DNA from: an uncultured Planctomycetales bacterium | GTDB lineage: Bacteria; Planctomycetota; SBBH01 | Assembly: GCA_964455625.1 (NCBI GenBank) | Contig: CAYVXZ010000002.1 | Coordinates: forward strand, 60,949 to 124,948 | Length of the DNA stretch: 64,000 bases | Direction: 5' to 3' | Shown: one piece after another, positions 1-64,000 of the stretch | Layout: every line of letters begins with the position of its first letter | How positions within the stretch are numbered: the first letter of the stretch is position 1 | Notes under the pieces: model-generated | The model's input: only the letters and a program-made list of their open reading frames with translations | The model's database searches: none | Told to the model about the DNA's origin: nothing | Translations under genes and position numbers: made by a program

Positions 1-1048
1 AGAGGAGGAACCCGCCGCAGGCGAGGACCTCGAGGATCCGGGGACCCAGGCCCGTGTCGAACATGACCTTCGAGACGTTCACGTTGACGAGCGCCCCGTT
101 GATCGCCTCGGGGAGGTCCGTCGCCCAGTCCGCCTCGCCCCGCCAGTCGAGGTCCGGGATGCCGGCGTCCCGCCAGGCGGACGGCCCCCAGACGGCGATA
201 CCGAGGGGAACGAGGCGCCTTACCGCCTCGACGCGCTGGCGCATCGCGGCCGCGATTCCCAGCTGGATCGCGAGCGTTTCCCTCTCGGGGGCCCTGTCAG
301 GGGGATAGAAGAAGAGCAGACGGTACTTCTTCTCCAGTTCCGGGATCATCTCCGCGATCCGGAAGCGCGAATAATCCGGAACCTGGCGGTCGGCCAGCTC
401 CTCCGCCATCATCCCGAGGCGATCGCAGACCGAGTGCGCCAGGGGCGACCGGCTTGCCGCGCGCATCTGGCGGACCGCCTCGCGGATCCGGTCGAGGCCG
501 TTGTCGGGGCCGGCGAGCGGCGATCCGATGAAGCTGACGGGGGCGCCGTAGCGCGCCGTCTCCTCCGCGGAGAGCGCCAGGGGACGGAACCGTCCCGCGT
601 CGACGCCGAACGGGAGGAATTCCGCGTGGCGCGCGCCGGCCGCGCGGTATCGCTCGACCTGTTCCGGCCCGCAGGTGAAGACGTAGAGATCCCGGCAGGG
701 GATCCCCTCCCGGAAATTCCAGTCGAGATGGCTGGCAAAGCGGATCGGCGAGGCGGCCCCGTCGTCCGCGTCCCGCGCCGGGTCATGGCGCAACCGGGGG
801 GAGTAGTACCACTGGTCGAGCGGCAGTCCCACGAACGGGATCCCCCGCGCGGTCACGCGGTGGAGCGTCGGGGCGCCCATGTTCGAGTCCACGACGAAGA
901 GGGGCGGGGGGCCGTCCTCCCCCGCGCGATCCGCCTCGGCGCGTTCCACCAGGCGGACCGGGAACCCCAGCGCGGCGAAGGCGGACGCGTAGTCCGCCAT
1001 GTAGAGCGCGCGCCTCACGAGCCAGATTTCGGGGCCGGCGGGGGCCAT
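1..1048 (-). CDS. CgeB-like glycosyltransferase (DUF3880-like N-terminus plus GT1-like C-terminal domain), paralog 1; partial, C-terminus runs off window start
   Basis: Not in ORF track because no stop occurs before window edge. Manual reverse-complement translation from ATG at 1048-1046 gives MAPAGPEIWLVRRALYMADYASAFAALGFPVRLVERAEADRAG..LFVVDSNMGAPTLHRVTARGIPFVGLPLDQWYYSP. The reverse complement of 1-60 gives ..DTGLGPRILEVLACGGFLL, colinear with the FEVLACGGFLL motif of the two downstream paralogs. Confidence 0.6.
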   Translation of the reverse strand, partial: MAPAGPEIWLVRRALYMADYASAFAALGFPVRLVERAEADRAGEDGPPPLFVVDSNMGAPTLHRVTARGIPFVGLPLDQWYYSPRLRHDPARDADDGAASPIRFASHLDWNFREGIPCRDLYVFTCGPEQVERYRAAGARHAEFLPFGVDAGRFRPLALSAEETARYGAPVSFIGSPLAGPDNGLDRIREAVRQMRAASRSPLAHSVCDRLGMMAEELADRQVPDYSRFRIAEMIPELEKKYRLLFFYPPDRAPERETLAIQLGIAAAMRQRVEAVRRLVPLGIAVWGPSAWRDAGIPDLDWRGEADWATDLPEAINGALVNVNVSKVMFDTGLGPRILEVLACGGFLL

Positions 1049-1144
1049 ACCCCATGTATCGACGCGGCGGGCAGGATCCGTGAAGGGGAAAAGGGGCCAG
1101 AAAACGGGGCGGAATGTCGAAATAAGGAGGGCAGGGGGGCTCCG

Positions 1145-2470
1145 ATCCTGGACACGGAAGAACGGGACATCTGGATCGTCAACCGGCCGCTCTACGCCGC
1201 CGACTGCGCGCGGGCGTTCCGGTCGCTCGGCTTCCGGGTCCGCCTCGTCGAGCGCGCGGAAGCGGACCGGGCGGGCCTGGAGGGTCCCGCTCCTCTTTTC
1301 GTCCTCGACACGAACCTGGGGGCGATGACCTGCCGTCTCGTCAGCTCCCGCGGGATCCCTTACGTGGGGGCCGTGCTCGACCACTGGTATTTCTCGCCGG
1401 ACTACGCCCTCCGGCAGCGGGATCTCGAGGTGTCGGCCGCCCTGAACGTCACCCCGTTCAAGACGCTTCTCGACTGGAACTTCACGCCGGATTCCCCGCT
1501 CTACCAGCCGGGACCGGCGGCGCGGCGGGACAGGATCCTTGTCTTCACGCTGGCTCCGGAACAGGTCCCCGCTTGGCGGCGCCTCGGGATGGCGCACGCG
1601 GAGCACCTCCAGATGGGGGTGGACCCGGAGCGGTTCCGGCCGATGGATCTCACGGACGGGGAGCGCGCCCGGCTGGGGGCGGCGGTCGGCTTCGTCGGCT
1701 CGCCCCTCCTGGGAGACCGGACCGACGGGTACGTGAAGCTCCAGAAGGGGTTTTCCGCGGTCCTTGCGGGCGATCCGGACCCGCGCATCCGGTCGGTCGT
1801 GACGCGCCTGAAGACGCTCGTCGAGGAAGCGGTCCAGGCGCAGGCCCGGGACCTCTTCCGTTTTTCCCTTCCCCGGCTTTTCCTGGAAGGGGAAATCCGG
1901 CATCGGGTCTCGCTTTTCGAGCCGGGAGGGATGACCCCCCTGAAGGAAAGCTGGGCGATCCTGACCGGCGCCCATATCGCGATGCTCCAGCGCGTCGAGA
2001 TGGCGAAACGCCTGGCCCGACTTGGCCTCGCGGTCTGGGGCGGCGCGGAATGGAAACTCGTGGACGCCCCGGGCCTCGACTACCGGGGCCCGGCCGACTG
2101 GGAGTCGGAACTGCCGGCGATCCTCAACGCGACGGGGATCTCGCTCAACATCTCGAAGCTCCCATTTCCCGGGACGGTGGGGGCCCGCGTCTTCGAGGTC
2201 CTCGCCTGCGGCGGATTCCTTCTCTCGAACCGCTACCCGGGGATCGAGGCGCTCTTCGAGGACGGCAGGGAGCTGGTCTATTATGACGATTTCGACGATC
2301 TCGAACGGAAGATCCGGCACTACCGGGACCGCCCGGAGGAGCGCCGGGCGATCGGCGCGCGGGGACGCGCCGCGATCCTGGCGCGCCACACCTGGCGGCA
2401 CTACGCCGGCCGGATCCTGGCGGTCCTCGAGGAGAAGGGGATCCTCGCGGCGGAGGCGGCCGTCCGATGA
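1145..2470 (+). CDS. CgeB-like glycosyltransferase, paralog 2 (start uncertain)
   Basis: C-terminal about 440 aa of track ORF 434..2470 align residue by residue with ORF 2467..3789 (LDHWYFS, FTLAPEQ(V/I)P(A/R)W, FEVLACGGFLL, YDDFDDLE). Upstream part of the track ORF is non-protein-like. AAGGAGG at 1124-1130. No canonical start codon sits right at the conserved N-terminus, so start is approximate. Confidence 0.6.
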   Translation: MLDTEERDIWIVNRPLYAADCARAFRSLGFRVRLVERAEADRAGLEGPAPLFVLDTNLGAMTCRLVSSRGIPYVGAVLDHWYFSPDYALRQRDLEVSAALNVTPFKTLLDWNFTPDSPLYQPGPAARRDRILVFTLAPEQVPAWRRLGMAHAEHLQMGVDPERFRPMDLTDGERARLGAAVGFVGSPLLGDRTDGYVKLQKGFSAVLAGDPDPRIRSVVTRLKTLVEEAVQAQARDLFRFSLPRLFLEGEIRHRVSLFEPGGMTPLKESWAILTGAHIAMLQRVEMAKRLARLGLAVWGGAEWKLVDAPGLDYRGPADWESELPAILNATGISLNISKLPFPGTVGARVFEVLACGGFLLSNRYPGIEALFEDGRELVYYDDFDDLERKIRHYRDRPEERRAIGARGRAAILARHTWRHYAGRILAVLEEKGILAAEAAVR

Positions 2471-3789
2471 CGCCGGGAAAGGAAGTCTGGGTCCTGAAGC
2501 CGGACCGGTATTTCATCGATTACATGAAGGGGTTCCGCGCGCTGGGGCTCGACGCCCGGATGATCGAGGCCGCTGAGGCCGAGAGCCGGATCGCCGCCGG
2601 CGAGCGTCCCCTGTTCGTCGCCGGATACAATTTCGGGCCGTCCACCTTCCGGCACGTCACGGGGCGCGGGATACCGTTCGTCGCGATCCTGCTCGACCAC
2701 TGGTACTTCTCGACCCGTCAGGCGCTCACGGAGCGGCAGATCGGGATCAGCCGGGCCTTGGGCTTCTCCCCGCTGGTCACTCCACTTGACATCCACTTCA
2801 ATCCGGACCAGCCGGTGCGTCAGAAACTGCCTCCGATGGACCCGAAGCGGCTGTACGTCTTCACGATCGCGCCGGAACAGATCCCGCGATGGAAGGAGTT
2901 GGGGGTCGGCCGCGCGGAGCACGTCCAGTTCGGGGTCGATGCGCGGAGGTTTCGTCCCATGGAACTGACGGAGGAAGACCGGCGCCGTTTCGGGGCGGCC
3001 GTCTCCTTTTTCGGGTCGCCCCCTACCCTGAAAAGCCTGTGCCGGAAGCTCGTCACGAGCCTCTCGGCCGGGCAGGAGGTGGCCCCGACCCCGCAGGAAC
3101 GGGTCGTTTACGGCAAGCTGTCGGCACTCCTCGGGGACCTCGTGCGAAGGCAGTCCGAAGACCCCTTGCGCTACCGGATGCCGGAGATCCTGCCCGAACT
3201 CGAGGCCTGGCACCGGGTCCATTTCCTGGAGCCCGGCGGGCTCACCCCGTTCAAGGAGACGTGGCTGATGCAGATCGGCCTGCAGTATTCCCTGGAGCTG
3301 CGCGTGGCGCTGGCGCGGCGCCTGACTCCGTTGGGGCTTGCGGTGTGGGGCTCCCCGTCATGGGCCGAGTGCGGGATCGATGACCTCGACTACCGGGGGG
3401 AGCTCGACTGGGAGACGGAGGCCGCCAGGGCGATCAACGCATCCGACATCAACATCAACATCTCGAAGATCATCTTCCCGACGATGGTCGGGTCGCGCCC
3501 CTTCGAGGTCCTCGCCTGCGGCGGCTTCCTGCTCACCGACCGGTATACCGCGACGGACACGCTCTTCACGGACGGCAAGCATCTTGTCTTCTACACGGAC
3601 TTCGACGACCTGGAGGACAAGGTCCGCTATTATCTGGCCCATCCCCGGGAGCGGCGCGACATCGCCGAGCGGGGGCACCGGGCGTTCCTCGAGAACCATA
3701 CGCTGATGCACCGCGTGCGCCGGATCGTGGAGGTCCTGGAGGCGGACGGCGTGATCCCGTCTCCCGCGGCCGAGCCCGTCAGCGCCTGA
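2467..3789 (+). CDS. CgeB-like glycosyltransferase, paralog 3
   Basis: 440 aa ORF. ATG overlaps the stop of paralog 2 (ATGA). Same conserved blocks as paralogs 1 and 2. Resembles the spore-maturation CgeB / Glyco_trans_1_2 family. Confidence 0.75.
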   Translation: MTPGKEVWVLKPDRYFIDYMKGFRALGLDARMIEAAEAESRIAAGERPLFVAGYNFGPSTFRHVTGRGIPFVAILLDHWYFSTRQALTERQIGISRALGFSPLVTPLDIHFNPDQPVRQKLPPMDPKRLYVFTIAPEQIPRWKELGVGRAEHVQFGVDARRFRPMELTEEDRRRFGAAVSFFGSPPTLKSLCRKLVTSLSAGQEVAPTPQERVVYGKLSALLGDLVRRQSEDPLRYRMPEILPELEAWHRVHFLEPGGLTPFKETWLMQIGLQYSLELRVALARRLTPLGLAVWGSPSWAECGIDDLDYRGELDWETEAARAINASDININISKIIFPTMVGSRPFEVLACGGFLLTDRYTATDTLFTDGKHLVFYTDFDDLEDKVRYYLAHPRERRDIAERGHRAFLENHTLMHRVRRIVEVLEADGVIPSPAAEPVSA

Positions 3790-4495
3790 CGTCGTACCAG
3801 AGGCCGCACGCCTCGCGGCGCCGGAGGTTCCCGCGGTCGAGCGCGAGGATCATCTGCCGGATCCCCTCCCAGGGCGTGAATTCGTCCGCCTTGCGCATCG
3901 AGCTGACATAGGCGTGGTCCCGCAGGGTCACGAACCGCATCCCGTGCGCGCGCCCCCAGCGTCCGAGGCGCTGGGAGAGATCGATCTCTTCCGACGCGAA
4001 GATCCGCTCGTCGAACCCCCGGACCGCGCGGAAGCCGTCCGCGCGACAGAAGAGGAGGGAGCCGGCTGCCCAGTCGGCGAAGCGTGTCACGAGATTCCAG
4101 CATTCCGCCATCGCGAACGCGGGGATCCCTCCGCCGTCGTAGGAGAGGCGCGCGCCGCCCCCGACGACGCGGCCGGTCGCGAGGGCCGCTGCCGCCGCAC
4201 GGAGAAGCGGCCCGTTCACCAGCGTGTCGGCATCGACGAACAGGAGCCAGCGTCCCCCGGCCGCCGCGGCACCGGCGTTCCGCGTCGCGGCGATGTTGCG
4301 CGCCCCCGACGGGACGACGCGGGCGCCCGCGTCGCGCGCGACCTCGGCCGTCCGGTCGGTCGATGCGTCATCCGCGACGATCACCTCGCCCGCGACGCCG
4401 GCTTCCGCGAGAGCGGCGCGGGCCGCGGCCAGGCATCCGGGCAGGTAGCGCTCCTCGTTCCGGGCCGGGACCACGACGGAAAGTTCCGCGGTCAC
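3779..4495 (-). CDS. family 2 glycosyltransferase
   Basis: 238 aa. LSVVVPARNEE...VADDASTD...FVDADT motifs typical of GT2 (DxD-type). Confidence 0.7.
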   Translation of the reverse strand: MTAELSVVVPARNEERYLPGCLAAARAALAEAGVAGEVIVADDASTDRTAEVARDAGARVVPSGARNIAATRNAGAAAAGGRWLLFVDADTLVNGPLLRAAAAALATGRVVGGGARLSYDGGGIPAFAMAECWNLVTRFADWAAGSLLFCRADGFRAVRGFDERIFASEEIDLSQRLGRWGRAHGMRFVTLRDHAYVSSMRKADEFTPWEGIRQMILALDRGNLRRREACGLWYDVRR

Positions 4496-4536
4496 AAGGG
4501 GATTGTAAGGCTCCCGCGGTCCGGTATCTTCACGGG

Positions 4537-5691
4537 ATGCCTGCCGCGATCGGGGCGGAGCCGGCCCCCGTCCAGGAAATCCTGACCCGGGCGCGCGAGG
4601 GGGAGCGCCTCTCCCGCGAGGCGGCCTCCGCGCTCTGGGAGGGGGCGACGCTCGCGGATCTCGGCGCGGCGGCGCACGCGCTCCGGATGAGAAAGGTCCC
4701 GCGTCGCGTCGTGACCTATCTCGTCGACCGGAACATCAACTACACGAACGCCTGCGTCACCGTCTGCAAGTTCTGCTCCTTCTACCGCTATCCCGGGGAT
4801 CCGGAGGTCTACGTCCTGACGAAGGACGAGATCGGGGCGAAGATCGATGAACTCGTCGCGATCGGCGGGACGCGGATCCTGATGCAGGGGGGACACAACC
4901 CGGATCTCCGGATCGCCTGGTACGAGGACCTCCTGCGCTGGATCCGGGCAGGGTGGCCCGCGCTCGCGATCGACGCCTTTTCCCCGTCGGAGATCGACCA
5001 TATCGCGCGGGTGGAAGGGATGACGGTCGAGGCGGTCCTCGGACGCCTGCAGGAAGCGGGGCTCACCGGGCTCCCGGGCGGCGGCGCCGAGATCCTGGAC
5101 GACGCGATGCGCGGCTGGATCAGCCCCCTGAAGCAGAAGGCGGACGGATGGCTTTCTGTGATGCGGACGGCCCAGAAGAGGGGCCTCGCCACCTCCGCCA
5201 CGATGGTGATCGGCTTCGGGGAGACCCTCGAGCACCGCCTCAACCACCTGGAGAGGCTCCGGGCCCTACAGGAGGAGTCGCTCGCGTCGCACGGGAACGG
5301 CTTCACGTCGTTCATCGCCTGGACGATGCAGCTGGCGCACAACGACCTGGGGAAGGCGGTCGCCCGCCGCGGCCACCGTCCGGCGGGGGCGCACGCGTAC
5401 CTGAAGAATCTCGCGCTCTCGCGCCTCTACCTCGACAACGTCGACCACCTGTCCGCCTCCTGGCCGACGCAGGGAGAGGCGGTGGCGCAGGTGGGGCTTG
5501 TCTTCGGGGCGGACGATTTCGGGAGCACCATGATGGAGGAGAACGTCGTCTCCGCCTCGGGGGCCGTGGAATGCCGCAAGACGGTGGAGACGATCCGCCG
5601 GCAGATCCGGGCCGCGGGGTACCGGCCCGCCCAACGCGATACGCGTTACAGGCCCGTCGGGGAAGGGTCGATAGAGGATGAAGCGGGTTGA
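4537..5691 (+). CDS. radical SAM enzyme of the futalosine menaquinone pathway (MqnC/MqnE-type; cannot be distinguished by eye)
   Basis: Track ORF 4084..5691 trimmed to ATG at 4537 (MPAAIGAEP). CxxxCxxC radical-SAM motif in NACVTVCKFCSF. Overall similarity to the MqnC/MqnE/CofH family (GGTRILMQGGHNP, GGAEIL). Confidence 0.7.
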   Translation: MPAAIGAEPAPVQEILTRAREGERLSREAASALWEGATLADLGAAAHALRMRKVPRRVVTYLVDRNINYTNACVTVCKFCSFYRYPGDPEVYVLTKDEIGAKIDELVAIGGTRILMQGGHNPDLRIAWYEDLLRWIRAGWPALAIDAFSPSEIDHIARVEGMTVEAVLGRLQEAGLTGLPGGGAEILDDAMRGWISPLKQKADGWLSVMRTAQKRGLATSATMVIGFGETLEHRLNHLERLRALQEESLASHGNGFTSFIAWTMQLAHNDLGKAVARRGHRPAGAHAYLKNLALSRLYLDNVDHLSASWPTQGEAVAQVGLVFGADDFGSTMMEENVVSASGAVECRKTVETIRRQIRAAGYRPAQRDTRYRPVGEGSIEDEAG

Positions 5692-5757
5692 TCGACGGAG
5701 ACCCCTAGATATAGTGGTCCCGGAGCGATAGGGCCCCAATTGAAAGGAGGAGAGCGC

Positions 5758-6453
5758 ATGGGAAACAGGTTTCTGGGTGTGGCGGTCGCGGCGACCCTGA
5801 TGATGGGGGTTGCTGCCCCCGCACACGCCGAGGGGAACGAGATCGTGAACGGGATGGGCAAGAAGCTCGTCCGCGGGTTCGTCGACACGTTCACCGGCAT
5901 CGTCGAATGGCCCGTCCAGACCTACAAGGGCTGGAACAACGGCATCAAATTCATCAAGAACGAGACGGGGTCGAAGATCACGGGGGGCGTCGTCGGGTTC
6001 CTCTTCACCGGGCCGAGCCACACGCTGGGCCGCACCGGTTCGGGGCTCCGCGACCTCTTCGGGTTCTGGACCGCCAACCCCAAGGACAATGACGGGGTGG
6101 GGACGCCGCTCGATGCCGAGTATTCCTGGGAGGAAGGGACGAAGTACGATTGCTTCGAGCCCAATCTCGGGGACGGGCTCCTCAAGCCCTGGGGCCGCAA
6201 GATCGTCCGCGGCGTCGGGAACGGCATCGGCGCGATCCTGGAGCTTCCCGGCCAGATCGTGAAGGGATGCAAGGAGGACAAGGTGGGTACCGGCATCGTG
6301 AAGGGGATCTGGTATCCCTTCAGCCGCGGCGCCTACGGGATCGGGGAGGCGTTCACCTTCTTCCTCCCGAACCACAAGGACAACCTCGGCCATGCCTTCG
6401 AGGAGAAGTGGCCCTGGGACGCCCTGGTGGGGAATTCCGGAAACGCGAAGTAG
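5758..6453 (+). CDS. secreted repeat protein resembling the exosortase-associated TIGR04073 family
   Basis: AGGAGG at 5745-5750 then ATG at 5758. Signal peptide MGNRFLGVAVAATLMMGVAAPAHA. Internal repeat units (KLVRGxxDxxTGxxExP.Q..KG ... GIxKGIWYPFSRGAYGIGEAFTFFLPN). Confidence 0.6.
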   Translation: MGNRFLGVAVAATLMMGVAAPAHAEGNEIVNGMGKKLVRGFVDTFTGIVEWPVQTYKGWNNGIKFIKNETGSKITGGVVGFLFTGPSHTLGRTGSGLRDLFGFWTANPKDNDGVGTPLDAEYSWEEGTKYDCFEPNLGDGLLKPWGRKIVRGVGNGIGAILELPGQIVKGCKEDKVGTGIVKGIWYPFSRGAYGIGEAFTFFLPNHKDNLGHAFEEKWPWDALVGNSGNAK

Positions 6454-6468
6454 TTCCGCGTGACGTCA

Positions 6469-6510
6469 GGACCCCGGAGGCCTGCCGGCCTCCGGGGTCT
6501 TTCTTTTTCC
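6469..6510 (+). terminator. rho-independent terminator
   Basis: GGACCCCGGAGGCC-tgcc-GGCCTCCGGGGTC perfect 13-14 bp stem followed by TTTCTTTTTCC. Lies 16 bp after the stop of the 5758..6453 gene. Confidence 0.6.
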
Positions 6511-6535
6511 GTCTTCTCTGCTAACGTGTCCCCGT

Positions 6536-7198
6536 ATGCGGAAGCGCGCGGCTTGGGCCGTCCTTTGCCTTGTCCTGTTCGCGGCCCCGGCCCGCGCCGA
6601 CGGGTTCGCGGCCACGGAGGACTTCTTCAAGGCGTGCGGGAACAAGATCCTGCGCGGCGCCGCGGACGTCCTCACCGGGTGGGTCGAGGTCGTGAACCAG
6701 CCGGTCAAGAAGACCTGGCGCGACGGTCCCGTCTCGGGGCTCACGCTCGGCCTCCTGAAAGGCGTCTGGTACGGGATCGGCCGCACGGCCCACGGGGCGG
6801 TGGAGCTCGCCACGTTCCCGCTTCCCAACCACCAGTCGAACGAGGATGTGGGGGTTCCGCTCGATGCGGAGTTCTCCTGGGAGGAGGGGGCCCCGGCGCG
6901 GCAGTACGGGCAGCCGATCGGGAACAAGCTCGTGCGCGGGGTGATCGACCTCTTCACCTTCTGGCTGGAGCTCCCCGCGCAACCCGCGGAGGGGACGCGC
7001 CAGCGCGGCGCCGGGCACGGCTGCACGGTCGGTCTCGTGAAGGGGATCTGGTTCACGCTCGGGCGGGCGGCGAGCGGCGTCCAGGAGACGGCGCTTTTCT
7101 TCTTTCCCAATCCGGTGGACACGGCGGGATACCCCTTCAGCAACCTGCGCGCCTGGGAGGGGTTCCGGCGCAAGGGGCCGCCGCCCGCGAAGGAATAG
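6536..7198 (+). CDS. secreted TIGR04073-like repeat protein, paralog 2
   Basis: Signal peptide MRKRAAWAVLCLVLFAAPARA. Same repeat architecture as upstream gene (KILRGAADVLTGWVEVVNQPVKK, GVWYGIGRTAHGAVELATFPLPN, GIWFTLGRAASGVQETALFFFPN). Confidence 0.6.
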   Translation: MRKRAAWAVLCLVLFAAPARADGFAATEDFFKACGNKILRGAADVLTGWVEVVNQPVKKTWRDGPVSGLTLGLLKGVWYGIGRTAHGAVELATFPLPNHQSNEDVGVPLDAEFSWEEGAPARQYGQPIGNKLVRGVIDLFTFWLELPAQPAEGTRQRGAGHGCTVGLVKGIWFTLGRAASGVQETALFFFPNPVDTAGYPFSNLRAWEGFRRKGPPPAKE

Positions 7199-7221
7199 CC
7201 AGGAAACAGGGAACACGGGCG

Positions 7222-8346
7222 TCAGCCCGTGATGCCCGAGCGCGCCTCGTCGAGGGTGATCCCCGCCAGGCGCATCCGGAGCGCCTCCGGATTCGGCGAC
7301 GCCTCCAGACCGGTCGCCTCGCTGATGGACCCTTCGACGATCAGCCGGTGGATCGAGTGGTTGAAGTCGTGCATCCCCTTCTCCTTGGCGCCGCGCACGA
7401 CGTCGGGGAGCTTGTGGTCCTCGGCCTTCCGGATCAGCTCCTTCACGATCGGCGTCACGAACATCACCTCGGTGGCGGGGACGCGCGGTTTCTCGGGTTT
7501 GAGGCCCGGCAGGAGCTTCTGGCAGACGATCGCCCGCAGGTTGAAGAAGAGCCCCAGGCGGATCTGGGCGTGGCGCGCCTCGGGGTAGAGCTCGAGGATC
7601 CGCAGGATCGACTGTCCCGCGCTCGCCGCGTGGAGGGTCGAGAAGACGAGGTGCCCCGTCTCGGCGGCGGCGATCGCGGCGTCGAACGTCTCGCCGTCGC
7701 GCATCTCGCCGATCAGGATCGTGTCGGGGTCCTGGCGCATCACCTGGCGCAGGGTCTCGCGGAACGAGGCGACGTCGATTCCCACCTCGCGCTGGGTCAC
7801 GAACGCCTTCCGGTCCACGATCACGTACTCGATCGGGTCCTCGACGGTGGCGATGTGGATCCGCCGCGTCGCGTTGATCTGGTCGAGGATCGAGGCGATT
7901 GTGGTGGTCTTCCCGGAGCCGGTCGGGCCGCAGACGAGGACAAGCCCTTCCTCGATCGCGAGGAGCCTTTCCATGGTGTCCTTCGGGAGGTGGAGGTCGG
8001 CGAAGCCGGGGATGCGGCTTTTCACGCGCCGCACGGCCATGGCGACGTTCCCCCGCTCGCGGAAGACGTTCACGCGGAACCGGTCGTCGCCCGAGGTGAT
8101 GGCGAGATCGACCGCGCCGACCCGGTTCAGCTCCGCCAGGTGCTCTTCCGAGAGGATCTCGTAGACCATTTCCTTGACGATCCCGGCCGTGAGGGGCGCC
8201 GTCTCGAGCGGCTTGCAGTCACCCGCCAGGCGCAGGACAGGAGGCGCTCCCGTCTTCACCAGGAGGTCGCTTCCCTCGTGCTTCACCAGCGCCTTGAGGA
8301 GCGTCTGGAGCGACGAGGATTTCGGGGATTCGCCTTGAACCGGCAT
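7222..8346 (-). CDS. pilT: type IV pilus retraction ATPase PilT
   Basis: 374 aa. Walker A GPTGSGKTT. PilT/PilU family blocks (RVNVF, LVFSTLH, GEMRD) throughout. Confidence 0.85.
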   Translation of the reverse strand: MPVQGESPKSSSLQTLLKALVKHEGSDLLVKTGAPPVLRLAGDCKPLETAPLTAGIVKEMVYEILSEEHLAELNRVGAVDLAITSGDDRFRVNVFRERGNVAMAVRRVKSRIPGFADLHLPKDTMERLLAIEEGLVLVCGPTGSGKTTTIASILDQINATRRIHIATVEDPIEYVIVDRKAFVTQREVGIDVASFRETLRQVMRQDPDTILIGEMRDGETFDAAIAAAETGHLVFSTLHAASAGQSILRILELYPEARHAQIRLGLFFNLRAIVCQKLLPGLKPEKPRVPATEVMFVTPIVKELIRKAEDHKLPDVVRGAKEKGMHDFNHSIHRLIVEGSISEATGLEASPNPEALRMRLAGITLDEARSGITG

Positions 8347-8361
8347 CGGAAGCGAGTGTAA

Positions 8362-8433
8362 AGGAGCCAGTAGTCAGGAGCCAGTAGTCAGGAGAAATCG
8401 GCCCACTTTTTGTTCTTTATTCTGGCTCCTGAC
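8362..8433. repeat. intergenic direct plus inverted repeat (GGAGCCAGTAGTCAG x2, then T-rich spacer, then inverted CTGGCTCCTGA)
   Basis: 15-mer GGAGCCAGTAGTCAG at 8362-8376 and 8377-8391. TCAGGAGCCAG pairs perfectly with CTGGCTCCTGA at 8423-8433. Lies between the AI-2E stop (8417) and the pilT start (8346), in the pilT leader. Confidence 0.5.
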
Positions 8434-9574
8434 TTCTGACCCCCGGTTTCCTCTTCGGTTCTTCACCCCATGTGGCAGTGATGTAGGGACGTGCCAGATC
8501 GGTCCAGAGGATCTTGGTGGCCGACGCGAGCGGGACGGCAAGAAGCACCCCGAACAGCCCCAGCAGCTTTCCGAAGGCGAGAATGGCGAAGATGATCATG
8601 ACCGGGTGGAGGCTCGCGGTCCGTCCCAGGATCACCGGGCTCAAGACCCCCTCGATCACCTCCGAGAGGATGAAGACCACCGCCACGCCGACCAGGGCCG
8701 CGGTCGAGGCATCCTGCGCCGCGGCGAGCATCAGCGCCACCCCGCCCACCCCGAAGAGGCTTGCCGCCGGGAGGAGGCTCAAGAGGCCGCCCGCGAATCC
8801 CAGGATGAAGGCGTACGGGACGTCGAGAAGCCAGAGGCCCAGCGCGATCACCAGCGCCTTGAGGAGGCAGACGAGCGAGCGTCCGAAGATGAACCCCGCC
8901 ATCGCCGTGTCGATCCGCGCGAGGATCGCGAGGGTCTTCGCCCGGATCGCGGGAGGGATCAGGGGGGGGACGGTCGCGTAGAGCGCCGGTATCTTTTCCA
9001 GGAAGTAGAAGGCGTAGATCGGAACCAGCACCAGGAACGACAGGAACGAGAAGGCGCTGGCGAGAGGCGCCGTCGCCCGCTCGCCGAACCAGGAGGCGGC
9101 GCGTCCCAGGCGGTCGGCGAGGTCCTCCCGGCGCTTCGGCTCGTCGAGGAAGATCCCGAGCAGTTTCACCGCGTCGTCGTAGTGGGGGACTTCGCTCACA
9201 CGGGCGCCGAGCTTCTCCGCGATCTTCTCGATCCCCGCGGGTTGACGCTCGATGTAGTCCTGCAGCCGCTCGGCCGAGCGGACCGACTGGCGGTAGATCG
9301 GGGGGATCGCGTAGAGCAGGGCCGCCGCGAAGAGGAGGCCCGCCGCGCCGTAGAGGAGGAGGATCCCCCGGAAGCGGGAGATCCCCTTGCGCTCCATCCA
9401 GGTGACCGTGGGGTTCAGGATGTAGGCGACGAGGGCCGCCAGCAGGAGGGGATTCAGGACCGCGCGCAGGAGGTAGCCGACCCAGATCGCGAGGACGAGC
9501 CCCGCGAGGACCACCCCGAGCCGCTTCCAGTCGGGGCTGCGGGCCGCCGTCACGGGCGCTCCGAGAGGGTGCAT
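8417..9574 (-). CDS. AI-2E family (UPF0118 / PerM-like) membrane transporter
   Basis: Track ORF trimmed to ATG at 9574 (MHPLGAPV). Multi-pass membrane protein with AI-2E-like TM pattern (FIFGRSLVCLLKALVIALGLWLL...). Confidence 0.7.
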   Translation of the reverse strand: MHPLGAPVTAARSPDWKRLGVVLAGLVLAIWVGYLLRAVLNPLLLAALVAYILNPTVTWMERKGISRFRGILLLYGAAGLLFAAALLYAIPPIYRQSVRSAERLQDYIERQPAGIEKIAEKLGARVSEVPHYDDAVKLLGIFLDEPKRREDLADRLGRAASWFGERATAPLASAFSFLSFLVLVPIYAFYFLEKIPALYATVPPLIPPAIRAKTLAILARIDTAMAGFIFGRSLVCLLKALVIALGLWLLDVPYAFILGFAGGLLSLLPAASLFGVGGVALMLAAAQDASTAALVGVAVVFILSEVIEGVLSPVILGRTASLHPVMIIFAILAFGKLLGLFGVLLAVPLASATKILWTDLARPYITATWGEEPKRKPGVRSQEPE

Positions 9575-9911
9575 GAGAACATGGGCTCTGACGCGGCGCG
9601 AGGGATCGCGGCCGATGGCGAGGCGCGGTGAGGAGGCAACCCTGGAAGAACGGGTTTCCGACGAGCCGCAACGACGCCACGCGGCCGCGAGACCCGCGCC
9701 CTGAAGGGTTGCGGGCACGGCCTGTTCACTAGTCCTTCCCTTACGAATCGAAGCAGCTTCACCCCCTCATTGGTCGCGCCCCTTCGGGTTGCGGCGGGGC
9801 ATGCCCGTCTGCCACGTCGCTCCTCTTCACCGTATCTCCCCTCAATACGCTTCATCGTCGCTCCTTGCATCCGGGCACGCCGCGCTCGCAACGCGTCGAG
9901 ATCCATGCTTC

Positions 9912-11216
9912 TCATGCACCCTCTACGATGAGGCTGCCCCCCTGTCCCCCGCCGATGCAGAGGGTGGCCAGTCCGTGCTGGACGCCGGCGCGCGCCATCT
10001 CGTGGAGGAGCGTGAGGACGAGCCGCGACCCCGTCGCCCCGACGGGATGGCCCAGCGCGATCGCGCCCCCGTTCACGTTCGTGGCCTCGCGCGGGAGGGG
10101 GCCCAGCTTCCCGGGGCGGCCCAGCTCTTTCCGGGCGAAGGCGTCGGAGTCGAAGGCGATCTCGTTCGCGATCACCTGCACGGCGAACGCCTCGTTGATC
10201 TCGATCCGTCCGATCTCCTTCATCGTGAGTCCCGCCTTGTCGAGGGCGGGGCCCGTCGCGTAGACGGGCCCGAGCCCCATCCGCGACGGCTCGAGGCCGG
10301 CATACGCCCAGCTCTTGAGGAACCCGAGGGGGGAATACCCTTCCGCCTTCGCGACATCCTCGCGCATGAGGAGCATCGCGACAGCCCCGTCGGTGATCTG
10401 GCAGGAGTTTCCCACCGTCACCGAGCCGAACCGCCGGTCGAAGTACGGCTTCAGTTTCGCGAGCGCTTCAAGGGTCTGCTCCTCCCGGGGGCCGACATCC
10501 GCCGCGACGGGGACGATCTCCTTCTTCCCCGCGAAGGCCGGGACGATCTCGGGAGCGAACCGCCCGGTCCGCGCCGCGGCGACCGCCCGCTTGTGGCTTT
10601 CGAGCGCGAAGGCGTCCTGCGCCTCGCGCGTCACGGAAAACTCGCGGGCCAGGATTTCCGCCGTTTTCCCCATGATCAGGCCGCAGGTGGGATCGGTGAG
10701 CCCCTGGACGAGGCTGATCTGCGGCGTCATCAGGGACGGCCGCCAGGCGAGGGCCGCCTGGAGCTTCCCCGGAAGCGACTTCTGGCGCGCGAGCCGCTCC
10801 AGGAATTTCCCGAACGCCTTGGGGTAGGAGATCGGGTAGTTGCTCATCGACTCGGTCCCGCCGGCGACGACGACCTTCGCCTCCCCGGCGCGGATCTTCT
10901 CGGCGGCCTGGGTCAGCGCCTCGAAGCCGGAGGCGCAGTTCCGGTGGACGCTCGCGGCGGGGGTCTTCGCGGGATACCCCGCCGTCAGGGCCGAGACGCG
11001 GGCGATGTTGGCGGAGTCCGACGGGGTGCCGCAGTTCCCCATGATCACGTGGTCGATCGAATCGGGGGAGATCCGGGTCCGCTCGACGATCTCCGCCAGG
11101 ACGATCCGTCCCAGCTCGGCCGCCGTGACGTCGTCGAGGGGGCCTCCCGCGCGGCAGAAGGGGGTCCTGACGCCGGCGACGATCGCGATCCGTGCGCCGC
11201 TAGTGGTGGTGGACAT
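9912..11216 (-). CDS. acetyl-CoA C-acyltransferase (thiolase)
   Basis: 434 aa. Thiolase N- and C-terminal signatures ([54 protein letters not shown]). Confidence 0.85.
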
Positions 11217-11907
11217 GTGCGTGGTCGTGGCCTCCCAACCCGATGAGAAGGAACGCGCCTGTCGCGGCCAGCACCAGGCCGCTCACGGTCTCGGCGTGCC
11301 GCTCCAGGAACGGCAGTTTCAGCTCCCGGTGGATCGCGAGCGCCGTCCAGGCCACCGCGAGGCTCGCCGCCACCGTCACGGCGAGATAGGTCCCCACCAG
11401 CGCCGCCTGGAAGGGGCCCGGAAGGCCGATCGCCCCGGCGAAGATCGGCACCGAGACGAAGCAGGGGCTCATTCCCGCCACCAGGACCAGGCTGACGAAG
11501 GTCGCCTTCCCCGCGAGGGAATCCGTATGGGCGTGCGAGTGCCCGTCATGCCCGTGGCTGTGGAAGTGCATGTGGAAGTGGGGGGCGCTCTTCTTGGAGC
11601 GCCAGAGCGCCCATCCCGCGTACGCCAAGCCAAACCCCACCAGGATCAGGCCGCCCGTCATCTCGATCCGCTCGTGGTACGGCTCGAACCGGTGAAGGAC
11701 GCTCTCCCCGGCCAGGATCGCGGCGATCCCGAGGATCACCGAAAGGAGGGAATCGCTCACGGCGCCCAGGCCCGCGGCCACAAGGGTCTTCGCCGTGGAC
11801 CAGCCCTGCTTTTTTCCCACAAGGACGAACGGCACCCAATGGTCCGGGATCAGGGCGTGGACGGCCGCGCTTCCCGCGGCGCCCGCCAGGAGCGGCCAGT
11901 GGAGCAT
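11200..11907 (-). CDS. His-rich metal (Ni/Co-type) transporter-like membrane protein (NicO/RcnA/HupE-like)
   Basis: Trimmed to ATG at 11907 (MLHWPLLAGA). Six or more TM segments. Central HFHMHFHSHGHDGHSHAH loop and C-terminal HDHAHVHHH. Confidence 0.5.
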   Translation of the reverse strand: MLHWPLLAGAAGSAAVHALIPDHWVPFVLVGKKQGWSTAKTLVAAGLGAVSDSLLSVILGIAAILAGESVLHRFEPYHERIEMTGGLILVGFGLAYAGWALWRSKKSAPHFHMHFHSHGHDGHSHAHTDSLAGKATFVSLVLVAGMSPCFVSVPIFAGAIGLPGPFQAALVGTYLAVTVAASLAVAWTALAIHRELKLPFLERHAETVSGLVLAATGAFLLIGLGGHDHAHVHHH

Positions 11908-12004
11908 CAGTTCGCTTGCCACGGCCCCGATTGTATCAGTGGTTTTGTGATTCGTGGTTCGTGTTTCGTGGCTCGCAGCCCGCGCCATGCCCGCGAATCA
12001 CGCT

Positions 12005-12832
12005 TCACGCACCACGAATCACGGGCCGGATCGTCTCGACGCGTGTCACATGTTCCGGCTGGAAGGCGAGGCGCCGGCCGTCCCCTGTCCGGATCACGAT
12101 CCCCTCGGAAAGCCCCGCGGAAAGGACCTCTCCCTCATGGATCCCGCCGGGGGTCTCGACGCGCGCCGGCCGGCCGGCGAGGTCCGACCGCTCCCGCCAG
12201 GCGGTTTCCAGGGCGGCGACATCTCCCCGGGCCGCGTCGCGGTAGAGCGTTTCGAGGCGCGTCAGGATCGCCGCCAGGAGCGCCCGGCGATCGGTTTCGC
12301 GACCCGTTTCCGTCCGGACCGAGGTGGCGGTCCCGCGGATCTCCGGGGGCCAGTCTTCCGGAAGCGAATTCGCGTTGAGCCCGATCCCGACGACGTAGGC
12401 GGGGCGCCCCTGGATCTCGCGCGACTCGGCCAGGATCCCGCAGAGTTTTTTCTCGCCGACGTACAGGTCGTTCGGCCAGCGGATCTTAAGACCGACCTGC
12501 GCGAAGCGCGAAGCGCGAAGCGAATCACTGGACGCTTCGCGCTGGACGCTTCGCGAGTCTGGAAACCTCTTTTCCAGTGTTTCGCACACGGCGACCGCCC
12601 CGAGCGCCGTCACGACGCCGGCGGGCGCGAGCGGCCGCGCCGGATGCAGGAAGATCGAGAAGAGGAGGTCCTTGCCGGCGGGGGCGTGCCAGGTCCGGCC
12701 ATGGCGCCCTCGCCCGGCGGTCTGCCGGTCGGCCGCGACGCAGAGAAAGTCCGCCCCGCGCGCGGGACCCTCGATCCAGGCCGCGTCGTTCGTGGAGGGG
12801 ATTTCGGGAAGCCAGAGAGGATCGGTGGTCAC
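12005..12832 (-). CDS. birA: biotin--[acetyl-CoA-carboxylase] ligase BirA, with an in-frame insertion of about 20 aa
   Basis: GRGRHGRTWHAPAG and KIRWPNDLYVGEKKLCGILAE are BirA catalytic-core motifs. An extra RFPDSRSVQREASSDSLRASRFAQ segment is encoded by the palindromic repeat at 12498-12557. Confidence 0.75.
   Translation of the reverse strand: MTTDPLWLPEIPSTNDAAWIEGPARGADFLCVAADRQTAGRGRHGRTWHAPAGKDLLFSIFLHPARPLAPAGVVTALGAVAVCETLEKRFPDSRSVQREASSDSLRASRFAQVGLKIRWPNDLYVGEKKLCGILAESREIQGRPAYVVGIGLNANSLPEDWPPEIRGTATSVRTETGRETDRRALLAAILTRLETLYRDAARGDVAALETAWRERSDLAGRPARVETPGGIHEGEVLSAGLSEGIVIRTGDGRRLAFQPEHVTRVETIRPVIRGA
12498..12557. repeat. GC-rich palindromic element, copy 1, in-frame inside birA
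   Basis: (GCGAAGC)x3 ...ACTGGACGCTTCGCGCTGGACGCTTCGCGAG. The GCGAAGCG half and the CGCTTCGC half are reverse complements. Confidence 0.7.
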
Positions 12833-13830
12833 GGGCGTCGTGCGCCCCCGGCGGGGGGGATCGGACGAAGGTCCATCGCGATGTCGAGCGCCGGGGCCGA
12901 GTGCGTGAGGGCGCCCACCGAGATCCGGTCGACGCCGGTCGCGGCGATCGCGCCGACCTTGGCGAGGGTCACGCCGCCCGAGACCTCGAGAAGGGGGCGG
13001 TGGCCTTTCAGTCCGCGCACGAGGCGCACCGACTTCCGGACACCAGCTAAGGACATGTTGTCGAGGAGAAGGATGTCGGCGCCCCCTTGCCCCGCGGCGA
13101 GCGCCTCGTCGGGTGTCGTCACCTCGATCTCGATGGGGGAGCCGCGCGGCGCGGTCTTGCGCGCCAGTTGAACAATCTGCCGGTAAAACTCAGCGGATCG
13201 CGAAGCGCGAAGCGCGAAGCGTGAAGCGCCTCGCTTCGCGCTGGACGCTGGACGCTTCGCGAGGGCGATGTGGTTGTCCTTCACCAGCACCTGGTCGAAG
13301 AGGCCGATCCGGTGGTTGTCGCCGCCGCCTGTCCGCACGGCGTGCTTTTCCAGCAGGCGCATGCCGGGAAGGGTCTTCCGCGTGTCGAGGATCCGGCATC
13401 GGGTCTTTCTCGCGGCCCGGACGAACCGGCGCGTCTGCGTGGCGATCCCCGAGAGGTGCTGGAGGAAGTTGAGGGCCGTCCGCTCGCCGGCGAGCAGCGC
13501 CCGCGCGCTCCCGTACACCTCGGCGAGGCGCGTCCCTTTCCGGACCGCGTCGCCGTCCGCGGCGAGCGTCTTCACGAAGGCATCGGGGTCGATCCGGGTG
13601 AAGAGGGGCCGGAGCAGGGGGAGCCCCGCCACGACGCCGTCTTCCTTGGCGGCGAATGTCCCGATCGCGGCGAGGTCTTCCGGGATCAGCGCGTTCGAGG
13701 TCACGTCCCCCGGCCCGATATCTTCCGCGAGGGCCGCGCGCAGGAGATCCTGGATCTCCGGGAGATCGGGATTCAGGGAGGAACGGCGCCGCATGTCGCC
13801 AAGGTTAACCGACTGCGCGGGCAGATTCAC
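12829..13830 (-). CDS. nadC: nicotinate-nucleotide pyrophosphorylase (carboxylating) NadC, with an in-frame insertion of about 22 aa
   Basis: QPRTase motifs (ILDTRKTLPGMRLLEKHAVRTGGGDNHR, LVKDNHIA, ADILLLDNMS). Insertion PASSAKRGASRFALRASRSAEF is encoded by palindromic repeat copy 2. ATGA overlap with the birA start. Real start may be the internal ATG at 13794. Confidence 0.8.
   Translation of the reverse strand: MNLPAQSVNLGDMRRRSSLNPDLPEIQDLLRAALAEDIGPGDVTSNALIPEDLAAIGTFAAKEDGVVAGLPLLRPLFTRIDPDAFVKTLAADGDAVRKGTRLAEVYGSARALLAGERTALNFLQHLSGIATQTRRFVRAARKTRCRILDTRKTLPGMRLLEKHAVRTGGGDNHRIGLFDQVLVKDNHIALAKRPASSAKRGASRFALRASRSAEFYRQIVQLARKTAPRGSPIEIEVTTPDEALAAGQGGADILLLDNMSLAGVRKSVRLVRGLKGHRPLLEVSGGVTLAKVGAIAATGVDRISVGALTHSAPALDIAMDLRPIPPAGGARRP
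13196..13266. repeat. GC-rich palindromic element, copy 2, in-frame inside nadC
   Basis: ATCGCGAAGCGCGAAGCGCGAAGCGTGAAGCGCCTCGCTTCGCGCTGGACGCTGGACGCTTCGCGAG. Same GCGAAGCG/CGCTTCGC arms and CTGGACGCT core as copy 1. Confidence 0.7.
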
Positions 13831-13868
13831 GGGACCCCGGGGAGACCCGCGTGGTTATATTGGAAAGG

Positions 13869-15236
13869 ATGCTCAAGCCGACGATCCGGGCCTTCGGGTG
13901 GATTCTCGCGTGCGGCGCGGCACTGGCCGGCGGGGAGGAGAGCGGCCGGATCCGGGCGCTTCTGGCGCGGTTGGGCGACCCCGAGGTCCAGGTCCGCGAG
14001 GAGTCGTTCGGGGCGCTCGCGACGCTCTGCCTGGAATCTCCCGAGGCGGTTCTCGCGACCCTTCCCCGGGAGGAGCCGGATCCCGAGGTGGCCGAACGCC
14101 TGGCCGACTTGAGGAAACGCGCCGACTGGGAGGTCGCGCGGCGCCGGGCGATGGCGCTCGCTGGCGGGGACGCCGACCTGCGGGACGCTGTCGAGAGGCT
14201 CTATCGCGATCCGACCCCGCAGACGGTCGGCGCCCTGGCGCGGGGGCAGGTGTCCGGAGGCGCGCGCCGCCCGGACCCGGCCGCCGTCGCGGCGATCGCG
14301 GCCCCTTTTCTCGGGCATCCCGAGAGGCAGATGCGTCTTTCCGCGCTCGGCGCGGTCGGGGCCGCCGGAACGGGGGCCCGGGAATTCGTCGGGGCGATCA
14401 CGTCGCTCCTGGCCGATCCGGACATGCAGTTCCGCCTCCAGGTGATCCAGGCGCTCCAGCGGATTCCGTGTCCCGAATCGGCGGCGGCGCTGGAAGGGCT
14501 CCTGGCGGATCCGAACAATACGGTGCGGATCCACGCGATCTCGGGGCTCTCGAACCAGAAGTTCAGGTTTCCGCCGGAGCTTCTCGCCCGGCTCCTGGCC
14601 GACCCGGACGACAACGTCCGCACGCACGCCCTGAACGCCCTCGGGACCACCGTTCCGGACGCGCTGGTCCCGACGGTGATCGACCTCTCCCGGCGGGGCG
14701 GGAGCGGGACCCGTTACGCGGCGGTCCAGAAACTCGCCTTTTGCGGCGGAGACCGGAAGGCGGTCCTTGCCGCGGTCGCCGCGGCATCGGAAGACCCGGA
14801 CGCGAACGTCCGGCAGTCCGTCGCGATCGTGGCCGGCAAGATGAGAGACCCTTCCGGGAAGGGGATCCTGGAGAGGCTCGTCCTCGACCAGGCAGACAAC
14901 GTCCGGTACCAGACGCTTCTGGCGATGGGGGAATGGTGCCGGGAAGACCCTGCTTTCGTCCGGATCCTGGCCGCGCATCTGGCCGATCCCGTGCCGGGGG
15001 TGGTCCCCGCCGCCGCACAGGCCCTGGCACGCGTGCTGGACCAGCCTGAATGGATCCGGAACCCCGCGGCTGCCGCCGACTGGTGGAAGACCCACACGGA
15101 TTCCTGCCGCGACGCTGCCTGCCCGTACCGGTGCCGCGAGCCGTTCACGCCCCGTCCGACGGAGCGGCGTAACCTGCCGGAGGACGAGGAGCTCAAGATG
15201 AAGCTGATGCAGGAAGAGGGGATCGAGTTCGAATAG
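13869..15236 (+). CDS. secreted HEAT (PBS-lyase-like) repeat protein
   Basis: GGAAAGG then ATG at 13869. Signal peptide MLKPTIRAFGWILACGAALAG. Repeated LxDPDxxVRxxAxxAL units. Confidence 0.6.
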   Translation: MLKPTIRAFGWILACGAALAGGEESGRIRALLARLGDPEVQVREESFGALATLCLESPEAVLATLPREEPDPEVAERLADLRKRADWEVARRRAMALAGGDADLRDAVERLYRDPTPQTVGALARGQVSGGARRPDPAAVAAIAAPFLGHPERQMRLSALGAVGAAGTGAREFVGAITSLLADPDMQFRLQVIQALQRIPCPESAAALEGLLADPNNTVRIHAISGLSNQKFRFPPELLARLLADPDDNVRTHALNALGTTVPDALVPTVIDLSRRGGSGTRYAAVQKLAFCGGDRKAVLAAVAAASEDPDANVRQSVAIVAGKMRDPSGKGILERLVLDQADNVRYQTLLAMGEWCREDPAFVRILAAHLADPVPGVVPAAAQALARVLDQPEWIRNPAAAADWWKTHTDSCRDAACPYRCREPFTPRPTERRNLPEDEELKMKLMQEEGIEFE

Positions 15237-15248
15237 CCGGACCCGCGG

Positions 15249-17294
15249 TTACAGCGCCGCGCGGGGGGACCGGCGTTTTCCTTTTGGTCCCCTCCGGCGC
15301 CCCTCGACGGACGGGATGAAATCCCCTTTCCAGTCGGGTTTCAGCTTCAGGATCCGGTCGCGGATCTCGGCGGCGTGCTCGAACTGCAGGAGCCGCGCCG
15401 CCTCCATCATCTTCCCTTCCAGCTCGAAGACGAGCTCCCCCGTGGCGTACCCGGTCGGGCTCTCGCGGACCATCGTGCGGGCGTACTCGGCCTGCTCGCG
15501 CTCGATCTCGATGGTCTTCCGGATCTCCTTCCTGATCGTCTGCGGCGTGATCCCGTTCTTCCTGTTGTATTCCGTCTGCGCGGCGCGTCGGCGGGCGGTC
15601 TCGCGGATCGCGAGGTCCATCGACGGGGTGACGCGGTCGGCATACAGGACGACGCGGGCGTTGACGTTCCGGGCGGCGCGGCCGATGGTCTGCACCAGCG
15701 ACGTCTCCGAGCGCAGGAACCCTTCCTTGTCGGCGTCGAGGATGGCGACGAGCGACACCTCGGGAAGGTCGAGTCCCTCACGGAGGAGGTTGACGCCCAC
15801 CGCGCAGTCGATCTTCCCCTTCCGCAGGTCCGTGAGGACGTCCACCCGCTCGAAGGCGTCGAGCTCCGAGTGGAGGTAGCTGACCTTGACCCCCTTTTCC
15901 CGCATGTAGTCCGAGAGCTCCTCGGCGAGCCGCTTCGTGAGGGTGGTCACCAGCGTCCGCTCGCCCGCCTTGACCCGCTCCTTCACGCGCGCGAGGAGGT
16001 CCTCGATCTGTCCCGCGGTCGGCCGGACCTCCACCTCGGGATCGAGAAGCCCCGTCGGGCGGATCAGCTGCTCCACGACGTGGGGGCCGCACCGCTCGCG
16101 CTCGTAGGGGCCGGGTGTGGCCGAGACGAAGATCGCGCGCTTCACGATCGCCTCCCATTCGGGGAAACGCAGGGGGCGGTTGTCGAGCGCGGAGGGGAGC
16201 CGGAACCCGTGCTCGACCAGGGTCTGCTTCCGGGCCCGGTCGCCGTTGAACATTCCGCGGATCTGCGGGACCGTGACGTGCGCCTCGTCCACGACCACGA
16301 GCGCGTCCTCCGGAAAGTAGTCGAAGAGGGTCGCGGGGCGGGCGTCCGGCTCGCGCCCGGCGAGGGGTCGGGAGTAGTTCTCGATCCCCGGGCAGTATCC
16401 CAGCTCCGTCATCAGCTCGCAGTCGTAGCGGGTGCGCGCCTCGATCCGCTGCGCCTCGAGGAGCTTTCCCTGGTCCCGGAAGAAGGTCACGCGCTCCTCC
16501 ATCTCGGCGAGGATCTTCCCGACCGCCGCGGCGAGCTTCTCCTTCGGCATGATGAAATGCTTCGCCGGGTAGAGGGTGACCCCTTGGGCCGCGTGCAGGA
16601 CGTCGCCCGAGACCGGGTGGACCGCCTGCAGGGCGGCGATCCGGTCGTCCTCGACCGTCACGCGCCAGGCGAACTCCTCGTAGGACGGGAAGATCTCGAC
16701 CACGCCCCCCTTGGCACGGAAGGTGGCGCGCTTGAAGTCGATCTCGCCGCGCTCGTACTGGAGCGTCACGAGGCGCCGGAGCAGGTCCTCCCGGACGCAG
16801 GGTGATCCGACCGCCAGGGGAAGGACCATCTGCCGGTAGCTCTCCGGGTCCCCGAGGCTGTAGATGCAGGAGACCGACGCCACCACGATCGTGTCGCGCC
16901 GTTCCATCAGGGCCGAGGTCGCCGCGAGGCGCAGGCGATCCAGGTCCTGGTTGATCGAGGCGTCCTTCTCGATGTAGAGGTCCTTCTGCGGGATGTACGC
17001 CTCCGGCTGGTAGTAGTCGTAGTAGCTGACGAAGTAGTGGACGGCGTTCTCCGGGAAGAACTCCTTGAACTCGCCGTAGAGCTGGGCGGCGAGCGTCTTG
17101 TTGTGCGAGATCACCAGGGTCGGCTTCTGGACGCGCTGGATGACGTTGGCGAGGGTGAACGTCTTTCCGGAGCCGGTGACGCCCAGGAGCGTCTGGAACG
17201 GGACCCCGGTCTCGAGCCCCCTCACCAGCTTCTCGATCGCCTGGGGCTGGTCGCCGCGCGGGACATAAGGGGCGTGGAGCTTGAAAGGGGCCAT
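15249..17294 (-). CDS. uvrB: excinuclease ABC subunit B UvrB
   Basis: 681 aa. GVTGSGKTFT Walker A, YYDYYQPEAY, and helicase motifs. C-terminal UvrB/UvrC interaction region. Confidence 0.9.
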   Translation of the reverse strand: MAPFKLHAPYVPRGDQPQAIEKLVRGLETGVPFQTLLGVTGSGKTFTLANVIQRVQKPTLVISHNKTLAAQLYGEFKEFFPENAVHYFVSYYDYYQPEAYIPQKDLYIEKDASINQDLDRLRLAATSALMERRDTIVVASVSCIYSLGDPESYRQMVLPLAVGSPCVREDLLRRLVTLQYERGEIDFKRATFRAKGGVVEIFPSYEEFAWRVTVEDDRIAALQAVHPVSGDVLHAAQGVTLYPAKHFIMPKEKLAAAVGKILAEMEERVTFFRDQGKLLEAQRIEARTRYDCELMTELGYCPGIENYSRPLAGREPDARPATLFDYFPEDALVVVDEAHVTVPQIRGMFNGDRARKQTLVEHGFRLPSALDNRPLRFPEWEAIVKRAIFVSATPGPYERERCGPHVVEQLIRPTGLLDPEVEVRPTAGQIEDLLARVKERVKAGERTLVTTLTKRLAEELSDYMREKGVKVSYLHSELDAFERVDVLTDLRKGKIDCAVGVNLLREGLDLPEVSLVAILDADKEGFLRSETSLVQTIGRAARNVNARVVLYADRVTPSMDLAIRETARRRAAQTEYNRKNGITPQTIRKEIRKTIEIEREQAEYARTMVRESPTGYATGELVFELEGKMMEAARLLQFEHAAEIRDRILKLKPDWKGDFIPSVEGRRRGPKGKRRSPRAAL

Positions 17295-17349
17295 GGAGCG
17301 CGCATGAAGCGTATCCCGGGAAGGGGTGGACGGGAAGGTTCCCGACGAG

Positions 17350-17694
17350 ATGGCGGAGAGGATCTTCGGCCAGGCGGCGGCCGGGCCCTACGACCTGATC
17401 CGCCTGGCCCCGGGCGAGTCGCACAGTCTCGCGTACGACAGCCAGTACACGGAGGAAGGCGGGCTCACGCTGTCGTTCAGCTACGCCGCGCCGGAGCCGG
17501 AAGAGATCCGGAAGGCGGTCGAGCAGGCGCGGACGCTCGCGAAGGCGTTCAACACGGAGATCCCGGACCAGCTGGCCTGGCCGACCCCCTTCAGGGCGAT
17601 CGAGGCGCGCCTGGACGTCGTGATCGGCGGCGCCCCGACGAAGGGCGGAAAGCCGCTCTTCCCGGAAGGACAGAAGACTCCCTTCGAGGCGTGA
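17350..17694 (+). CDS. hypothetical protein (small, acidic)
   Basis: Protein-like composition. ATG at 17350 preceded by GGGAAGG. No recognisable family. Confidence 0.35.
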   Translation: MAERIFGQAAAGPYDLIRLAPGESHSLAYDSQYTEEGGLTLSFSYAAPEPEEIRKAVEQARTLAKAFNTEIPDQLAWPTPFRAIEARLDVVIGGAPTKGGKPLFPEGQKTPFEA

Positions 17695-18225
17695 TCAGGC
17701 CCGCACGCCGCGGTCGTAGAGGGCGCGCCCGACCTCGACCAGGATGACGCGGTTCTTGTGGACCGTCACGTACTCCTTGAAGAAGGTCAGGACGTTGAAG
17801 ACGAGGGCCAGGAGCACGACCGCGAAGTGGATCCAGCGGGGGATGTGCCCCGTGTGGACGGCCGCCCCGACCGCCGCCGCCGCGATCATGAAGATCGAGG
17901 AAAAGGTCGCGTACGGGTGGACGTCCCACTTGAAGTCGCGCAGGCGCGCGAGGTACTTCTCCTGCAGGTCCGGATGCCCGGCGATCGCCTTCTGGACGTC
18001 CTTTCCCGTTCCGACGAGATAGAACATCGTCATGCAGTGGATGAAGCAGGTGAAGAACGCCGCGAAGAGCCCCCACAGGATGTGGGCGTTCAGCGCCGAC
18101 CAGTCTCCGAGGAAACAGCGGAGCCCCATGTGGATGGTCACCGAGAGGAGAAAGGCGTCGATCCCGATCAGCCCCAGCGTCACGAGCGGCACGGGCGGGA
18201 GGATACACCCTGCCCGCCGCGCCAT
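17695..18225 (-). CDS. hypothetical integral membrane protein
   Basis: 176 aa with 4-5 hydrophobic segments. No family recognised. Confidence 0.5.
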   Translation of the reverse strand: MARRAGCILPPVPLVTLGLIGIDAFLLSVTIHMGLRCFLGDWSALNAHILWGLFAAFFTCFIHCMTMFYLVGTGKDVQKAIAGHPDLQEKYLARLRDFKWDVHPYATFSSIFMIAAAAVGAAVHTGHIPRWIHFAVVLLALVFNVLTFFKEYVTVHKNRVILVEVGRALYDRGVRA

Positions 18226-18249
18226 CGAGGCCGCTTCGGGCGCGGCGCG

Positions 18250-19203
18250 TCAGGAAGCGGGCGCGGGGACGGGCGATGTCGATGAGGCCTTTCCCGCCCA
18301 GACGTTCGCCCCGATGACGAGCGCGCCCCCCAGGAGGATCGGGGCGGTCAGGATCTCGCCGAAGAAGGCGGCCGAGAAGGCGGCGGCGTAGATGGGTTCC
18401 GTGGCGTAGACGATCGCCGCGTGCGTGGGGTCGAGCGCCTTCTGGAACCGGTTCATGGCGAGAAGCGGGATCGACGAGGCCACCAGTCCCAGGAAGAGGA
18501 CGGGAAGGAGCGCAGCGGGGGATCCGGCGAGCGCCGCGAGCGCCGCGGGGGAGAGCGCCGCCCGTCCCCCCGGGGTCGCCAGGGCCGCCGCCAGGAGGAT
18601 CCCTCCGATCACGACCGACGCCGCGGCGGTGATCGCCCCGGCGTCATGGCGCGTCGAGAACCGGTCGATCACCACGATCTGGATCCCGTACATCACGCCG
18701 CATCCGATGGTCAGAAGCTCTCCGGCGCCGAACGCCGGATCGGTCGGGGGATTCATGACCCAGAGGCCGGCGAGCGCCAGCCCCACGCACGGGAGGAGCG
18801 CCTTCGGCCAGGCGCGCCGGAAGAGGAGCCACGCCGCGATCGGTGTCGCCGGGACGTAGAGACTCGTGAAGAAGGCGGAGATCGACGGGGAGACCGAGAC
18901 GAGCCCGAGGGTCTGGAGGAGGTGCCCCGCCGCCCCACACAACCCGATCCAGAAGGCGCCCTTCCAGAGCGCCGCGTCCGCGAGACGCGCGAATGCCCCC
19001 GGCGAGACCACCAGCACCGCCGGGATCGCCAGGAGGAAGCGGATCGCCAGGAACCCGGTTCCGATCTCCTCCGTGGGGAGGGACGTCGCCGCCGCGACGC
19101 CGTCGAGCCCTATCTTGATGAGGAAGAAGGTGCTTCCCCACAGGATGTTGACGCCCGTGAGGGCGAGGATCGCCTTTTTCCGGTCGGTCACGAGGAAGGA
19201 CAA
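18250..19203 (-). CDS. EamA/DMT-family transporter
   Basis: 317 aa, about 10 TM segments in two halves typical of the drug/metabolite transporter superfamily. Confidence 0.7.
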   Translation of the reverse strand: MSFLVTDRKKAILALTGVNILWGSTFFLIKIGLDGVAAATSLPTEEIGTGFLAIRFLLAIPAVLVVSPGAFARLADAALWKGAFWIGLCGAAGHLLQTLGLVSVSPSISAFFTSLYVPATPIAAWLLFRRAWPKALLPCVGLALAGLWVMNPPTDPAFGAGELLTIGCGVMYGIQIVVIDRFSTRHDAGAITAAASVVIGGILLAAALATPGGRAALSPAALAALAGSPAALLPVLFLGLVASSIPLLAMNRFQKALDPTHAAIVYATEPIYAAAFSAAFFGEILTAPILLGGALVIGANVWAGKASSTSPVPAPAS

Positions 19204-19250
19204 TAGGGGGAAGTCCGCCGGTCCACCAGCCCCGCCGGTATGATCGCGGA

Positions 19251-20018
19251 ATGTCCCGGAAGGCGGCGCTCGACGCGCTGGAAAGGAAGATCGTCGCCTG
19301 CGCGCGCTGCCCGCGCCTGCGGGCGTACTGCCGGAAGGTCGCGCGGGAAAGGAAGCCCCAGTTCGCGCGCGACGCGTACTGGGGGAGGCCGGTCCCCGGT
19401 TTCGGAGACCCGCGGGCCCGGATCCTCGTCGTGGGCCTGGCCCCCGCCGCGCACGGCGCGAACCGCACCGGACGGATGTTCACCGGGGACGGGACGGACG
19501 GCATGGGATCGTCCGATTTTTTGGCCCGTGCCCTTCACGCGACGGGTCTGGCGTCGCGGCCGACCTCGCGGCATCGGGGAGACGGGTTCCGCCTTTCGGG
19601 CGTCTGGCTGACAGCGATCGCCCGGTGCGCGCCGCCCGGCAACAAGCCGGCGCCGCGCGAGGTCGAGAACTGCGCGTCCTGGCTGGAGCGGGAGATGGTC
19701 CTTCTCGCGGACGTCCGCGTGGTCGTGGCGCTCGGAAAACTGGCGTTTGACCGGATCCTGAAGATGATTCTCCCCTCATCCGCGCCGGGTCGCGCGCGTC
19801 GGATTCCCTCTCCCCCCGGGGGGGGAGAGGGGAGGGTGAGGGGGTGCGTGTTCGCGCACGGCGTGCGGGTGGATCTTGCGGATGGCCGCGTGCTGATCGG
19901 TTCCTACCATCCCAGCCGCCAGAACACGCAGACGGGAAGGCTGACGCCGGCGATGCTCGCGCGGGTGTTCCGCCAGGTGCGCCGGGCGGCGCATATCAGC
20001 CCCCATAAAATGAAATAA
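19251..20018 (+). CDS. uracil-DNA glycosylase, family 4, with an in-frame low-complexity insertion
   Basis: CARCPRL Fe-S-type motif. VPGFGDPRARILVVGLAPAAHGANRTGRMFTGD and HPS..N motifs of family 4 UDG. Extra SSAPGRARRIPSPPGGGEGRVRG segment at about 19790-19850. Confidence 0.75.
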   Translation: MSRKAALDALERKIVACARCPRLRAYCRKVARERKPQFARDAYWGRPVPGFGDPRARILVVGLAPAAHGANRTGRMFTGDGTDGMGSSDFLARALHATGLASRPTSRHRGDGFRLSGVWLTAIARCAPPGNKPAPREVENCASWLEREMVLLADVRVVVALGKLAFDRILKMILPSSAPGRARRIPSPPGGGEGRVRGCVFAHGVRVDLADGRVLIGSYHPSRQNTQTGRLTPAMLARVFRQVRRAAHISPHKMK

Positions 20019-20083
20019 TCGCCCCATTCCCCCGGACCGGCCGCGTTTGCGGTTCCGGGCAGGGGGGGTAGGATGACCGGGAT

Positions 20084-23000
20084 ATGCCGGAACGCGCCCG
20101 CCGGGGGGTCGTGCTGGTGCTGGTCACCGGATTGGTCGTCATGATCGGCATGGCCGGGACGGTCCTTCTCCAGGTATCCGCCTTTTCGCGGATCCGGGTG
20201 AAATCGGCCGTCCTGTCCGCGGAGGCGCGCCTCGCCGCCGGAGCAGGACTCGAATACGCCGTCGGGAGACTCTGGCGGGATTCCCTGGCGATCTCTGATC
20301 GCGGTCTCGCCATGACGGCCGCGAACCGCCGGGACGACTGGACCTCGCGCGGGAACGCCTCTCCGGCGACGCCCCCGTCCCGGCTTCACAACCCGTCGTA
20401 TGCGCGGGGTGAGCCCTGGATCGACGTGGCCCCGGGGGACGGGATCTACGCGCCGGGAACGGACGGCCCCTCCCCGGGGGGGGATCTGGACGGCGACGGG
20501 CATCTGGACGTCGCGAGCGGCCGGTTGCGCGGCTCACCCTCGAGCCTGTTCTTCCTCCGGATCCGGCCGGCCGGCGCCGGCGTCTGCATCAACAGCGGGG
20601 AGCTGGGGGCCCTGACGGGGGACCATGACCTCGACGGTGTCCTGAATGCGGACGATACCTCGGCATCCGCCACGAGCGGTCCTTACCGGACCGACCTCGA
20701 CGGCGCGTACGGGGATCATGACGGGGACGGCCTGGCGAACGGCGACGATCCCGATTTCCCGGGCCCCTTGGGGAACGGCGTCCCGGACTGGCGCGACCCG
20801 GCGTTCATCGGGAACCGGCATCTGGTGAACCTCCTCGACAACCTGGGGGCGATCCTGGACCTCTCCGTCAAGCAGACGGGTGTTCCCTACAGCGCGCTTC
20901 CCGGCCACGGGGCGCTCGGGACGGTCGAGACCTCCACGCTGGGGATCCTCGTGGTGGCGAACCGCCCGCGCGGTGGGTACGGCGCGGTGGAGGACCTGAA
21001 GCCGTTCCTGTCTCCGGCCGACCATGCGCGGGTCGCGCCGTTCCTCTGCACGCAGGCGCGGATCGTTCCGGTCCCGTTCCCGGTCGACGAGCCGTGGAAC
21101 AAGGACAGCGGCTACGCCAGGCTGATCGCCTCCCCCGAATCGCGCCACGAGTTCCACGCCCTCGTCGATTTCAACGGCGCGCCGGAGGAGGTGCTGGCCG
21201 CCACCCTGCGGCACCTCTGCGCCTCCGGGTCGTCTGACGGGATGATCACCTTCGTCGATCCGGCGCCCCCCACCACGCAGTTCATCCGGATCGGCGGGGC
21301 GGAGGGGGACGCGATCGCGAACAGGCTGGCCCAGGCGCGTCCCTTGCATGCCTGGAAGGATTTTTTGACGGCGTTGCATGTCTCGGCAGCGTCCGCCTTC
21401 GAGGACGATCCTTTCACCCGGACCACCGCGGGCGGGCTCCCGGTGGACGAGGGGACCGACCCGGCCCTGAAGCGCCGCAAGGAGGACCTGATCCTCGCGC
21501 AGGCGATGCCCGGGGGGTATTTCGCCGATCCGCACGCGTGGCGCGCCAATTCGCTCGAGGTCCCGCGCGAGGCGGCGTTTCCCCCTGTCGGGATCGACGC
21601 GACCGACCCGCGGCGCCTCTCCAAGGAATACATGGCCGGTCCGGTGAACACCTTCCCGTTCGACGGGGCGGGGAACGGGATCCTGGACCTGTGGAACGGC
21701 CTCCAGGACCTGCCGGCCCGGATCACGACGGAGTATTCGCTCGCCCCCTGTCGTGAGGCGTTCCGGGTCGAGTCGGAGGGGAGCGCCGGGGAAGGGCGCG
21801 CCCTGGCGTCGGCGGACGGGGAGATCTCCCTGGCCGCCGGATCCCTCGAGCTTTCCGGACAGCAGGTCTTCGAGATGCGTTCCACGGTGGAGCGTCCGGT
21901 CTCGCCGGCCTTTCCCTGGCGCCTGTCCGGCGGCCACGCGCGCGTCGAGGCGGCGGCTCCCGGAGGGGCGGGCGCCTGCACCGTCCCGAAGTCCGACATG
22001 GACTGCTACCACTACACCGGGTTCGGCGCCCCCCAGCCCTGGATGGTCCGGAACGACCGGTACCCGCGCGCGACGGGCGGCGTGACCCTCGAGCCGGTGC
22101 GACTCCCGAAGGACGCGCTCTCGGTCGATCCCCTGACGGGAAACGCCTGCCTTTTCGGCATCCCGTTCAATCCGGACCGTTTCTCGGTGCCCGGCGTCCC
22201 CGAGGCGGGGACCTGGTACGCCACTCCGAACGTACGTCAATGGCAGGACAACCTGGGGGATCCGCTTCTCGATCCGGTGACGGGAAGCCGCCGGAGCCCC
22301 GACCCGACGGGATTTTTGAGCCTGGTCAGTCCGGCCACGACATCGCTTCCGCCGCTCCTGCATACCGGGCTCTCGTTCGGCCCCTCGGGGCCGCGGTTCG
22401 ACCATTCCCCTGTCCTCTGCACGGGGTTCGTCTGGGACGGCGTGACGAACGTCCTGCCGCCGACCCTGGTGTCCCCCGCCGGCCGCCTCCGCGACGTCAC
22501 CGTCGCGTTCTGGTACCCCGCCGGCCGCCAGGAGACGCTGGGAGGACAGGGGGGGACACCGCTTGCCACCAAGGTCGCCCTGCAATACCTGAACGCCGGA
22601 TTCTTCTCGGACATCCTCCTGGTTGACCTGGCGAACGAGGGGCCGAAGGTCTCCGGGCTCCTGCCGCCCCAGTATCCTGCCGTCTGGTGGCTGGCGGATC
22701 CCGCCCTCGCGCAGGCCGGATGGCACCACATCGCCTTCACCTTCGACGCGGCGGGAGACAACGTTTCCTTGAGGGTGGAGGGGGTGGACGCCGGCACCTT
22801 CGCGGTTTCCGCTCCGGGATCGGTGCCGTCTGTCTTCCGGCTGGCGATGACAGGACCGGTCGACGACCTGCGCGTCTTCCACCCGGGGCTTTCGGGCCCC
22901 GCGATCGAGGCGCTGACGCGGGAACCCCGATATCCCCTGTCCGGGAACTTCACGACGCCGCGGTTCCGCCTGGATCCCGTCCGGTTCCCGTCGGGAGTGG

Positions 23001-23341
23001 CCGTCCGGGGACTCTCCTGGGACGGGTTCATCCCCGCGCAGACCGGGGGGACCTTTTCGTTCACCGTGAGCGGGTATGACGCTTCCGGGGCCCTGATCGG
23101 GACGACGCCGGCGACCCCGCCATGGGGAGGCGGCACTCCCCCCCTGGCGCCGGCGAGCCTCGCCGGATGCTCCGCGATCGAGGCGACGCTTTTCCTGCAG
23201 GCCGCTCCGGCGATGCTCCCCCTGAATCCGCCCGGGCCGGGCGGCGGCGGGGTGCCGGTCCTGCGCGACACGCCCGAGATCCGGTCGGTGACCCTGTTCT
23301 ACGGCGACCGGCCCCGCTGGTCGTCGCTATCGTTCCGCTGA
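20084..23341 (+). CDS. giant secreted protein with PilX_N-like (type IV pilus minor-pilin-associated) N-terminal domain, paralog A
   Basis: 1085 aa. N-terminus RRGVVLVLVTGLVVMIGMAGTVLLQVS matches the PilX N-terminal hydrophobic helix. Shares NPSYARGEPW, VNLLDxLGAxL and ARPRGGYxxVEDLKPxL blocks with the 29082..32432 paralog. Asp/Gly-rich DxDGDG repeats. Confidence 0.6.
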   Translation: MPERARRGVVLVLVTGLVVMIGMAGTVLLQVSAFSRIRVKSAVLSAEARLAAGAGLEYAVGRLWRDSLAISDRGLAMTAANRRDDWTSRGNASPATPPSRLHNPSYARGEPWIDVAPGDGIYAPGTDGPSPGGDLDGDGHLDVASGRLRGSPSSLFFLRIRPAGAGVCINSGELGALTGDHDLDGVLNADDTSASATSGPYRTDLDGAYGDHDGDGLANGDDPDFPGPLGNGVPDWRDPAFIGNRHLVNLLDNLGAILDLSVKQTGVPYSALPGHGALGTVETSTLGILVVANRPRGGYGAVEDLKPFLSPADHARVAPFLCTQARIVPVPFPVDEPWNKDSGYARLIASPESRHEFHALVDFNGAPEEVLAATLRHLCASGSSDGMITFVDPAPPTTQFIRIGGAEGDAIANRLAQARPLHAWKDFLTALHVSAASAFEDDPFTRTTAGGLPVDEGTDPALKRRKEDLILAQAMPGGYFADPHAWRANSLEVPREAAFPPVGIDATDPRRLSKEYMAGPVNTFPFDGAGNGILDLWNGLQDLPARITTEYSLAPCREAFRVESEGSAGEGRALASADGEISLAAGSLELSGQQVFEMRSTVERPVSPAFPWRLSGGHARVEAAAPGGAGACTVPKSDMDCYHYTGFGAPQPWMVRNDRYPRATGGVTLEPVRLPKDALSVDPLTGNACLFGIPFNPDRFSVPGVPEAGTWYATPNVRQWQDNLGDPLLDPVTGSRRSPDPTGFLSLVSPATTSLPPLLHTGLSFGPSGPRFDHSPVLCTGFVWDGVTNVLPPTLVSPAGRLRDVTVAFWYPAGRQETLGGQGGTPLATKVALQYLNAGFFSDILLVDLANEGPKVSGLLPPQYPAVWWLADPALAQAGWHHIAFTFDAAGDNVSLRVEGVDAGTFAVSAPGSVPSVFRLAMTGPVDDLRVFHPGLSGPAIEALTREPRYPLSGNFTTPRFRLDPVRFPSGVAVRGLSWDGFIPAQTGGTFSFTVSGYDASGALIGTTPATPPWGGGTPPLAPASLAGCSAIEATLFLQAAPAMLPLNPPGPGGGGVPVLRDTPEIRSVTLFYGDRPRWSSLSFR

Positions 23342-24511
23342 AGCGTTTCGCGCGCCTGCCGGAAGTCCGGCGAGGGGGTCCGCGAGCCGTCCGGCCAGCT
23401 TCCCGAACGTCCCGCCGAAGCGCGCCAGGAGCGCCGCCCCGTCTCCCGCGGAAGCGGGGGACGAGACCGTTTCCAGCACCACCCGCACGCACCCCAGATA
23501 GTCGGCCAGGTGGATCCGCTCGGGGGCGATCCGGCCCCGCGGGCTCATGTTGTGGTAGTTGATCAGGGGAAGCGCCATCGCGCCGGAGCGAAATCCCGAG
23601 AGGGTGAAGGCGCTCGCCTCGCATCCGCCCCCCGTCATGAGGGCGCGCTGGAACCTGAATTTCCTGTCGCGTGCGGAAATGCGCTCCGCCGCCGACGTGA
23701 GCGCGAGCGTGATCTCCGGGTCGAACGTCATGATCCGGTCGCCGGTCCGCACGATCGGCCCCGCGCCGGCCGCCACGCCCGGGACGCGGCAGGAGCTCGC
23801 CTCCACGTTGACGATCCGGGCGTTTCGCGGGATCAATCCCGACCGGACCGCGCCCAGGGCCCCGATGAATCCCGCCTCCTCGCCGCGCGTGAGGAGCGCC
23901 ATCACCGTCGCGGAAGACCGCGCGCGCGCCGCGGCCGAGACCACGGAGGCGGCGACGGCGCATCCGGCCAGGTCGTCGATCGATTTCGACGAGACGATCC
24001 CGCCGTCGAGGGAATACGGGACCAGGTCCCACGAGCCGAAATCCCCCCGGGAAACGGGGCGGGGAAGGTCGAGCCGCATCGTCGTCACGCGTTTCGTCTG
24101 CGGGTCGAGCGCGATTCCCGTCACGCGCCCCCGGACCTGGCCGTCCGGCGTGTAGACGACGACGCGGGCGTCCCGGAAGAAGTCGGGCCGGACCCCGCCC
24201 GTCCACTGGGCGCTCGCTTTCCATCGGGCGCTCGCTTGCGCTCGCTTGGCGCCGGTGGTTTTGCGGGCAGGTGTGCAGTCGAGGATCGTGAATCCCGGAT
24301 GGTCCAGGTGCCCGGTCACGACCCACGGCCTGCCGCGCCCCGTCCCCTTCCAGGTGACCAGGAGATTGCCGTGTGCGTCCCGCTTCAGGCGGAGGCGGCG
24401 CGCGCGTGAAAACGCCTCGACCTTCGCCATGAGCCGGTGCTCGTGGAAGGGGGCGGTGGGTGTCGCGATGAAGTCGGCGAGGATCCGGGAGGCTTCCTGG
24501 ACGTCCATCAT
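23327..24511 (-). CDS. M42-type (FrvX-like) metallo-aminopeptidase
   Basis: Trimmed from the 1070-aa GC-artifact ORF to ATG at 24511 (MMDVQEAS). VVTGHLDHPGF, DDLAGCAVAASVV and TRGEEAGFIGA resemble the M42/M20 metal-binding blocks. Confidence 0.6.
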   Translation of the reverse strand: MMDVQEASRILADFIATPTAPFHEHRLMAKVEAFSRARRLRLKRDAHGNLLVTWKGTGRGRPWVVTGHLDHPGFTILDCTPARKTTGAKRAQASARWKASAQWTGGVRPDFFRDARVVVYTPDGQVRGRVTGIALDPQTKRVTTMRLDLPRPVSRGDFGSWDLVPYSLDGGIVSSKSIDDLAGCAVAASVVSAAARARSSATVMALLTRGEEAGFIGALGAVRSGLIPRNARIVNVEASSCRVPGVAAGAGPIVRTGDRIMTFDPEITLALTSAAERISARDRKFRFQRALMTGGGCEASAFTLSGFRSGAMALPLINYHNMSPRGRIAPERIHLADYLGCVRVVLETVSSPASAGDGAALLARFGGTFGKLAGRLADPLAGLPAGARNASAER

Positions 24512-24531
24512 GAACGGGGCAGGGTATCGGA

Positions 24532-26757
<2,226 letters not shown>

Positions 26758-26807
26758 GACCAGATGGTGCGGGACGTAGCGAGATCATTCAATGAATTTT
26801 GAATGGA

Positions 26808-26846
26808 CAGGAAATGAAAACCCCCGGCGCCGAGCGGCGCCGGGGG
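26808..26846 (-). terminator. rho-independent terminator (minus strand)
   Basis: CCCCCGGCGCC-gagc-GGCGCCGGGGG perfect 11-bp stem. On the minus strand it is followed by UUUUCAUUUC. About 50 bp downstream of the serpin-like gene stop. Confidence 0.6.
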
Positions 26847-26899
26847 AGGGATTCCCGCGCGCGGGAGCCTGTCGGCTCGACTTGTCCCTGCCGCTCTCC

Positions 26900-28003
26900 T
26901 TATCTTTTCTCGATCGGCGCGAGAAGATCGGCGTTGTCGACCCACAGGGCGAAATACGGCCGCTTCGCGTCGGCGTGCCGGATCATCACCAGGAACGGCT
27001 TGTCGAAGATCAGGTCCCGGCCCATGCCCTGGAGGATGAGCACTGCCTCTGACTTCAAGAGCGCTCCGCTCTCGTCCAGGCGAAAGCGGATCTTCTGCAG
27101 GGCGGTGTCGATGGTCATGCCGCCGAGAGGGCCTTTCCCGGCGCGAAGCGGCCTTCCGGTCAGTTCCGCGTAGTCGCGGAGGATGTCGAAATCCAGCACC
27201 GGTACGGCCAGCGTGCCGGATTCGGCCATCGCTACCGGTTTCGCCTCCTCCACGCGCTTCAGGACCGATTCGACGGTCTCCCGCAGCGTCGCCCGCGGGG
27301 GGACCTTCGCGAGGAAGAGGCGGTGCGCCTCGCGTTGCGTCTCCAGCTCGACGATGAAGTCGCCATCGTTCCGGCGGTCGAAGACGCGGACCTGCCGGGC
27401 GGCCCTGGCCTCGGTCTCCTGTTCTACCAGGTACTGGTAGATGCCGAACGATTCCACGTCCGCGCCCGCGAAACCGAGTGTCATCTCGTCGCGAAGGCGC
27501 GTGAAGGGGGACGCGAACGGCAGGTCAGCCAAGAGAGAGGAGTAGGCGATCACGCCGTTCCCGGCCGGACTTTCGCCGGACAACAGTTCGGGCGCCTCGG
27601 TTTCGCCGAATCGGGCTTCCAGCCGATTCCGGATCCGTCCAAGGATCCCGTCCCGGCCGAGTCCCGCCATCGAGACATGCGTCGCGTCGTCCAGGTCGTC
27701 CCGCGTCGCCCCCTTCCGGTTGAGGGCTCCGACCATGGGGTCCTCGTTCTCCATCAGGACCTCCCCTTGGGCCAAGTCGCACAGCTCGTTCCAGGCCACC
27801 TGGAACGAGGCGCACCAGAGGACGTTGGTGCCCGGGGCGATCGGCTGTTCCAGGTGCGGCGTCACGACCGTGCTCTGGAGCCGTGCGGCGTCGCATTGGA
27901 GGCGCGCCTTTCCCCCGGTTTCGGCGCGCTGGCAACCGGAAAGGATCGCCATGGCGCAGGGGATGACCGATCGAATCGCGATCGAACGGAAGGAGGCGGG
28001 CAT
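26900..28003 (-). CDS. serpin-family lipoprotein (putative protease inhibitor)
   Basis: Lipoprotein signal with LSGC lipobox. C-terminal LIFDKPFLVMIRH fits the serpin signature pattern ([LIVMFY]-x-[LIVMFYAC]-[DNQ]-[RKHQS]-[PST]-F-[LIVMFY]-[LIVMFYC]-x-[LIVMFAH]). Length 367 aa. Confidence 0.6.
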   Translation of the reverse strand: MPASFRSIAIRSVIPCAMAILSGCQRAETGGKARLQCDAARLQSTVVTPHLEQPIAPGTNVLWCASFQVAWNELCDLAQGEVLMENEDPMVGALNRKGATRDDLDDATHVSMAGLGRDGILGRIRNRLEARFGETEAPELLSGESPAGNGVIAYSSLLADLPFASPFTRLRDEMTLGFAGADVESFGIYQYLVEQETEARAARQVRVFDRRNDGDFIVELETQREAHRLFLAKVPPRATLRETVESVLKRVEEAKPVAMAESGTLAVPVLDFDILRDYAELTGRPLRAGKGPLGGMTIDTALQKIRFRLDESGALLKSEAVLILQGMGRDLIFDKPFLVMIRHADAKRPYFALWVDNADLLAPIEKR

Positions 28004-28005
28004 TC

Positions 28006-28821
28006 CTATTTACCTCCGCGGCTTTTCCCTTTCCCGTCGCCGCGTCCCTTCCCTTCCTTGCTTCCCTTTTCCTTTCCGGCCTTGCGCTCCTGGTCGAGCT
28101 CGCGCTTCGCCTCCTTTTTCGTGAGGCTGCCGTCCCCGTCGCGATCGGCGCGGTCGAACCGTTTCTCGCCGCCGGCCCTCCGTTCGAGGGGGGTCGCCCC
28201 GTCGCGGGCTTCCTCCTTCGAGAGCAGGCCGTCATCCCCGGCGTGCCGCTCGAACCGGTCCTGGTCGTACCCGCTCGGGTCGGACGGGTCGACGTATCCC
28301 TGTCGCCACTTGCGTTCGGCCTGGTCCCGGCGGTTCGAGCCGTCCTGGTCCGGGTCGCCGGGCGGGGCGGCGGGGGGCAGGGGGAGGCCGGCCGCGGCGC
28401 CGCCTCCGGTCACGGCCGGGCCGCTCGCGGCCCGATGGTTCTTCACACGCTCGTGGATCTCGCGCCGGTGGGCGCGCTCCCACTTCAGGTAGTCGCGGGC
28501 CTCGCCCATCTCCAGGGCCCCGTCGGTCCCGGCCGCGCGGTTCCACCGCTCGCGCCCGCCCGTCTCCTCGCCGGCCAGATGCGCCGCGACCGCCTCGTCC
28601 CAGGTCAGTTTTCCGTCCCCGTTCCTGTCCGCGGCGGTGAACCGCTCCTTGTCGAGCTTCCCGTTCTCGCCGGTGTAGAGCTCCTGCCACCGCCCGACGA
28701 CCTTTTCCCGGGGTGTCCTTCCGTCGTCCGGCGTTCCGTCCGTCCCGTCGTTCCCCAGATCCGCACGGGCCGCCCCGCAGAGGAGTCCCGCCGCCGCCAT
28801 CCAGACCGGTATCCGTTTCAT
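28006..28821 (-). CDS. secreted EF-hand calcium-binding protein
   Basis: Signal peptide MKRIPVWMAAAGLLCGAARA. EF-hand loops DRNGDGKLTWDE, DRDGDGSLTKKE and DDGLLSKEE. Lys/Glu-rich tail. Confidence 0.6.
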   Translation of the reverse strand: MKRIPVWMAAAGLLCGAARADLGNDGTDGTPDDGRTPREKVVGRWQELYTGENGKLDKERFTAADRNGDGKLTWDEAVAAHLAGEETGGRERWNRAAGTDGALEMGEARDYLKWERAHRREIHERVKNHRAASGPAVTGGGAAAGLPLPPAAPPGDPDQDGSNRRDQAERKWRQGYVDPSDPSGYDQDRFERHAGDDGLLSKEEARDGATPLERRAGGEKRFDRADRDGDGSLTKKEAKRELDQERKAGKEKGSKEGKGRGDGKGKSRGGK

Positions 28822-29081
28822 GCGATCTCCTTTCGTCCAGTCGCCAGGCGCCCCGACGGGCGCTCGGGATCAGGAAGCGCAATCCCGGTGCCACGCGGGG
28901 AAGGAGGTGGGGCGACCCAGGATTCTCCTTAATGAGATGAGAATGAGCAGACAATGAGGCATCTTGTTGACTATTCGGACTTTCCGCCGGCCGGTCCCCG
29001 CACCGGACGACGCAACCCGTTCAAAACCGGTGCCGGAGGGGAATCCGCCGGGCGGGAACCCGTTTTGCGGTGCTTTCCGTC

Positions 29082-32000
29082 ATGAAACGAACCGATGCGG
29101 GTATCGCGCTCGTGATGGCGACGGGGCTCGTGACGCTCATGGCGTTCCTGGCGATCCTCGTGGTCCGGGGGGCGCAGGTCGCCTCCTCCTCCCTGGGGGG
29201 GGGCGGGGAGCTGGCGGCGGAGAGCGGCTTGAGTTACGCCGCCGCGCGCCTGGTCGAGGGGGCGCGCCGGGTCCCGCCGTCGGCCGCCAACCGGTGCGAC
29301 GACTGGCGCGCGCGCGGGGCCCACGAGGGGACGCTTCCGGCGGGGCGCCTCGACAACCCGTCCTACGCCCGGGGGGAGCCGTGGGGGGACGACGGGGACG
29401 GCGTGCGGATGCCGGGCGAGGGGGGGGGCGCCTGGCGCGACCTCGACGGGGACGGACGCTTCTCCGCCTGGAGCGGGCGGACGCGGGGGGGCGGGCCGTT
29501 CTCCCGGCGCTTCTCGCTGCGGATCGCGTCGGACGCGGGGCTCGTCCCGGTGAACGCCGGGGAACTGGGGGATCCGCTCGCGGACCATGACGGCGACGGG
29601 GCCGCCAACGCCGACGATCCGGAATACGCGGACCTCCTGGCGGCCGGGGGGGCGCCGTGGGCCTCGGTCGACGTCCCGGCGAACCGCGCGATCGTGAACC
29701 TCCTCGACAGCCTGGGGGCGGTCCTCGGCGTCTCCGGGACGCGCCTCGTCAACCACACGCCGGCGGAGGGGAACTGGCCCGCGACGATGCGGCTGGGGAA
29801 GATCGCGCTGTCGGATCTCGGGACGCGGATCGTCTCGGCCCGGCCGCGGGGCGGGTACGCCTCGGTCGAGGACCTGAAGCCCGTCCTGGGTCAGGCGGAC
29901 TGGGAGAAGGTCCTTCCGTACCTCACCGTCCGGGGATCGCGCGTCCCCCGGGCCGGGGGGGGCGGCGGGTCGTTCTTCGCCGACCTGACGCGTCCTCCGA
30001 ACGTGGCCGCCGACCAGCCCCGGCTCGACCTCGACGAGGCGCCGCTCGCGGCGATCCGGGCGGTGCTCCGGATCATGACGGCGGGCGGGTACTACCACTG
30101 GGATCCGTTGAGCTACGACGCCAGCGACACGGCGCTCTACCAGTCGGTGGCGGTCGAAGGGGGATTCGTCCGCGTCCTGCCGGAGGAGGCGGACCTGATC
30201 GCGGACCTCATCGACCGCGAGCGGCGCGTCCGGCCGATCGCGAGCTGGCGCCGCCTGGCCGAGGTGCTCGGGGGGCTCCCGGCGGCGGTCGCCGACGATC
30301 CGTTCACCGCGGAAGCCGACGGCGAGGAAAGGCGGCGGCTCCTCGAGGACCTGGTCCTCGCGGGGTTCAACGCCAACTTCTACCTGCCGGACCCGTTCTC
30401 CCGGAGCCGGGACACCCTGGAGCTGGCGCGCGAGGCCATCCAGGCCGGACATGACACGCTGCGCCCCCGGCGCGTCGCCTCGGGCGGGATCATGGCCTGG
30501 AGCACCGCCCCGTACACGTCGGCGGGCCAGAGGCCGGCCATCGGGTCGGTCGGGTTCCCGAAGCTCTACGAGCCGATGGACCTGTTCCGGCCGCCGCCGC
30601 CGGATCCGGACCATCCGACGATGGCGCCGCTGAAGGCGCGCCCCGCGGCCCCGTTCGGCCTGTCCGGAGGGGTCCCCCTGTACGCGGTCGAGTCGCAGGC
30701 GGGCGGGCGGGAGGGTTCGCGCGGGACGGCGCGGGGGACTTTTGCCGCGGCGCGCGGCGCGCTGCATCTCACCAGCCAGGAGGATTTCGAGCAGTCGCGG
30801 CCGTCGTCCGCGTCGCCGCGCCGGTACGCCGGAGGCGACATCCTTTCGGCGGGGGACGCCCCGGTCGTCAAGACGGGCGTCCAGAGCCATCCCCGCTTTT
30901 CCCTGTCGGGTTACCGGGCGCAGCCGCTCGTCGACGCCTATCCGCTCCTGACGCCGGCACAGCGCGCGGCGGTCCTCGCGGCGCACGCCTATCCGGACCT
31001 CGCCGGGGACCTGCGCCTCTCGGTCCGGCAGCTCCCCGTGACGGAACTGGCGCAGGCGGATCCCCCGTGCGTCTTCGCGCTTCCGTTCAACGAGGACCAG
31101 GCCCCGTCCGCGGACACGCTCTACTCCGACACCGACTGGAAGGACAATTTCGGCGATCCGGTCCGCCGCGCGGGGGGCGCGCCGTCGCTTCTGCTGGCCT
31201 CCGACCAGGGAGCGCCGTTCGTGATCGAGGAAGGGGGGCGGTTCTCGCCGTGCGGCCCGCGCGCCTTTGCCCGGGTGATGCCGGGGCGGAAGGCGGATTC
31301 GGTCCTGTACGGGTGGAGCCCCTTCTCGGCGCCGTTCCCGCTGACGCGCGGCGACTACCGCGACCCGGACGACCCCTCGAAGGTCGTGGCGCGGGGGGGC
31401 GAGGTCCGGAACGCCACGATCTCGTTCCTTTACCCGTCGCGCGGCGGGGAGGATGTCGTCCCCCAGCACTGGAACGGGACGTTCGTCCTGCGCTACCACC
31501 GCGGGACGGGGACGGGCGCCGGGACCGGCCCCGGCGATTCAGGCGGTTCGGGCGACGCGGGCGGGAAGGGGTCCGGGGGCGCCGTCGCCGGCGGCGGCCT
31601 GGACGGCGGCGGGATGCCCCCTCCGAACGAGGAGGATTCCGACGGCCAGGAGGGGACGGGAAGCGCGTATCCGGTCTATCTCCAGGTCGAATGCATGATG
31701 AACGACGGCCTGATGATCACGCCGGTCGGAGCGACCGGCGCCAGCGGGTCGGCGCTCGTGATGCCGCCGCCGATTTCCGCCGGGTCTCCGCAGCGATGGC
31801 GGCACGTGGCGCTCGTGATCGACGGCGGCACGAACCCGGACGACGGTGACGCGCAGATGCGGATCCACGTGGACGGCGTCGCCACGCTTTCCGTGATCAG
31901 CCTGAAGATGAGCGCGCTCGCGGCCGGGAACCGTCCCCGATCCGACGAGATGCGCCTCGAGATCCTGCAGGGTCCGTTCGATGACCTGAAGTTCTTCGAC

Positions 32001-32432
32001 CGCGCCATGACCCCGGAAGAGGTCACGGTCGAGGCGGCGCGCTCGCTCGTGCGGCACGAGCCGGCGGGGGTCTACCGGTCGGGGCTTTTCACGTTCGATC
32101 CGGACCGGTTTCCGGCGGGGGGGATCCCGGCAGGCGCCTCCTGGGACGCCTTCTCGCCCGCCGCGTGCCGCGCCGGCGGGACGACCCCGCTCGCGTTCGC
32201 CGTCCGCGCCTACGCCGAGGACGGGACGACGCTTCTCGGAGAGGCGCGCTTCGACTGGGACGGGGATCCCGCGACGGCGCAGGAGGCGCTCTTCCGGCTC
32301 CCGCGGTGCCGGCACGTCCGCTGGGAGGCGACGCTCCGGTCGGCGACATCCGCGGACACGCCGGTCCTTGACGAGTTCCGCCTGCTCTACGCGTCCCCCG
32401 GGAACGCCTGGAGCGGCTACGTGGTCGAGTGA
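29082..32432 (+). CDS. giant secreted protein with PilX_N-like N-terminal domain, paralog B
   Basis: About 1116 aa from ATG 29082 (MKRTDAGIALVMATGLVTLMAFLAILVV). Conserved blocks shared with 20084..23341. Gly-rich low-complexity stretch (GTGTGAGTGPGDSGGSGDAGGKGSGG). Confidence 0.6.
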   Translation: MKRTDAGIALVMATGLVTLMAFLAILVVRGAQVASSSLGGGGELAAESGLSYAAARLVEGARRVPPSAANRCDDWRARGAHEGTLPAGRLDNPSYARGEPWGDDGDGVRMPGEGGGAWRDLDGDGRFSAWSGRTRGGGPFSRRFSLRIASDAGLVPVNAGELGDPLADHDGDGAANADDPEYADLLAAGGAPWASVDVPANRAIVNLLDSLGAVLGVSGTRLVNHTPAEGNWPATMRLGKIALSDLGTRIVSARPRGGYASVEDLKPVLGQADWEKVLPYLTVRGSRVPRAGGGGGSFFADLTRPPNVAADQPRLDLDEAPLAAIRAVLRIMTAGGYYHWDPLSYDASDTALYQSVAVEGGFVRVLPEEADLIADLIDRERRVRPIASWRRLAEVLGGLPAAVADDPFTAEADGEERRRLLEDLVLAGFNANFYLPDPFSRSRDTLELAREAIQAGHDTLRPRRVASGGIMAWSTAPYTSAGQRPAIGSVGFPKLYEPMDLFRPPPPDPDHPTMAPLKARPAAPFGLSGGVPLYAVESQAGGREGSRGTARGTFAAARGALHLTSQEDFEQSRPSSASPRRYAGGDILSAGDAPVVKTGVQSHPRFSLSGYRAQPLVDAYPLLTPAQRAAVLAAHAYPDLAGDLRLSVRQLPVTELAQADPPCVFALPFNEDQAPSADTLYSDTDWKDNFGDPVRRAGGAPSLLLASDQGAPFVIEEGGRFSPCGPRAFARVMPGRKADSVLYGWSPFSAPFPLTRGDYRDPDDPSKVVARGGEVRNATISFLYPSRGGEDVVPQHWNGTFVLRYHRGTGTGAGTGPGDSGGSGDAGGKGSGGAVAGGGLDGGGMPPPNEEDSDGQEGTGSAYPVYLQVECMMNDGLMITPVGATGASGSALVMPPPISAGSPQRWRHVALVIDGGTNPDDGDAQMRIHVDGVATLSVISLKMSALAAGNRPRSDEMRLEILQGPFDDLKFFDRAMTPEEVTVEAARSLVRHEPAGVYRSGLFTFDPDRFPAGGIPAGASWDAFSPAACRAGGTTPLAFAVRAYAEDGTTLLGEARFDWDGDPATAQEALFRLPRCRHVRWEATLRSATSADTPVLDEFRLLYASPGNAWSGYVVE

Positions 32433-32450
32433 CGGCAGTGACAGTGGGGA

Positions 32451-33848
32451 TTACCGGATCGTGACGGGGACTGGCGGGGCGACGGACTCTCCGGTCCATG
32501 CCTTTCCCGTCTCCGTCCCGCCGCCGATCTTCCCCCCGAACAGGCGAGCGAACCCGCTCTCGAGCCGGGCGCCGGAGTATCCCGCGACCAGGCGGTAACG
32601 TCCCGGGGGGACGTCCTGGGGGAGCTCTGCCGTCAGGCGGACCGGTTCCCCCTTTTTCCCGAGGATCCGGGCGGTTCCGCTTCCCGCGTCATGCCGGTAG
32701 GCCTTCATGGCGGCGACCGTCCCGTCCTCGGCCAGCAGGGCCGCCCAGAAACAGAGGCCGGGCGCGCGGCCGGGAGGGAGGTCGAGCCGGATTCCGGGGC
32801 GGTTGTTCTCTCCCGTCAGGACGAGATCGAAGACGAGGGGCGTCCCCGACGCCGTCTCCCGCTCCGCGGGGACCAGTTCCATCTTCAGGCCGCTCTCCTT
32901 CCGGTCGAGCGAAGGGAGCATCCAGGCGGGGCCCGTCTCGGCCTCCGCCAGCAGGCGCTGCACGGGCGGCGTGAATCCGTCCCCGGGGTCCGCATCCGGC
33001 AGTCGGTCCTGGGCGGCGGTCGTGTCGTACCGGACGGCCAGCCGGAACGGGCCGACCCGTGTCGAGGCGTTTCCGGGGAGGGAGACGTCCTGTTCCAGCG
33101 TCTCGCCGGGCGCCAGGCACAGGGAGCGGAAGGTCGGGGCCCCCGGCCCCCTTCCTCCCGCCGCCACGAGGGCCTCCTTCATTATCTGGCCCTTCACGAC
33201 GGCCCCCATCACTTCGGCGTCTCGGGCCGCATCGGCGGGGTCGTCCTCCCACTTGGGGAAGTACTGGAGCGCGTCCGGATCGATCCAGAGGGGAGCCTTT
33301 CCCCCGTTCCTGAAAACCACCCGGAATCCGGACGGCTTCTCGCGGGTGAGGGTCGTCGTTTCGAGGCGGACCGACAGTTCCAGCGCTCCAGGGTCCGCTA
33401 CCCCGTCCGGGAACAGCGCTTCCAGCCTCTTGCGAGCGCCCTTTCCCATCCCGTTCAGGAGGTCGAAGGCCCGCGAGGCGGCCTGCCTGTCCCGCGTCGT
33501 CTCCAGGACGCCGATCAGCCGGTCGATCTCCTCGCGCTGGTCGGCCCGGATCCACGCCATGCCATCCAGCAGTTCCCGCGCGCGCAGGCGGACCTCGGGC
33601 TCGCCGCTTTCCGAGGCGCTCACCAGCGCCCAGGCCGCCTCCGGCCCGATCCCTGCCAGCCGGCGGCCCGCCTCCTCGCGGCGTTCGAGCTCCGGATGGC
33701 CAAGGTTCCTGACGAGGGTCTCGATCTCGGCCCGCAGGGCGGGATCGGCGGGAGGGGAGGGCGTTCCGGAGTCGGCGCTTGCGGGCGCGGAAAGCGCGGG
33801 GAAGGCCAGGCCGCAGGCCAGGATGACGGGAAGCAGACGCATGTGCAA
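32451..33848 (-). CDS. hypothetical secreted protein
   Basis: 465 aa, signal peptide MRLLPVILACGLAFPALSAPASA. No family recognised. Confidence 0.5.
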   Translation of the reverse strand: MHMRLLPVILACGLAFPALSAPASADSGTPSPPADPALRAEIETLVRNLGHPELERREEAGRRLAGIGPEAAWALVSASESGEPEVRLRARELLDGMAWIRADQREEIDRLIGVLETTRDRQAASRAFDLLNGMGKGARKRLEALFPDGVADPGALELSVRLETTTLTREKPSGFRVVFRNGGKAPLWIDPDALQYFPKWEDDPADAARDAEVMGAVVKGQIMKEALVAAGGRGPGAPTFRSLCLAPGETLEQDVSLPGNASTRVGPFRLAVRYDTTAAQDRLPDADPGDGFTPPVQRLLAEAETGPAWMLPSLDRKESGLKMELVPAERETASGTPLVFDLVLTGENNRPGIRLDLPPGRAPGLCFWAALLAEDGTVAAMKAYRHDAGSGTARILGKKGEPVRLTAELPQDVPPGRYRLVAGYSGARLESGFARLFGGKIGGGTETGKAWTGESVAPPVPVTIR

Positions 33849-33984
33849 AAGACCCCCCTTTCGGATCGCCTGTCATCCGGGACGTTCCGCGGCGTTTCCT
33901 TGACTCAATGATTTCGCGGGAAATCCGCGCGTCTCCCGGTGCGTCCGGAGCGGGTACACTGTCGGACAGGTGGGGTCGAACCGG

Positions 33985-35526
33985 ATGGGTGTCACGTTCG
34001 CGCGCATCTCCTTCCTGGCCGGCGTCCTGTTTGCCGGCGGCGCGCGCGGCGATCCGGCGCCGGACGCGGCGATCCGGGACCTTTCCAGCCCTTCCTTCGA
34101 GGAGCGTCAGGCCGCTTCCAGGCGTCTCGCGGCCGAGGCGGCGCGGCTGGAAAAGGCGGGAGACCGGAAGGGGCTTTCCGCCCTGATGAAGACGCTCCGG
34201 GCCTGCGTCGACGACAGCGAGGACCAGGAGGCCCGCGAGGCCGCGCGGCTGATCCTGGCGCCGCTTCTGGCGGGGAATCCGCGCTGGCGGAAACTTCTCG
34301 AGGATCTTCCGGGTCGCGCCGTCCGCGGCATGGCCGTTCCCGAGGGGATCCTGCTCACGAATCTTTCCACCGGCGTGATGACGGACGCCTTCCTGGAAAC
34401 GGACGTCGACGGGACGACCCCGCTCTGGATCGGCCTCTACGATCCGTCGACGGGCGCGCGGATCTGGGAGACGAAACTGGACGCCGGCCAGGTCGGGTTT
34501 TCGGGACTCGACGTTTCGGAGGCGGGGATCCTCGCCTTCGGGAACGACGTCGGGGGGGGGATCACTTTCCAGGTTGCCGGGGAAGCGGGCGTTTTCCGCC
34601 AGGAGTCCGGGACCGGATGGGCCAGGCTTCTCGACCGGAAGACCGGGCGCACCCTGTGGGAGGCGGCCCCGAAGATGCTCGGAGCCGGCATCGTCGGGGC
34701 GTTCGTTTCCGGAAAGAGGATCGTGCTTCACGGCCTGGACGCCAAGGGGGGCGGGCGCGTCTGGTGCCTGGATCTCGCCGGCGACCCCTCCAAGCCGCTC
34801 TGGTCGATCGGGTTCAAGTCGCCCCCGACGGTCCGGCTGGCCCCCGCGGACTGGCTGGGCGAGCCGGCCGTTTTCGTCGCGACCCCCGGTCAGATCGGGG
34901 TCTGGCGCCTGGCGGACGGCCGGGAGGCCTGGAGCCGGAAGGGGGAGGCGACCTGCCATGTCTTCGAGACGGTCCCGGGCGGGATCGTCCTTGCGGGGTA
35001 TCCGGGCGCGTCTCCGGGCGGCGCGTTTTTCGGGGCGTTGGACGGATCCGGGGAGAAGGAGTTCCTGCGGCTGGTCTCCGGGAAGACGGGCGAGACGGTC
35101 TGGGAAAAGAAACCCCCTCCCGGGCACGTGTTTGCGGCCGCCCCCCTGGAAGGGGGCGTCTGGGCGGGCGGGGACGCGGAGGGAAACCTCGAGGGTCCCT
35201 GGTGGATGGGGCTCTACGACGCGGCGACGGGAAAACCCCGCTGGGAGATCACGGGGGTGCATTTTCCCGACGGGAACGTCCCGATCCCGCACGTCTCGCC
35301 GCAGGGAATCCTGGTGGGAGGAAAGGCGCCTCCCTTCGGCGGGATGGTGGCGCCCGGCTTCTCCCTGACCTTCTACGCCGCGGCCACCGGAAAGGTCGTC
35401 TGGAAGCGGGTCCTCGAATGGGTCGACACCGACGTCACCGGGATCGAGACCGTGTCCGGAGGGGTCCTTGTCTTCGCGCCGGCGGGCGTCTCGTTCGTCC
35501 GTCTCGCGGACGCCGACACCGAATAG
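33985..35526 (+). CDS. secreted PQQ-like beta-propeller repeat protein (BamB-like fold)
   Basis: Signal peptide MGVTFARISFLAGVLFAGGARG. Repeated G(x)xxW(E/K)xK/ GxV(W) units (ARIWETK, RTLWEAAP, GREAWSRK, GETVWEKK, GKPRWEITG, GKVVWKRV). Confidence 0.55.
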   Translation: MGVTFARISFLAGVLFAGGARGDPAPDAAIRDLSSPSFEERQAASRRLAAEAARLEKAGDRKGLSALMKTLRACVDDSEDQEAREAARLILAPLLAGNPRWRKLLEDLPGRAVRGMAVPEGILLTNLSTGVMTDAFLETDVDGTTPLWIGLYDPSTGARIWETKLDAGQVGFSGLDVSEAGILAFGNDVGGGITFQVAGEAGVFRQESGTGWARLLDRKTGRTLWEAAPKMLGAGIVGAFVSGKRIVLHGLDAKGGGRVWCLDLAGDPSKPLWSIGFKSPPTVRLAPADWLGEPAVFVATPGQIGVWRLADGREAWSRKGEATCHVFETVPGGIVLAGYPGASPGGAFFGALDGSGEKEFLRLVSGKTGETVWEKKPPPGHVFAAAPLEGGVWAGGDAEGNLEGPWWMGLYDAATGKPRWEITGVHFPDGNVPIPHVSPQGILVGGKAPPFGGMVAPGFSLTFYAAATGKVVWKRVLEWVDTDVTGIETVSGGVLVFAPAGVSFVRLADADTE

Positions 35527-35714
35527 AGCCCACATTCCCGGACAGCCTCTAAATCGCATTTTCCGGAAGATGGGCGTCGAATAGGCATGAAATGATCTGC
35601 TGATCATTCGGATCCGGCGCAGTCGCCTCTCCGGGCCTCGCTGGAGCCGGCTCGCACGCTTTTTGCTCGTCTACTCTCGCAATGCATTTCCGGAAAACGC
35701 ACAGGAGGGGATTC

Positions 35715-36974
35715 ATGATGATGACGACAAGGACTGTCCTGAAGGCCGTTCTTTTCGCGGGCGTGGTCTTTTGCGCGCACGCCGATCCGTTCCTGCGCAT
35801 TCTCGAGAATCCCTGGGGCCCGATGGGATCGGGGCAGTTCGGGATGAGCGTCGCGGGAGGCGGGGACTGGGACGCCGACGGCTATCCGGATCTGGTCGTC
35901 GGGTCTCCGAAATACGTGCCCCCGCAATATGGCAGCGTGTCCGTGTTCTCGGGGAGGACGGGGAAGTCCATGGATTCGTGGGTCAGCTCTGTCGGGATCA
36001 ACTACGGGAAGGGTTTCGGCGCCTCTGTGGCGCATGCGGGGGACCTTGACGGCGACGGTCTCGGTGACGTCATCGTGGGTTCCTTGACGGCGATTTCCGC
36101 CTTCAACGGAGACGGTTTTCTGTGGATGCAGACCCGCCCGGATCCCGGCGTGTTGATCCCCGTCGTCGTGGCCTCGCTCGGGGACGTGGACGGCGACGGC
36201 CGGCCGGACGTCGCGATGGGGGACAGCCAGTTCGACGGATCCGCCGGCGCCCTGGCCGGGCGCGTGGCGGTCTATTCGGGGGCGACGGGCGCCTTCATCC
36301 GGAACATCGAAGGGGAGACCCCTTATTCGTACCTGGGGACCTCGGTCTGCGGCGCCGGCGACGTGAACGGAGACGGCGTCCCGGATATCGCGGCCGGCGG
36401 AGCGGGGTACCAGCAGAACGTGGGACGTACGTATCTTTTTTCAGGCGCCAGCGGGAGCCTTTTGCGCGCCTACGATGCCGCCCCGGGCGACATGGACATG
36501 GGGCGCGCCGTGGCGAACGCCGGGGACGCGACCGGGGACGGGATCCCGGATCTTCTCGTCAGCTCGATGCAGACGAACAGCTATCCGATCGGGAGGGGGA
36601 GGGTGTCCTTGTTCTCGGGGGCGGACGGGACGCGGGTCTGGTCGCAGGTGGGCCCCCAGGTCGCCGATCTCTTCGGGAGCAGCATTGCCGCGACCGGGGA
36701 CGTGAACGGCGACGGGAAGGGGGATTTCCTGGTGGGGGCGCCGCAACTCCAGCCGCAGCCCGACAAGAAAGGGAAGGCATACCTCTACTCCGGGGCACCG
36801 GGCCGCGCCTTGCTGCGTGAGGAGACCGGCCAGCAGTTCCAGGACGGGTTCGGGACGTCTGTCTGCGGGGCGGGCGACCTGGACGGGAACGGCCGGGCCG
36901 AGGTGGCCATCGGCGCTCCGTTTTTCTCGGGATCGGCCGGCGGTGGCGGGCGCGTTTACGTGGGAGGGGAGTAG
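35715..36974 (+). CDS. secreted FG-GAP repeat (integrin-alpha-like beta-propeller) protein
   Basis: AGGAGGGG then ATGATGATG at 35715. Seven or more FG-GAP / DxDGDG units (GDWDADGYPDLVVG, GDLDGDGLGDVIVG, GDVDGDGRPDVAMG, GDVNGDGVPDIAAG, GDATGDGIPDLLV, GDVNGDGKGDFLVG, GDLDGNGRAEVAIG). Confidence 0.7.
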   Translation: MMMTTRTVLKAVLFAGVVFCAHADPFLRILENPWGPMGSGQFGMSVAGGGDWDADGYPDLVVGSPKYVPPQYGSVSVFSGRTGKSMDSWVSSVGINYGKGFGASVAHAGDLDGDGLGDVIVGSLTAISAFNGDGFLWMQTRPDPGVLIPVVVASLGDVDGDGRPDVAMGDSQFDGSAGALAGRVAVYSGATGAFIRNIEGETPYSYLGTSVCGAGDVNGDGVPDIAAGGAGYQQNVGRTYLFSGASGSLLRAYDAAPGDMDMGRAVANAGDATGDGIPDLLVSSMQTNSYPIGRGRVSLFSGADGTRVWSQVGPQVADLFGSSIAATGDVNGDGKGDFLVGAPQLQPQPDKKGKAYLYSGAPGRALLREETGQQFQDGFGTSVCGAGDLDGNGRAEVAIGAPFFSGSAGGGGRVYVGGE

Positions 36975-36991
36975 GCCAGGCAGACCAGGCG

Positions 36992-37996
36992 CTAGGACAG
37001 CGCCTTCGCGAGGAGCGGCACGCTCACGTCGTACCGGTAGGGGATCGACATGTGGCCGTCGTCGAACTCCTCGTGGATGACCTTCTTCCCGAGGCCATGC
37101 TTCCGGAGCGCCGCGACGAGGGCGCGCGCCCCCCAATGCAGGTGCCATTCGTCCGCGGTTCCGCAGTCGACGTAGATGAGCTTCAGCTTCCGGAGGTTCT
37201 TCACGTGCCTCGGGACCATGTTGACCGGGTCCCAGGCGCGCCACCGCGCCCAGACCTCCGGGCGGAAGGCGCCCGTCTCGAGGTCGAACGGGAAGTCGAT
37301 CCCGAGGGTCTTCCTCGCCTTCGGGTCCGGGGAATAGTGTGCCGACATCGCGAGCATGTTGAGGGGGTTCAGGAAGCGCTTCCTGCGCTGGTTGTCGTCC
37401 CGCCAGAACCCGTCGAGCCATTTCGCGGGGCCGCCGGCCTTGCGCCAGGCGTCGAGGGCCGACGGGAAGTCGGGGAGGTACGAGAGCTCGAAGTTGGAGT
37501 CGCCCGAATGGTCGGCCACGGCCTCGAACACCTCTGGATTGCGCATCCCCTGGACGATCGCGCCGTATCCGCCGGACGACTTGCCGAAGATCCCCCAGCG
37601 TCCCGTCCGGAACGATTCCGACACGTACGGGACGATCTCCTTCACGAGATAGTCCTCGTACCGGCCGATGGCCGACGAATTGATGTACTGGTTTCCCCCC
37701 AGGCGCGTGAAGCAGTCCGGGGCGGCGACGATCACGGGAGGGCACTTTCCCGACGTGATCAGGCGGTCGAGCCGTTCTTTCAGTCCTTCGGTGAGCGGAT
37801 CCCGATTGAAGAGCATCGCCCCCGTCCCCGTGAACCCGGCGATGGCGAGAAGCGCCGGGTAGCGCCGTTTCGCCGCGGGGTCGTACCCGGGCGGCAGGTA
37901 GACGTAGAGGTCGCGCGTCGCCGGATCCCCGAGGGGATTTCCCGCGAGGACGCGGCTCGTGTGGCGCCGGATGACGAGGGTTCCTTCCTTGCGCAT
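36992..37996 (-). CDS. esterase (putative esterase / enterochelin-esterase-like alpha/beta hydrolase)
   Basis: Trimmed to ATG at 37996 (MRKEGTLV). GKSSGGYGA nucleophile elbow. YVYLPPGYDP start typical of the PF00756 esterase family. Confidence 0.6.
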   Translation of the reverse strand: MRKEGTLVIRRHTSRVLAGNPLGDPATRDLYVYLPPGYDPAAKRRYPALLAIAGFTGTGAMLFNRDPLTEGLKERLDRLITSGKCPPVIVAAPDCFTRLGGNQYINSSAIGRYEDYLVKEIVPYVSESFRTGRWGIFGKSSGGYGAIVQGMRNPEVFEAVADHSGDSNFELSYLPDFPSALDAWRKAGGPAKWLDGFWRDDNQRRKRFLNPLNMLAMSAHYSPDPKARKTLGIDFPFDLETGAFRPEVWARWRAWDPVNMVPRHVKNLRKLKLIYVDCGTADEWHLHWGARALVAALRKHGLGKKVIHEEFDDGHMSIPYRYDVSVPLLAKALS

Positions 37997-38030
37997 GGAG
38001 AGGATTGTAGGGGGGGGTAGACTGGAAGGA

Positions 38031-39098
38031 ATGCGTCGTTTCGTTGTTGCGGGGTACTTGGTGCTTGCCTCGGCCGGATTCTCGGCGCCGGGGATCACCG
38101 CCGCGGACTTCCGGGACTGGAAAGACGTGATCCTGCCTGACGCGGAAGAAAGCGCGTGGGAGAAGATCCCGTGGCGGACCTCCCTCTGGGCCGGGGCCGC
38201 CGAGGCCCAGAAGAAGGGGGTTCCGGTCCTGTTCTTCATCGGGAAGGACGGCGGGCGTCCGCTGGGGCCCGGCGTCCCGGACGGAATCGAAGCATCCGGC
38301 GTCTGGAATGATCCGGCGGTGCGGCAGCTCGCGTTCCTCTATGTCGCCGTGGCCGACGACGGCGGGCTCCTGATCGACGACGAGGGACCCGAGGGAGAGT
38401 GGTTCCGGAAGATCCTGCATGAGGCGAAGGGACGGGGAGGCGAGGGGGTCTATCTCGTCGCGCCGGGGGGTGCCCTCTTGGGGGTGGTGACGCCGGACGG
38501 TCCCGCGGCGGTGGCCGAGGCCCTGAAGCGTGGGCTCGCCGCATGGAACGCGCTCCGGGAACAGGATCGCCTCGGAAAGCCGATCGATCCGGCGGACGCC
38601 GCGGAGCGTCCCGAGTCGCGCTTTCCCGATGAGGGGCTGGCGCTCGTCGCGCGCGCGCGCGAACCGGTGCCGGGCCGCCCCGTGCACTGGCGCAAGACAC
38701 GCGACGCCGTCTGGTTTTCCCGCGCCGAGGCGGAGGAGCTGTTGCCGGAGGACTTCCGCCGCGGCGACCGGATCGAATGGCCGGAACGGCTCGCGCGGCG
38801 CCTGGCCTGCTTTCCGGCGCTGGCCGGGGCACACCTGACGTCGACGGTGGTCTCCCTGGAGGAAGGGGAGGTCGTCCTGTCGGTCGGGGGGCGCGCGGGG
38901 AATCTCGTCCTGACCGGGGATGCCGTCTGGGACATCGGGGCGGAAAGGTTCACGGCGTTCGACCTGCTGGCCGCCGCGGATCTCCGCCGGGACAAGGACG
39001 GCCCCGGCTTCTACTGGACCCTCGCGGAGAAGGGGGCGATCGACCGCCTCGCGCCGTCGTCGCTCGATGACGACTGGCCCGAACCGGACGAGGAGTAG
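38031..39098 (+). CDS. hypothetical secreted protein
   Basis: GGAAGGA then ATG at 38031. Signal peptide MRRFVVAGYLVLASAGFSA. No family recognised. Confidence 0.5.
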   Translation: MRRFVVAGYLVLASAGFSAPGITAADFRDWKDVILPDAEESAWEKIPWRTSLWAGAAEAQKKGVPVLFFIGKDGGRPLGPGVPDGIEASGVWNDPAVRQLAFLYVAVADDGGLLIDDEGPEGEWFRKILHEAKGRGGEGVYLVAPGGALLGVVTPDGPAAVAEALKRGLAAWNALREQDRLGKPIDPADAAERPESRFPDEGLALVARAREPVPGRPVHWRKTRDAVWFSRAEAEELLPEDFRRGDRIEWPERLARRLACFPALAGAHLTSTVVSLEEGEVVLSVGGRAGNLVLTGDAVWDIGAERFTAFDLLAAADLRRDKDGPGFYWTLAEKGAIDRLAPSSLDDDWPEPDEE

Positions 39099-39107
39099 GC
39101 TGTTCAA

Positions 39108-40268
39108 ATGATCATGATCAAGCGGTTCATTCCGGCGGTCGCGATTGTCCTTGCGGGGGCGTTTGCCCCGGTGGTCCGTGCCGATGAGGAGGCCGTGACG
39201 ATCCCGCTCCTTTCGCGGATGTGCCCGATCGTGCGGGGGGAGGCGGGGTCGGGACGCGCCGCCGACTTCGCGCTCGACACGGGAGGGGCCGGGGGTCTTC
39301 TCCTTTCGCGGAAGGCCGCCACCGACTGGAAGCTGGAACTGAAGGAATGGACCGGTCCCGGGATCCTGGACAGCGGAAACCGGGTCACCCAGCCGAAGAG
39401 CGTCCTTCTGGAGGGGTTTTGCCTGGGTGGGAACGGCGGCGGGCTCCGGATGGACGTCGAGGCGCTTGTCGCCGACCTCCCGAAGACCCTGGGCCTCTCC
39501 GGGATCGTCGGGGTCCAGGTGTTCAAGGGGCGACCGCTTTTTTTCAATGTTCCCGAGGGGAAGGTGCGGGTCCTTCCGGCCGGGGATGCCGGGGCGTGGC
39601 TCGCGAAGAACGACCCCGGACGGTCCTGGGTTTCCTTGCCGTTCGAATGGCGGCAGAACCATCCCGTCGTGACGCTCCACGCGCCGGACGGGCAGGGGAT
39701 CCCGCTACTGTTCGATACGGGTGCCAATGCCACCATCCTGCTTCGCGACCGGATGGACGAGGCGAAGGGAATGAAACTGGGTCCCTGGACGGTCTCGACC
39801 CCCATCTCCCCGACACCTTCCCGGAACGCGATCATGACGGCGGCGAAGGTGGACGGGCTTCTGGGATTCGACGTCATGGGGCTCATTCCGTTCGTTTTCG
39901 ACGGGGCAGGGTCGAGGCTGTGGGTCGCCTCCCCGCCGGATGGGATGGAGGCCGTCCTGAAGATCCCGCGTGCCGACCGCGCCCGCCGGCATTTCGAAGA
40001 CCCGTACCCGGCGATCCGGATCCGGGCGGCCGAAAGCGTCGCGCGGGGAAAGACGAAAGAGAACGCCTCCCGGGTCGCGAAGCTCCTGGATGACGCGGAA
40101 CCGGCCGTCCGGGAAGCGGCCGCCTCGGCACTGATGGGCTTGGCCGGCGAGGAGTGGCCTGTCGCGGCCGCCGAGCGCCTCGCCAAGGCCCGCGCCTGGT
40201 GGGAGGCGCGCAGGGACGACCCGGCGTACGCCCGCCCGGCGGAGCGACCGTCAGGTTCCGCGGAATGA
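39108..40268 (+). CDS. secreted pepsin/retropepsin-like aspartic protease with C-terminal HEAT-like region
   Basis: Signal peptide. Two D-T-G active-site triads (FALDTGGAGG and LLFDTGANAT). C-terminal EDPYPAIRIRAAESV...DAEPAVREAAASAL HEAT-like repeats. Confidence 0.55.
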   Translation: MIMIKRFIPAVAIVLAGAFAPVVRADEEAVTIPLLSRMCPIVRGEAGSGRAADFALDTGGAGGLLLSRKAATDWKLELKEWTGPGILDSGNRVTQPKSVLLEGFCLGGNGGGLRMDVEALVADLPKTLGLSGIVGVQVFKGRPLFFNVPEGKVRVLPAGDAGAWLAKNDPGRSWVSLPFEWRQNHPVVTLHAPDGQGIPLLFDTGANATILLRDRMDEAKGMKLGPWTVSTPISPTPSRNAIMTAAKVDGLLGFDVMGLIPFVFDGAGSRLWVASPPDGMEAVLKIPRADRARRHFEDPYPAIRIRAAESVARGKTKENASRVAKLLDDAEPAVREAAASALMGLAGEEWPVAAAERLAKARAWWEARRDDPAYARPAERPSGSAE

Positions 40269-40392
40269 CCGGATCTGCGCTAGGCCCCTTCGATAAACAG
40301 ACGTCAGGCCCTCTCAGTTTTTTTGCGGTTCCCGGCGGTCGGGGGTTAAATCCCCGCGCGTCCGGAAGGGGCGCCGCGAAAGGAGAGGGGAG

Positions 40393-40974
40393 ATGATCGG
40401 ATATGTCGCGGGAGGGCTAGAGCGGTCGGCCTGGGATCCGGGAATCCCGTCCGTGGCTCGGGATCTCCTGCATTCCTTTCGCGTGCCGCAGACGGAGGTC
40501 TCCGAGATCATCTGGTTCGCGATCGGGGCCATGGGGGTGGCGCTTCTTTTTCGGGGGGCTTTCCTTTTTGAGCGGCACTTCGCCCGCCGGCGCGCTGGGT
40601 GCCGCCTGCCGGCGATCCGGGAGGGGCGGCGAAGGCACTATCGCGTTCCGGTCCGCCTTCCGGTGCGCGTCGCGCTTCCGGGCCCGGGGCGCCCTGTTCG
40701 CGGCACGATCACGGACATCTCGGCGGAAGGGGCCGCGCTGCTCCTGGACCGGGCGATCCCCGAGAAGACCTGTCTGACGCTTTCGCTGGCCGTGGAGCGC
40801 CGGGACGAGATCCTGGCCGCCGAAATCATCGGCAGCGCACCGCATCCGCAAGGCCGGATGCTCCGTTGCCGGTTCGTGGCCGGCTCCTCCGGCCGCAGGC
40901 AGCATCTGGCCCGACTGGCCGCGGGCTTCGAGAGGGCTCGGATCCGGTTCCGCAGGTCGCTGGTTCCGGCGTGA
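40393..40974 (+). CDS. PilZ domain protein (putative c-di-GMP receptor)
   Basis: AAAGGAGAGGGGAG then ATG. RRHYRVPVRLPVRV ... GTITDISAEGAAL matches the PilZ RxxxR...D/NxSxxG motifs. Confidence 0.65.
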   Translation: MIGYVAGGLERSAWDPGIPSVARDLLHSFRVPQTEVSEIIWFAIGAMGVALLFRGAFLFERHFARRRAGCRLPAIREGRRRHYRVPVRLPVRVALPGPGRPVRGTITDISAEGAALLLDRAIPEKTCLTLSLAVERRDEILAAEIIGSAPHPQGRMLRCRFVAGSSGRRQHLARLAAGFERARIRFRRSLVPA

Positions 40975-41046
40975 TCACGCGCGGCGCGCAGGTGATGAAG
41001 TTCCGTCGCTCAAACCGGGGAGGGGTATGCCGTGAGGAAAAGAAAA

Positions 41047-42366
41047 ATGCTCGCAACGGGCACTCTTGTGGCCGTGGCTTGGGGAGCCTTCGGCGTCGGC
41101 CTAGGGGGGACGTTCGAGGGTCCTGCCGCACCTGTCTACCGGACCTATTCGGGCCAGGCCCAGGGAGACAGGTTCGGAGGTGAGGTTGTCAGCGGGGGGG
41201 ACGTGAACGGCGACGGCGTCCAGGATTACGCGGTTTCCGCGATCGGATACGGGGGGACTTCCGGGACCGGGGTCGGCAGGATCCACGTCTATTCTGGCAA
41301 GACGGGCAAGTTGCTCTGGACCGCGGACGGGACGCAGGAGCATGACACGAATACTCATAGTGGCGGAAAACACAGATCGGATCTGGCGATCGTCGAGGAT
41401 CTCGACGGGGATGGCCTGGACGATCTCCTAGTCGGGGATGCCCTGTTCGACGGGCCGGCGGGCGTCGAGAGCGGTCAGGTGAGGATCTACTCGGGCACCG
41501 GGGCGTTGTTGGGGGTCTTGCATGGGGACACGATTTTCTCGTTCTTCGGCTCCACGGTGTCCGGCGTCGGCGACGTGGATGGGGACGGGAAAGGGGAATT
41601 CATCGTGGGAGCCCCCCGCCGTAATCCTCATGGGCGCGTGTATCTGTACACGCTGGATGTTCGCGGGAACCCCGCGCTGATAAGGACTTGGGACACCACT
41701 CCCATTTTTGGATTCTTACACGTAGGGGGCTTCGGCTTCGCCCTGTCCGGGATCGGCGACTTCAACGGGGACGGAACCCCGGATTTCGTGGCTGTAGCGC
41801 CGGATTACCCGCAGGGGACGAGTTACACCGTACTGTCTGTTTATTCGACGAGCGGTCCCTTGCTATGGACGGACCTGGAGGCAGCGCACGGGAATGAGGG
41901 CGGGCACGCCATCGGTATCGGCGATGTGAACGGGGATGGCTATGACGATATGGCCGTGGATTCGAAGGAGTACGGCGGCAATAAGGTACAGGTCTATTTG
42001 GGAGGGGCCAGCGGGACCGGCACCCTTCATTTCGTCGTCCACGGGGTCCGTAGGCAGGGCATGAAGCTGGGGCAACAGATCTCCGCCGCGGATCTTGATG
42101 GAGACGGCCTGAACGATGTCATCATCGGAAGCGTCCCTTCGGCAAGCGAGAAGGGCCGTGTAGCCGTCTACTCGGGCCTGACGGGGCAGGAAATCCTCGC
42201 TTGGACTGGAGGCGAGCCGGGGGCCGGGGGGGAGGAAACAAGCGCCTATGGAGGGGCGGTGGCGGGCATCGATGACCTGAACGGGGACGGCAGGGCCGAA
42301 ATCCTTGTCGGCGACTGGAGGTCCAGGCTGGAAACCGGAAAGGTCCAGGTTTTATCGGGACGCTGA
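41047..42366 (+). CDS. secreted FG-GAP repeat protein, second copy
   Basis: Signal peptide MLATGTLVAVAWGAFGVGLGG. Repeated GDVNGDGVQDYAVS, DLDGDGLDDLLVG, GDVDGDGKGEFIVG, GDFNGDGTPDFVAV, GDVNGDGYDDMAVD, DLDGDGLNDVIIG, DLNGDGRAEILVG. Confidence 0.7.
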   Translation: MLATGTLVAVAWGAFGVGLGGTFEGPAAPVYRTYSGQAQGDRFGGEVVSGGDVNGDGVQDYAVSAIGYGGTSGTGVGRIHVYSGKTGKLLWTADGTQEHDTNTHSGGKHRSDLAIVEDLDGDGLDDLLVGDALFDGPAGVESGQVRIYSGTGALLGVLHGDTIFSFFGSTVSGVGDVDGDGKGEFIVGAPRRNPHGRVYLYTLDVRGNPALIRTWDTTPIFGFLHVGGFGFALSGIGDFNGDGTPDFVAVAPDYPQGTSYTVLSVYSTSGPLLWTDLEAAHGNEGGHAIGIGDVNGDGYDDMAVDSKEYGGNKVQVYLGGASGTGTLHFVVHGVRRQGMKLGQQISAADLDGDGLNDVIIGSVPSASEKGRVAVYSGLTGQEILAWTGGEPGAGGEETSAYGGAVAGIDDLNGDGRAEILVGDWRSRLETGKVQVLSGR

Positions 42367-42418
42367 CCGGATTTCAGGGAAGGGGCCACCGCCCGCCGTC
42401 CGTAACGGCGGGCGGTTT

Positions 42419-43009
42419 CTATTTGTAGTGCTCCGGCACCAGCTCCCGCTCGACCCCCTCGATGAGGACGTGCAGGAGCATCATGTGGAGCTCCTGGATG
42501 CGGTCCGACGTCGCTCCGGGGACGACGATCGCCTCATCGCAGAGAAGCTTCAGCTTTCCGCCCCCCTTGCCCAGAAAGCCGACGACGGTCATCTGGCGCT
42601 TCTTCGCCGCCTGGGCCGCCCGGACAAGGTTTTCGGAGTTCCCGCTGGTGGACAGGACGAACAGCATGTCCCCCGGATGCCCCAGGGCGGTGACGGGGCG
42701 CGCGAAGATCTCCTCGAAGCCGTAGTCGTTCGCCACGCAGGTGATGTGGGAGGGGTCAGCGAGGGCGATCACCGGGAAGGGCTCCCGGTCCTTCCGGTAG
42801 CGGCCGGTCCATTCCTCGGCGAAATGGGTGGCGTCGGAGAGGCTCCCGCCGTTCCCGCAGGCGAAGGCGCGCCCCCGGCGCTTGATGAGATCCCGGAGCT
42901 GGGCCCCCACCCGGTCGAGGAAGGGGACCGTCCCGGGGTCGGCCATGAGGCGGTCCAGGACCTCACGGGCTTCTCCCAGAGCCGTTGCGTAGTGACGACT
43001 GATGGCGGA
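42419..43009 (-). CDS. gmhA: D-sedoheptulose-7-phosphate isomerase (SIS domain) GmhA
   Basis: Trimmed to ATG at 43009 (MSAISRHY). SIS-domain motifs ([32 protein letters not shown]). About 197 aa. Confidence 0.7.
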
Positions 43010-43119
43010 CATGGGCGGATCATATACAAGGATTCGCGCGAAGAGAATGGTGTGAACAGAAGACAGAAACCGGGATGTGCCGTTGTCACGGGGGACCGGA
43101 ATTATTTTCGTGCGAATCC

Positions 43120-43147
43120 TTGACAACAAACAAATGTTTGCTATTCT
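43120..43147 (+). promoter_or_regulatory. candidate sigma-70 promoter (TTGACA-N16-TATTCT) with embedded perfect palindrome CAAACAAATGTTTG upstream of recA
   Basis: TTGACA at 43120-43125. CAAACA-AA-TGTTTG at 43127-43140. TATTCT at 43142-43147. AT-richer patch in a 70% GC background. Palindrome loosely resembles GAAC-N4-GTTC (Cheo-type) LexA boxes. Confidence 0.35.
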
Positions 43148-43275
43148 TCGGTCATCGGCGTCCGGTCAGCAAGGGCACGGCCAGGAGGCGGCTCCCGGCG
43201 GGTCCGGACACGGGGGGGTGGACGAGGACGCCGGTGTCACGAAAAGTCCGCCTGGTGGCGGAGAAAGGGGTCTGC

Positions 43276-44391
43276 ATGGGCATGTCAGCCGCGGTGGAGA
43301 AAGAAAAGGAGAAGGAGGGAAAAAAAGAGGTCACCGCCCCCCCGAAGCCACAGGGGATCTCCCCGGCGCGCAAGGAGGCCCTGGTCTCGGCCCTGAAGCT
43401 GATCGAGAAGTCGTTCGGGAAGGAGGCGATCCGCCGCCTGGGGGACCGCGCCATCGATCCGATCGACACCATCTCGACCGGGTCGTTGTCGCTGGATCTG
43501 GCCCTAGGGGTGGGGGGGCTTCCCCGCGGGCGCGTGGTCGAGGTGTTCGGACCGGAGTCGTCCGGGAAGACCACGATCGCCCTGCATGTCGTGGCGAACG
43601 CCCAGCGGGCGGGGGGGGTGGCGGCGTTCGTCGATGCCGAGCATGCCCTGGACCCGGCCTACGCGCGGAAGCTGGGTGTGGATCTCGAGAACCTCCTGAT
43701 CTCGCAGCCGGACACCGGCGAGCAGGCGCTGGGGATCGTCGAGATGCTGGTGCGGTCCGACGCGGTGGACGTCGTGGTGGTCGACTCGGTGGCGGCGCTC
43801 CTTCCCAAGGCGGAGCTCGAGGGGGAGATGGGGGATTCCCACGTGGGCCTGCAGGCGCGGCTCATGTCGCAGGCGCTCCGGAAGCTCACCGGCGCCATCA
43901 ACCAGTCGAAGACGATCGTGATCTTCATCAACCAGTTGCGCGAGAAGATCGGGGTCATGTTCGGAAACCCCGAGACCACCTCGGGCGGGCGGGCGCTCAA
44001 GTTCTACGCGTCGGTGCGCCTCGACGTGCGGCGGATCCAGAGCATCAAGTCGGGAGAGGAGAACCTGGGGAACCGCACCAAGGTGACGGTGGTGAAGAAC
44101 AAGGTGGCGCCCCCGTTCCGCCGGGCCGAGTTCGACATGGTGTTCGGGCAGGGGATCTCCTGGGCGGGGGATGTCCTCGACATGGGGGAGATCACGGGGG
44201 TCGTCAGGAAGACCGGGGCCTCCTGGTACGAGTTCGGGCAGACGAAGCTGGGGCATGGCCGCCCCGCCGCCATCGCTTACCTCAAGGAGAACCGGGATGT
44301 CCTCGCGGAGATCGCCGCCAAGGTGCGCTCCGCCCGGATGGCGGCCGTTGCCGCTCCGGCATCGGCCCCGGAGAAGGCCGCGGAGGAGTAG
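43276..44391 (+). CDS. recA: recombinase RecA
   Basis: GAGAAAGGGG then ATG at 43276. GPESSGKTT Walker A. Full RecA core ([46 protein letters not shown]). Confidence 0.9.
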
Positions 44392-44449
44392 GGGAACCGT
44401 TAAACGCGGGTCATGACAGTCGTGCGCGAAGACATGAAAGGAGGCTTTT

Positions 44450-44737
44450 ATGGGACAGCCCTTGACGCGGTTCACGAACGGAAAGATCCAGCTCTCGGTC
44501 TGGGAAAACGAGGGGGCCAAGGGGAAGTATCACAGCATCAAGATCGGGAAGCGGTACAAGGACCCGAAGACGGGCGAATGGCGCGATTCGGGAAGTTTTT
44601 TCGCCGGGGAACTTCCCCATCTACAGGGCCTGCTCCAGCAGGCGATCGATTTCCTGGCCGACGGAAATCCCCTTCCGGACGGCGGGTCTGACGGGGGGGA
44701 GGAGGCCGGGCGGGACCAGCGGATGGCGCGGGTGTGA
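44450..44737 (+). CDS. hypothetical small protein
   Basis: AAAGGAGG at 44436-44443 then ATG. 95 aa, Lys-rich N-terminal half. Candidate hairpin CCGGGAGGGCGGC-gtga-GCCGCCCTCCCGG just downstream (44749-44778). Confidence 0.45.
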   Translation: MGQPLTRFTNGKIQLSVWENEGAKGKYHSIKIGKRYKDPKTGEWRDSGSFFAGELPHLQGLLQQAIDFLADGNPLPDGGSDGGEEAGRDQRMARV

Positions 44738-44972
44738 CGGTCGCTCCTCCGGGAGGGCGGCGTGAGCCGCCCTCCCGGACGGGGCATGAATTTTCAGGAA
44801 AGACGGGGATTTTCCGGAAAGTGATTTCCCCGTCAGGTCGATAACCGGAATAGGCCGCTTTCCCTCTCCCGGGATTTCAGGCCGCCCGTGCCGCCAGGGC
44901 TCATCCGGGCGTCCGGGCACCTTCATCCCGCCTCACGGCACGGCCCGGGACGTGAAAAGAAAGGAGAGGGCC

Positions 44973-45302
44973 ATGAAGTCCATGAAGTCGTTGAAGCTCA
45001 AGGTGGACGAGAGGTTGTACCGCCAGGTCCAGGAAATCTGCCAGGCGGCCGGGATCGCGCGCGAGGACCTGATCGAGACGTTTTTCCGGCAGGCGGTCGT
45101 CGGGGCCGCGAAGGGGGCGTCCGGCCTTTCCTCGCCCAAGTACCTCTTCCCCGAAATGGAAGAGGACTGGACCCGGGAGGCGCTGGAGGGGACCGGCGAA
45201 GGGGGGATCGCGAGCTCCCTCAACGCGGAGGCGGTCTGCGCCTACGCCCGGGAGCTGGCCAAGGCGTTCGAGACCAACGCCTCGCACGCACCCGGGGTAT
45301 AA
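44973..45302 (+). CDS. hypothetical protein with ribbon-helix-helix-like N-terminus
   Basis: AAAGGAGAGGG then ATG at 44973. N-terminal SLKLKVDERLYRQVQEICQAAGIAREDLIETFFRQAV resembles the CopG/Arc-type RHH pattern (basic beta-strand then two helices). Confidence 0.4.
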   Translation: MKSMKSLKLKVDERLYRQVQEICQAAGIAREDLIETFFRQAVVGAAKGASGLSSPKYLFPEMEEDWTREALEGTGEGGIASSLNAEAVCAYARELAKAFETNASHAPGV

Positions 45303-45309
45303 TCCCCGG

Positions 45310-46890
45310 ATGCGCTCAAGTTGCTTGGCGCTTGTCCTGGGGATGGCGTTCGTTCTGACGGTTCCCGTCCAGGCGGCCGGCAAGAAGAACAAGGCGGCGG
45401 AGCCCGGAAAGACCGAGGAGATCCCGTTCGGCGAGCCGTACCTGCTGGGGTCGATCGGCGCGAAGGGGCTCGTCAAGAAAGACCATATCATCATCACGGA
45501 GATCGAGGCCGGGTCTCCCGCCGAGGCGGGAAAGCTGGCCGTCGGCGACAAGATCGTGGGGATCAAGGTCCCCGGGATCGGGACGGCCCTTTTCCGGGAC
45601 CTCTCGCAGACCGAGTCGCCGTTCACGCTGTTCACGAGCGCTTTGACGCGGGCCGCTTCCGGCCCCAAGGAGAAGTGCCGGCTGACGATGCTGGTCGAGC
45701 GGGGCGGGAAGACGGATGACTACACCGTGAAACCCGAGAGAAGCAAGAAGCACGCGAAGGGGTGTCCCAAGAGCTGCAAGCAGTGCGACGTGGTGATCCG
45801 GGAGGCCCTGGACTGGCTTGCCGCCCGGCAGATGGACGACGAGAAGAAGCCCAAGAGCCTTACCGCCTGGACCGTGGAGGAGTCGGTCCGCGGGCTCGCC
45901 TTCATCGCGGACGGGAAGACGACCCCCCAAGGAGGGCCCTACACGAAATCCCTCATCGATTGCATCAAGATCGTGGTTGAGGGGGTCCAGTTCGCGATCG
46001 AGAGCTCCGCCGCCTCCAATCGCGAGGACGCCGACCCGGAGGAGGGGGGCGGCAAGATGGAGAACTGGGCCCTGGGGCTCGGGGGGCTCTTCCTCACGGA
46101 GCTCTACGCCAAGTTCGGCGCGGACGCCATCAATGTGGGGGGAGTGAAGTACCGCAACGCGAGCGGCGGGTGGGGGACCCCGCCGCAGGGAGCGTTGGTG
46201 GATCTCCTCGCGAAGATCGCCAAGCGCCTGGCGGCGAACCAGGAGACGAGCGGCGGCTGGTCGCACGGCGGTCAGGTGGGCTCTCCCAACAATCTCAAGT
46301 ACATCGAGTTCATGGCGGTCAGCAACTGGTGCCTGGCGGCCCTGGGACGGATGAGCGAGTCGGGGATCCCGGTCCCTCCCGGGACGCTCAAGAAGGCGAT
46401 CGCCTACGCGCAGGGGTGCAGCCACAACGGCGGAGTCGCCTACGCCGCCGGGGCGAAATATGCCGGAACCGGACAGATCGGCCGCACCGGCGGGACGCTC
46501 TTCGCCTTCTGGTGCGGGGGGCTCACGAAGGAGCCCTTGTTCCTCGAGATGGAGCGCTACGTCGAGAAGACGATCGACAAGATGCCGGACGGCCACGCCT
46601 CTCCCACGATGCACTTCCTGGCGTGCGGCCTCGGCGCGAGCCGCGACGGGTTCGACGCGCCGGTCTGGAAGGAATTCTGGGACAACTACATCCCCAAGAT
46701 GGAGTCGCTCCGGAAGGCGGACGGCAGTTTCGCGCTCTGGCCCTCGGATGTCGGGAACGATCCGAAGTGGGGCGGGCTGATTCCGGAGTCGCAGCTTCCG
46801 CTCGCCTGGCCGACCGCGGCTCACGCCCTCCTGATGCAGCTTCCGCAGGGCGAGATCTTCGAGCCGCTCCGGAAAAAGAAAAAGCGGTAG
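45310..46890 (+). CDS. secreted PDZ-domain protein with C-terminal alpha/alpha-toroid (prenyltransferase/terpene-cyclase-like) repeats
   Basis: Signal peptide MRSSCLALVLGMAFVLTVPVQA. PDZ-like EIEAGSPAEAGKLAVGDKIVGI. Repeated GGW-type motifs (SGGWSHGG, NGGVAYAAG, DGSFALWPSD). Confidence 0.5.
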   Translation: MRSSCLALVLGMAFVLTVPVQAAGKKNKAAEPGKTEEIPFGEPYLLGSIGAKGLVKKDHIIITEIEAGSPAEAGKLAVGDKIVGIKVPGIGTALFRDLSQTESPFTLFTSALTRAASGPKEKCRLTMLVERGGKTDDYTVKPERSKKHAKGCPKSCKQCDVVIREALDWLAARQMDDEKKPKSLTAWTVEESVRGLAFIADGKTTPQGGPYTKSLIDCIKIVVEGVQFAIESSAASNREDADPEEGGGKMENWALGLGGLFLTELYAKFGADAINVGGVKYRNASGGWGTPPQGALVDLLAKIAKRLAANQETSGGWSHGGQVGSPNNLKYIEFMAVSNWCLAALGRMSESGIPVPPGTLKKAIAYAQGCSHNGGVAYAAGAKYAGTGQIGRTGGTLFAFWCGGLTKEPLFLEMERYVEKTIDKMPDGHASPTMHFLACGLGASRDGFDAPVWKEFWDNYIPKMESLRKADGSFALWPSDVGNDPKWGGLIPESQLPLAWPTAAHALLMQLPQGEIFEPLRKKKKR

Positions 46891-47010
46891 ACACTTTCCG
46901 GGGGAGTGTCATCTTTCCGGAGACACCCCGGTTGGATTCGCACCAGTATGAACTTTAACATAAGACATTTGTTTATTTGAGTTGCATATCGCTATTTCAT
47001 GGCGTGACGA

Positions 47011-47026
47011 TGGTATGTTGTTTGCG
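47011..47026 (+). promoter_or_regulatory. candidate sigma-54 promoter (TGGTAT-N4-TTTGCG; GG-N10-GC spacing)
   Basis: GG at 47012-13 and GC at 47024-25 with exactly 10 nt between them, as in TGGCAC-N5-TTGC. About 33 nt upstream of the response-regulator ATG. Inside an unusual AT-rich stretch at 46930-47050. Confidence 0.3.
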
Positions 47027-47058
47027 CTCTTTCATATCGTGATCGACAAGGAGGGAGC

Positions 47059-47448
47059 ATGATCGCGAAGCGCCGCATACTGCTGGTCGATGACGAACCG
47101 GATTTCCTGACGGGGATGCGCTCCTCGCTTGAGCGGGCCGGCTACGAGGTGCGCACCGCCGACGCGGGACAGGCGGCCTGGAATATCGTCCGTGAGGAGA
47201 AGATCGATCTCGTGCTCCTCGACGTGAACCTTCCGGATGTGAGCGGGATCGACGTCTGCCGACGGATCCGGATGGACATCCACCTGTGCACCCTGCCGGT
47301 GATCCTCGTCACCGTCCGGACCGGCATGTCGGACGTCCTGGCGGGGTTCGCGTCGGGGGCGACCGAGTACCTTGCCAAGCCCGTGCGCCAGGAGGAGCTC
47401 CTGGACCATGTGAAGAAGCTGATGGGCGGAGAGGCCCAGAACTCGTGA
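47059..47448 (+). CDS. single-domain response regulator (CheY-like receiver)
   Basis: CAAGGAGGGAGC then ATG. ILLVDDEPDF, DLVLLDVNLPDVSG (phospho-acceptor Asp) and conserved Lys in YLAKP. Confidence 0.8.
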   Translation: MIAKRRILLVDDEPDFLTGMRSSLERAGYEVRTADAGQAAWNIVREEKIDLVLLDVNLPDVSGIDVCRRIRMDIHLCTLPVILVTVRTGMSDVLAGFASGATEYLAKPVRQEELLDHVKKLMGGEAQNS

Positions 47449-48227
47449 GGGCCGGGATCGCCGCTCTGTGCCTCCTGGCGACGGCGTCCGCCGCCTCCGG
47501 GGATGAAACGGCCGAAGCGAAAAAAGCGGACCCGCGCGCCTGGATCGTTTCCCTGGCGCGAAACGCCGCGGGAGAGGCCGGACCGGCCGCAGCGGCCGGA
47601 GAGATCGCCGCGCGCGGCGAGGAGGGGCGCGCGGCGCTGTCGGGGCTGCTGGACGATGTCCGGAAGCAGCCGCGCGCGGTCCGCGAGGGATCCGTGCGCC
47701 TGGCGGGAGCGCTCGCGCTGCGCGAGGCCGAGCCGCGGATCACGGCGCTCGCCCTGCGCGACCCGGACAGGGAGGTCCGTTCGGCCGCCGCGGACTGGGT
47801 CGCCGGGGTCGTCGGGGAGACGCCGCCGGCGGCCCTCAAGGCGCTCTGCGCCGGCGACGAGAGCGACGCGCGCCACGCCGCCGAGCTGGTGGCCGTGGTC
47901 GGCGACCGGCAGGGTGTCGAGACGATGGTGAAGGTCGTCCGGATGGTGATCGAGGCGCGTCTCGACCAGACGGTCGTGAGCGGGTTCCGCGAGATTGATG
48001 TCAGCGGGGGGCTCCAGGACGATCCGGGCAATCCCCGGCCGCCCGATGCCCGTCCCCTGAATATCGAGCTCCCCGAGGTGGAGCATGTCTCCGTCCGGAC
48101 GACGGTCTCTTCTTCCGCCGCGAAGTCGGTCCGGAAGGTGTTCCAGGAGCGCGTTGCCCGCCGCTCCTTCGAGACACCCGCCGAGCTCGACCGCTGGTGG
48201 GACGGATCGAAGGATTCTTTCCGCTGA
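47445..48227 (+). CDS. secreted HEAT-like repeat protein
   Basis: GTG start overlapping the response-regulator stop (GTGA). Signal peptide MRAGIAALCLLATASAASG. Repeated alpha-helical Ala/Arg-rich units (DPDREVRSAAADWVAG). Confidence 0.5.
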   Translation: MRAGIAALCLLATASAASGDETAEAKKADPRAWIVSLARNAAGEAGPAAAAGEIAARGEEGRAALSGLLDDVRKQPRAVREGSVRLAGALALREAEPRITALALRDPDREVRSAAADWVAGVVGETPPAALKALCAGDESDARHAAELVAVVGDRQGVETMVKVVRMVIEARLDQTVVSGFREIDVSGGLQDDPGNPRPPDARPLNIELPEVEHVSVRTTVSSSAAKSVRKVFQERVARRSFETPAELDRWWDGSKDSFR

Positions 48228-49894
48228 TGCGCCGGCCGGCCGCCGGAATCGCGGCGTGGGGGGCGGCCCTGGCGCTGTTCCTGGCGGTCCCGGTCCCGAC
48301 GGCGAGCGCCGCGAAGGACAAGGACCGGAAGCGCGCGGAAAAGGCGGAAGACGAACGGATCGCGGCACTTCTCAAGGCGTTCGACCGGGAATACGCCGAC
48401 CTTCCCGAGGAGGCGGTCGACACGACGGGCGGAGTCCCCGTGGTCGACCCGGACGCCGTCGCGCGGCATCACCGCAAGACCCTCGCGATGCTGCACGGGG
48501 CGAGCCATCCTGACGTCCTGGCCCGGCTGAAGAACCTCCTGGGGACGGAGAAGAACTACTCTTCCTACGGCGACGTCTACCTGGCGATCGCGACCCTGGA
48601 CCTTCCCGAGGCGGCGGCGTTCCTGATCGAACGGTTCCGGAGCACCGGTGAGCCGGGGGACCATTTCTCGGCGAAGGCGGCCCTGGCGCGGTGCGTCCAT
48701 CCGGACGGCCTCGAATGGATCGCCGGGCAGGGGGTCTCGAAGGAAGGGGGGCTGGTGCGCCTCGGGGCGATCGACCTGGCGGGGCGCCTCGCGCTCGCCG
48801 GGGCCACGGAGCCCCTGCTCAAGATCGCCGAGAAGGGGAAGGACGTCGCGGAGGTCGCCTTCGCGCTTGCGGCCCTGGGGGAGATCGGGGACGCCCGGGC
48901 GCTCCCGTTCCTGCGGGAACGCGCGCGCCACAAGGACGACCGGATCGCGCGCGCCGCCCTGATCGCGCTCGGCCGGCTCAAGGACGCCGAATCGATCCCG
49001 TTCATCCTGGAGAGGCTCCGGAGCCGGGACTTCGAGGTCCACTACGCCGCCATCCGGGCGCTCCGGCACGCCGGGGACGTGAAGGCCGGGCTCGTCCTGG
49101 CGGAGCTCCTGTCGGCGTCGCGCGGCCGCCAGCGCGAGGACATCCTGCTGGCCCTGCGCGCGATCGCGGGGAAGGACCTGGGGTTCGATACGCGCGACTG
49201 GATCCGGCATTTCCGCAAGGCCGTCCGGGAGGCGGAGGGGGGCGCTCCGGAGGAGGGGCTCGGCGAGGCGTTCACGCCGGCGCTCGACCGGGGACTCCCG
49301 GTCTTTTACGGGGTGAAGGTGTTCTCCGAGAGGGTGACGTTCGTCCTGGACACGAGCGGCAGCATGGACCGCTATTACGGCGAGCTCACCAAGCCTGCCA
49401 AGGAAGCCGACCGGAAGAAGCTCGACGTCCTGAAGGCGGAGGTCTTCTCGGCCCTGGACGGTCTCGCTGTCCACGAGTCGAAGCGCGGGTACGAGAAGAG
49501 CCGTTTCCCGTACCCCCTGTTCCGCCTGGTGCGGTTCCACACCGCGGTCTTGCCCTGGAAGGATGATCTGTTGCCCGCCTCCCCCGAAAACGCCCACGAG
49601 GCGCGCAAGTACGTCCAGCGCCTGGAGCCGGACGGGGCCACGAACCTCTGGGGGGCATTCGATCGCGCCCTGAACGTCTCCGGTTCCCTGGCGCTTCCGG
49701 ATACCGTGATCCTGGTTTCCGACGGCGAGCCGACATCGGGTGAAACCGTGAGCCTGTCGGCGATCGTGGAGGCGGTCGCCCACTGGAACAAGATGCTCGG
49801 GGTCCGGATCCATGTGATCGGGATCGACAGCGGAAACAACGAATTCATGAAGGAGATCGCCGAGCGGAACGACGGAACGTACAAGGGGTTGTGA
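48227..49894 (+). CDS. secreted HEAT repeat plus von Willebrand factor A (VWA) domain protein
   Basis: ATG overlapping the previous stop (TGATG). Signal peptide. HEAT units (DDRIARAALIALGRL, DFEVHYAAIRALRHAG). VWA MIDAS motif VTFVLDTSGSMD ... VILVSDGEPT. Confidence 0.65.
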   Translation: MRRPAAGIAAWGAALALFLAVPVPTASAAKDKDRKRAEKAEDERIAALLKAFDREYADLPEEAVDTTGGVPVVDPDAVARHHRKTLAMLHGASHPDVLARLKNLLGTEKNYSSYGDVYLAIATLDLPEAAAFLIERFRSTGEPGDHFSAKAALARCVHPDGLEWIAGQGVSKEGGLVRLGAIDLAGRLALAGATEPLLKIAEKGKDVAEVAFALAALGEIGDARALPFLRERARHKDDRIARAALIALGRLKDAESIPFILERLRSRDFEVHYAAIRALRHAGDVKAGLVLAELLSASRGRQREDILLALRAIAGKDLGFDTRDWIRHFRKAVREAEGGAPEEGLGEAFTPALDRGLPVFYGVKVFSERVTFVLDTSGSMDRYYGELTKPAKEADRKKLDVLKAEVFSALDGLAVHESKRGYEKSRFPYPLFRLVRFHTAVLPWKDDLLPASPENAHEARKYVQRLEPDGATNLWGAFDRALNVSGSLALPDTVILVSDGEPTSGETVSLSAIVEAVAHWNKMLGVRIHVIGIDSGNNEFMKEIAERNDGTYKGL

Positions 49895-50209
49895 TGTCAA
49901 GTTTTCTGCGTTTCTCGATCTCGCTTATAAACTAGATCGCATATAACATTTTAAATTAAAGGAGATGTGATTTTATATTTCTTCCGGTCACCTGGAAGCC
50001 GATTTCAACATGCACTTGTCAAGGGCTTGCACTTGACAAAATAAAACATCACAAATCTTTTATTTAAACGTTTTAAAGTGTCAAAAGACTCCGCCGCTTG
50101 ATTTGACACCCCTTCGACCAGAGGGTAGACTGACACGTCTTCCGAGGGGGGCTACAGAGGTTGTCCGGAACCGGGCTCGCGAGACGGTTCGATACGGAAA
50201 GGGGTCGTC

Positions 50210-51985
50210 TTGCCGCGTATTCCGGATTCGGTCGTTGCCGAGATCCAGCAGGCGACGGATCTCGTCGAGCTCCTGACCCCTCACGTCCAGCTCAAGAAGG
50301 CGGGGCGCACGTTCAAGGGGCTCTGCCCGTTCCACCAGGAGAAGACCCCCTCGTTCCATGTCGATCCGGTCCGCGGGTTCTACCATTGCTTCGGGTGCGG
50401 GGCCGGCGGAAGCGCCTTCACGTGGGTCATGAAGCAGGAGGGGATCTCCTTTCCGGAGGCGGTGCGCCGCCTCGCCGAGAAGGCCGGGATCCGGGTTCCC
50501 GAGGAGGATCCCCGAGAGGCATCCGGAGCGGCCGAGCGCGACGGGGTCCTGTCCGTCAACCGCTGGGCGATGGAGCGCTTCGAGGAGTTCCTGCGCCAGG
50601 ACGTCGGAAATCCCGCCAAGGCCTATCTCAAGGGGCGCGGCGTCGAGGGGATCACCGCGGCCCGGTTCCGCCTGGGGTTCGCCCCCGCGGGGGGCCAGCT
50701 CCTGGCCGCGGCCCGGCGCGACGGCGTGTCGCCGGAGAATCTCGAGAAGGCGGGACTCATCGGCCGCCGCGACGGGACCGCCGGGGCCGATAAGGAAAGG
50801 CCGTTCGAGATGTTCCGCAACCGCGTGATCTTCCCGATCCTGGACGCGCGCGAGCAGGTGGTCGGGTTCGGCGGCCGGACGCTGGGCGATGCCGAGCCGA
50901 AATACCTCAACACCGCGCAGAACGCCGTCTTCCACAAGGGAAAGCTCCTCTACGCCCTGCCGATGGCCCGCAAGGGGATGGGCCAGTCCCGCCAGGCGCT
51001 CGTGGTCGAGGGGTACATGGACTGTCTCATGGCCCACCAGTTCGGCGTCGACCGGTGCGTGGCGACCCTGGGGACCGCGCTCACCGAGGACCATGCCCGG
51101 TTCCTGTCGCGCCAGGTCGATCGGGCCGTCCTCCTCTTCGATCCGGACGCAGCGGGGGTCCGGGCGGCCCTGCGGAGCCTGTCTGTCTTCGCCCGCGTCC
51201 CGGTCGAACTCCGGATCGCGACGATTCCGGGGGATCTTGATCCGTGCGAATTCCTGGTGGCTCACGGGCGCGACCGCTTCCAGCAGGTCCTGGACGGGGC
51301 GGAAGGACCTGTCGCGTTCCGGATCCGCCTGGCCGCCGAGGCGGGAGACTGGGAGACCCCCGAAGGGAAGAGCCGCGTGGTGCGCGAGCTCGTGGAGTGG
51401 GCTTCAGCCTCCCCTGACGCGATCCGGCGGGAGATGCTCCTGAAGGAGATCGCGGAGCGGTCCGGCTTGAGCGAGGATCTGGTGCGCCGGGAGGCCGGCA
51501 GTCCGGCCCGCCGCCCGTCCGGGAACATGACGCGCGGGCGGATGCCGGTCCTTTCCCGCCCCGGGATGCGCGACCGGGTCCAGCGCGACCTCGTCCGCCT
51601 CCTGATGGAACCCGCCTATGCGGCGCGCCTGGCCGGCGAGCTCTCCGACGGGGATTTCGCCGACGGGCGCTACGCGGCGATCGCGGCCGAGTGCCTGGCC
51701 GCCGCCGCCGGGGGACGGCCGATCGACCCGGCGGGCGCGGCCGCCCGCGCCGAGAGCCCCGAGACGGCGGGCCTCTGGGCGGAGATCCTGTCGGTTCCGG
51801 TGGACGTCGAGGGGCAGAAGGAGCAGTGCGACACGCTGGTGCGGGAATCCCTGCAGTGGATCCGCGACGCGAAGCGGAACCGGGGACTCCAGGAGATCCG
51901 GACGCGACTGCGCGAACCGGGCACGGCGGACGTCGTCATCAACGAGGAACTGGAACGGGCCCAGGAACTGGCCCGGAAAAACTAG
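50210..51985 (+). CDS. dnaG: DNA primase DnaG
   Basis: TTG start after GGAAAGGGG. CHC2 zinc finger ([13 protein letters not shown]...HCFGCGAGG). TOPRIM region ([15 protein letters not shown]). Confidence 0.85.
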
Positions 51986-52031
51986 GTCACGACGCGAAGG
52001 GCGCTTTTCGGGTCACAAGAGAGGAGGACGC

Positions 52032-53789
52032 GTGCAGCCACAGGATTCGAGGACGGACAAGGTCGAGCAGGCCCGCACCATGGAAGAGGCGATGAAGATC
52101 ATCCTCCAGCGGGGGGCCACCAAGGGATTCCTGACCTACAAGGAAGTGAACGACATCCTTCCGGAGGATCTCTCGAGCCCGGACAAGATCGACGAGATCC
52201 TGATGACACTCGACGAGAAGGGGATCGACCTCGTCGATGACGTCGAGGAGCAGCTTCCCGCCGAGGAAGAGCCGGTCGCCGCGCGCCCCTTCGAGGAGGA
52301 GGAGCCCGGGTTCGTCGAGGAGGAGGACCTCGGGCGGGTGGACGACCCGGTCCGGATGTACCTCGTCCAGATGGGCGAGATCCCCCTCCTGACGCGCGAG
52401 CAGGAGCTGTCGCTGGCGAAGACCATCGACAATTCGCGCACCGCCTTCCGGCGCCTGACGTTGCAGGTGGAGCCGTCGATCGAGAACGCGACGAACATCC
52501 TCCAGAAGGTGATCGACGGGCGGCTTCCGGTCGACCGCACCGTGAAGGTGACGGAGGCGGGCGAGTCCCGGAAGACCCGGGTGCTTCGGCAGCTTCCGGT
52601 CGCGGTCTCGCAGCTGCGCAAGTTCCTCGAGGCCAACCGTTCCGACTACGCGCGGATCGCGAAGCGCTCCGGCGCCCGGACCGCCAGGGCGCGCCTGCGC
52701 CAGAACATCCGCGACCGGCGCAACAAGGCGGTCGCGATCCTCGAGGACATCTCGATCCAGATGAAGAATTTCGAGCCGATGGTGCGCTCGCTCATCGACC
52801 GGCGCGATGCCCTCGTGAAGGCGCAGCGCGAGATGAAGCGCAAGCGCAAGGGATCCAACGCCTGGAACGAGGCGAACGCCTGTCTCGACAAGACCGTCGG
52901 CGACATGCAGGAGGACGCGCTCCACTTCAAGCGCCGCGTGATGCTGATCGAGAAGCGCTACGACCAGTACGAGCAGGCCAAGCGCAAGCTCTCGAGCGGC
53001 AACCTGCGTCTCGTGGTCTCGATCGCGAAGAAATACCGCAACCGCGGGCTCTCCTTCCTTGACCTCATCCAGGAAGGGAACACCGGGCTCATGCGCGCCG
53101 TCGAGAAGTTCGAGTACAAGCGCGGCTACAAGTTCAGCACGTACGCCACGTGGTGGATCCGGCAGGCGATCACGCGCGCGATCGCGGACCAGGCCCGGAC
53201 GATCCGGATCCCGGTCCACATGATCGAGACGATGAGCCGCCTGCGGAACATCTCGAAGAACCTGACCCAGAAGCTCGGGCGGCGGCCCACCACCGAGGAG
53301 ATCGCCAAGCACGCCAGGCTCTCCATCGACGAGGCGCAGCGGGTGCTGCGCACGGCGAAGAATCCGATCTCGCTCGACCGCCCCGTGGGGGAGTCCGAGG
53401 ACAGCTACTTCGGGGACTTCATCGAGGACAACCGCGCCGAGAATCCGATCAGCGCCGCCTCCAACGAGATGCTGAAGGACAAGATCGACGATGTCCTCTC
53501 GACCTTGAGCTACCGCGAGCGGGAGATCATCAAGCTCCGCTACGGTCTCGGGGACGGATACACCTACACGCTGGAAGAGGTCGGCCGGATCTTCAAGGTG
53601 ACGCGCGAGCGCGTCCGCCAGATCGAGGCGAAGGCGGTCCGCAAGCTCCAGCACCCGATCCGGGCCCGCCAGCTCGAGGGGTTCCTCGAGGGGCTCTTGA
53701 GCGGGGCGATGGCGGCGAGCCTCAATCCCGCGCCGGCCGGCGGCACGCCGCCGCCGGTCCCGCCGCTCGCCGCGGAAGCGGGGAAATGA
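52032..53789 (+). CDS. rpoD: RNA polymerase sigma-70 factor RpoD
   Basis: Track ORF trimmed to GTG at 52032 preceded by AGAGGAGGA. Regions 1.1-4.2 present ([65 protein letters not shown], sigma-70 r4 [23 protein letters not shown]). Confidence 0.9.
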
Positions 53790-54556
53790 GGTTTCGGGGA
53801 ACCTTCCTGCCGGTCCTGGGCATCGCCGCGGCTCTCGCCGCGGCGATGCCGTTTCATGCCGTCGCCGACACGACGGGGGAGAAGGTCCGCGCCGTCGTGG
53901 CCCGGCACAAGGCGGCGTTCGCGCGCGTCTCGATGGTCCTCGAGATGAAGGCGGCCGCCGGCGGCCGCAGCCTCGACGCCGAGGAGGTCTCGATCGAGCT
54001 CACGGCGGCGGCGGTGGACGCGGAGGGGTTGTTCCTCTGCGCGGATTTCGCGGGCCTCATGGCGGGCCAGGCCGGCGCGGACGGGGTCGCGCTCCAGCTC
54101 GAGATCCGGTCGTGCAAGATCGTCCTGCCGGACGGCCGGGAGTTCCCCGCCCGGGCCGAGTGCCGGGACGACGAGACGCACCTCCTGTTCCTGCGCGCCG
54201 AGGCGCTCGCGGGGAAGGTCGCGCCGCTCCCGGCGGGCGGGGGGCGGATCGACGTCGGGGATGCGATCGTGATCATGGATCTCCTCTCGAACCGGTATCC
54301 GGAGCCGTGCGCGCGTCTGGCGCGGGTCAATTTCCGCTTCGACAGGCCTTTCCTGATGTTCCGCTACGACGACCGGGAGCCGGAGCCGGGCCAGGCGGCG
54401 TTCGACCTGGACGGGAATTTCGTCGGCGTGACGTCCCTTTTCCGGGAGACCGGGGCGGGAGGCGGGGAGTATCACGTCGTGATCCCCGCCGAGCGGGTGA
54501 AGGCGCTCCAGGCAAACGCGAAGGTTCCCCGGGTCCCTGTGGTGAAGCCCGAATAG
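53786..54556 (+). CDS. hypothetical secreted protein
   Basis: ATG overlapping the rpoD stop (ATGA). Signal peptide [27 protein letters not shown]. 256 aa. No family recognised. Confidence 0.5.
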
Positions 54557-54565
54557 GCCGCGCTT

Positions 54566-55033
54566 TCAGCGCTCCGGCAGGTCCCTTGCGCCGTCGGCCG
54601 GTACGGTGTTCTCCGCTTTCGCCCTTTTGCTCAAGGTCTCGAGTTCCTTGATCACCTTTTCCGCGGCGTCGGGCGGGAAGCAGGACGCGATCAGTTCGGG
54701 TCCCTTGGGCGTGCGTTTCACGAGATCCACGCCTCCGACTCCGTCCGCGCCGTTGGGCACGGTGTCATATGTGATTCCGATGGTCTTTCCCGCTCCTGCA
54801 GCGTTGAGTTCATCAACGATAAACTCCGACGCGCAGGGTTTGAGGCCGGTCGCGATGATCTCATGCTTCGTGTCCTTGGCTTTTTCGTCGGGAATAGTCC
54901 TGTAACACGTTCTTCCGTCGTGTCTCGCGGTCTTGATGATCGAGACCATGCCGGTGGCGGCCATCACGCCGGCCGTCCAGACCGCCAGGCCCGCCAGGAT
55001 CACGCCCGTCCGGATTCTCCATCCCTTGTCCAC
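54566..55033 (-). CDS. small N-terminally membrane-anchored protein, paralog a (no internal stop)
   Basis: AAGGAGG then 6 nt then GTG at 55033. N-terminus WRIRTGVILAGLAVWTAGVMAATG resembles the hydrophobic N-termini of the two TGA-interrupted genes at 57233-58119. Confidence 0.45.
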   Translation of the reverse strand: MDKGWRIRTGVILAGLAVWTAGVMAATGMVSIIKTARHDGRTCYRTIPDEKAKDTKHEIIATGLKPCASEFIVDELNAAGAGKTIGITYDTVPNGADGVGGVDLVKRTPKGPELIASCFPPDAAEKVIKELETLSKRAKAENTVPADGARDLPER

Positions 55034-55122
55034 GCTCGCCTCCTTTTTGACCGCCCCCGCGATTCTCCGACGCTTCCCGAAGCCGGTCTGATTCGGGGAT
55101 TCCGGAGGCAACGGGGGAGAAG

Positions 55123-55818
55123 TCAGCTCTGGACAAGGCGCCGGACGAAATCCGAGAGCGAGGACGCCCGGGGTTGGGGGTGCCCGGTCCAGAGGTCGCC
55201 CGGATCCAGGGTCCAGCCGGCGAGCCCCGCAGCGGCGGCCGCCTCCGCATCGATCCAGGGGAGGTCGCCGATGTGCACCGCCTCTTCCGGGGTGACCTTC
55301 GCCTGCCGGCAGGCGAGATGGAAGATCTCCCGGGAGGGTTTCTCGACTCCGACGACGTGGGAATCGATCGCCACGTCGAAAAGGGGCGCGAGGCCCGCCG
55401 CGGAGAGGAGCCCCGCCAGGCTTCCGTCGGCGTTCGAGATGATCCCCAGGCGGAACCCGGCCGCGCGCAGGGCCCGCGCGGCATCCGCCGCTTCGGCATC
55501 CGCTTGCGCGTAGGGGTGGACGCGCTTGCGTTGTTCCTGGATCCTCGCCCAGAACGCATCCGGATCGACCCGACCTGCCGGGTCCGCCTCGCGGAGGATC
55601 GCGTCCCGGTAGAAGCGGATCGTCGCGGGATCCTCCGTGCTGCGACCCGCGCGCAGGTGGCGGTCCAGGTGGACGCGGGCGCGGTGCTCCGCGTTCCGGA
55701 CATCCGCGGGGGCGGCAGGAAGCCCGAGCCCCGCGAGGATCGCTGCGAGCACGGCATAGTCCTGGGTCAGGAGGGTGTTCCCCGCGTCGAAAAAGACCGC
55801 CTTGACCGCGCTTCTCAT
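55123..55818 (-). CDS. HAD-superfamily hydrolase
   Basis: VFFDAGNTLL (DxG/D motif I). ISNADG and GD-type motifs. 231 aa. Confidence 0.7.
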   Translation of the reverse strand: MRSAVKAVFFDAGNTLLTQDYAVLAAILAGLGLPAAPADVRNAEHRARVHLDRHLRAGRSTEDPATIRFYRDAILREADPAGRVDPDAFWARIQEQRKRVHPYAQADAEAADAARALRAAGFRLGIISNADGSLAGLLSAAGLAPLFDVAIDSHVVGVEKPSREIFHLACRQAKVTPEEAVHIGDLPWIDAEAAAAAGLAGWTLDPGDLWTGHPQPRASSLSDFVRRLVQS

Positions 55819-57179
55819 CGCAGGACCTTGAGCCGCTCCCGCGCTTCCCGCCCGTAGGGAGTCTCGGGTCCGGCTGCCTCGGCGCGACGGTAATGGCGGA
55901 TCGCCTCCTCGCGCTTTCCTTCCTGTTCCGAGATGCGTCCGAGGTAGTAGTAGGGGCCCGGGTGGACCGTGTAGAGGGAGGCAGCCTTCGCGAACGCCTC
56001 GCGCGCCCCGGGGAGGCCGCCGTCCGAGAAGCGGTGGATCCCCAGGTGGAAAAGCGGCTCGAACAGCTCGCCGTCCAGCTCCACGGCACGCGCGAGCGCC
56101 TGTCCGGCCGCCTCGGCGTTCCCCTGGAGGAGGAAGAGAAGCCCGCGGGAGGCGTGGAACGGGGCCTGATCGGATTTCATGCGGATCGCGTCGTCGAAGG
56201 CTGAGTGCGCGATTCCGGCCGCCTGTCTCCCTTCCGGCGACTGGATCTCCTGCTTCCGGCCGGCGAGCGGGGCCATCGCCGCGAGCCCCTCCGCGTGGCG
56301 GGCGTACGCCTTCTGGGCCTCGCGCAGGGAGGCGGTCGCAGCCTGGAACCGGTCGGCGTGCGTCGCATAGCCGGCGTCAAGATCCTGGCCGGCGAACCGC
56401 TTCGCGATCCACTCGCGGGCGCCGGCGATCCGGTCGTCGGACGGGGGATGGCTGTGAAAGAGCGCCTCGAACGCCTTGGGGTCCTTCTTCTGGAGGGATT
56501 TCAGAACCTCCTGGACGCGGATCATCCCGCGCGGATCCCAGCCGGCCTTGGCGGCGTATTTCATGCCCAGCGTGTCCGACTGGATCTCGTCGTCGCGGCT
56601 GTACTTCATCCGGAGCGCCATGGCGCCGACCCGCGCGGCCCCCGCGATCTCGTCCACGCCCACGAGGTCGGGGTTTTTCGCCTGGAGGACGACGGCGCCC
56701 AGGCGGATCAGGATCTCCATTCCCGTCGCTGACTGCATGTGGTGGACGCCGTGGCGCGCGGCGACGTGACCGATCTCGTGCCCGATCACGGCGGCGAGCT
56801 CCGCCTCGTCCGAGAGGCGCGCGAGGATCCCGCGCGTCACGAAGATCTGCCCGCCGGGAAGCGCGAAGGCGTTCACCTCCGGGCTGTTGAGAAGATGGAA
56901 GGCGTAGCGGAACGATCCGTCCTCCGGCGGGATGAAGGGGCGGTCGGACGCCGCGACGAGCTTCTGGCCGATTCCGTCGACGTAGGCGGCAAGCGCCGCG
57001 TCCCGGAAGAGTCCCCCGGACTCCTGGATGATCGAGGGGGCGGCCTGCCGCCCGAGGTTGATCTCCTGCCGGTCGGAGTAGAGCGAGATCTCGGTGCGTC
57101 CCGTGGCGGGATTGCGGGCCAGGCATCCGGCGGCGAGAAAGGAGGCTGCGGCGCAAAAAAGAATCCCCGGGCGGTCCAC
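55815..57179 (-). CDS. M48-family Zn metalloprotease with TPR region (BepA/YfgC-like), lipoprotein
   Basis: Lipobox LAAGC. HEIGHVAARH zinc-binding HExxH. C-terminal TPR-like repeats (YYYLGRISEQEGKREEAIRHYRRA). Confidence 0.75.
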   Translation of the reverse strand: MDRPGILFCAAASFLAAGCLARNPATGRTEISLYSDRQEINLGRQAAPSIIQESGGLFRDAALAAYVDGIGQKLVAASDRPFIPPEDGSFRYAFHLLNSPEVNAFALPGGQIFVTRGILARLSDEAELAAVIGHEIGHVAARHGVHHMQSATGMEILIRLGAVVLQAKNPDLVGVDEIAGAARVGAMALRMKYSRDDEIQSDTLGMKYAAKAGWDPRGMIRVQEVLKSLQKKDPKAFEALFHSHPPSDDRIAGAREWIAKRFAGQDLDAGYATHADRFQAATASLREAQKAYARHAEGLAAMAPLAGRKQEIQSPEGRQAAGIAHSAFDDAIRMKSDQAPFHASRGLLFLLQGNAEAAGQALARAVELDGELFEPLFHLGIHRFSDGGLPGAREAFAKAASLYTVHPGPYYYLGRISEQEGKREEAIRHYRRAEAAGPETPYGREARERLKVLR

Positions 57180-57232
57180 GCCCGGGGATTCTAGCCCTTC
57201 CGTCGCGCCTCGACGAGGCGCCCGGATTACTT

Positions 57233-57637
57233 TCAGGTGCCGCCAGGCGCGGCGTCGTCGTCCTGGGTATCGTCGACAGGGGCGGTGTTCCCCGTGCCGG
57301 CCCCGGGTTTCGCCTGCCCGTTCAGTTCCTTGACCTTCACGTCGGCCTTGGAGCGGGGGACCCCGGACTCGATCACCTCCATCTCCATCTTCTTGGCCTT
57401 GTCACCCTGCTTTTCCTGGGCCTTGATCATGCTCTGCTTGAGCTGGTCCACCGCGTCGTCGGGAACGGCCATGTACTTCACGTTCTCGCCGGTGGTGACC
57501 TTGACGATCGAGGTCTTCTGGTTCGGGTCCGCACGGGACCCGCCCCTGGGGCCTCAACCGGCGATCGCGTCGCCGGCCGTCCAGCTCAACAGTCCCGCCA
57601 GAATCGCGCCTGTCCAGGCGCCCGTCTTCGTGCGCAT
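57233..57637 (-). CDS. small secreted/membrane-anchored protein, paralog b, interrupted by one in-frame TGA at 57556-57554 (candidate recoding; may instead be two ORFs)
   Basis: GGGAGGTG SD then ATG at 57637. MRTKTGAWTGAILAGLLSWTAGDAIAG-TGA-GPRGGSRADPNQK...MAVPDDAVDQLK... Track ORF 57233..57481 is in the same frame as the upstream peptide. Confidence 0.4.
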
Positions 57638-57663
57638 ACGCACCTCCCTGGTTGCGGGGGCGG

Positions 57664-58119
57664 CTACGAGCCGCCCTCCTTGTCCTTTTTCGCCTCCGCT
57701 TTTTTTCGTTTCTTCTCGATCTTCTCGGTCAGCTGGGCCGCGAATTCGTCGGCTTTCTCGCGGGTGCATTCCGTGGCCTTGACCGTCGCCCTGCTCTTGA
57801 CCGGCTTCTCGCCCCGTTCGGATTCCGAGGTGCCCTTCCAGGTCTCGAGATCCTTCTCGTAGGTATCCAGGAGTTTTTTCTTGTAGTCGCCGAACTCGCT
57901 TCCGCGCATGACCGTGTAGGTCTCGGAGAGCGCGACACCGGTCTTTTCGGTCTCGACGACGATGTAATCCCGGGATTCCTTCTGGCCGCTCCCGCCGCGT
58001 CCGCCGGGACCCCCGCCGGGGATCCCGCCGCCGCCGCGGGGGCCTCACCCGGCCTGGAGCCGCGAGGCCAGGGAAACGATCAGGATCAGGGAACCCGCTG
58101 CCAGCGCGAAACGTCTCAT
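57664..58119 (-). CDS. small secreted protein, paralog c, interrupted by one in-frame TGA at 58047-58045 (candidate recoding; may instead be two ORFs)
   Basis: GGGAGGTG SD then ATG at 58119. MRRFALAAGSLILIVSLASRLQAG-TGA-GPRGGGGIPGGGPGG...KLLDTYEKDLETWKG... Same GCCGGNTGAGGCCCC context as paralog b. Confidence 0.4.
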
Positions 58120-58209
58120 CGGCACCTCCCGCGCGGCCCGTCCCGATGGCCGCTTAATCATTATACGCCCCATCCTGCATTTGGTTTCTTCCGTGTCTAT
58201 AGTGACGGG

Positions 58210-59652
58210 ATGGAGGGATGGGGGGAGGCGTCCGTCGGGATCCGGCTCGGGGGGGGACTTCCCCGAGGGGCGCGCCTCCTCCTGGGGGTCTCCGGCGGGC
58301 CCGATTCGGTCGCGATGGCGGCATTGTTCCGGGAACGCTCGCCGCGTCGCGGCTGGACCGTCTCCTGGGCCCACGCGGATCACGGCCTGCGCGGGGCCGA
58401 ATCCGATGGGGATGCGGCGTTCGTGGCGCGTCTGGCCCGGGAGTGGGGAGTTTCCCTCCGGACCGGCCGTGTTCCGGTCGCGGGCCGGGGGTCGGTCGAG
58501 GCGGCCGCCCGCGCGGCCCGATATGCCTTCCTGGAGGAGGCCGCCCGCGCGGCCGGTGCGGGGTATGTCCTGACGGCCCATACGCGCGACGACCAGGCCG
58601 AAACGGTGCTCATGCGCCTCGCGCGCGGCTCCGGGGTGCGCGGGATGCGCGGGGTCCTGGCGTCGCGCCCGATCGCGCCCGGGTCGGACATCCGGCTCGT
58701 GCGGCCCCTCCTGATGGAATCCCGGGAACGCCTGCGTGCCGTCCTTGCCGCGCGTCAAATCCCGTTTCGCGCCGACTCGTCGAACCGCGACATGCGCTTT
58801 CAGCGGAACCGCGCCCGGGCGTTCCTGGCCGATCTCTCGCCCGCGCGGCCCGATCTCGTCGCCCGGCTTGCCGGTGCGGCGTCGGCGGCCGCGTTCCTGT
58901 GGGAGCGTGTCGAAAAGGCGCTTGCGCCGGCGCTCGAGGCGGCTTGGCGAGATACCGAGGGCGTCCCGTCGGTCGACACGGGCGTCCTGTCGGCGTTTTC
59001 GGAGCCGGTCACACGGGAGATCCTGCGGGAGGGGATCCGCCGGCGCGGGGGCGCGACGCTTTCCCGGGCGCATCTGGCGGCGCTCTGCCGCATGGCGTCG
59101 GGGCAGGGGGGGAGCGGCCGGTCGCTCGACCTTCCCGGCGGCACCTGGCGGCGCGAGTACGGGGACCTCGTCTGGGTCCGGTCCCGCGATGCCGCGCCCG
59201 AGGGGATCCCGATCCCCGGCGCGGGCCGCTACGCCTGGGGGGACTGGCACCTTTCCGTCGAGCGCGGCGCGGGGAACGGCTCCGCCGTTCCGGTCGTGCG
59301 GGAGTCGCTCTTTCCGCTGGTGGTCCGCCGCTGGCGTCCCGGCGACCGGATCCGGGCGGCGGGCGCGGACGGGAGGGCGAGAAGCCGCAAGATGAGCGAT
59401 TTCTGGGGCGACCGGAAGGTCCCGCGCACCGTCCGGGACGCCTGGCCCCTTCTCTGCCGGGAGGAAACGGTGGTCGTGGTTCCCGGGCTCGCCGTCCATG
59501 CGGAGGCGGCCCCGGCGCGGGGGGAGGAGGCGTTCCGCGTCACCGCGTCCGGCGGCGCCGTTGGCCGGGAATGGCTCCGTAGAGTCCGTGCCGCCGTGCG
59601 TAGCGGGCCACCGCGTCCGGCATCCGGTTCCATTCCGACCGGCGTTTCCTGA
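58210..59652 (+). CDS. tilS: tRNA(Ile)-lysidine synthetase TilS
   Basis: Track ORF 57652..59652 trimmed to ATG at 58210. PP-loop SGGPDS in LLLGVSGGPDSVAMAAL. LTAHTRDDQAETVLMRLARG block. About 480 aa. Confidence 0.7.
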   Translation: MEGWGEASVGIRLGGGLPRGARLLLGVSGGPDSVAMAALFRERSPRRGWTVSWAHADHGLRGAESDGDAAFVARLAREWGVSLRTGRVPVAGRGSVEAAARAARYAFLEEAARAAGAGYVLTAHTRDDQAETVLMRLARGSGVRGMRGVLASRPIAPGSDIRLVRPLLMESRERLRAVLAARQIPFRADSSNRDMRFQRNRARAFLADLSPARPDLVARLAGAASAAAFLWERVEKALAPALEAAWRDTEGVPSVDTGVLSAFSEPVTREILREGIRRRGGATLSRAHLAALCRMASGQGGSGRSLDLPGGTWRREYGDLVWVRSRDAAPEGIPIPGAGRYAWGDWHLSVERGAGNGSAVPVVRESLFPLVVRRWRPGDRIRAAGADGRARSRKMSDFWGDRKVPRTVRDAWPLLCREETVVVVPGLAVHAEAAPARGEEAFRVTASGGAVGREWLRRVRAAVRSGPPRPASGSIPTGVS

Positions 59653-60261
59653 TCGCGGTGGCGCTCGCGGGGTCCGGCCGCATCGGGAGGACGACGAACC
59701 GTTCGGCGATCGGGGCAAGGCGCCTTTTCGCGTCCGCGATCCCGCGGCGCGCCGGAAATCCGGGCCGTTCGCCGGTCGCGATCCGCGTCCTGTCGAGGAG
59801 CTCCCCGACGCGGTGCCAGGTGTGCAGGATCTCCAGGGAGTCGCTCCCCATCACGAGGAGGATCTCGGCATTCCGGCCGGCGCGCCGCCGGATCCGCCCG
59901 ACCGTGTCGATCGTGTAGGAGACCCGCCTCGGGCGGCGAAGCTCGCCGTCGTCGACCCGGACCGGGAACCCTTCCGCGCGCAGGAGCCGCGCCGCGATCC
60001 GCGCCATCGCGAGGCGGTGGCGGGGCGCCGCGAGGCGCCGGCCCCGCTTGTGCGGGGGGATCGCCGCCGGGACCAGGAGCAGTCGCGCGAGTCCCAGATT
60101 CCGGCAGGCGGCGCGCGCCAGGCTCATGTGTCCCCGGTGGATCGGGTCGAACGATCCTCCCAGGATGCCGATGCGAGGGGTGAGGGGTGAGGGATGAGGG
60201 GTGTGCAGGGGATTTTTTTTGACCCCTGACCCCTGACCCCTGACCCCTCGAAGTTGCGGCA
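59540..60261 (-). CDS. nadD: nicotinate-nucleotide adenylyltransferase NadD (start uncertain; N-terminus may be encoded by the heptad repeat)
   Basis: RIGILGGSFDPIHRGHM (HxGH motif) and downstream NMNAT blocks. Only in-frame ATG upstream of the conserved core is at 60261, which would add MPQLRGVRGQGSGVKKNPLHTPHPSPLTP translated from the repeat. Convergent 113-bp overlap with the tilS 3' end. Confidence 0.6.
60172..60249. repeat. composite heptad element copy 1: (GGGGTGA)-type G-rich arm, T8 run, (GACCCCT)x4 C-rich arm
   Basis: GAGGGGTGAGGGGTGAGGGATGAGGGGTGTGCAGGGG-GATTTTTTTT-GACCCCTGACCCCTGACCCCTGACCCCTC. Arms can pair with one G-G mismatch per heptad. Each strand carries a G4 motif of four G3-4 tracts. 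Confidence 0.7.
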
Positions 60262-60273
60262 TGACGACCCGGA

Positions 60274-61668
60274 TTGTACCGTTGGGCCGTGAGAAGGGAC
60301 CGCGCGCCCCGCGGCGCTTTTCCGTGTCTCGTGTGGGGTCCTTCCGCCCCGGCCGCGGCGCTGCGGGCCGCCCTGGCCCGGCGGGGGCATGCAGTCGACG
60401 TGGTCCGTTCCCCGGCCCAGGTCGCCGCGCGGGCCGGCCGGCGGCGCGCATTCGTCTTCATCGACCTCGGCGCGCACCCCGAGGACGGTTTCGACCTGAT
60501 CCAGGAACTCTCCGACCTCGACGAGCCGCCGCAGGCGATCGCGGTGGTTCCGGTCTCGGGGCTCGCGACGGCGCTCTCGGCCGTCCGGCAGGGGGCCAGC
60601 GACTATCTCACCGTTCCGGTGCGCGATGGGGAACTGGACCATGTCCTCGCGCGCGCGGACGAGCGTGAGCGCCTCGCGCGTCGCGCGCAGGCGAACGCGG
60701 TCCTGGCACACCGCCCGCCGGTCTTCCCGGATCTCGTGGGGCGCTCCTCCGCCACGCGCGCGATCCAGGGGTTCGTGCGAAAGGCCGCCCGGGCGCAGCT
60801 TCCCGTGATGCTCGCGGGCGAGACCGGAACCGGGAAGGACCTCGTGGCGCGCCTCATCCACGACGCGGGGCCCCGCGCGCACGCGCCGTTCGTGACCCTG
60901 AACTGCGCCGGTCTGACCTCCGACCTCCATACGGCGCAGCTCTTCGGCTACGAGAAGGGGTCGTTTACAGGGGCCGCCGAGCGCCACCAGGGGATCTTCG
61001 AGGCGGCGGACGGCGGCACCCTGTTCCTGGACGAGATCGACGCCCTGCACCCGGCCGCCCAGGCGGGGCTCCTGCGCGCGATCGAGAGCGGCGAGGTGCG
61101 CCGTGTGGGCGCCGCCGCCACGATCCGCGTCAACGTCCGCGTGGTCGTCGCCACGACCGCGGACCTCGCCCGGGCCGTCGAGAAGGGGAGCTTCCGGAAG
61201 GACCTCTTCTACCGGGTGGGAGGGCTCACGTTCCGCGTCCCGTCCCTCCGGGAGCGTGCCGCCGACGTCCCGGCGCTCGCGCAATACTTCCTGGCGCGCC
61301 TGCGCGGCGGGCGCCGCGCCCTCGCCTTCAGCCGGCAGGCGCTCTCGGCGCTCTCGGCGCATGCCTGGCCGGGGAACGTCCGGGAGCTCCGGAACCTGGT
61401 CGAGCGTCTGGTCCTCACGGTATCGGGCGACCGGATCGAGGCCGCGGACGTCCGGTCGCACCTCGCGGCGGTGCGACCAGCGGGAGAGGACCCGGTGGGG
61501 GAGACGCTGGAGTCGGTCGAGAAGGGGCACATCGAGCGGATCCTTGCGCGCTACCGCGGCAACAAGACGCATGCCGCGCGGGCCCTGGGGATCTCGCTCC
61601 GGAACCTCTACCAGAAGATCGACCGCTACGGCCTGGGGAAGGCCGTCGAGACGTTCAGGAAGTCCTGA
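60274..61668 (+). CDS. sigma-54-dependent response regulator (NtrC family; atypical receiver)
   Basis: Receiver-like N-terminus (RRAFVFIDLG). AAA+ sigma-54 domain (VMLAGETGTGKDLVARLIH, GYEKGSFTGA = GAFTGA-type). C-terminal Fis-type HTH (NKTHAARALGISLRNLYQKI). Start could be the internal GTG at 60331. Confidence 0.8.
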   Translation: MYRWAVRRDRAPRGAFPCLVWGPSAPAAALRAALARRGHAVDVVRSPAQVAARAGRRRAFVFIDLGAHPEDGFDLIQELSDLDEPPQAIAVVPVSGLATALSAVRQGASDYLTVPVRDGELDHVLARADERERLARRAQANAVLAHRPPVFPDLVGRSSATRAIQGFVRKAARAQLPVMLAGETGTGKDLVARLIHDAGPRAHAPFVTLNCAGLTSDLHTAQLFGYEKGSFTGAAERHQGIFEAADGGTLFLDEIDALHPAAQAGLLRAIESGEVRRVGAAATIRVNVRVVVATTADLARAVEKGSFRKDLFYRVGGLTFRVPSLRERAADVPALAQYFLARLRGGRRALAFSRQALSALSAHAWPGNVRELRNLVERLVLTVSGDRIEAADVRSHLAAVRPAGEDPVGETLESVEKGHIERILARYRGNKTHAARALGISLRNLYQKIDRYGLGKAVETFRKS

Positions 61669-61729
61669 TCCGGTTTTCTTTCGACAACTTTCAGTGTGCC
61701 GCGCGGTCCCGCGGGGCATTTCGTGATCC

Positions 61730-62260
61730 TCACCCCGGCTTCATGACCGGGGCGGGATCTCCCTGCGGAAAGAGATCGGTGACGAGGCGGTCCGACCAGT
61801 CGGCGAGGATCCCGGCGAGCTCCAGGTAATCCTTCCGCGAGAACCCGACTCCCGTGAAGGCGATCTTGCCGGAACTGTTTACCGCCCCGGAACTGTTTAC
61901 CGCCCCGGAACGGTTTACCGCAAAGAGAGTCGGGACGTTCGTGAGCCCGTAGCGGGTCGAGACCGGGTAGTCCGGCCCGTCGGAACAGAGGGGGAACGAG
62001 GCGTTCCCGTTCTCGCGCGCGAAGACGAGCGCCTCCGGGGCGGGGTCCTGCGCGATCCCCAGGAACGTCACGCAGTCGCCGTACGCCTGGTTCAGCCTCT
62101 CGATGTAGGGGAAGGCGAGCCGGCAGGTGGGGCAGGTGACCTTGAAGAAGGCGACGAGCGCCGGCCCGGTCTTGAGGATGTCACCGAGCGCGTGCGTCTT
62201 TCCCCTGGCGTCGACCAGGGAGAAATCGGGGGCGACCGTTCCCGGGGCCAGGGCGCTCAC
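61730..62260 (-). CDS. thioredoxin-fold thiol-disulfide oxidoreductase / peroxiredoxin-like (AhpC-TSA/TlpA family)
   Basis: APDFSLVDARGKTHALGD...ALVAFFKVTCPTCR with CPTC redox motif. Contains in-frame 18-bp tandem repeat. Confidence 0.65.
   Translation of the reverse strand: MSALAPGTVAPDFSLVDARGKTHALGDILKTGPALVAFFKVTCPTCRLAFPYIERLNQAYGDCVTFLGIAQDPAPEALVFARENGNASFPLCSDGPDYPVSTRYGLTNVPTLFAVNRSGAVNSSGAVNSSGKIAFTGVGFSRKDYLELAGILADWSDRLVTDLFPQGDPAPVMKPG
61871..61924. repeat. in-frame 18-bp tandem repeat (GGAACTGTTTACCGCCCC x about 3) inside the thioredoxin-like gene
   Basis: Three consecutive units. Third unit diverged (GGAACGGTTTACCGC). Encodes SGAVNS-SGAVNS-SGAVNR in the minus-strand protein. 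Confidence 0.6.
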
Positions 62261-62281
62261 GGGCGGATGATAGGGGGGCGG

Positions 62282-63310
62282 TCAATCGACGGCCAGAACC
62301 ACCTTGCCGACGTGCGTCCCTTTCTCCAGGTACTCGTGGGCCGCGCGGGCGTCGGCGAGCGGGAAGACGCGGTCGACGACAGGGCGGATCTTCCCCTGCC
62401 CCGCGAGTTTCAGGACTTCTCCCAGCTGCCAGCAGGACCCCAGATAGGAGCCGTGCAGCGAGATGCGCCTGGCGAAGAGAGCACCGAGCGGCAACGTGGC
62501 CGAAGGGCCCGCCGTCACGCCGCAGAAGGCGATCCGTCCCCCGGGGGCGAGGAGATCCGGGAGGCGCGCGAACGGCTCGCCGCCGACGGAATCGCAGACG
62601 ACGTCGACCCCCCGGCCGCCCGTGATTTCCCGGACGCGGGCCGCGATGTCTCCGGCCTTGCGGTCGATCACGTGGTCGGCGCCGAGCGTTTTCAGGCGAT
62701 CGAGCTTTTCAGGGGAGCCGGCGCTCGCGATCACCGTCGCGCCGAACGCCCTGGCGAGCCGGACCGCGGCCGTCCCGACCCCGCTCGCCGCGGCGGTGAC
62801 GAGGACGGTCTCGCCGGGGGCCAGCTTCGCGCGGGAAAGAAGCATCTCGAAGGCGGTGACTGCCGCCAGGGGGAGCGCCGCCGCTTCCGGGAAATCCCAC
62901 CCCTCGGGGATCGGGAAGATCGCGCGCGCGGGGGCGAGGACATGTTCGGCATATCCCCCCGGAAAGGAACGTCCCAGGATCCCGAAGGAGGGGCAGAGGG
63001 GCTCCGTCCCTTTCCGGCAGGCGTCGCACGTCCCGCAGGAGCGGGCCGGGAAGAGGAGCACGCGCCTTCCGGCGAGCGCCGGATCGACCCCGTCGCCGCA
63101 GGCATCCACGATGCCGGCGATGTCGCTCCCGAGGACGTGGGGAAAGGGGACGCCCCCGCGGGCGCCTTGTCTCACCCAGAGATCGAGATGGTTCAGGGCG
63201 CAGGCGCGCACCCGGACGCGCGCCTCGCCGGGGCCCGGGACGGGATCGGGAAGGGGCCCGACTGAGAGGACCTCGGGGCCGCCGTGCCGCTCGATGAAGA
63301 CGGCCTTCAC
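62282..63310 (-). CDS. zinc-binding alcohol dehydrogenase / quinone oxidoreductase (MDR superfamily)
   Basis: GTG start at 63310 (MKAVFIERHGGPEVL). GHEVxG-like HVLGSDIAGIV. Rossmann fold VTAAASGVGTAAVRLA. 342 aa. Confidence 0.8.
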   Translation of the reverse strand: MKAVFIERHGGPEVLSVGPLPDPVPGPGEARVRVRACALNHLDLWVRQGARGGVPFPHVLGSDIAGIVDACGDGVDPALAGRRVLLFPARSCGTCDACRKGTEPLCPSFGILGRSFPGGYAEHVLAPARAIFPIPEGWDFPEAAALPLAAVTAFEMLLSRAKLAPGETVLVTAAASGVGTAAVRLARAFGATVIASAGSPEKLDRLKTLGADHVIDRKAGDIAARVREITGGRGVDVVCDSVGGEPFARLPDLLAPGGRIAFCGVTAGPSATLPLGALFARRISLHGSYLGSCWQLGEVLKLAGQGKIRPVVDRVFPLADARAAHEYLEKGTHVGKVVLAVD

Positions 63311-63409
63311 GAGGAGGGGTGAGGGGCGAGGGGTGAGGGGACAACGGCCTGCACAAGGTTTGTCATTTTTTTTCTTTCTCTGACCCCTGACCCCTGACCC
63401 CTGACCCCT
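63311..63409. repeat. composite heptad element copy 2: G-rich arm, spacer with T8 run, (GACCCCT)x4
   Basis: GAGGAGGGGTGAGGGGCGAGGGGTGAGGGG...TTTGTCATTTTTTTTCTTTCTC-TGACCCCTGACCCCTGACCCCTGACCCCTG. Same architecture as 60172-60249. Lies between the pduO-like gene and the adh start. Confidence 0.7.
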
Positions 63410-63980
63410 GCTGTTCCGGGATCCATTCGATCTCGGGCCTCTTCGCGCGGCGGTTCGCCGCCCGCGCCATTGTGAAGAGGAGATCCGAGAGGCGGTTCAT
63501 GAACCGGACGACCTCGGGGTCGACCCGGTCCTTCTCGGCGAGCGCGATGAGCGACCGCTCGGCGCGCCGGCAGGCGGTCCGTCCCAGGTGGAACCAGGCG
63601 GCAAGCTCCGTTCCCCCGGGGAGGATGAACCGGCGCAGGGGGGGGAGTTCCGTATCGAGGCGGTCGATCCAGCTTTCGAGGAGCTTCGTGTCCGCCTCAC
63701 GGATCCGCGGCGTTTTCGGGTGCGGCTTCGGGGAGGCGAGGTCCGCCCCCACCACAAACAGGAGATCCTGGATCCGCGCCAGCATCGCGGTGAGTTCCCT
63801 GTCACGCGAGACGCTGCGCGCGAGCCCGAGGATCGCGGAGAGCTCGTCCGACTCGCCGTAGGCGTCGATCCGCGGATGCGCCTTCGAGACGCGTCCGGCG
63901 CCGAAAAGCCCCGTCGTTCCGGCGTCTCCGGTCTTCGTGTAGATCTTGTGCCTGTTGGGCGGCGCGGCGCGCTTTCTCAA
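63363..63980 (-). CDS. PduO-type ATP:cob(I)alamin adenosyltransferase (N-terminus may extend past window end)
   Basis: KIYTKTGDAGTTGLFGAGRVSKAHPRIDAYGESDELSAILG is the PduO-type signature. C-terminal 20 aa (..QQGSGVRGQGSEKEKK) are translated from the heptad repeat. TTG at 63980 is the first start in window. Confidence 0.65.
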   Translation of the reverse strand: MRKRAAPPNRHKIYTKTGDAGTTGLFGAGRVSKAHPRIDAYGESDELSAILGLARSVSRDRELTAMLARIQDLLFVVGADLASPKPHPKTPRIREADTKLLESWIDRLDTELPPLRRFILPGGTELAAWFHLGRTACRRAERSLIALAEKDRVDPEVVRFMNRLSDLLFTMARAANRRAKRPEIEWIPEQQGSGVRGQGSEKEKK

Positions 63981-64000
63981 GAGGAGCGTGATTCTAGCCG

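What the first reader, a model, noticed from the sequence alone, without database searches (positions are those of the whole stretch)
60172..63409. Composite heptad element present twice: (GGGGTGA)n, T-run, (GACCCCT)n, with G4 motifs on both strands, fused to gene ends
Two copies about 3 kb apart share the same architecture: a G-rich arm of four or five GGGG tracts, a spacer with a T8 run, and four perfect GACCCCT heptads. The arms are near-complementary, with one G-G mismatch per heptad, so they can form a long hairpin whose T-run sits in the loop. This is not classical terminator geometry. Each strand also carries a canonical G-quadruplex motif, GGGG-N3-GGGG-N3-GGGG-N3-GGGG. Copy 1 lies in the divergent region between nadD and the sigma-54 response regulator. 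If nadD starts at its only in-frame ATG (60261), its first 27 codons are read from the element (MPQLRGVRGQGSGVKKNPLHTPHPSPLTP). Copy 2 lies between the pduO-type gene and adh. The pduO-type ORF ends with ..GSGVRGQGSEKEKK read from the C-rich arm. The adh GTG start abuts the G-rich arm with no SD. Telomere-like G-rich heptads at gene boundaries of NAD and cobalamin-related genes could act as a structural RNA or DNA switch controlling translation initiation.
Basis: seen in the sequence. Interest (0 to 1): 0.65.

Follow-up and report, generated by a model that had tools for sequence, protein, structure and literature searches.

The report
Paired heptamer-repeat hairpins at gene ends
The two "composite heptad elements" are real, but they are two of at least six inverted 7-base repeat hairpins in this window and belong to a known, poorly understood bacterial repeat class, not to a switch specific to NAD or cobalamin genes.

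Summary
Copy D (60177-60248) and copy E (63316-63409) each have about four GGGGYGA units, a T8 run and four perfect GACCCCT units. Chance expects 0.05 matches; six were found.

They are not a private pair. The window holds four more elements with the same layout but other heptads. Two of these sit in frame inside nadC and birA. All six fold into long hairpins (-41 to -57 kcal/mol, z -3.6 to -7.4).

(GACCCCT)3 occurs in more than 120 genome stretches from at least 12 phyla and in 57 viral-contig stretches.

Relatives show fast turnover. A 48-nt arm is present or absent at the nadD 5' end. About 55 nt (spacer plus arm) is present or absent between pduO and adh. The same nadC, birA and nadD sites carry different heptads in different lineages.

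The architecture matches published heptameric repeats: GGGAATC in Xanthomonas, GGGGAYT in Nostoc, TAACTGA in Beggiatoaceae. Those show four-unit preference, G4 motifs, inverted pairs, gene-end positions and missing Shine-Dalgarno sites.

Best reading: repeat DNA that turns over as whole arms and is tolerated where the sense strand stays stop-free. It probably makes adh translation depend on pduO translation. A dedicated NAD/cobalamin switch is not supported.

The parts
60177..60211 (+). Copy D, G-rich arm: GGGGTGA GGGGTGA GGGATGA GGGG TGTGCA GGGG. Read on the minus strand it encodes NadD residues ..PLHTPHPSPLTP.
   Evidence: A degenerate version of this arm is present in relatives L127 and L128.
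60213..60220 (+). Copy D, T8 run. It lies in the hairpin loop and encodes Lys-Lys-Asn on the minus strand.
60221..60248 (+). Copy D, four perfect GACCCCT units. TGA falls in all three plus-strand frames. The minus strand reads RGVRGQGSGV.
   Evidence: This arm, the A8 run and the following 8 nt form a 48-nt block that L127 and L128 lack.
59540..60262 (-). nadD (nicotinate-nucleotide adenylyltransferase) read from the ATG at 60260-60262. Codons 5-29 come from copy D. The conserved core starts at RIGILGGSFDP (60175 downward).
60289..61668 (+). Sigma-54-dependent response regulator. Its start is the GTG at 60289 or the TTG at 60274, 12-27 nt from the nadD ATG on the other strand. Copy D lies in its 5' region with TGACCCC on its sense strand.
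63316..63340 (+). Copy E, G-rich arm: GGGGTGA GGGGCGA GGGGTGA GGGG. On the minus strand it is the C-rich arm that ends 5 nt before the adh GTG.
   Evidence: Together with the preceding spacer it makes up the ~55 nt that relative L131 lacks.
63366..63373 (+). Copy E, T8 run. On the minus strand it supplies the Lys codons and is followed directly by the pduO stop codon (TGA, 63363-63365).
63382..63409 (+). Copy E, four perfect GACCCCT units. On the minus strand they encode the PduO tail GSGVRGQGS.
   Evidence: Identical 28/28 in relative L131. The closest relative, P0243, has no such tail.
63363..63980 (-). PduO-type ATP:cob(I)alamin adenosyltransferase. Homology to solved structures ends at ..EIEW (residue 186). 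The last 14 residues are read from copy E and its A-rich run.
62282..63310 (-). Zinc-type alcohol dehydrogenase / quinone oxidoreductase. GTG start at 63308-63310, with no Shine-Dalgarno.
8361..8445 (.). Element F: (GGAGCCA/GTAGTCA)n, a T-rich spacer, then CTGGCTC CTGACTT CTGACCC. It lies between the AI-2E transporter gene, whose ORF runs through one arm to its stop at 8417, and the pilT start at 8346.
11946..12025 (.). Element A: (GTGNTTC)4, an 18-nt spacer, then (CGNNNCA)4. The birA stop codon (12005-12007) lies inside one arm. The next gene starts in or just after the element.
12499..12557 (.). Element B: (GCGCGAA)3 ... (CGCTTCGCG CTGGA)2, in frame inside birA. It adds about 20 residues before the conserved LKIRWPND motif.
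13197..13262 (.). Element C: (GCGCGAA)4 ... CGCTTCGCG (CTGGACG)2 CTTCGCG, in frame inside nadC. It adds about 22 residues after the conserved KDNHI motif.

Best explanation
Copies D and E are two members of a dense population of inverted heptamer-array repeats, at least six in 64 kb. They belong to the heptameric long simple-sequence-repeat class already described in Xanthomonas, cyanobacteria and Beggiatoaceae.

Each arm is a tandem array of about four 7-nt units. Arms arise, are lost and are replaced as whole blocks. I infer slippage in a 7-nt register plus block insertion or deletion as the cause. Two opposed arms make a long hairpin.

The elements persist only where they do no harm: between genes, at the very ends of ORFs and in permissive protein loops. 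In those places the sense strand is free of stop codons, so the repeat is translated into low-complexity peptide. Examples are RGVRGQGSGVKK..TPHPSPLTP on NadD, GSGVRGQGSEKEKK on PduO, and about 20-residue inserts in NadC and BirA.

In D and E the one G-G clash per heptad has a clear consequence. It leaves the minus strand, which carries every gene that reads into them, with no stop in D and only the pduO stop in E. The plus strand has TGA in all three frames of both arms.

Likely effect on expression (inferred): the adh start has no Shine-Dalgarno and lies at the foot of a hairpin of about -49 kcal/mol. The 5' arm of that hairpin is translated by ribosomes finishing pduO, so adh translation probably depends on pduO translation. 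The hairpin 14 nt into nadD probably lowers nadD translation.

Shown: the architecture, the abundance, the in-frame reading, the turnover among relatives and the hairpin potential. Inferred: the slippage origin, near-neutrality and translational coupling.
For: Abundance of period 7 in the window:
- Period-7 runs number 7-8, against 0-2 for periods 5, 6, 8, 10 and 11. Periods 9 and 12, which match codon periodicity, gave 7 and 4 at the looser threshold.
- Six two-armed elements with four different heptad types all fold as long hairpins, z from -3.6 to -7.4.

In-frame reading:
- NadC has about 22 extra residues against solved structures, and BirA about 20.
- The NadD core starts 28 residues after the only ATG.
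- PduO homology ends 19 residues before the stop.

Turnover at orthologous sites:
- nadD 5' end: a clean 48-nt indel against L127 and L128, which keep the same ATG and the other arm. L130 has AT-rich heptads there instead.
- pduO-adh junction: L131 has only (AGGGGTC)4 plus an A-run, with an overlapping GTGA stop/start. P0243, at 87% identity, has no repeat tail.
- nadC loop: the window has a CGCGAAG-type hairpin, L122 and L123 have GGGGTSA arrays ('GSGVRGQKK'), L124 has CCATGGG, and distant homologues have nothing.
- birA loop: the same element in the window and L123, and a CTGAGTS hairpin in L124.

Stop-codon asymmetry:
- D has 7 plus-strand stops and 0 minus-strand stops.
- E has 6 plus-strand stops and 1 minus-strand stop, the pduO stop itself.

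Breadth:
- (GACCCCT)3 is found in more than 120 genome stretches from at least 12 phyla. Neighbouring arrays of related heptads are common, and 19 of 110 arrays have an upstream G-rich partner.
- 57 viral-contig stretches carry it.

Published precedent:
- Rehm et al. 2015 (PMC4692102) describe heptamer repeats with four-unit preference, G4 formation in vitro and 70-75 convergent inverted pairs per genome. They lie near ORF ends, are transcribed, and have no known function.
- MacGregor 2015 (PMC4679880) describes heptamers with stops in all three forward frames. They overlap upstream stops, sit just before starts that lack an RBS, and are translatable in reverse.
Against: - No direct evidence for slippage. 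No unit-number polymorphism was seen; the independent assemblies of this organism are identical.
- Perfect arms stay perfect between lineages whose flanks have diverged: 28/28 in E against L131 and 24/24 in B against L123. That suggests homogenisation or selection rather than neutral drift.
- There is a strong orientation bias: the G-rich arm lies 5' of the C-rich arm in 24 cases against 2. Simple slippage does not explain it.
- GACCCCT is much commoner than same-composition heptads: 57 stretches against 1 and 15.
- The direction of change, arm gain or arm loss, could not be resolved.
- Translational coupling is inferred from geometry only.
Confidence: 0.6

Rival explanations
1. Regulatory structure switch. 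G-quadruplex and hairpin forms compete in the DNA or RNA, and the balance controls translation initiation of nadD and adh.
For: - Strict G4 motifs occur only at these elements in the window.
- Stable hairpins overlap the nadD 5' codons and abut the SD-less adh start.
- Related heptamers form G4 in vitro (PMC4692102).
- Perfect arms are conserved between lineages.
Against: - There is no link to gene function. The same architecture lies at pilT, a transporter gene, birA and inside nadC.
- The same heptad lies next to unrelated genes across phyla.
- Close relatives lack one arm or the whole element.
- With both arms present, the hairpin (-47 to -57 kcal/mol) ties up the G tracts.
- Rehm et al. 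could not find a regulatory role.
- There is no Rfam match.
Confidence: 0.12
2. Small mobile element. A module of about 40-55 nt, (AGGGGTC)4 plus an A-rich tail or the matching C-rich arm, is copied into new sites, often next to an existing array. It would resemble a miniature non-autonomous transposon or the in-frame palindromic elements of Rickettsia.
For: - The indels are clean blocks of 48 nt and about 55 nt.
- The perfect four-unit arm is identical in D, E and L131, and near-identical in the L122 nadC array.
- In this lineage every (AGGGGTC)n array is followed by an A-rich run, in four different genes.
- The heptad is present in viral contigs and in many phyla.
- There are in-frame insertions in NadC and BirA.
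Against: - No target-site duplication and no terminal inverted repeats other than the arrays themselves.
- The spacers of D and E are unrelated and differ in length, 9 nt in D against 25 nt in E before the T-run.
- Arm unit numbers and unit variants differ from copy to copy.
- No transposase or reverse transcriptase was linked to them.
- Across phyla the T-rich leader is not general: 11 of 117 arrays.
Confidence: 0.2
3. Arrays of binding sites for a sequence-specific RNA- or DNA-binding protein, as proposed for TAACTGA repeats, acting after transcription at gene junctions.
For: - The position lies directly before starts that lack a Shine-Dalgarno (PMC4679880).
- Perfect arms are conserved.
- C-rich arrays lie twice as often as G-rich arrays just upstream of long ORFs on the sense strand, 38 against 19 of 99.
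Against: - Four unrelated heptads share the architecture within one genome.
- The heptad at a given site changes between relatives.
- No candidate binding protein was identified.
Confidence: 0.08
4. Unusual transcription terminators or attenuators: a hairpin, or a G4 followed by a U-run.
For: - Strong hairpins lie between co-directional genes.
- On the plus strand a G4-capable arm is directly followed by U8 in D.
Against: - The T-run is in the loop, not after the stem.
- The terminator scan finds nothing at either copy.
- No plus-strand gene ends upstream of D or E.
- Elements B and C lie inside essential genes.
Confidence: 0.03

Closest known systems
G-rich heptameric repeats GGGAATC (Xanthomonas) and GGGGA(C/T)T (Nostoc PCC 7120); Rehm et al. 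2015, PLoS One, PMC4692102
   Same: - A 7-nt unit carrying a G tract, with a preferred length of four units.
- G4 motif on one strand and a C-rich partner on the other.
- Frequent convergent inverted pairs able to form stem-loops.
- Location within about 50 nt of ORF ends: G-rich on the sense strand after stops, C-rich on the sense strand before starts.
- Length and sequence variation between close relatives.
- No known function.
   Different: - The unit here is GGGGT(G/C)A, in an uncultured bacterium with 69% GC.
- Every array in this window is paired.
- Several unrelated heptads share the architecture.
- Arrays overlap coding sequence and lie in frame inside NadC and BirA, whereas Rehm et al. 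found them under-represented in ORFs.
- An A/T-rich run accompanies the perfect arm in this lineage.
TAACTGA heptamer direct repeats of marine Beggiatoaceae, cyanobacteria and Bacteroidetes; MacGregor 2015, Front Microbiol, PMC4679880
   Same: - The heptamer contains TGA, so three units stop all three forward frames.
- The reverse orientation is translatable.
- Repeats overlap the stop of the upstream gene and sit a few nt before a start that lacks an RBS.
- The taxonomic distribution is patchy across phyla.
   Different: - That unit is AT-rich, with no G4 motif.
- It occurs almost only as direct repeats (one indirect repeat reported), so there is no hairpin.
STRR short tandemly repeated repetitive heptanucleotides of cyanobacteria (from my own knowledge; the three Calothrix PCC 7601 heptanucleotides are cited in PMC4692102)
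   Same: Tandem heptanucleotides, including a C4 or G4 unit (CCCCAGT), dispersed through the genome, mostly between genes.
   Different: A different unit and phylum. The paired hairpin arrangement and in-frame coding copies are not part of the original description.
Rickettsia palindromic elements (RPE), selfish palindromic DNA inserted in frame in protein genes (from my own knowledge; not tested here)
   Same: Hairpin-forming repeat DNA found in frame inside conserved protein genes, adding a peptide segment at tolerated sites. This applies to elements B and C, and to D as an N-terminal extension.
   Different: RPEs are families of about 100-150 bp with a conserved consensus, not arrays of 7-nt units. 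Here the sequence at one site differs between relatives.

Membership tests
Heptameric long simple-sequence repeats / G-rich heptamer repeats (Rehm 2015; Mrazek 2007 as cited there) | Head-to-tail tandem copies of a 7-nt unit | tested here: met
   TRF gives period 7 with 3.9-4.4 copies for all four arms. The exact-pattern search gives 6 matches against 0.05 expected.
Heptameric long simple-sequence repeats / G-rich heptamer repeats (Rehm 2015; Mrazek 2007 as cited there) | Each unit carries a G3-4 tract, so four units give a G-quadruplex motif | tested here: met
   [quoted passage not shown] D's plus strand meets the G3+ rule. Resamples give 0 strict motifs. Actual G4 folding cannot be tested here.
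Heptameric long simple-sequence repeats / G-rich heptamer repeats (Rehm 2015; Mrazek 2007 as cited there) | Preference for about four units | tested here: met
   All four arms of D and E have four units. In other genomes, arrays found with a three-unit probe had 3 units (73), 4 units (36) or more (18). The probe sets the minimum, so this wider distribution is only indicative.
Heptameric long simple-sequence repeats / G-rich heptamer repeats (Rehm 2015; Mrazek 2007 as cited there) | Period 7 over-represented relative to other long periods in the genome | tested here: met
   The window has 7-8 runs at period 7 and 0-2 at periods 5, 6, 8, 10 and 11. Relatives show the same pattern. The whole genome is not available.
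Heptameric long simple-sequence repeats / G-rich heptamer repeats (Rehm 2015; Mrazek 2007 as cited there) | Position close to ORF ends: G-rich on the sense strand at or after stops, C-rich on the sense strand before starts | tested here: met
   The PduO and AI-2E transporter ORFs end in G-rich arms. The adh and pilT starts follow C-rich arms. In other genomes C-rich arrays precede long ORFs 38 times and G-rich arrays 19 times out of 99 (a crude test).
Heptameric long simple-sequence repeats / G-rich heptamer repeats (Rehm 2015; Mrazek 2007 as cited there) | Occurrence as convergent inverted pairs | tested here: met
   Inverted-repeat search and folding. In other genomes a G-rich partner lies upstream of 24 arrays and downstream of 2.
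TAACTGA-type heptamer repeats (MacGregor 2015) | Stop codons in all three frames in one orientation, with the other orientation open | tested here: met
   D has 2, 2 and 3 stops in the three plus-strand frames and none on the minus strand. E has 2, 2 and 2 on the plus strand and one on the minus strand.
TAACTGA-type heptamer repeats (MacGregor 2015) | The unit is TAACTGA, present as direct repeats only | tested here: not met
   The units are GGGGYGA and GACCCCT, arranged as an inverted pair.
Intrinsic (Rho-independent) terminator | GC-rich stem-loop followed directly by a U-run | tested here: not met
   The T8 run lies in the loop. No terminator-like site was scored at either copy.
Miniature inverted-repeat transposable element (MITE) | Target-site duplication and a conserved internal sequence shared by copies | tested here: not met
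   The flanks GCCGATGC / CGAAGTTG (D) and TTCACGAG / GCTGTTCC (E) show no duplication. The spacers are unrelated and differ in length.
Rickettsia-type palindromic elements in coding sequence | In-frame insertion of a hairpin-forming repeat into conserved protein genes | tested here: met
   NadC has about 22 extra residues, BirA about 20, and NadD a 27-residue N-terminal extension relative to homologues.
Rickettsia-type palindromic elements in coding sequence | Copies belong to a sequence family with a conserved consensus of about 100-150 bp | tested here: not met
   The elements are 59-97 nt, built of different heptads, and the same site carries different heptads in relatives.
REP / BIME elements | Short imperfect palindrome with a conserved 5' tetranucleotide and an associated RAYT transposase | not tested
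   The genome was not searched for a RAYT gene. The arms are tandem heptads, not a single REP palindrome.
Curated structured RNA families (riboswitches, leaders, sRNAs; Rfam 15) | Match at or above a family's gathering score | tested here: not met
   cmscan of the whole window found 0 matches.

The most novel reading that the evidence does not exclude
Heptad arrays may be actively written and rewritten by a cellular or phage-borne activity, rather than arising by passive slippage. One candidate is templated repeat addition at hairpins or stalled forks by a reverse transcriptase or a primase-polymerase. Another is directed conversion between arrays. Six observations would fit this reading:
- The same heptad (GACCCCT) is found in at least 12 phyla and in viral contigs.
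- It is 4 to 57 times commoner than same-composition heptads.
- One heptad family replaces another at exactly the same sites in nadC, birA and nadD among relatives.
- Arms stay perfect and four units long while flanks diverge.
- An A-rich tail follows the perfect arm in this lineage.
- The G-rich arm lies 5' of the C-rich arm in 24 cases against 2.
Probability: 0.1. Interest if true: 0.85.

Novelty: new member of a known kind. Interest (0 to 1): 0.45.

Why it matters
Heptamer repeats are reported as the commonest long simple repeats in many bacterial genomes. The two detailed studies read here both end by saying that their role and origin are unknown.

This locus offers an unusually clean natural experiment:
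- Essential cofactor genes (nadC, nadD, birA, pduO-type) carry the repeats in frame or at their ends.
- Relatives at 70-87% protein identity show the same sites with no repeat, one arm, two arms, or a different heptad.

That makes several questions testable: how arms are gained and lost, whether the hairpin or the G4 matters, and whether translation of the upstream gene opens the downstream start.

It also has a practical side. Gene callers mis-set the nadD start in two lineages by choosing an internal Met that removes the HxGH motif. The repeat-encoded peptide segments will also look like low-complexity protein features.

Tried and rejected
- **Rfam scan of the whole window:** no match.
- **Promoter and terminator scan over 59900-63600:** nothing at either copy. 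A manual look for a sigma-54 promoter (TGGCAC-N5-TTGC) and for a -35/-10 pair using the TTGACC at 60219-60224 found no proper partner element.
- **T-run as a general feature:** rejected across phyla. T-rich sequence lies upstream of (GACCCCT)n in 11 of 117 arrays and downstream in 8 of 117. It does hold within this lineage.
- **General G4 enrichment in the window:** rejected, 21 motifs against 22 expected.
- **Target-site duplications or shared spacer sequence between D and E:** none.
- **Naming the organism:** failed.
  - Cluster look-ups gave no names.
  - A literature search for the accessions found nothing relevant.
  - The closest named homologues are only 43-55% identical, from Planctomycetota, Chloroflexota and Binatia.
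- **An apparent frameshift in L128/L129:** this was my own counting error, corrected by alignment.
- **ORF-context test:** the 'ORF stops at the array' count is inflated because the C-rich array itself carries stops in every frame, so I do not use it.
- **DNA for the closest PduO relative (P0243):** could not be fetched.
- **Mrazek 2007:** not held in the library. It is cited only through the two papers read.

Full report
**1. The observation**

Both copies are as described. On the plus strand copy D reads GGGGTGA GGGGTGA GGGATGA GGGG TGTGCA GGGG A, then T8 (60213-60220), then (GACCCCT)4 at 60221-60248. Copy E reads GGGGTGA GGGGCGA GGGGTGA GGGG (63316-63340). A 25-nt spacer follows, then T8 (63366-63373), CTTTCTCT, and (GACCCCT)4 at 63382-63409.

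The double heptad occurs 6 times against 0.05 expected. The arms pair except for one G-G clash per unit. Predicted RNA hairpins are -46.7 and -53.7 kcal/mol for D and -49.1 and -56.9 for E, and no shuffle folds as well.

[quoted passage not shown] Looser G4 motifs are at chance level in this 69% GC sequence. An independent assembly is identical across both copies.

**2. The gene ends**

- **nadD.** Its only canonical in-frame start is the ATG at 60260-60262. Homology to solved NadD structures begins at RIGILGGSFDP, 28 residues later, so codons 5-29 are read from copy D.
- **pduO-type ORF.** It matches solved adenosyltransferases up to ..EIEW and then runs 19 more residues. The last 14 (GSGVRGQGSEKEKK) come from copy E and its A-rich run.
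- **adh.** The GTG at 63308-63310 is preceded by CCCCTCACCCCTCCTC, with no Shine-Dalgarno.
- Pfam confirms the gene identities.

**3. Not a private pair**

Tandem-repeat and inverted-repeat searches show four more elements with the same plan, a heptad array, a spacer and the reverse-complement array, but with other units.

- **Element F (8361-8445)** lies between an AI-2E transporter gene and pilT.
- **Element A (11946-12025)** lies between birA and a membrane protein gene.
- **Element B (12499-12557)** lies inside birA.
- **Element C (13197-13262)** lies inside nadC.

Period 7 stands out against periods 5, 6, 8, 10 and 11. All six elements fold as long hairpins, z from -3.6 to -7.4.

B and C are in frame. 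Against solved structures NadC has about 22 extra residues after KDNHI, and BirA has about 20 before LKIRWPND.

In the three co-directional cases (A, E, F) the upstream ORF runs into the first arm and stops in it or just after it. The next start follows the second arm.

**4. Relatives**

*NadC.* Homologues at 65-77% identity carry inserts at the same loop, and more distant ones carry none. At the DNA level the window has a CGCGAAG-type hairpin. L122 and L123 have GGGGT(G/C)A arrays followed by an A-rich run, which encode 'GSGVRGQKK'. L124 has (CCATGGG)2.

*BirA.* The window and L123 share element B. L124 has a different hairpin built from CTGAGTS units at the same place. In that copy the one unit that would put TGA in frame is the mutated unit.

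*nadD 5' end.* L127 and L128 keep the same upstream sequence, the same ATG-CCG-CAA-CT and the C-rich arm in frame (MPQLTPPSSPLPLRIGILGG). They lack a clean 48-nt block made of (AGGGGTC)4, A8 and 8 more nt. L130 has a normal MSNLRIGILGG start preceded by AT-rich heptads. This supports the upstream ATG as the real start and shows that the arms behave as separate blocks.

*pduO-adh junction.* L131 has the same perfect (AGGGGTC)4 and an A-run, after which the pduO stop and the adh start overlap as GTGA. The window has about 55 extra nt, the spacer plus the C-rich arm. The closest PduO relative, at 87% identity, ends ..EIEWIPEKDRKD and has only 39 nt before the next gene.

Three close lineages therefore show three states: no repeat, one arm, two arms. 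I could not decide whether arms were gained or lost.

**5. Breadth**

They come from Planctomycetota, Acidobacteriota, Gemmatimonadota, Chloroflexota, Cyanobacteria, Verrucomicrobiota, Bacteroidota, Proteobacteria, Actinomycetota, Latescibacterota, Omnitrophota, Myxococcota and others.

Flanks often hold arrays of related heptads (GATCCCT, GACTCCT, GAGGCCT and so on). In 19 of 110 cases a G-rich period-7 array lies upstream, against 2 downstream. Viral contigs give 57 stretches with the same bias, 5 against 0.

Same-composition control heptads are much rarer in viral contigs, at 1 and 15 stretches. The B/C unit gives 5.

A gapped search for the window's own arm combination found 13 metagenome loci. 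Their arms mix GGGGTGA and GGGGTCA units.

**6. What is known**

*Rehm et al. 2015* describe GGGAATC repeats in Xanthomonas and GGGGA(C/T)T repeats in Nostoc.
- There are 70-75 convergent inverted pairs per Xanthomonas genome.
- They lie within about 50 nt of ORF ends, G-rich after stops on the sense strand or upstream of ORFs on the antisense strand.
- They are transcribed and vary between close relatives.
- No role was identified.

The same paper, and MacGregor 2015, cite Mrazek 2007 for heptamers being over-represented among long simple repeats and for a polymerase-slippage idea.

*MacGregor 2015* describes TAACTGA repeats. Forward copies stop all three frames and reverse copies can be translated. 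They overlap upstream stops and sit just before starts that usually lack an RBS.

Those features are the four units, G4 on both strands, the hairpin, fusion to gene ends and the missing Shine-Dalgarno.

**7. How it most likely works**

The elements are repeat DNA that turns over as whole arms. They survive only where the sense strand stays open.

In D and E the G-G clash has a concrete consequence. Both arms carry TGA on the plus strand, with 7 and 6 stops spread over all three frames. The minus strand, which carries every gene that reads into them, has none in D and only the pduO stop in E. A perfectly paired GGGGTCA/TGACCCC hairpin would close both strands.

The expression effects are inferred, not shown. 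The adh start lies at the foot of a strong hairpin whose first arm is translated by ribosomes finishing pduO. That arrangement would make adh translation depend on pduO translation. In L131 the two genes are coupled by an overlapping GTGA instead. The hairpin that begins 14 nt into nadD should lower its translation.

**8. What does not fit a purely passive picture**

- Perfect arms stay perfect between lineages whose flanks have diverged (28/28 and 24/24).
- The order of G-rich and C-rich arms is strongly biased (24 against 2).
- GACCCCT is favoured over same-composition units.
- In this lineage the perfect arm always carries an A-rich tail.

These points keep a mobile-module reading alive at about 0.2, and an active repeat-writing reading at about 0.1.

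**9. Verdict**

The finding is real and well above chance. It is a new member, in an uncultured high-GC lineage, of the known heptameric repeat class, not a new kind of switch.

Its added value lies in the orthologue series and the in-frame copies in NadC, BirA, NadD and PduO. Together they make the origin and effect of these repeats testable.

Noticed in passing
window 61869-61921: An 18-nt unit (CCGGAACTGTTTACCGCC) is repeated 2.9 times at 97% identity, in frame inside an AhpC/TSA-redoxin-like gene (61730-62260, minus strand). It gives AVNSSG three times. This is another sign of active tandem duplication in this genome.
   Followed up: partly
window 60260-60291; L127 760-776: The nadD ATG and the start of the divergent sigma-54 response regulator (TTG at 60274 or GTG at 60289) lie only 12-27 nt apart. 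Each gene's promoter must therefore lie inside the other gene or inside element D. No sigma-70-like or sigma-54-like promoter was recognisable.
   Followed up: partly
P0122 (this genome) and P0125 (L128/L129): Public gene calls start NadD at an internal Met (..HRGH-M-SLARA..), which removes the GGSFDPxHxGH nucleotide-binding motif. The likely reason is that the repeat-encoded N-terminus looks non-coding. The upstream ATG is in frame in all three lineages.
   Followed up: yes
L124 5748-5788 and 6168-6197: In relative GCA_005239795.1, complementary heptad arrays (GAAATGA)n and (TCATTTC)n lie about 380 nt apart. One overlaps the nadC stop and the other the birA start, so the pair brackets the whole intergenic region. 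In the window nadC and birA overlap by 4 nt instead.
   Followed up: no
L123 5361-5424: A GGGGTGA ... CTGGCCC/CTGACCC two-armed element (-58.8 kcal/mol) lies inside a FecR-like ORF (4916-6049, minus strand). It appears to be another in-frame coding copy.
   Followed up: partly
L085 (Candidatus Viridilinea) about 2565-2615; L005 (Micromonospora qiuiae) about 2354-2440: (GACCCCT)4 is directly followed by (AAACCCT)3, the plant-type telomere heptad, in L085. It is followed by (GAGGCCT)8 in L005. Arrays of different heptads abut one another.
   Followed up: no
L149; L156/L184/L194; L165/L185/L193 (viral contigs): Some IMG/VR contigs carry several separate sites with (GACCCCT)n arrays. Examples are UViG_3300028840_003139, 3300037486_000437 and 3300044798_000503. 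Phage or prophage DNA therefore carries the same repeats as cellular genomes.
   Followed up: no
L132 1090-2106: A DDE_5 transposase gene lies in the relative's contig about 4 kb upstream of pduO. No link to the repeats is evident.
   Followed up: no
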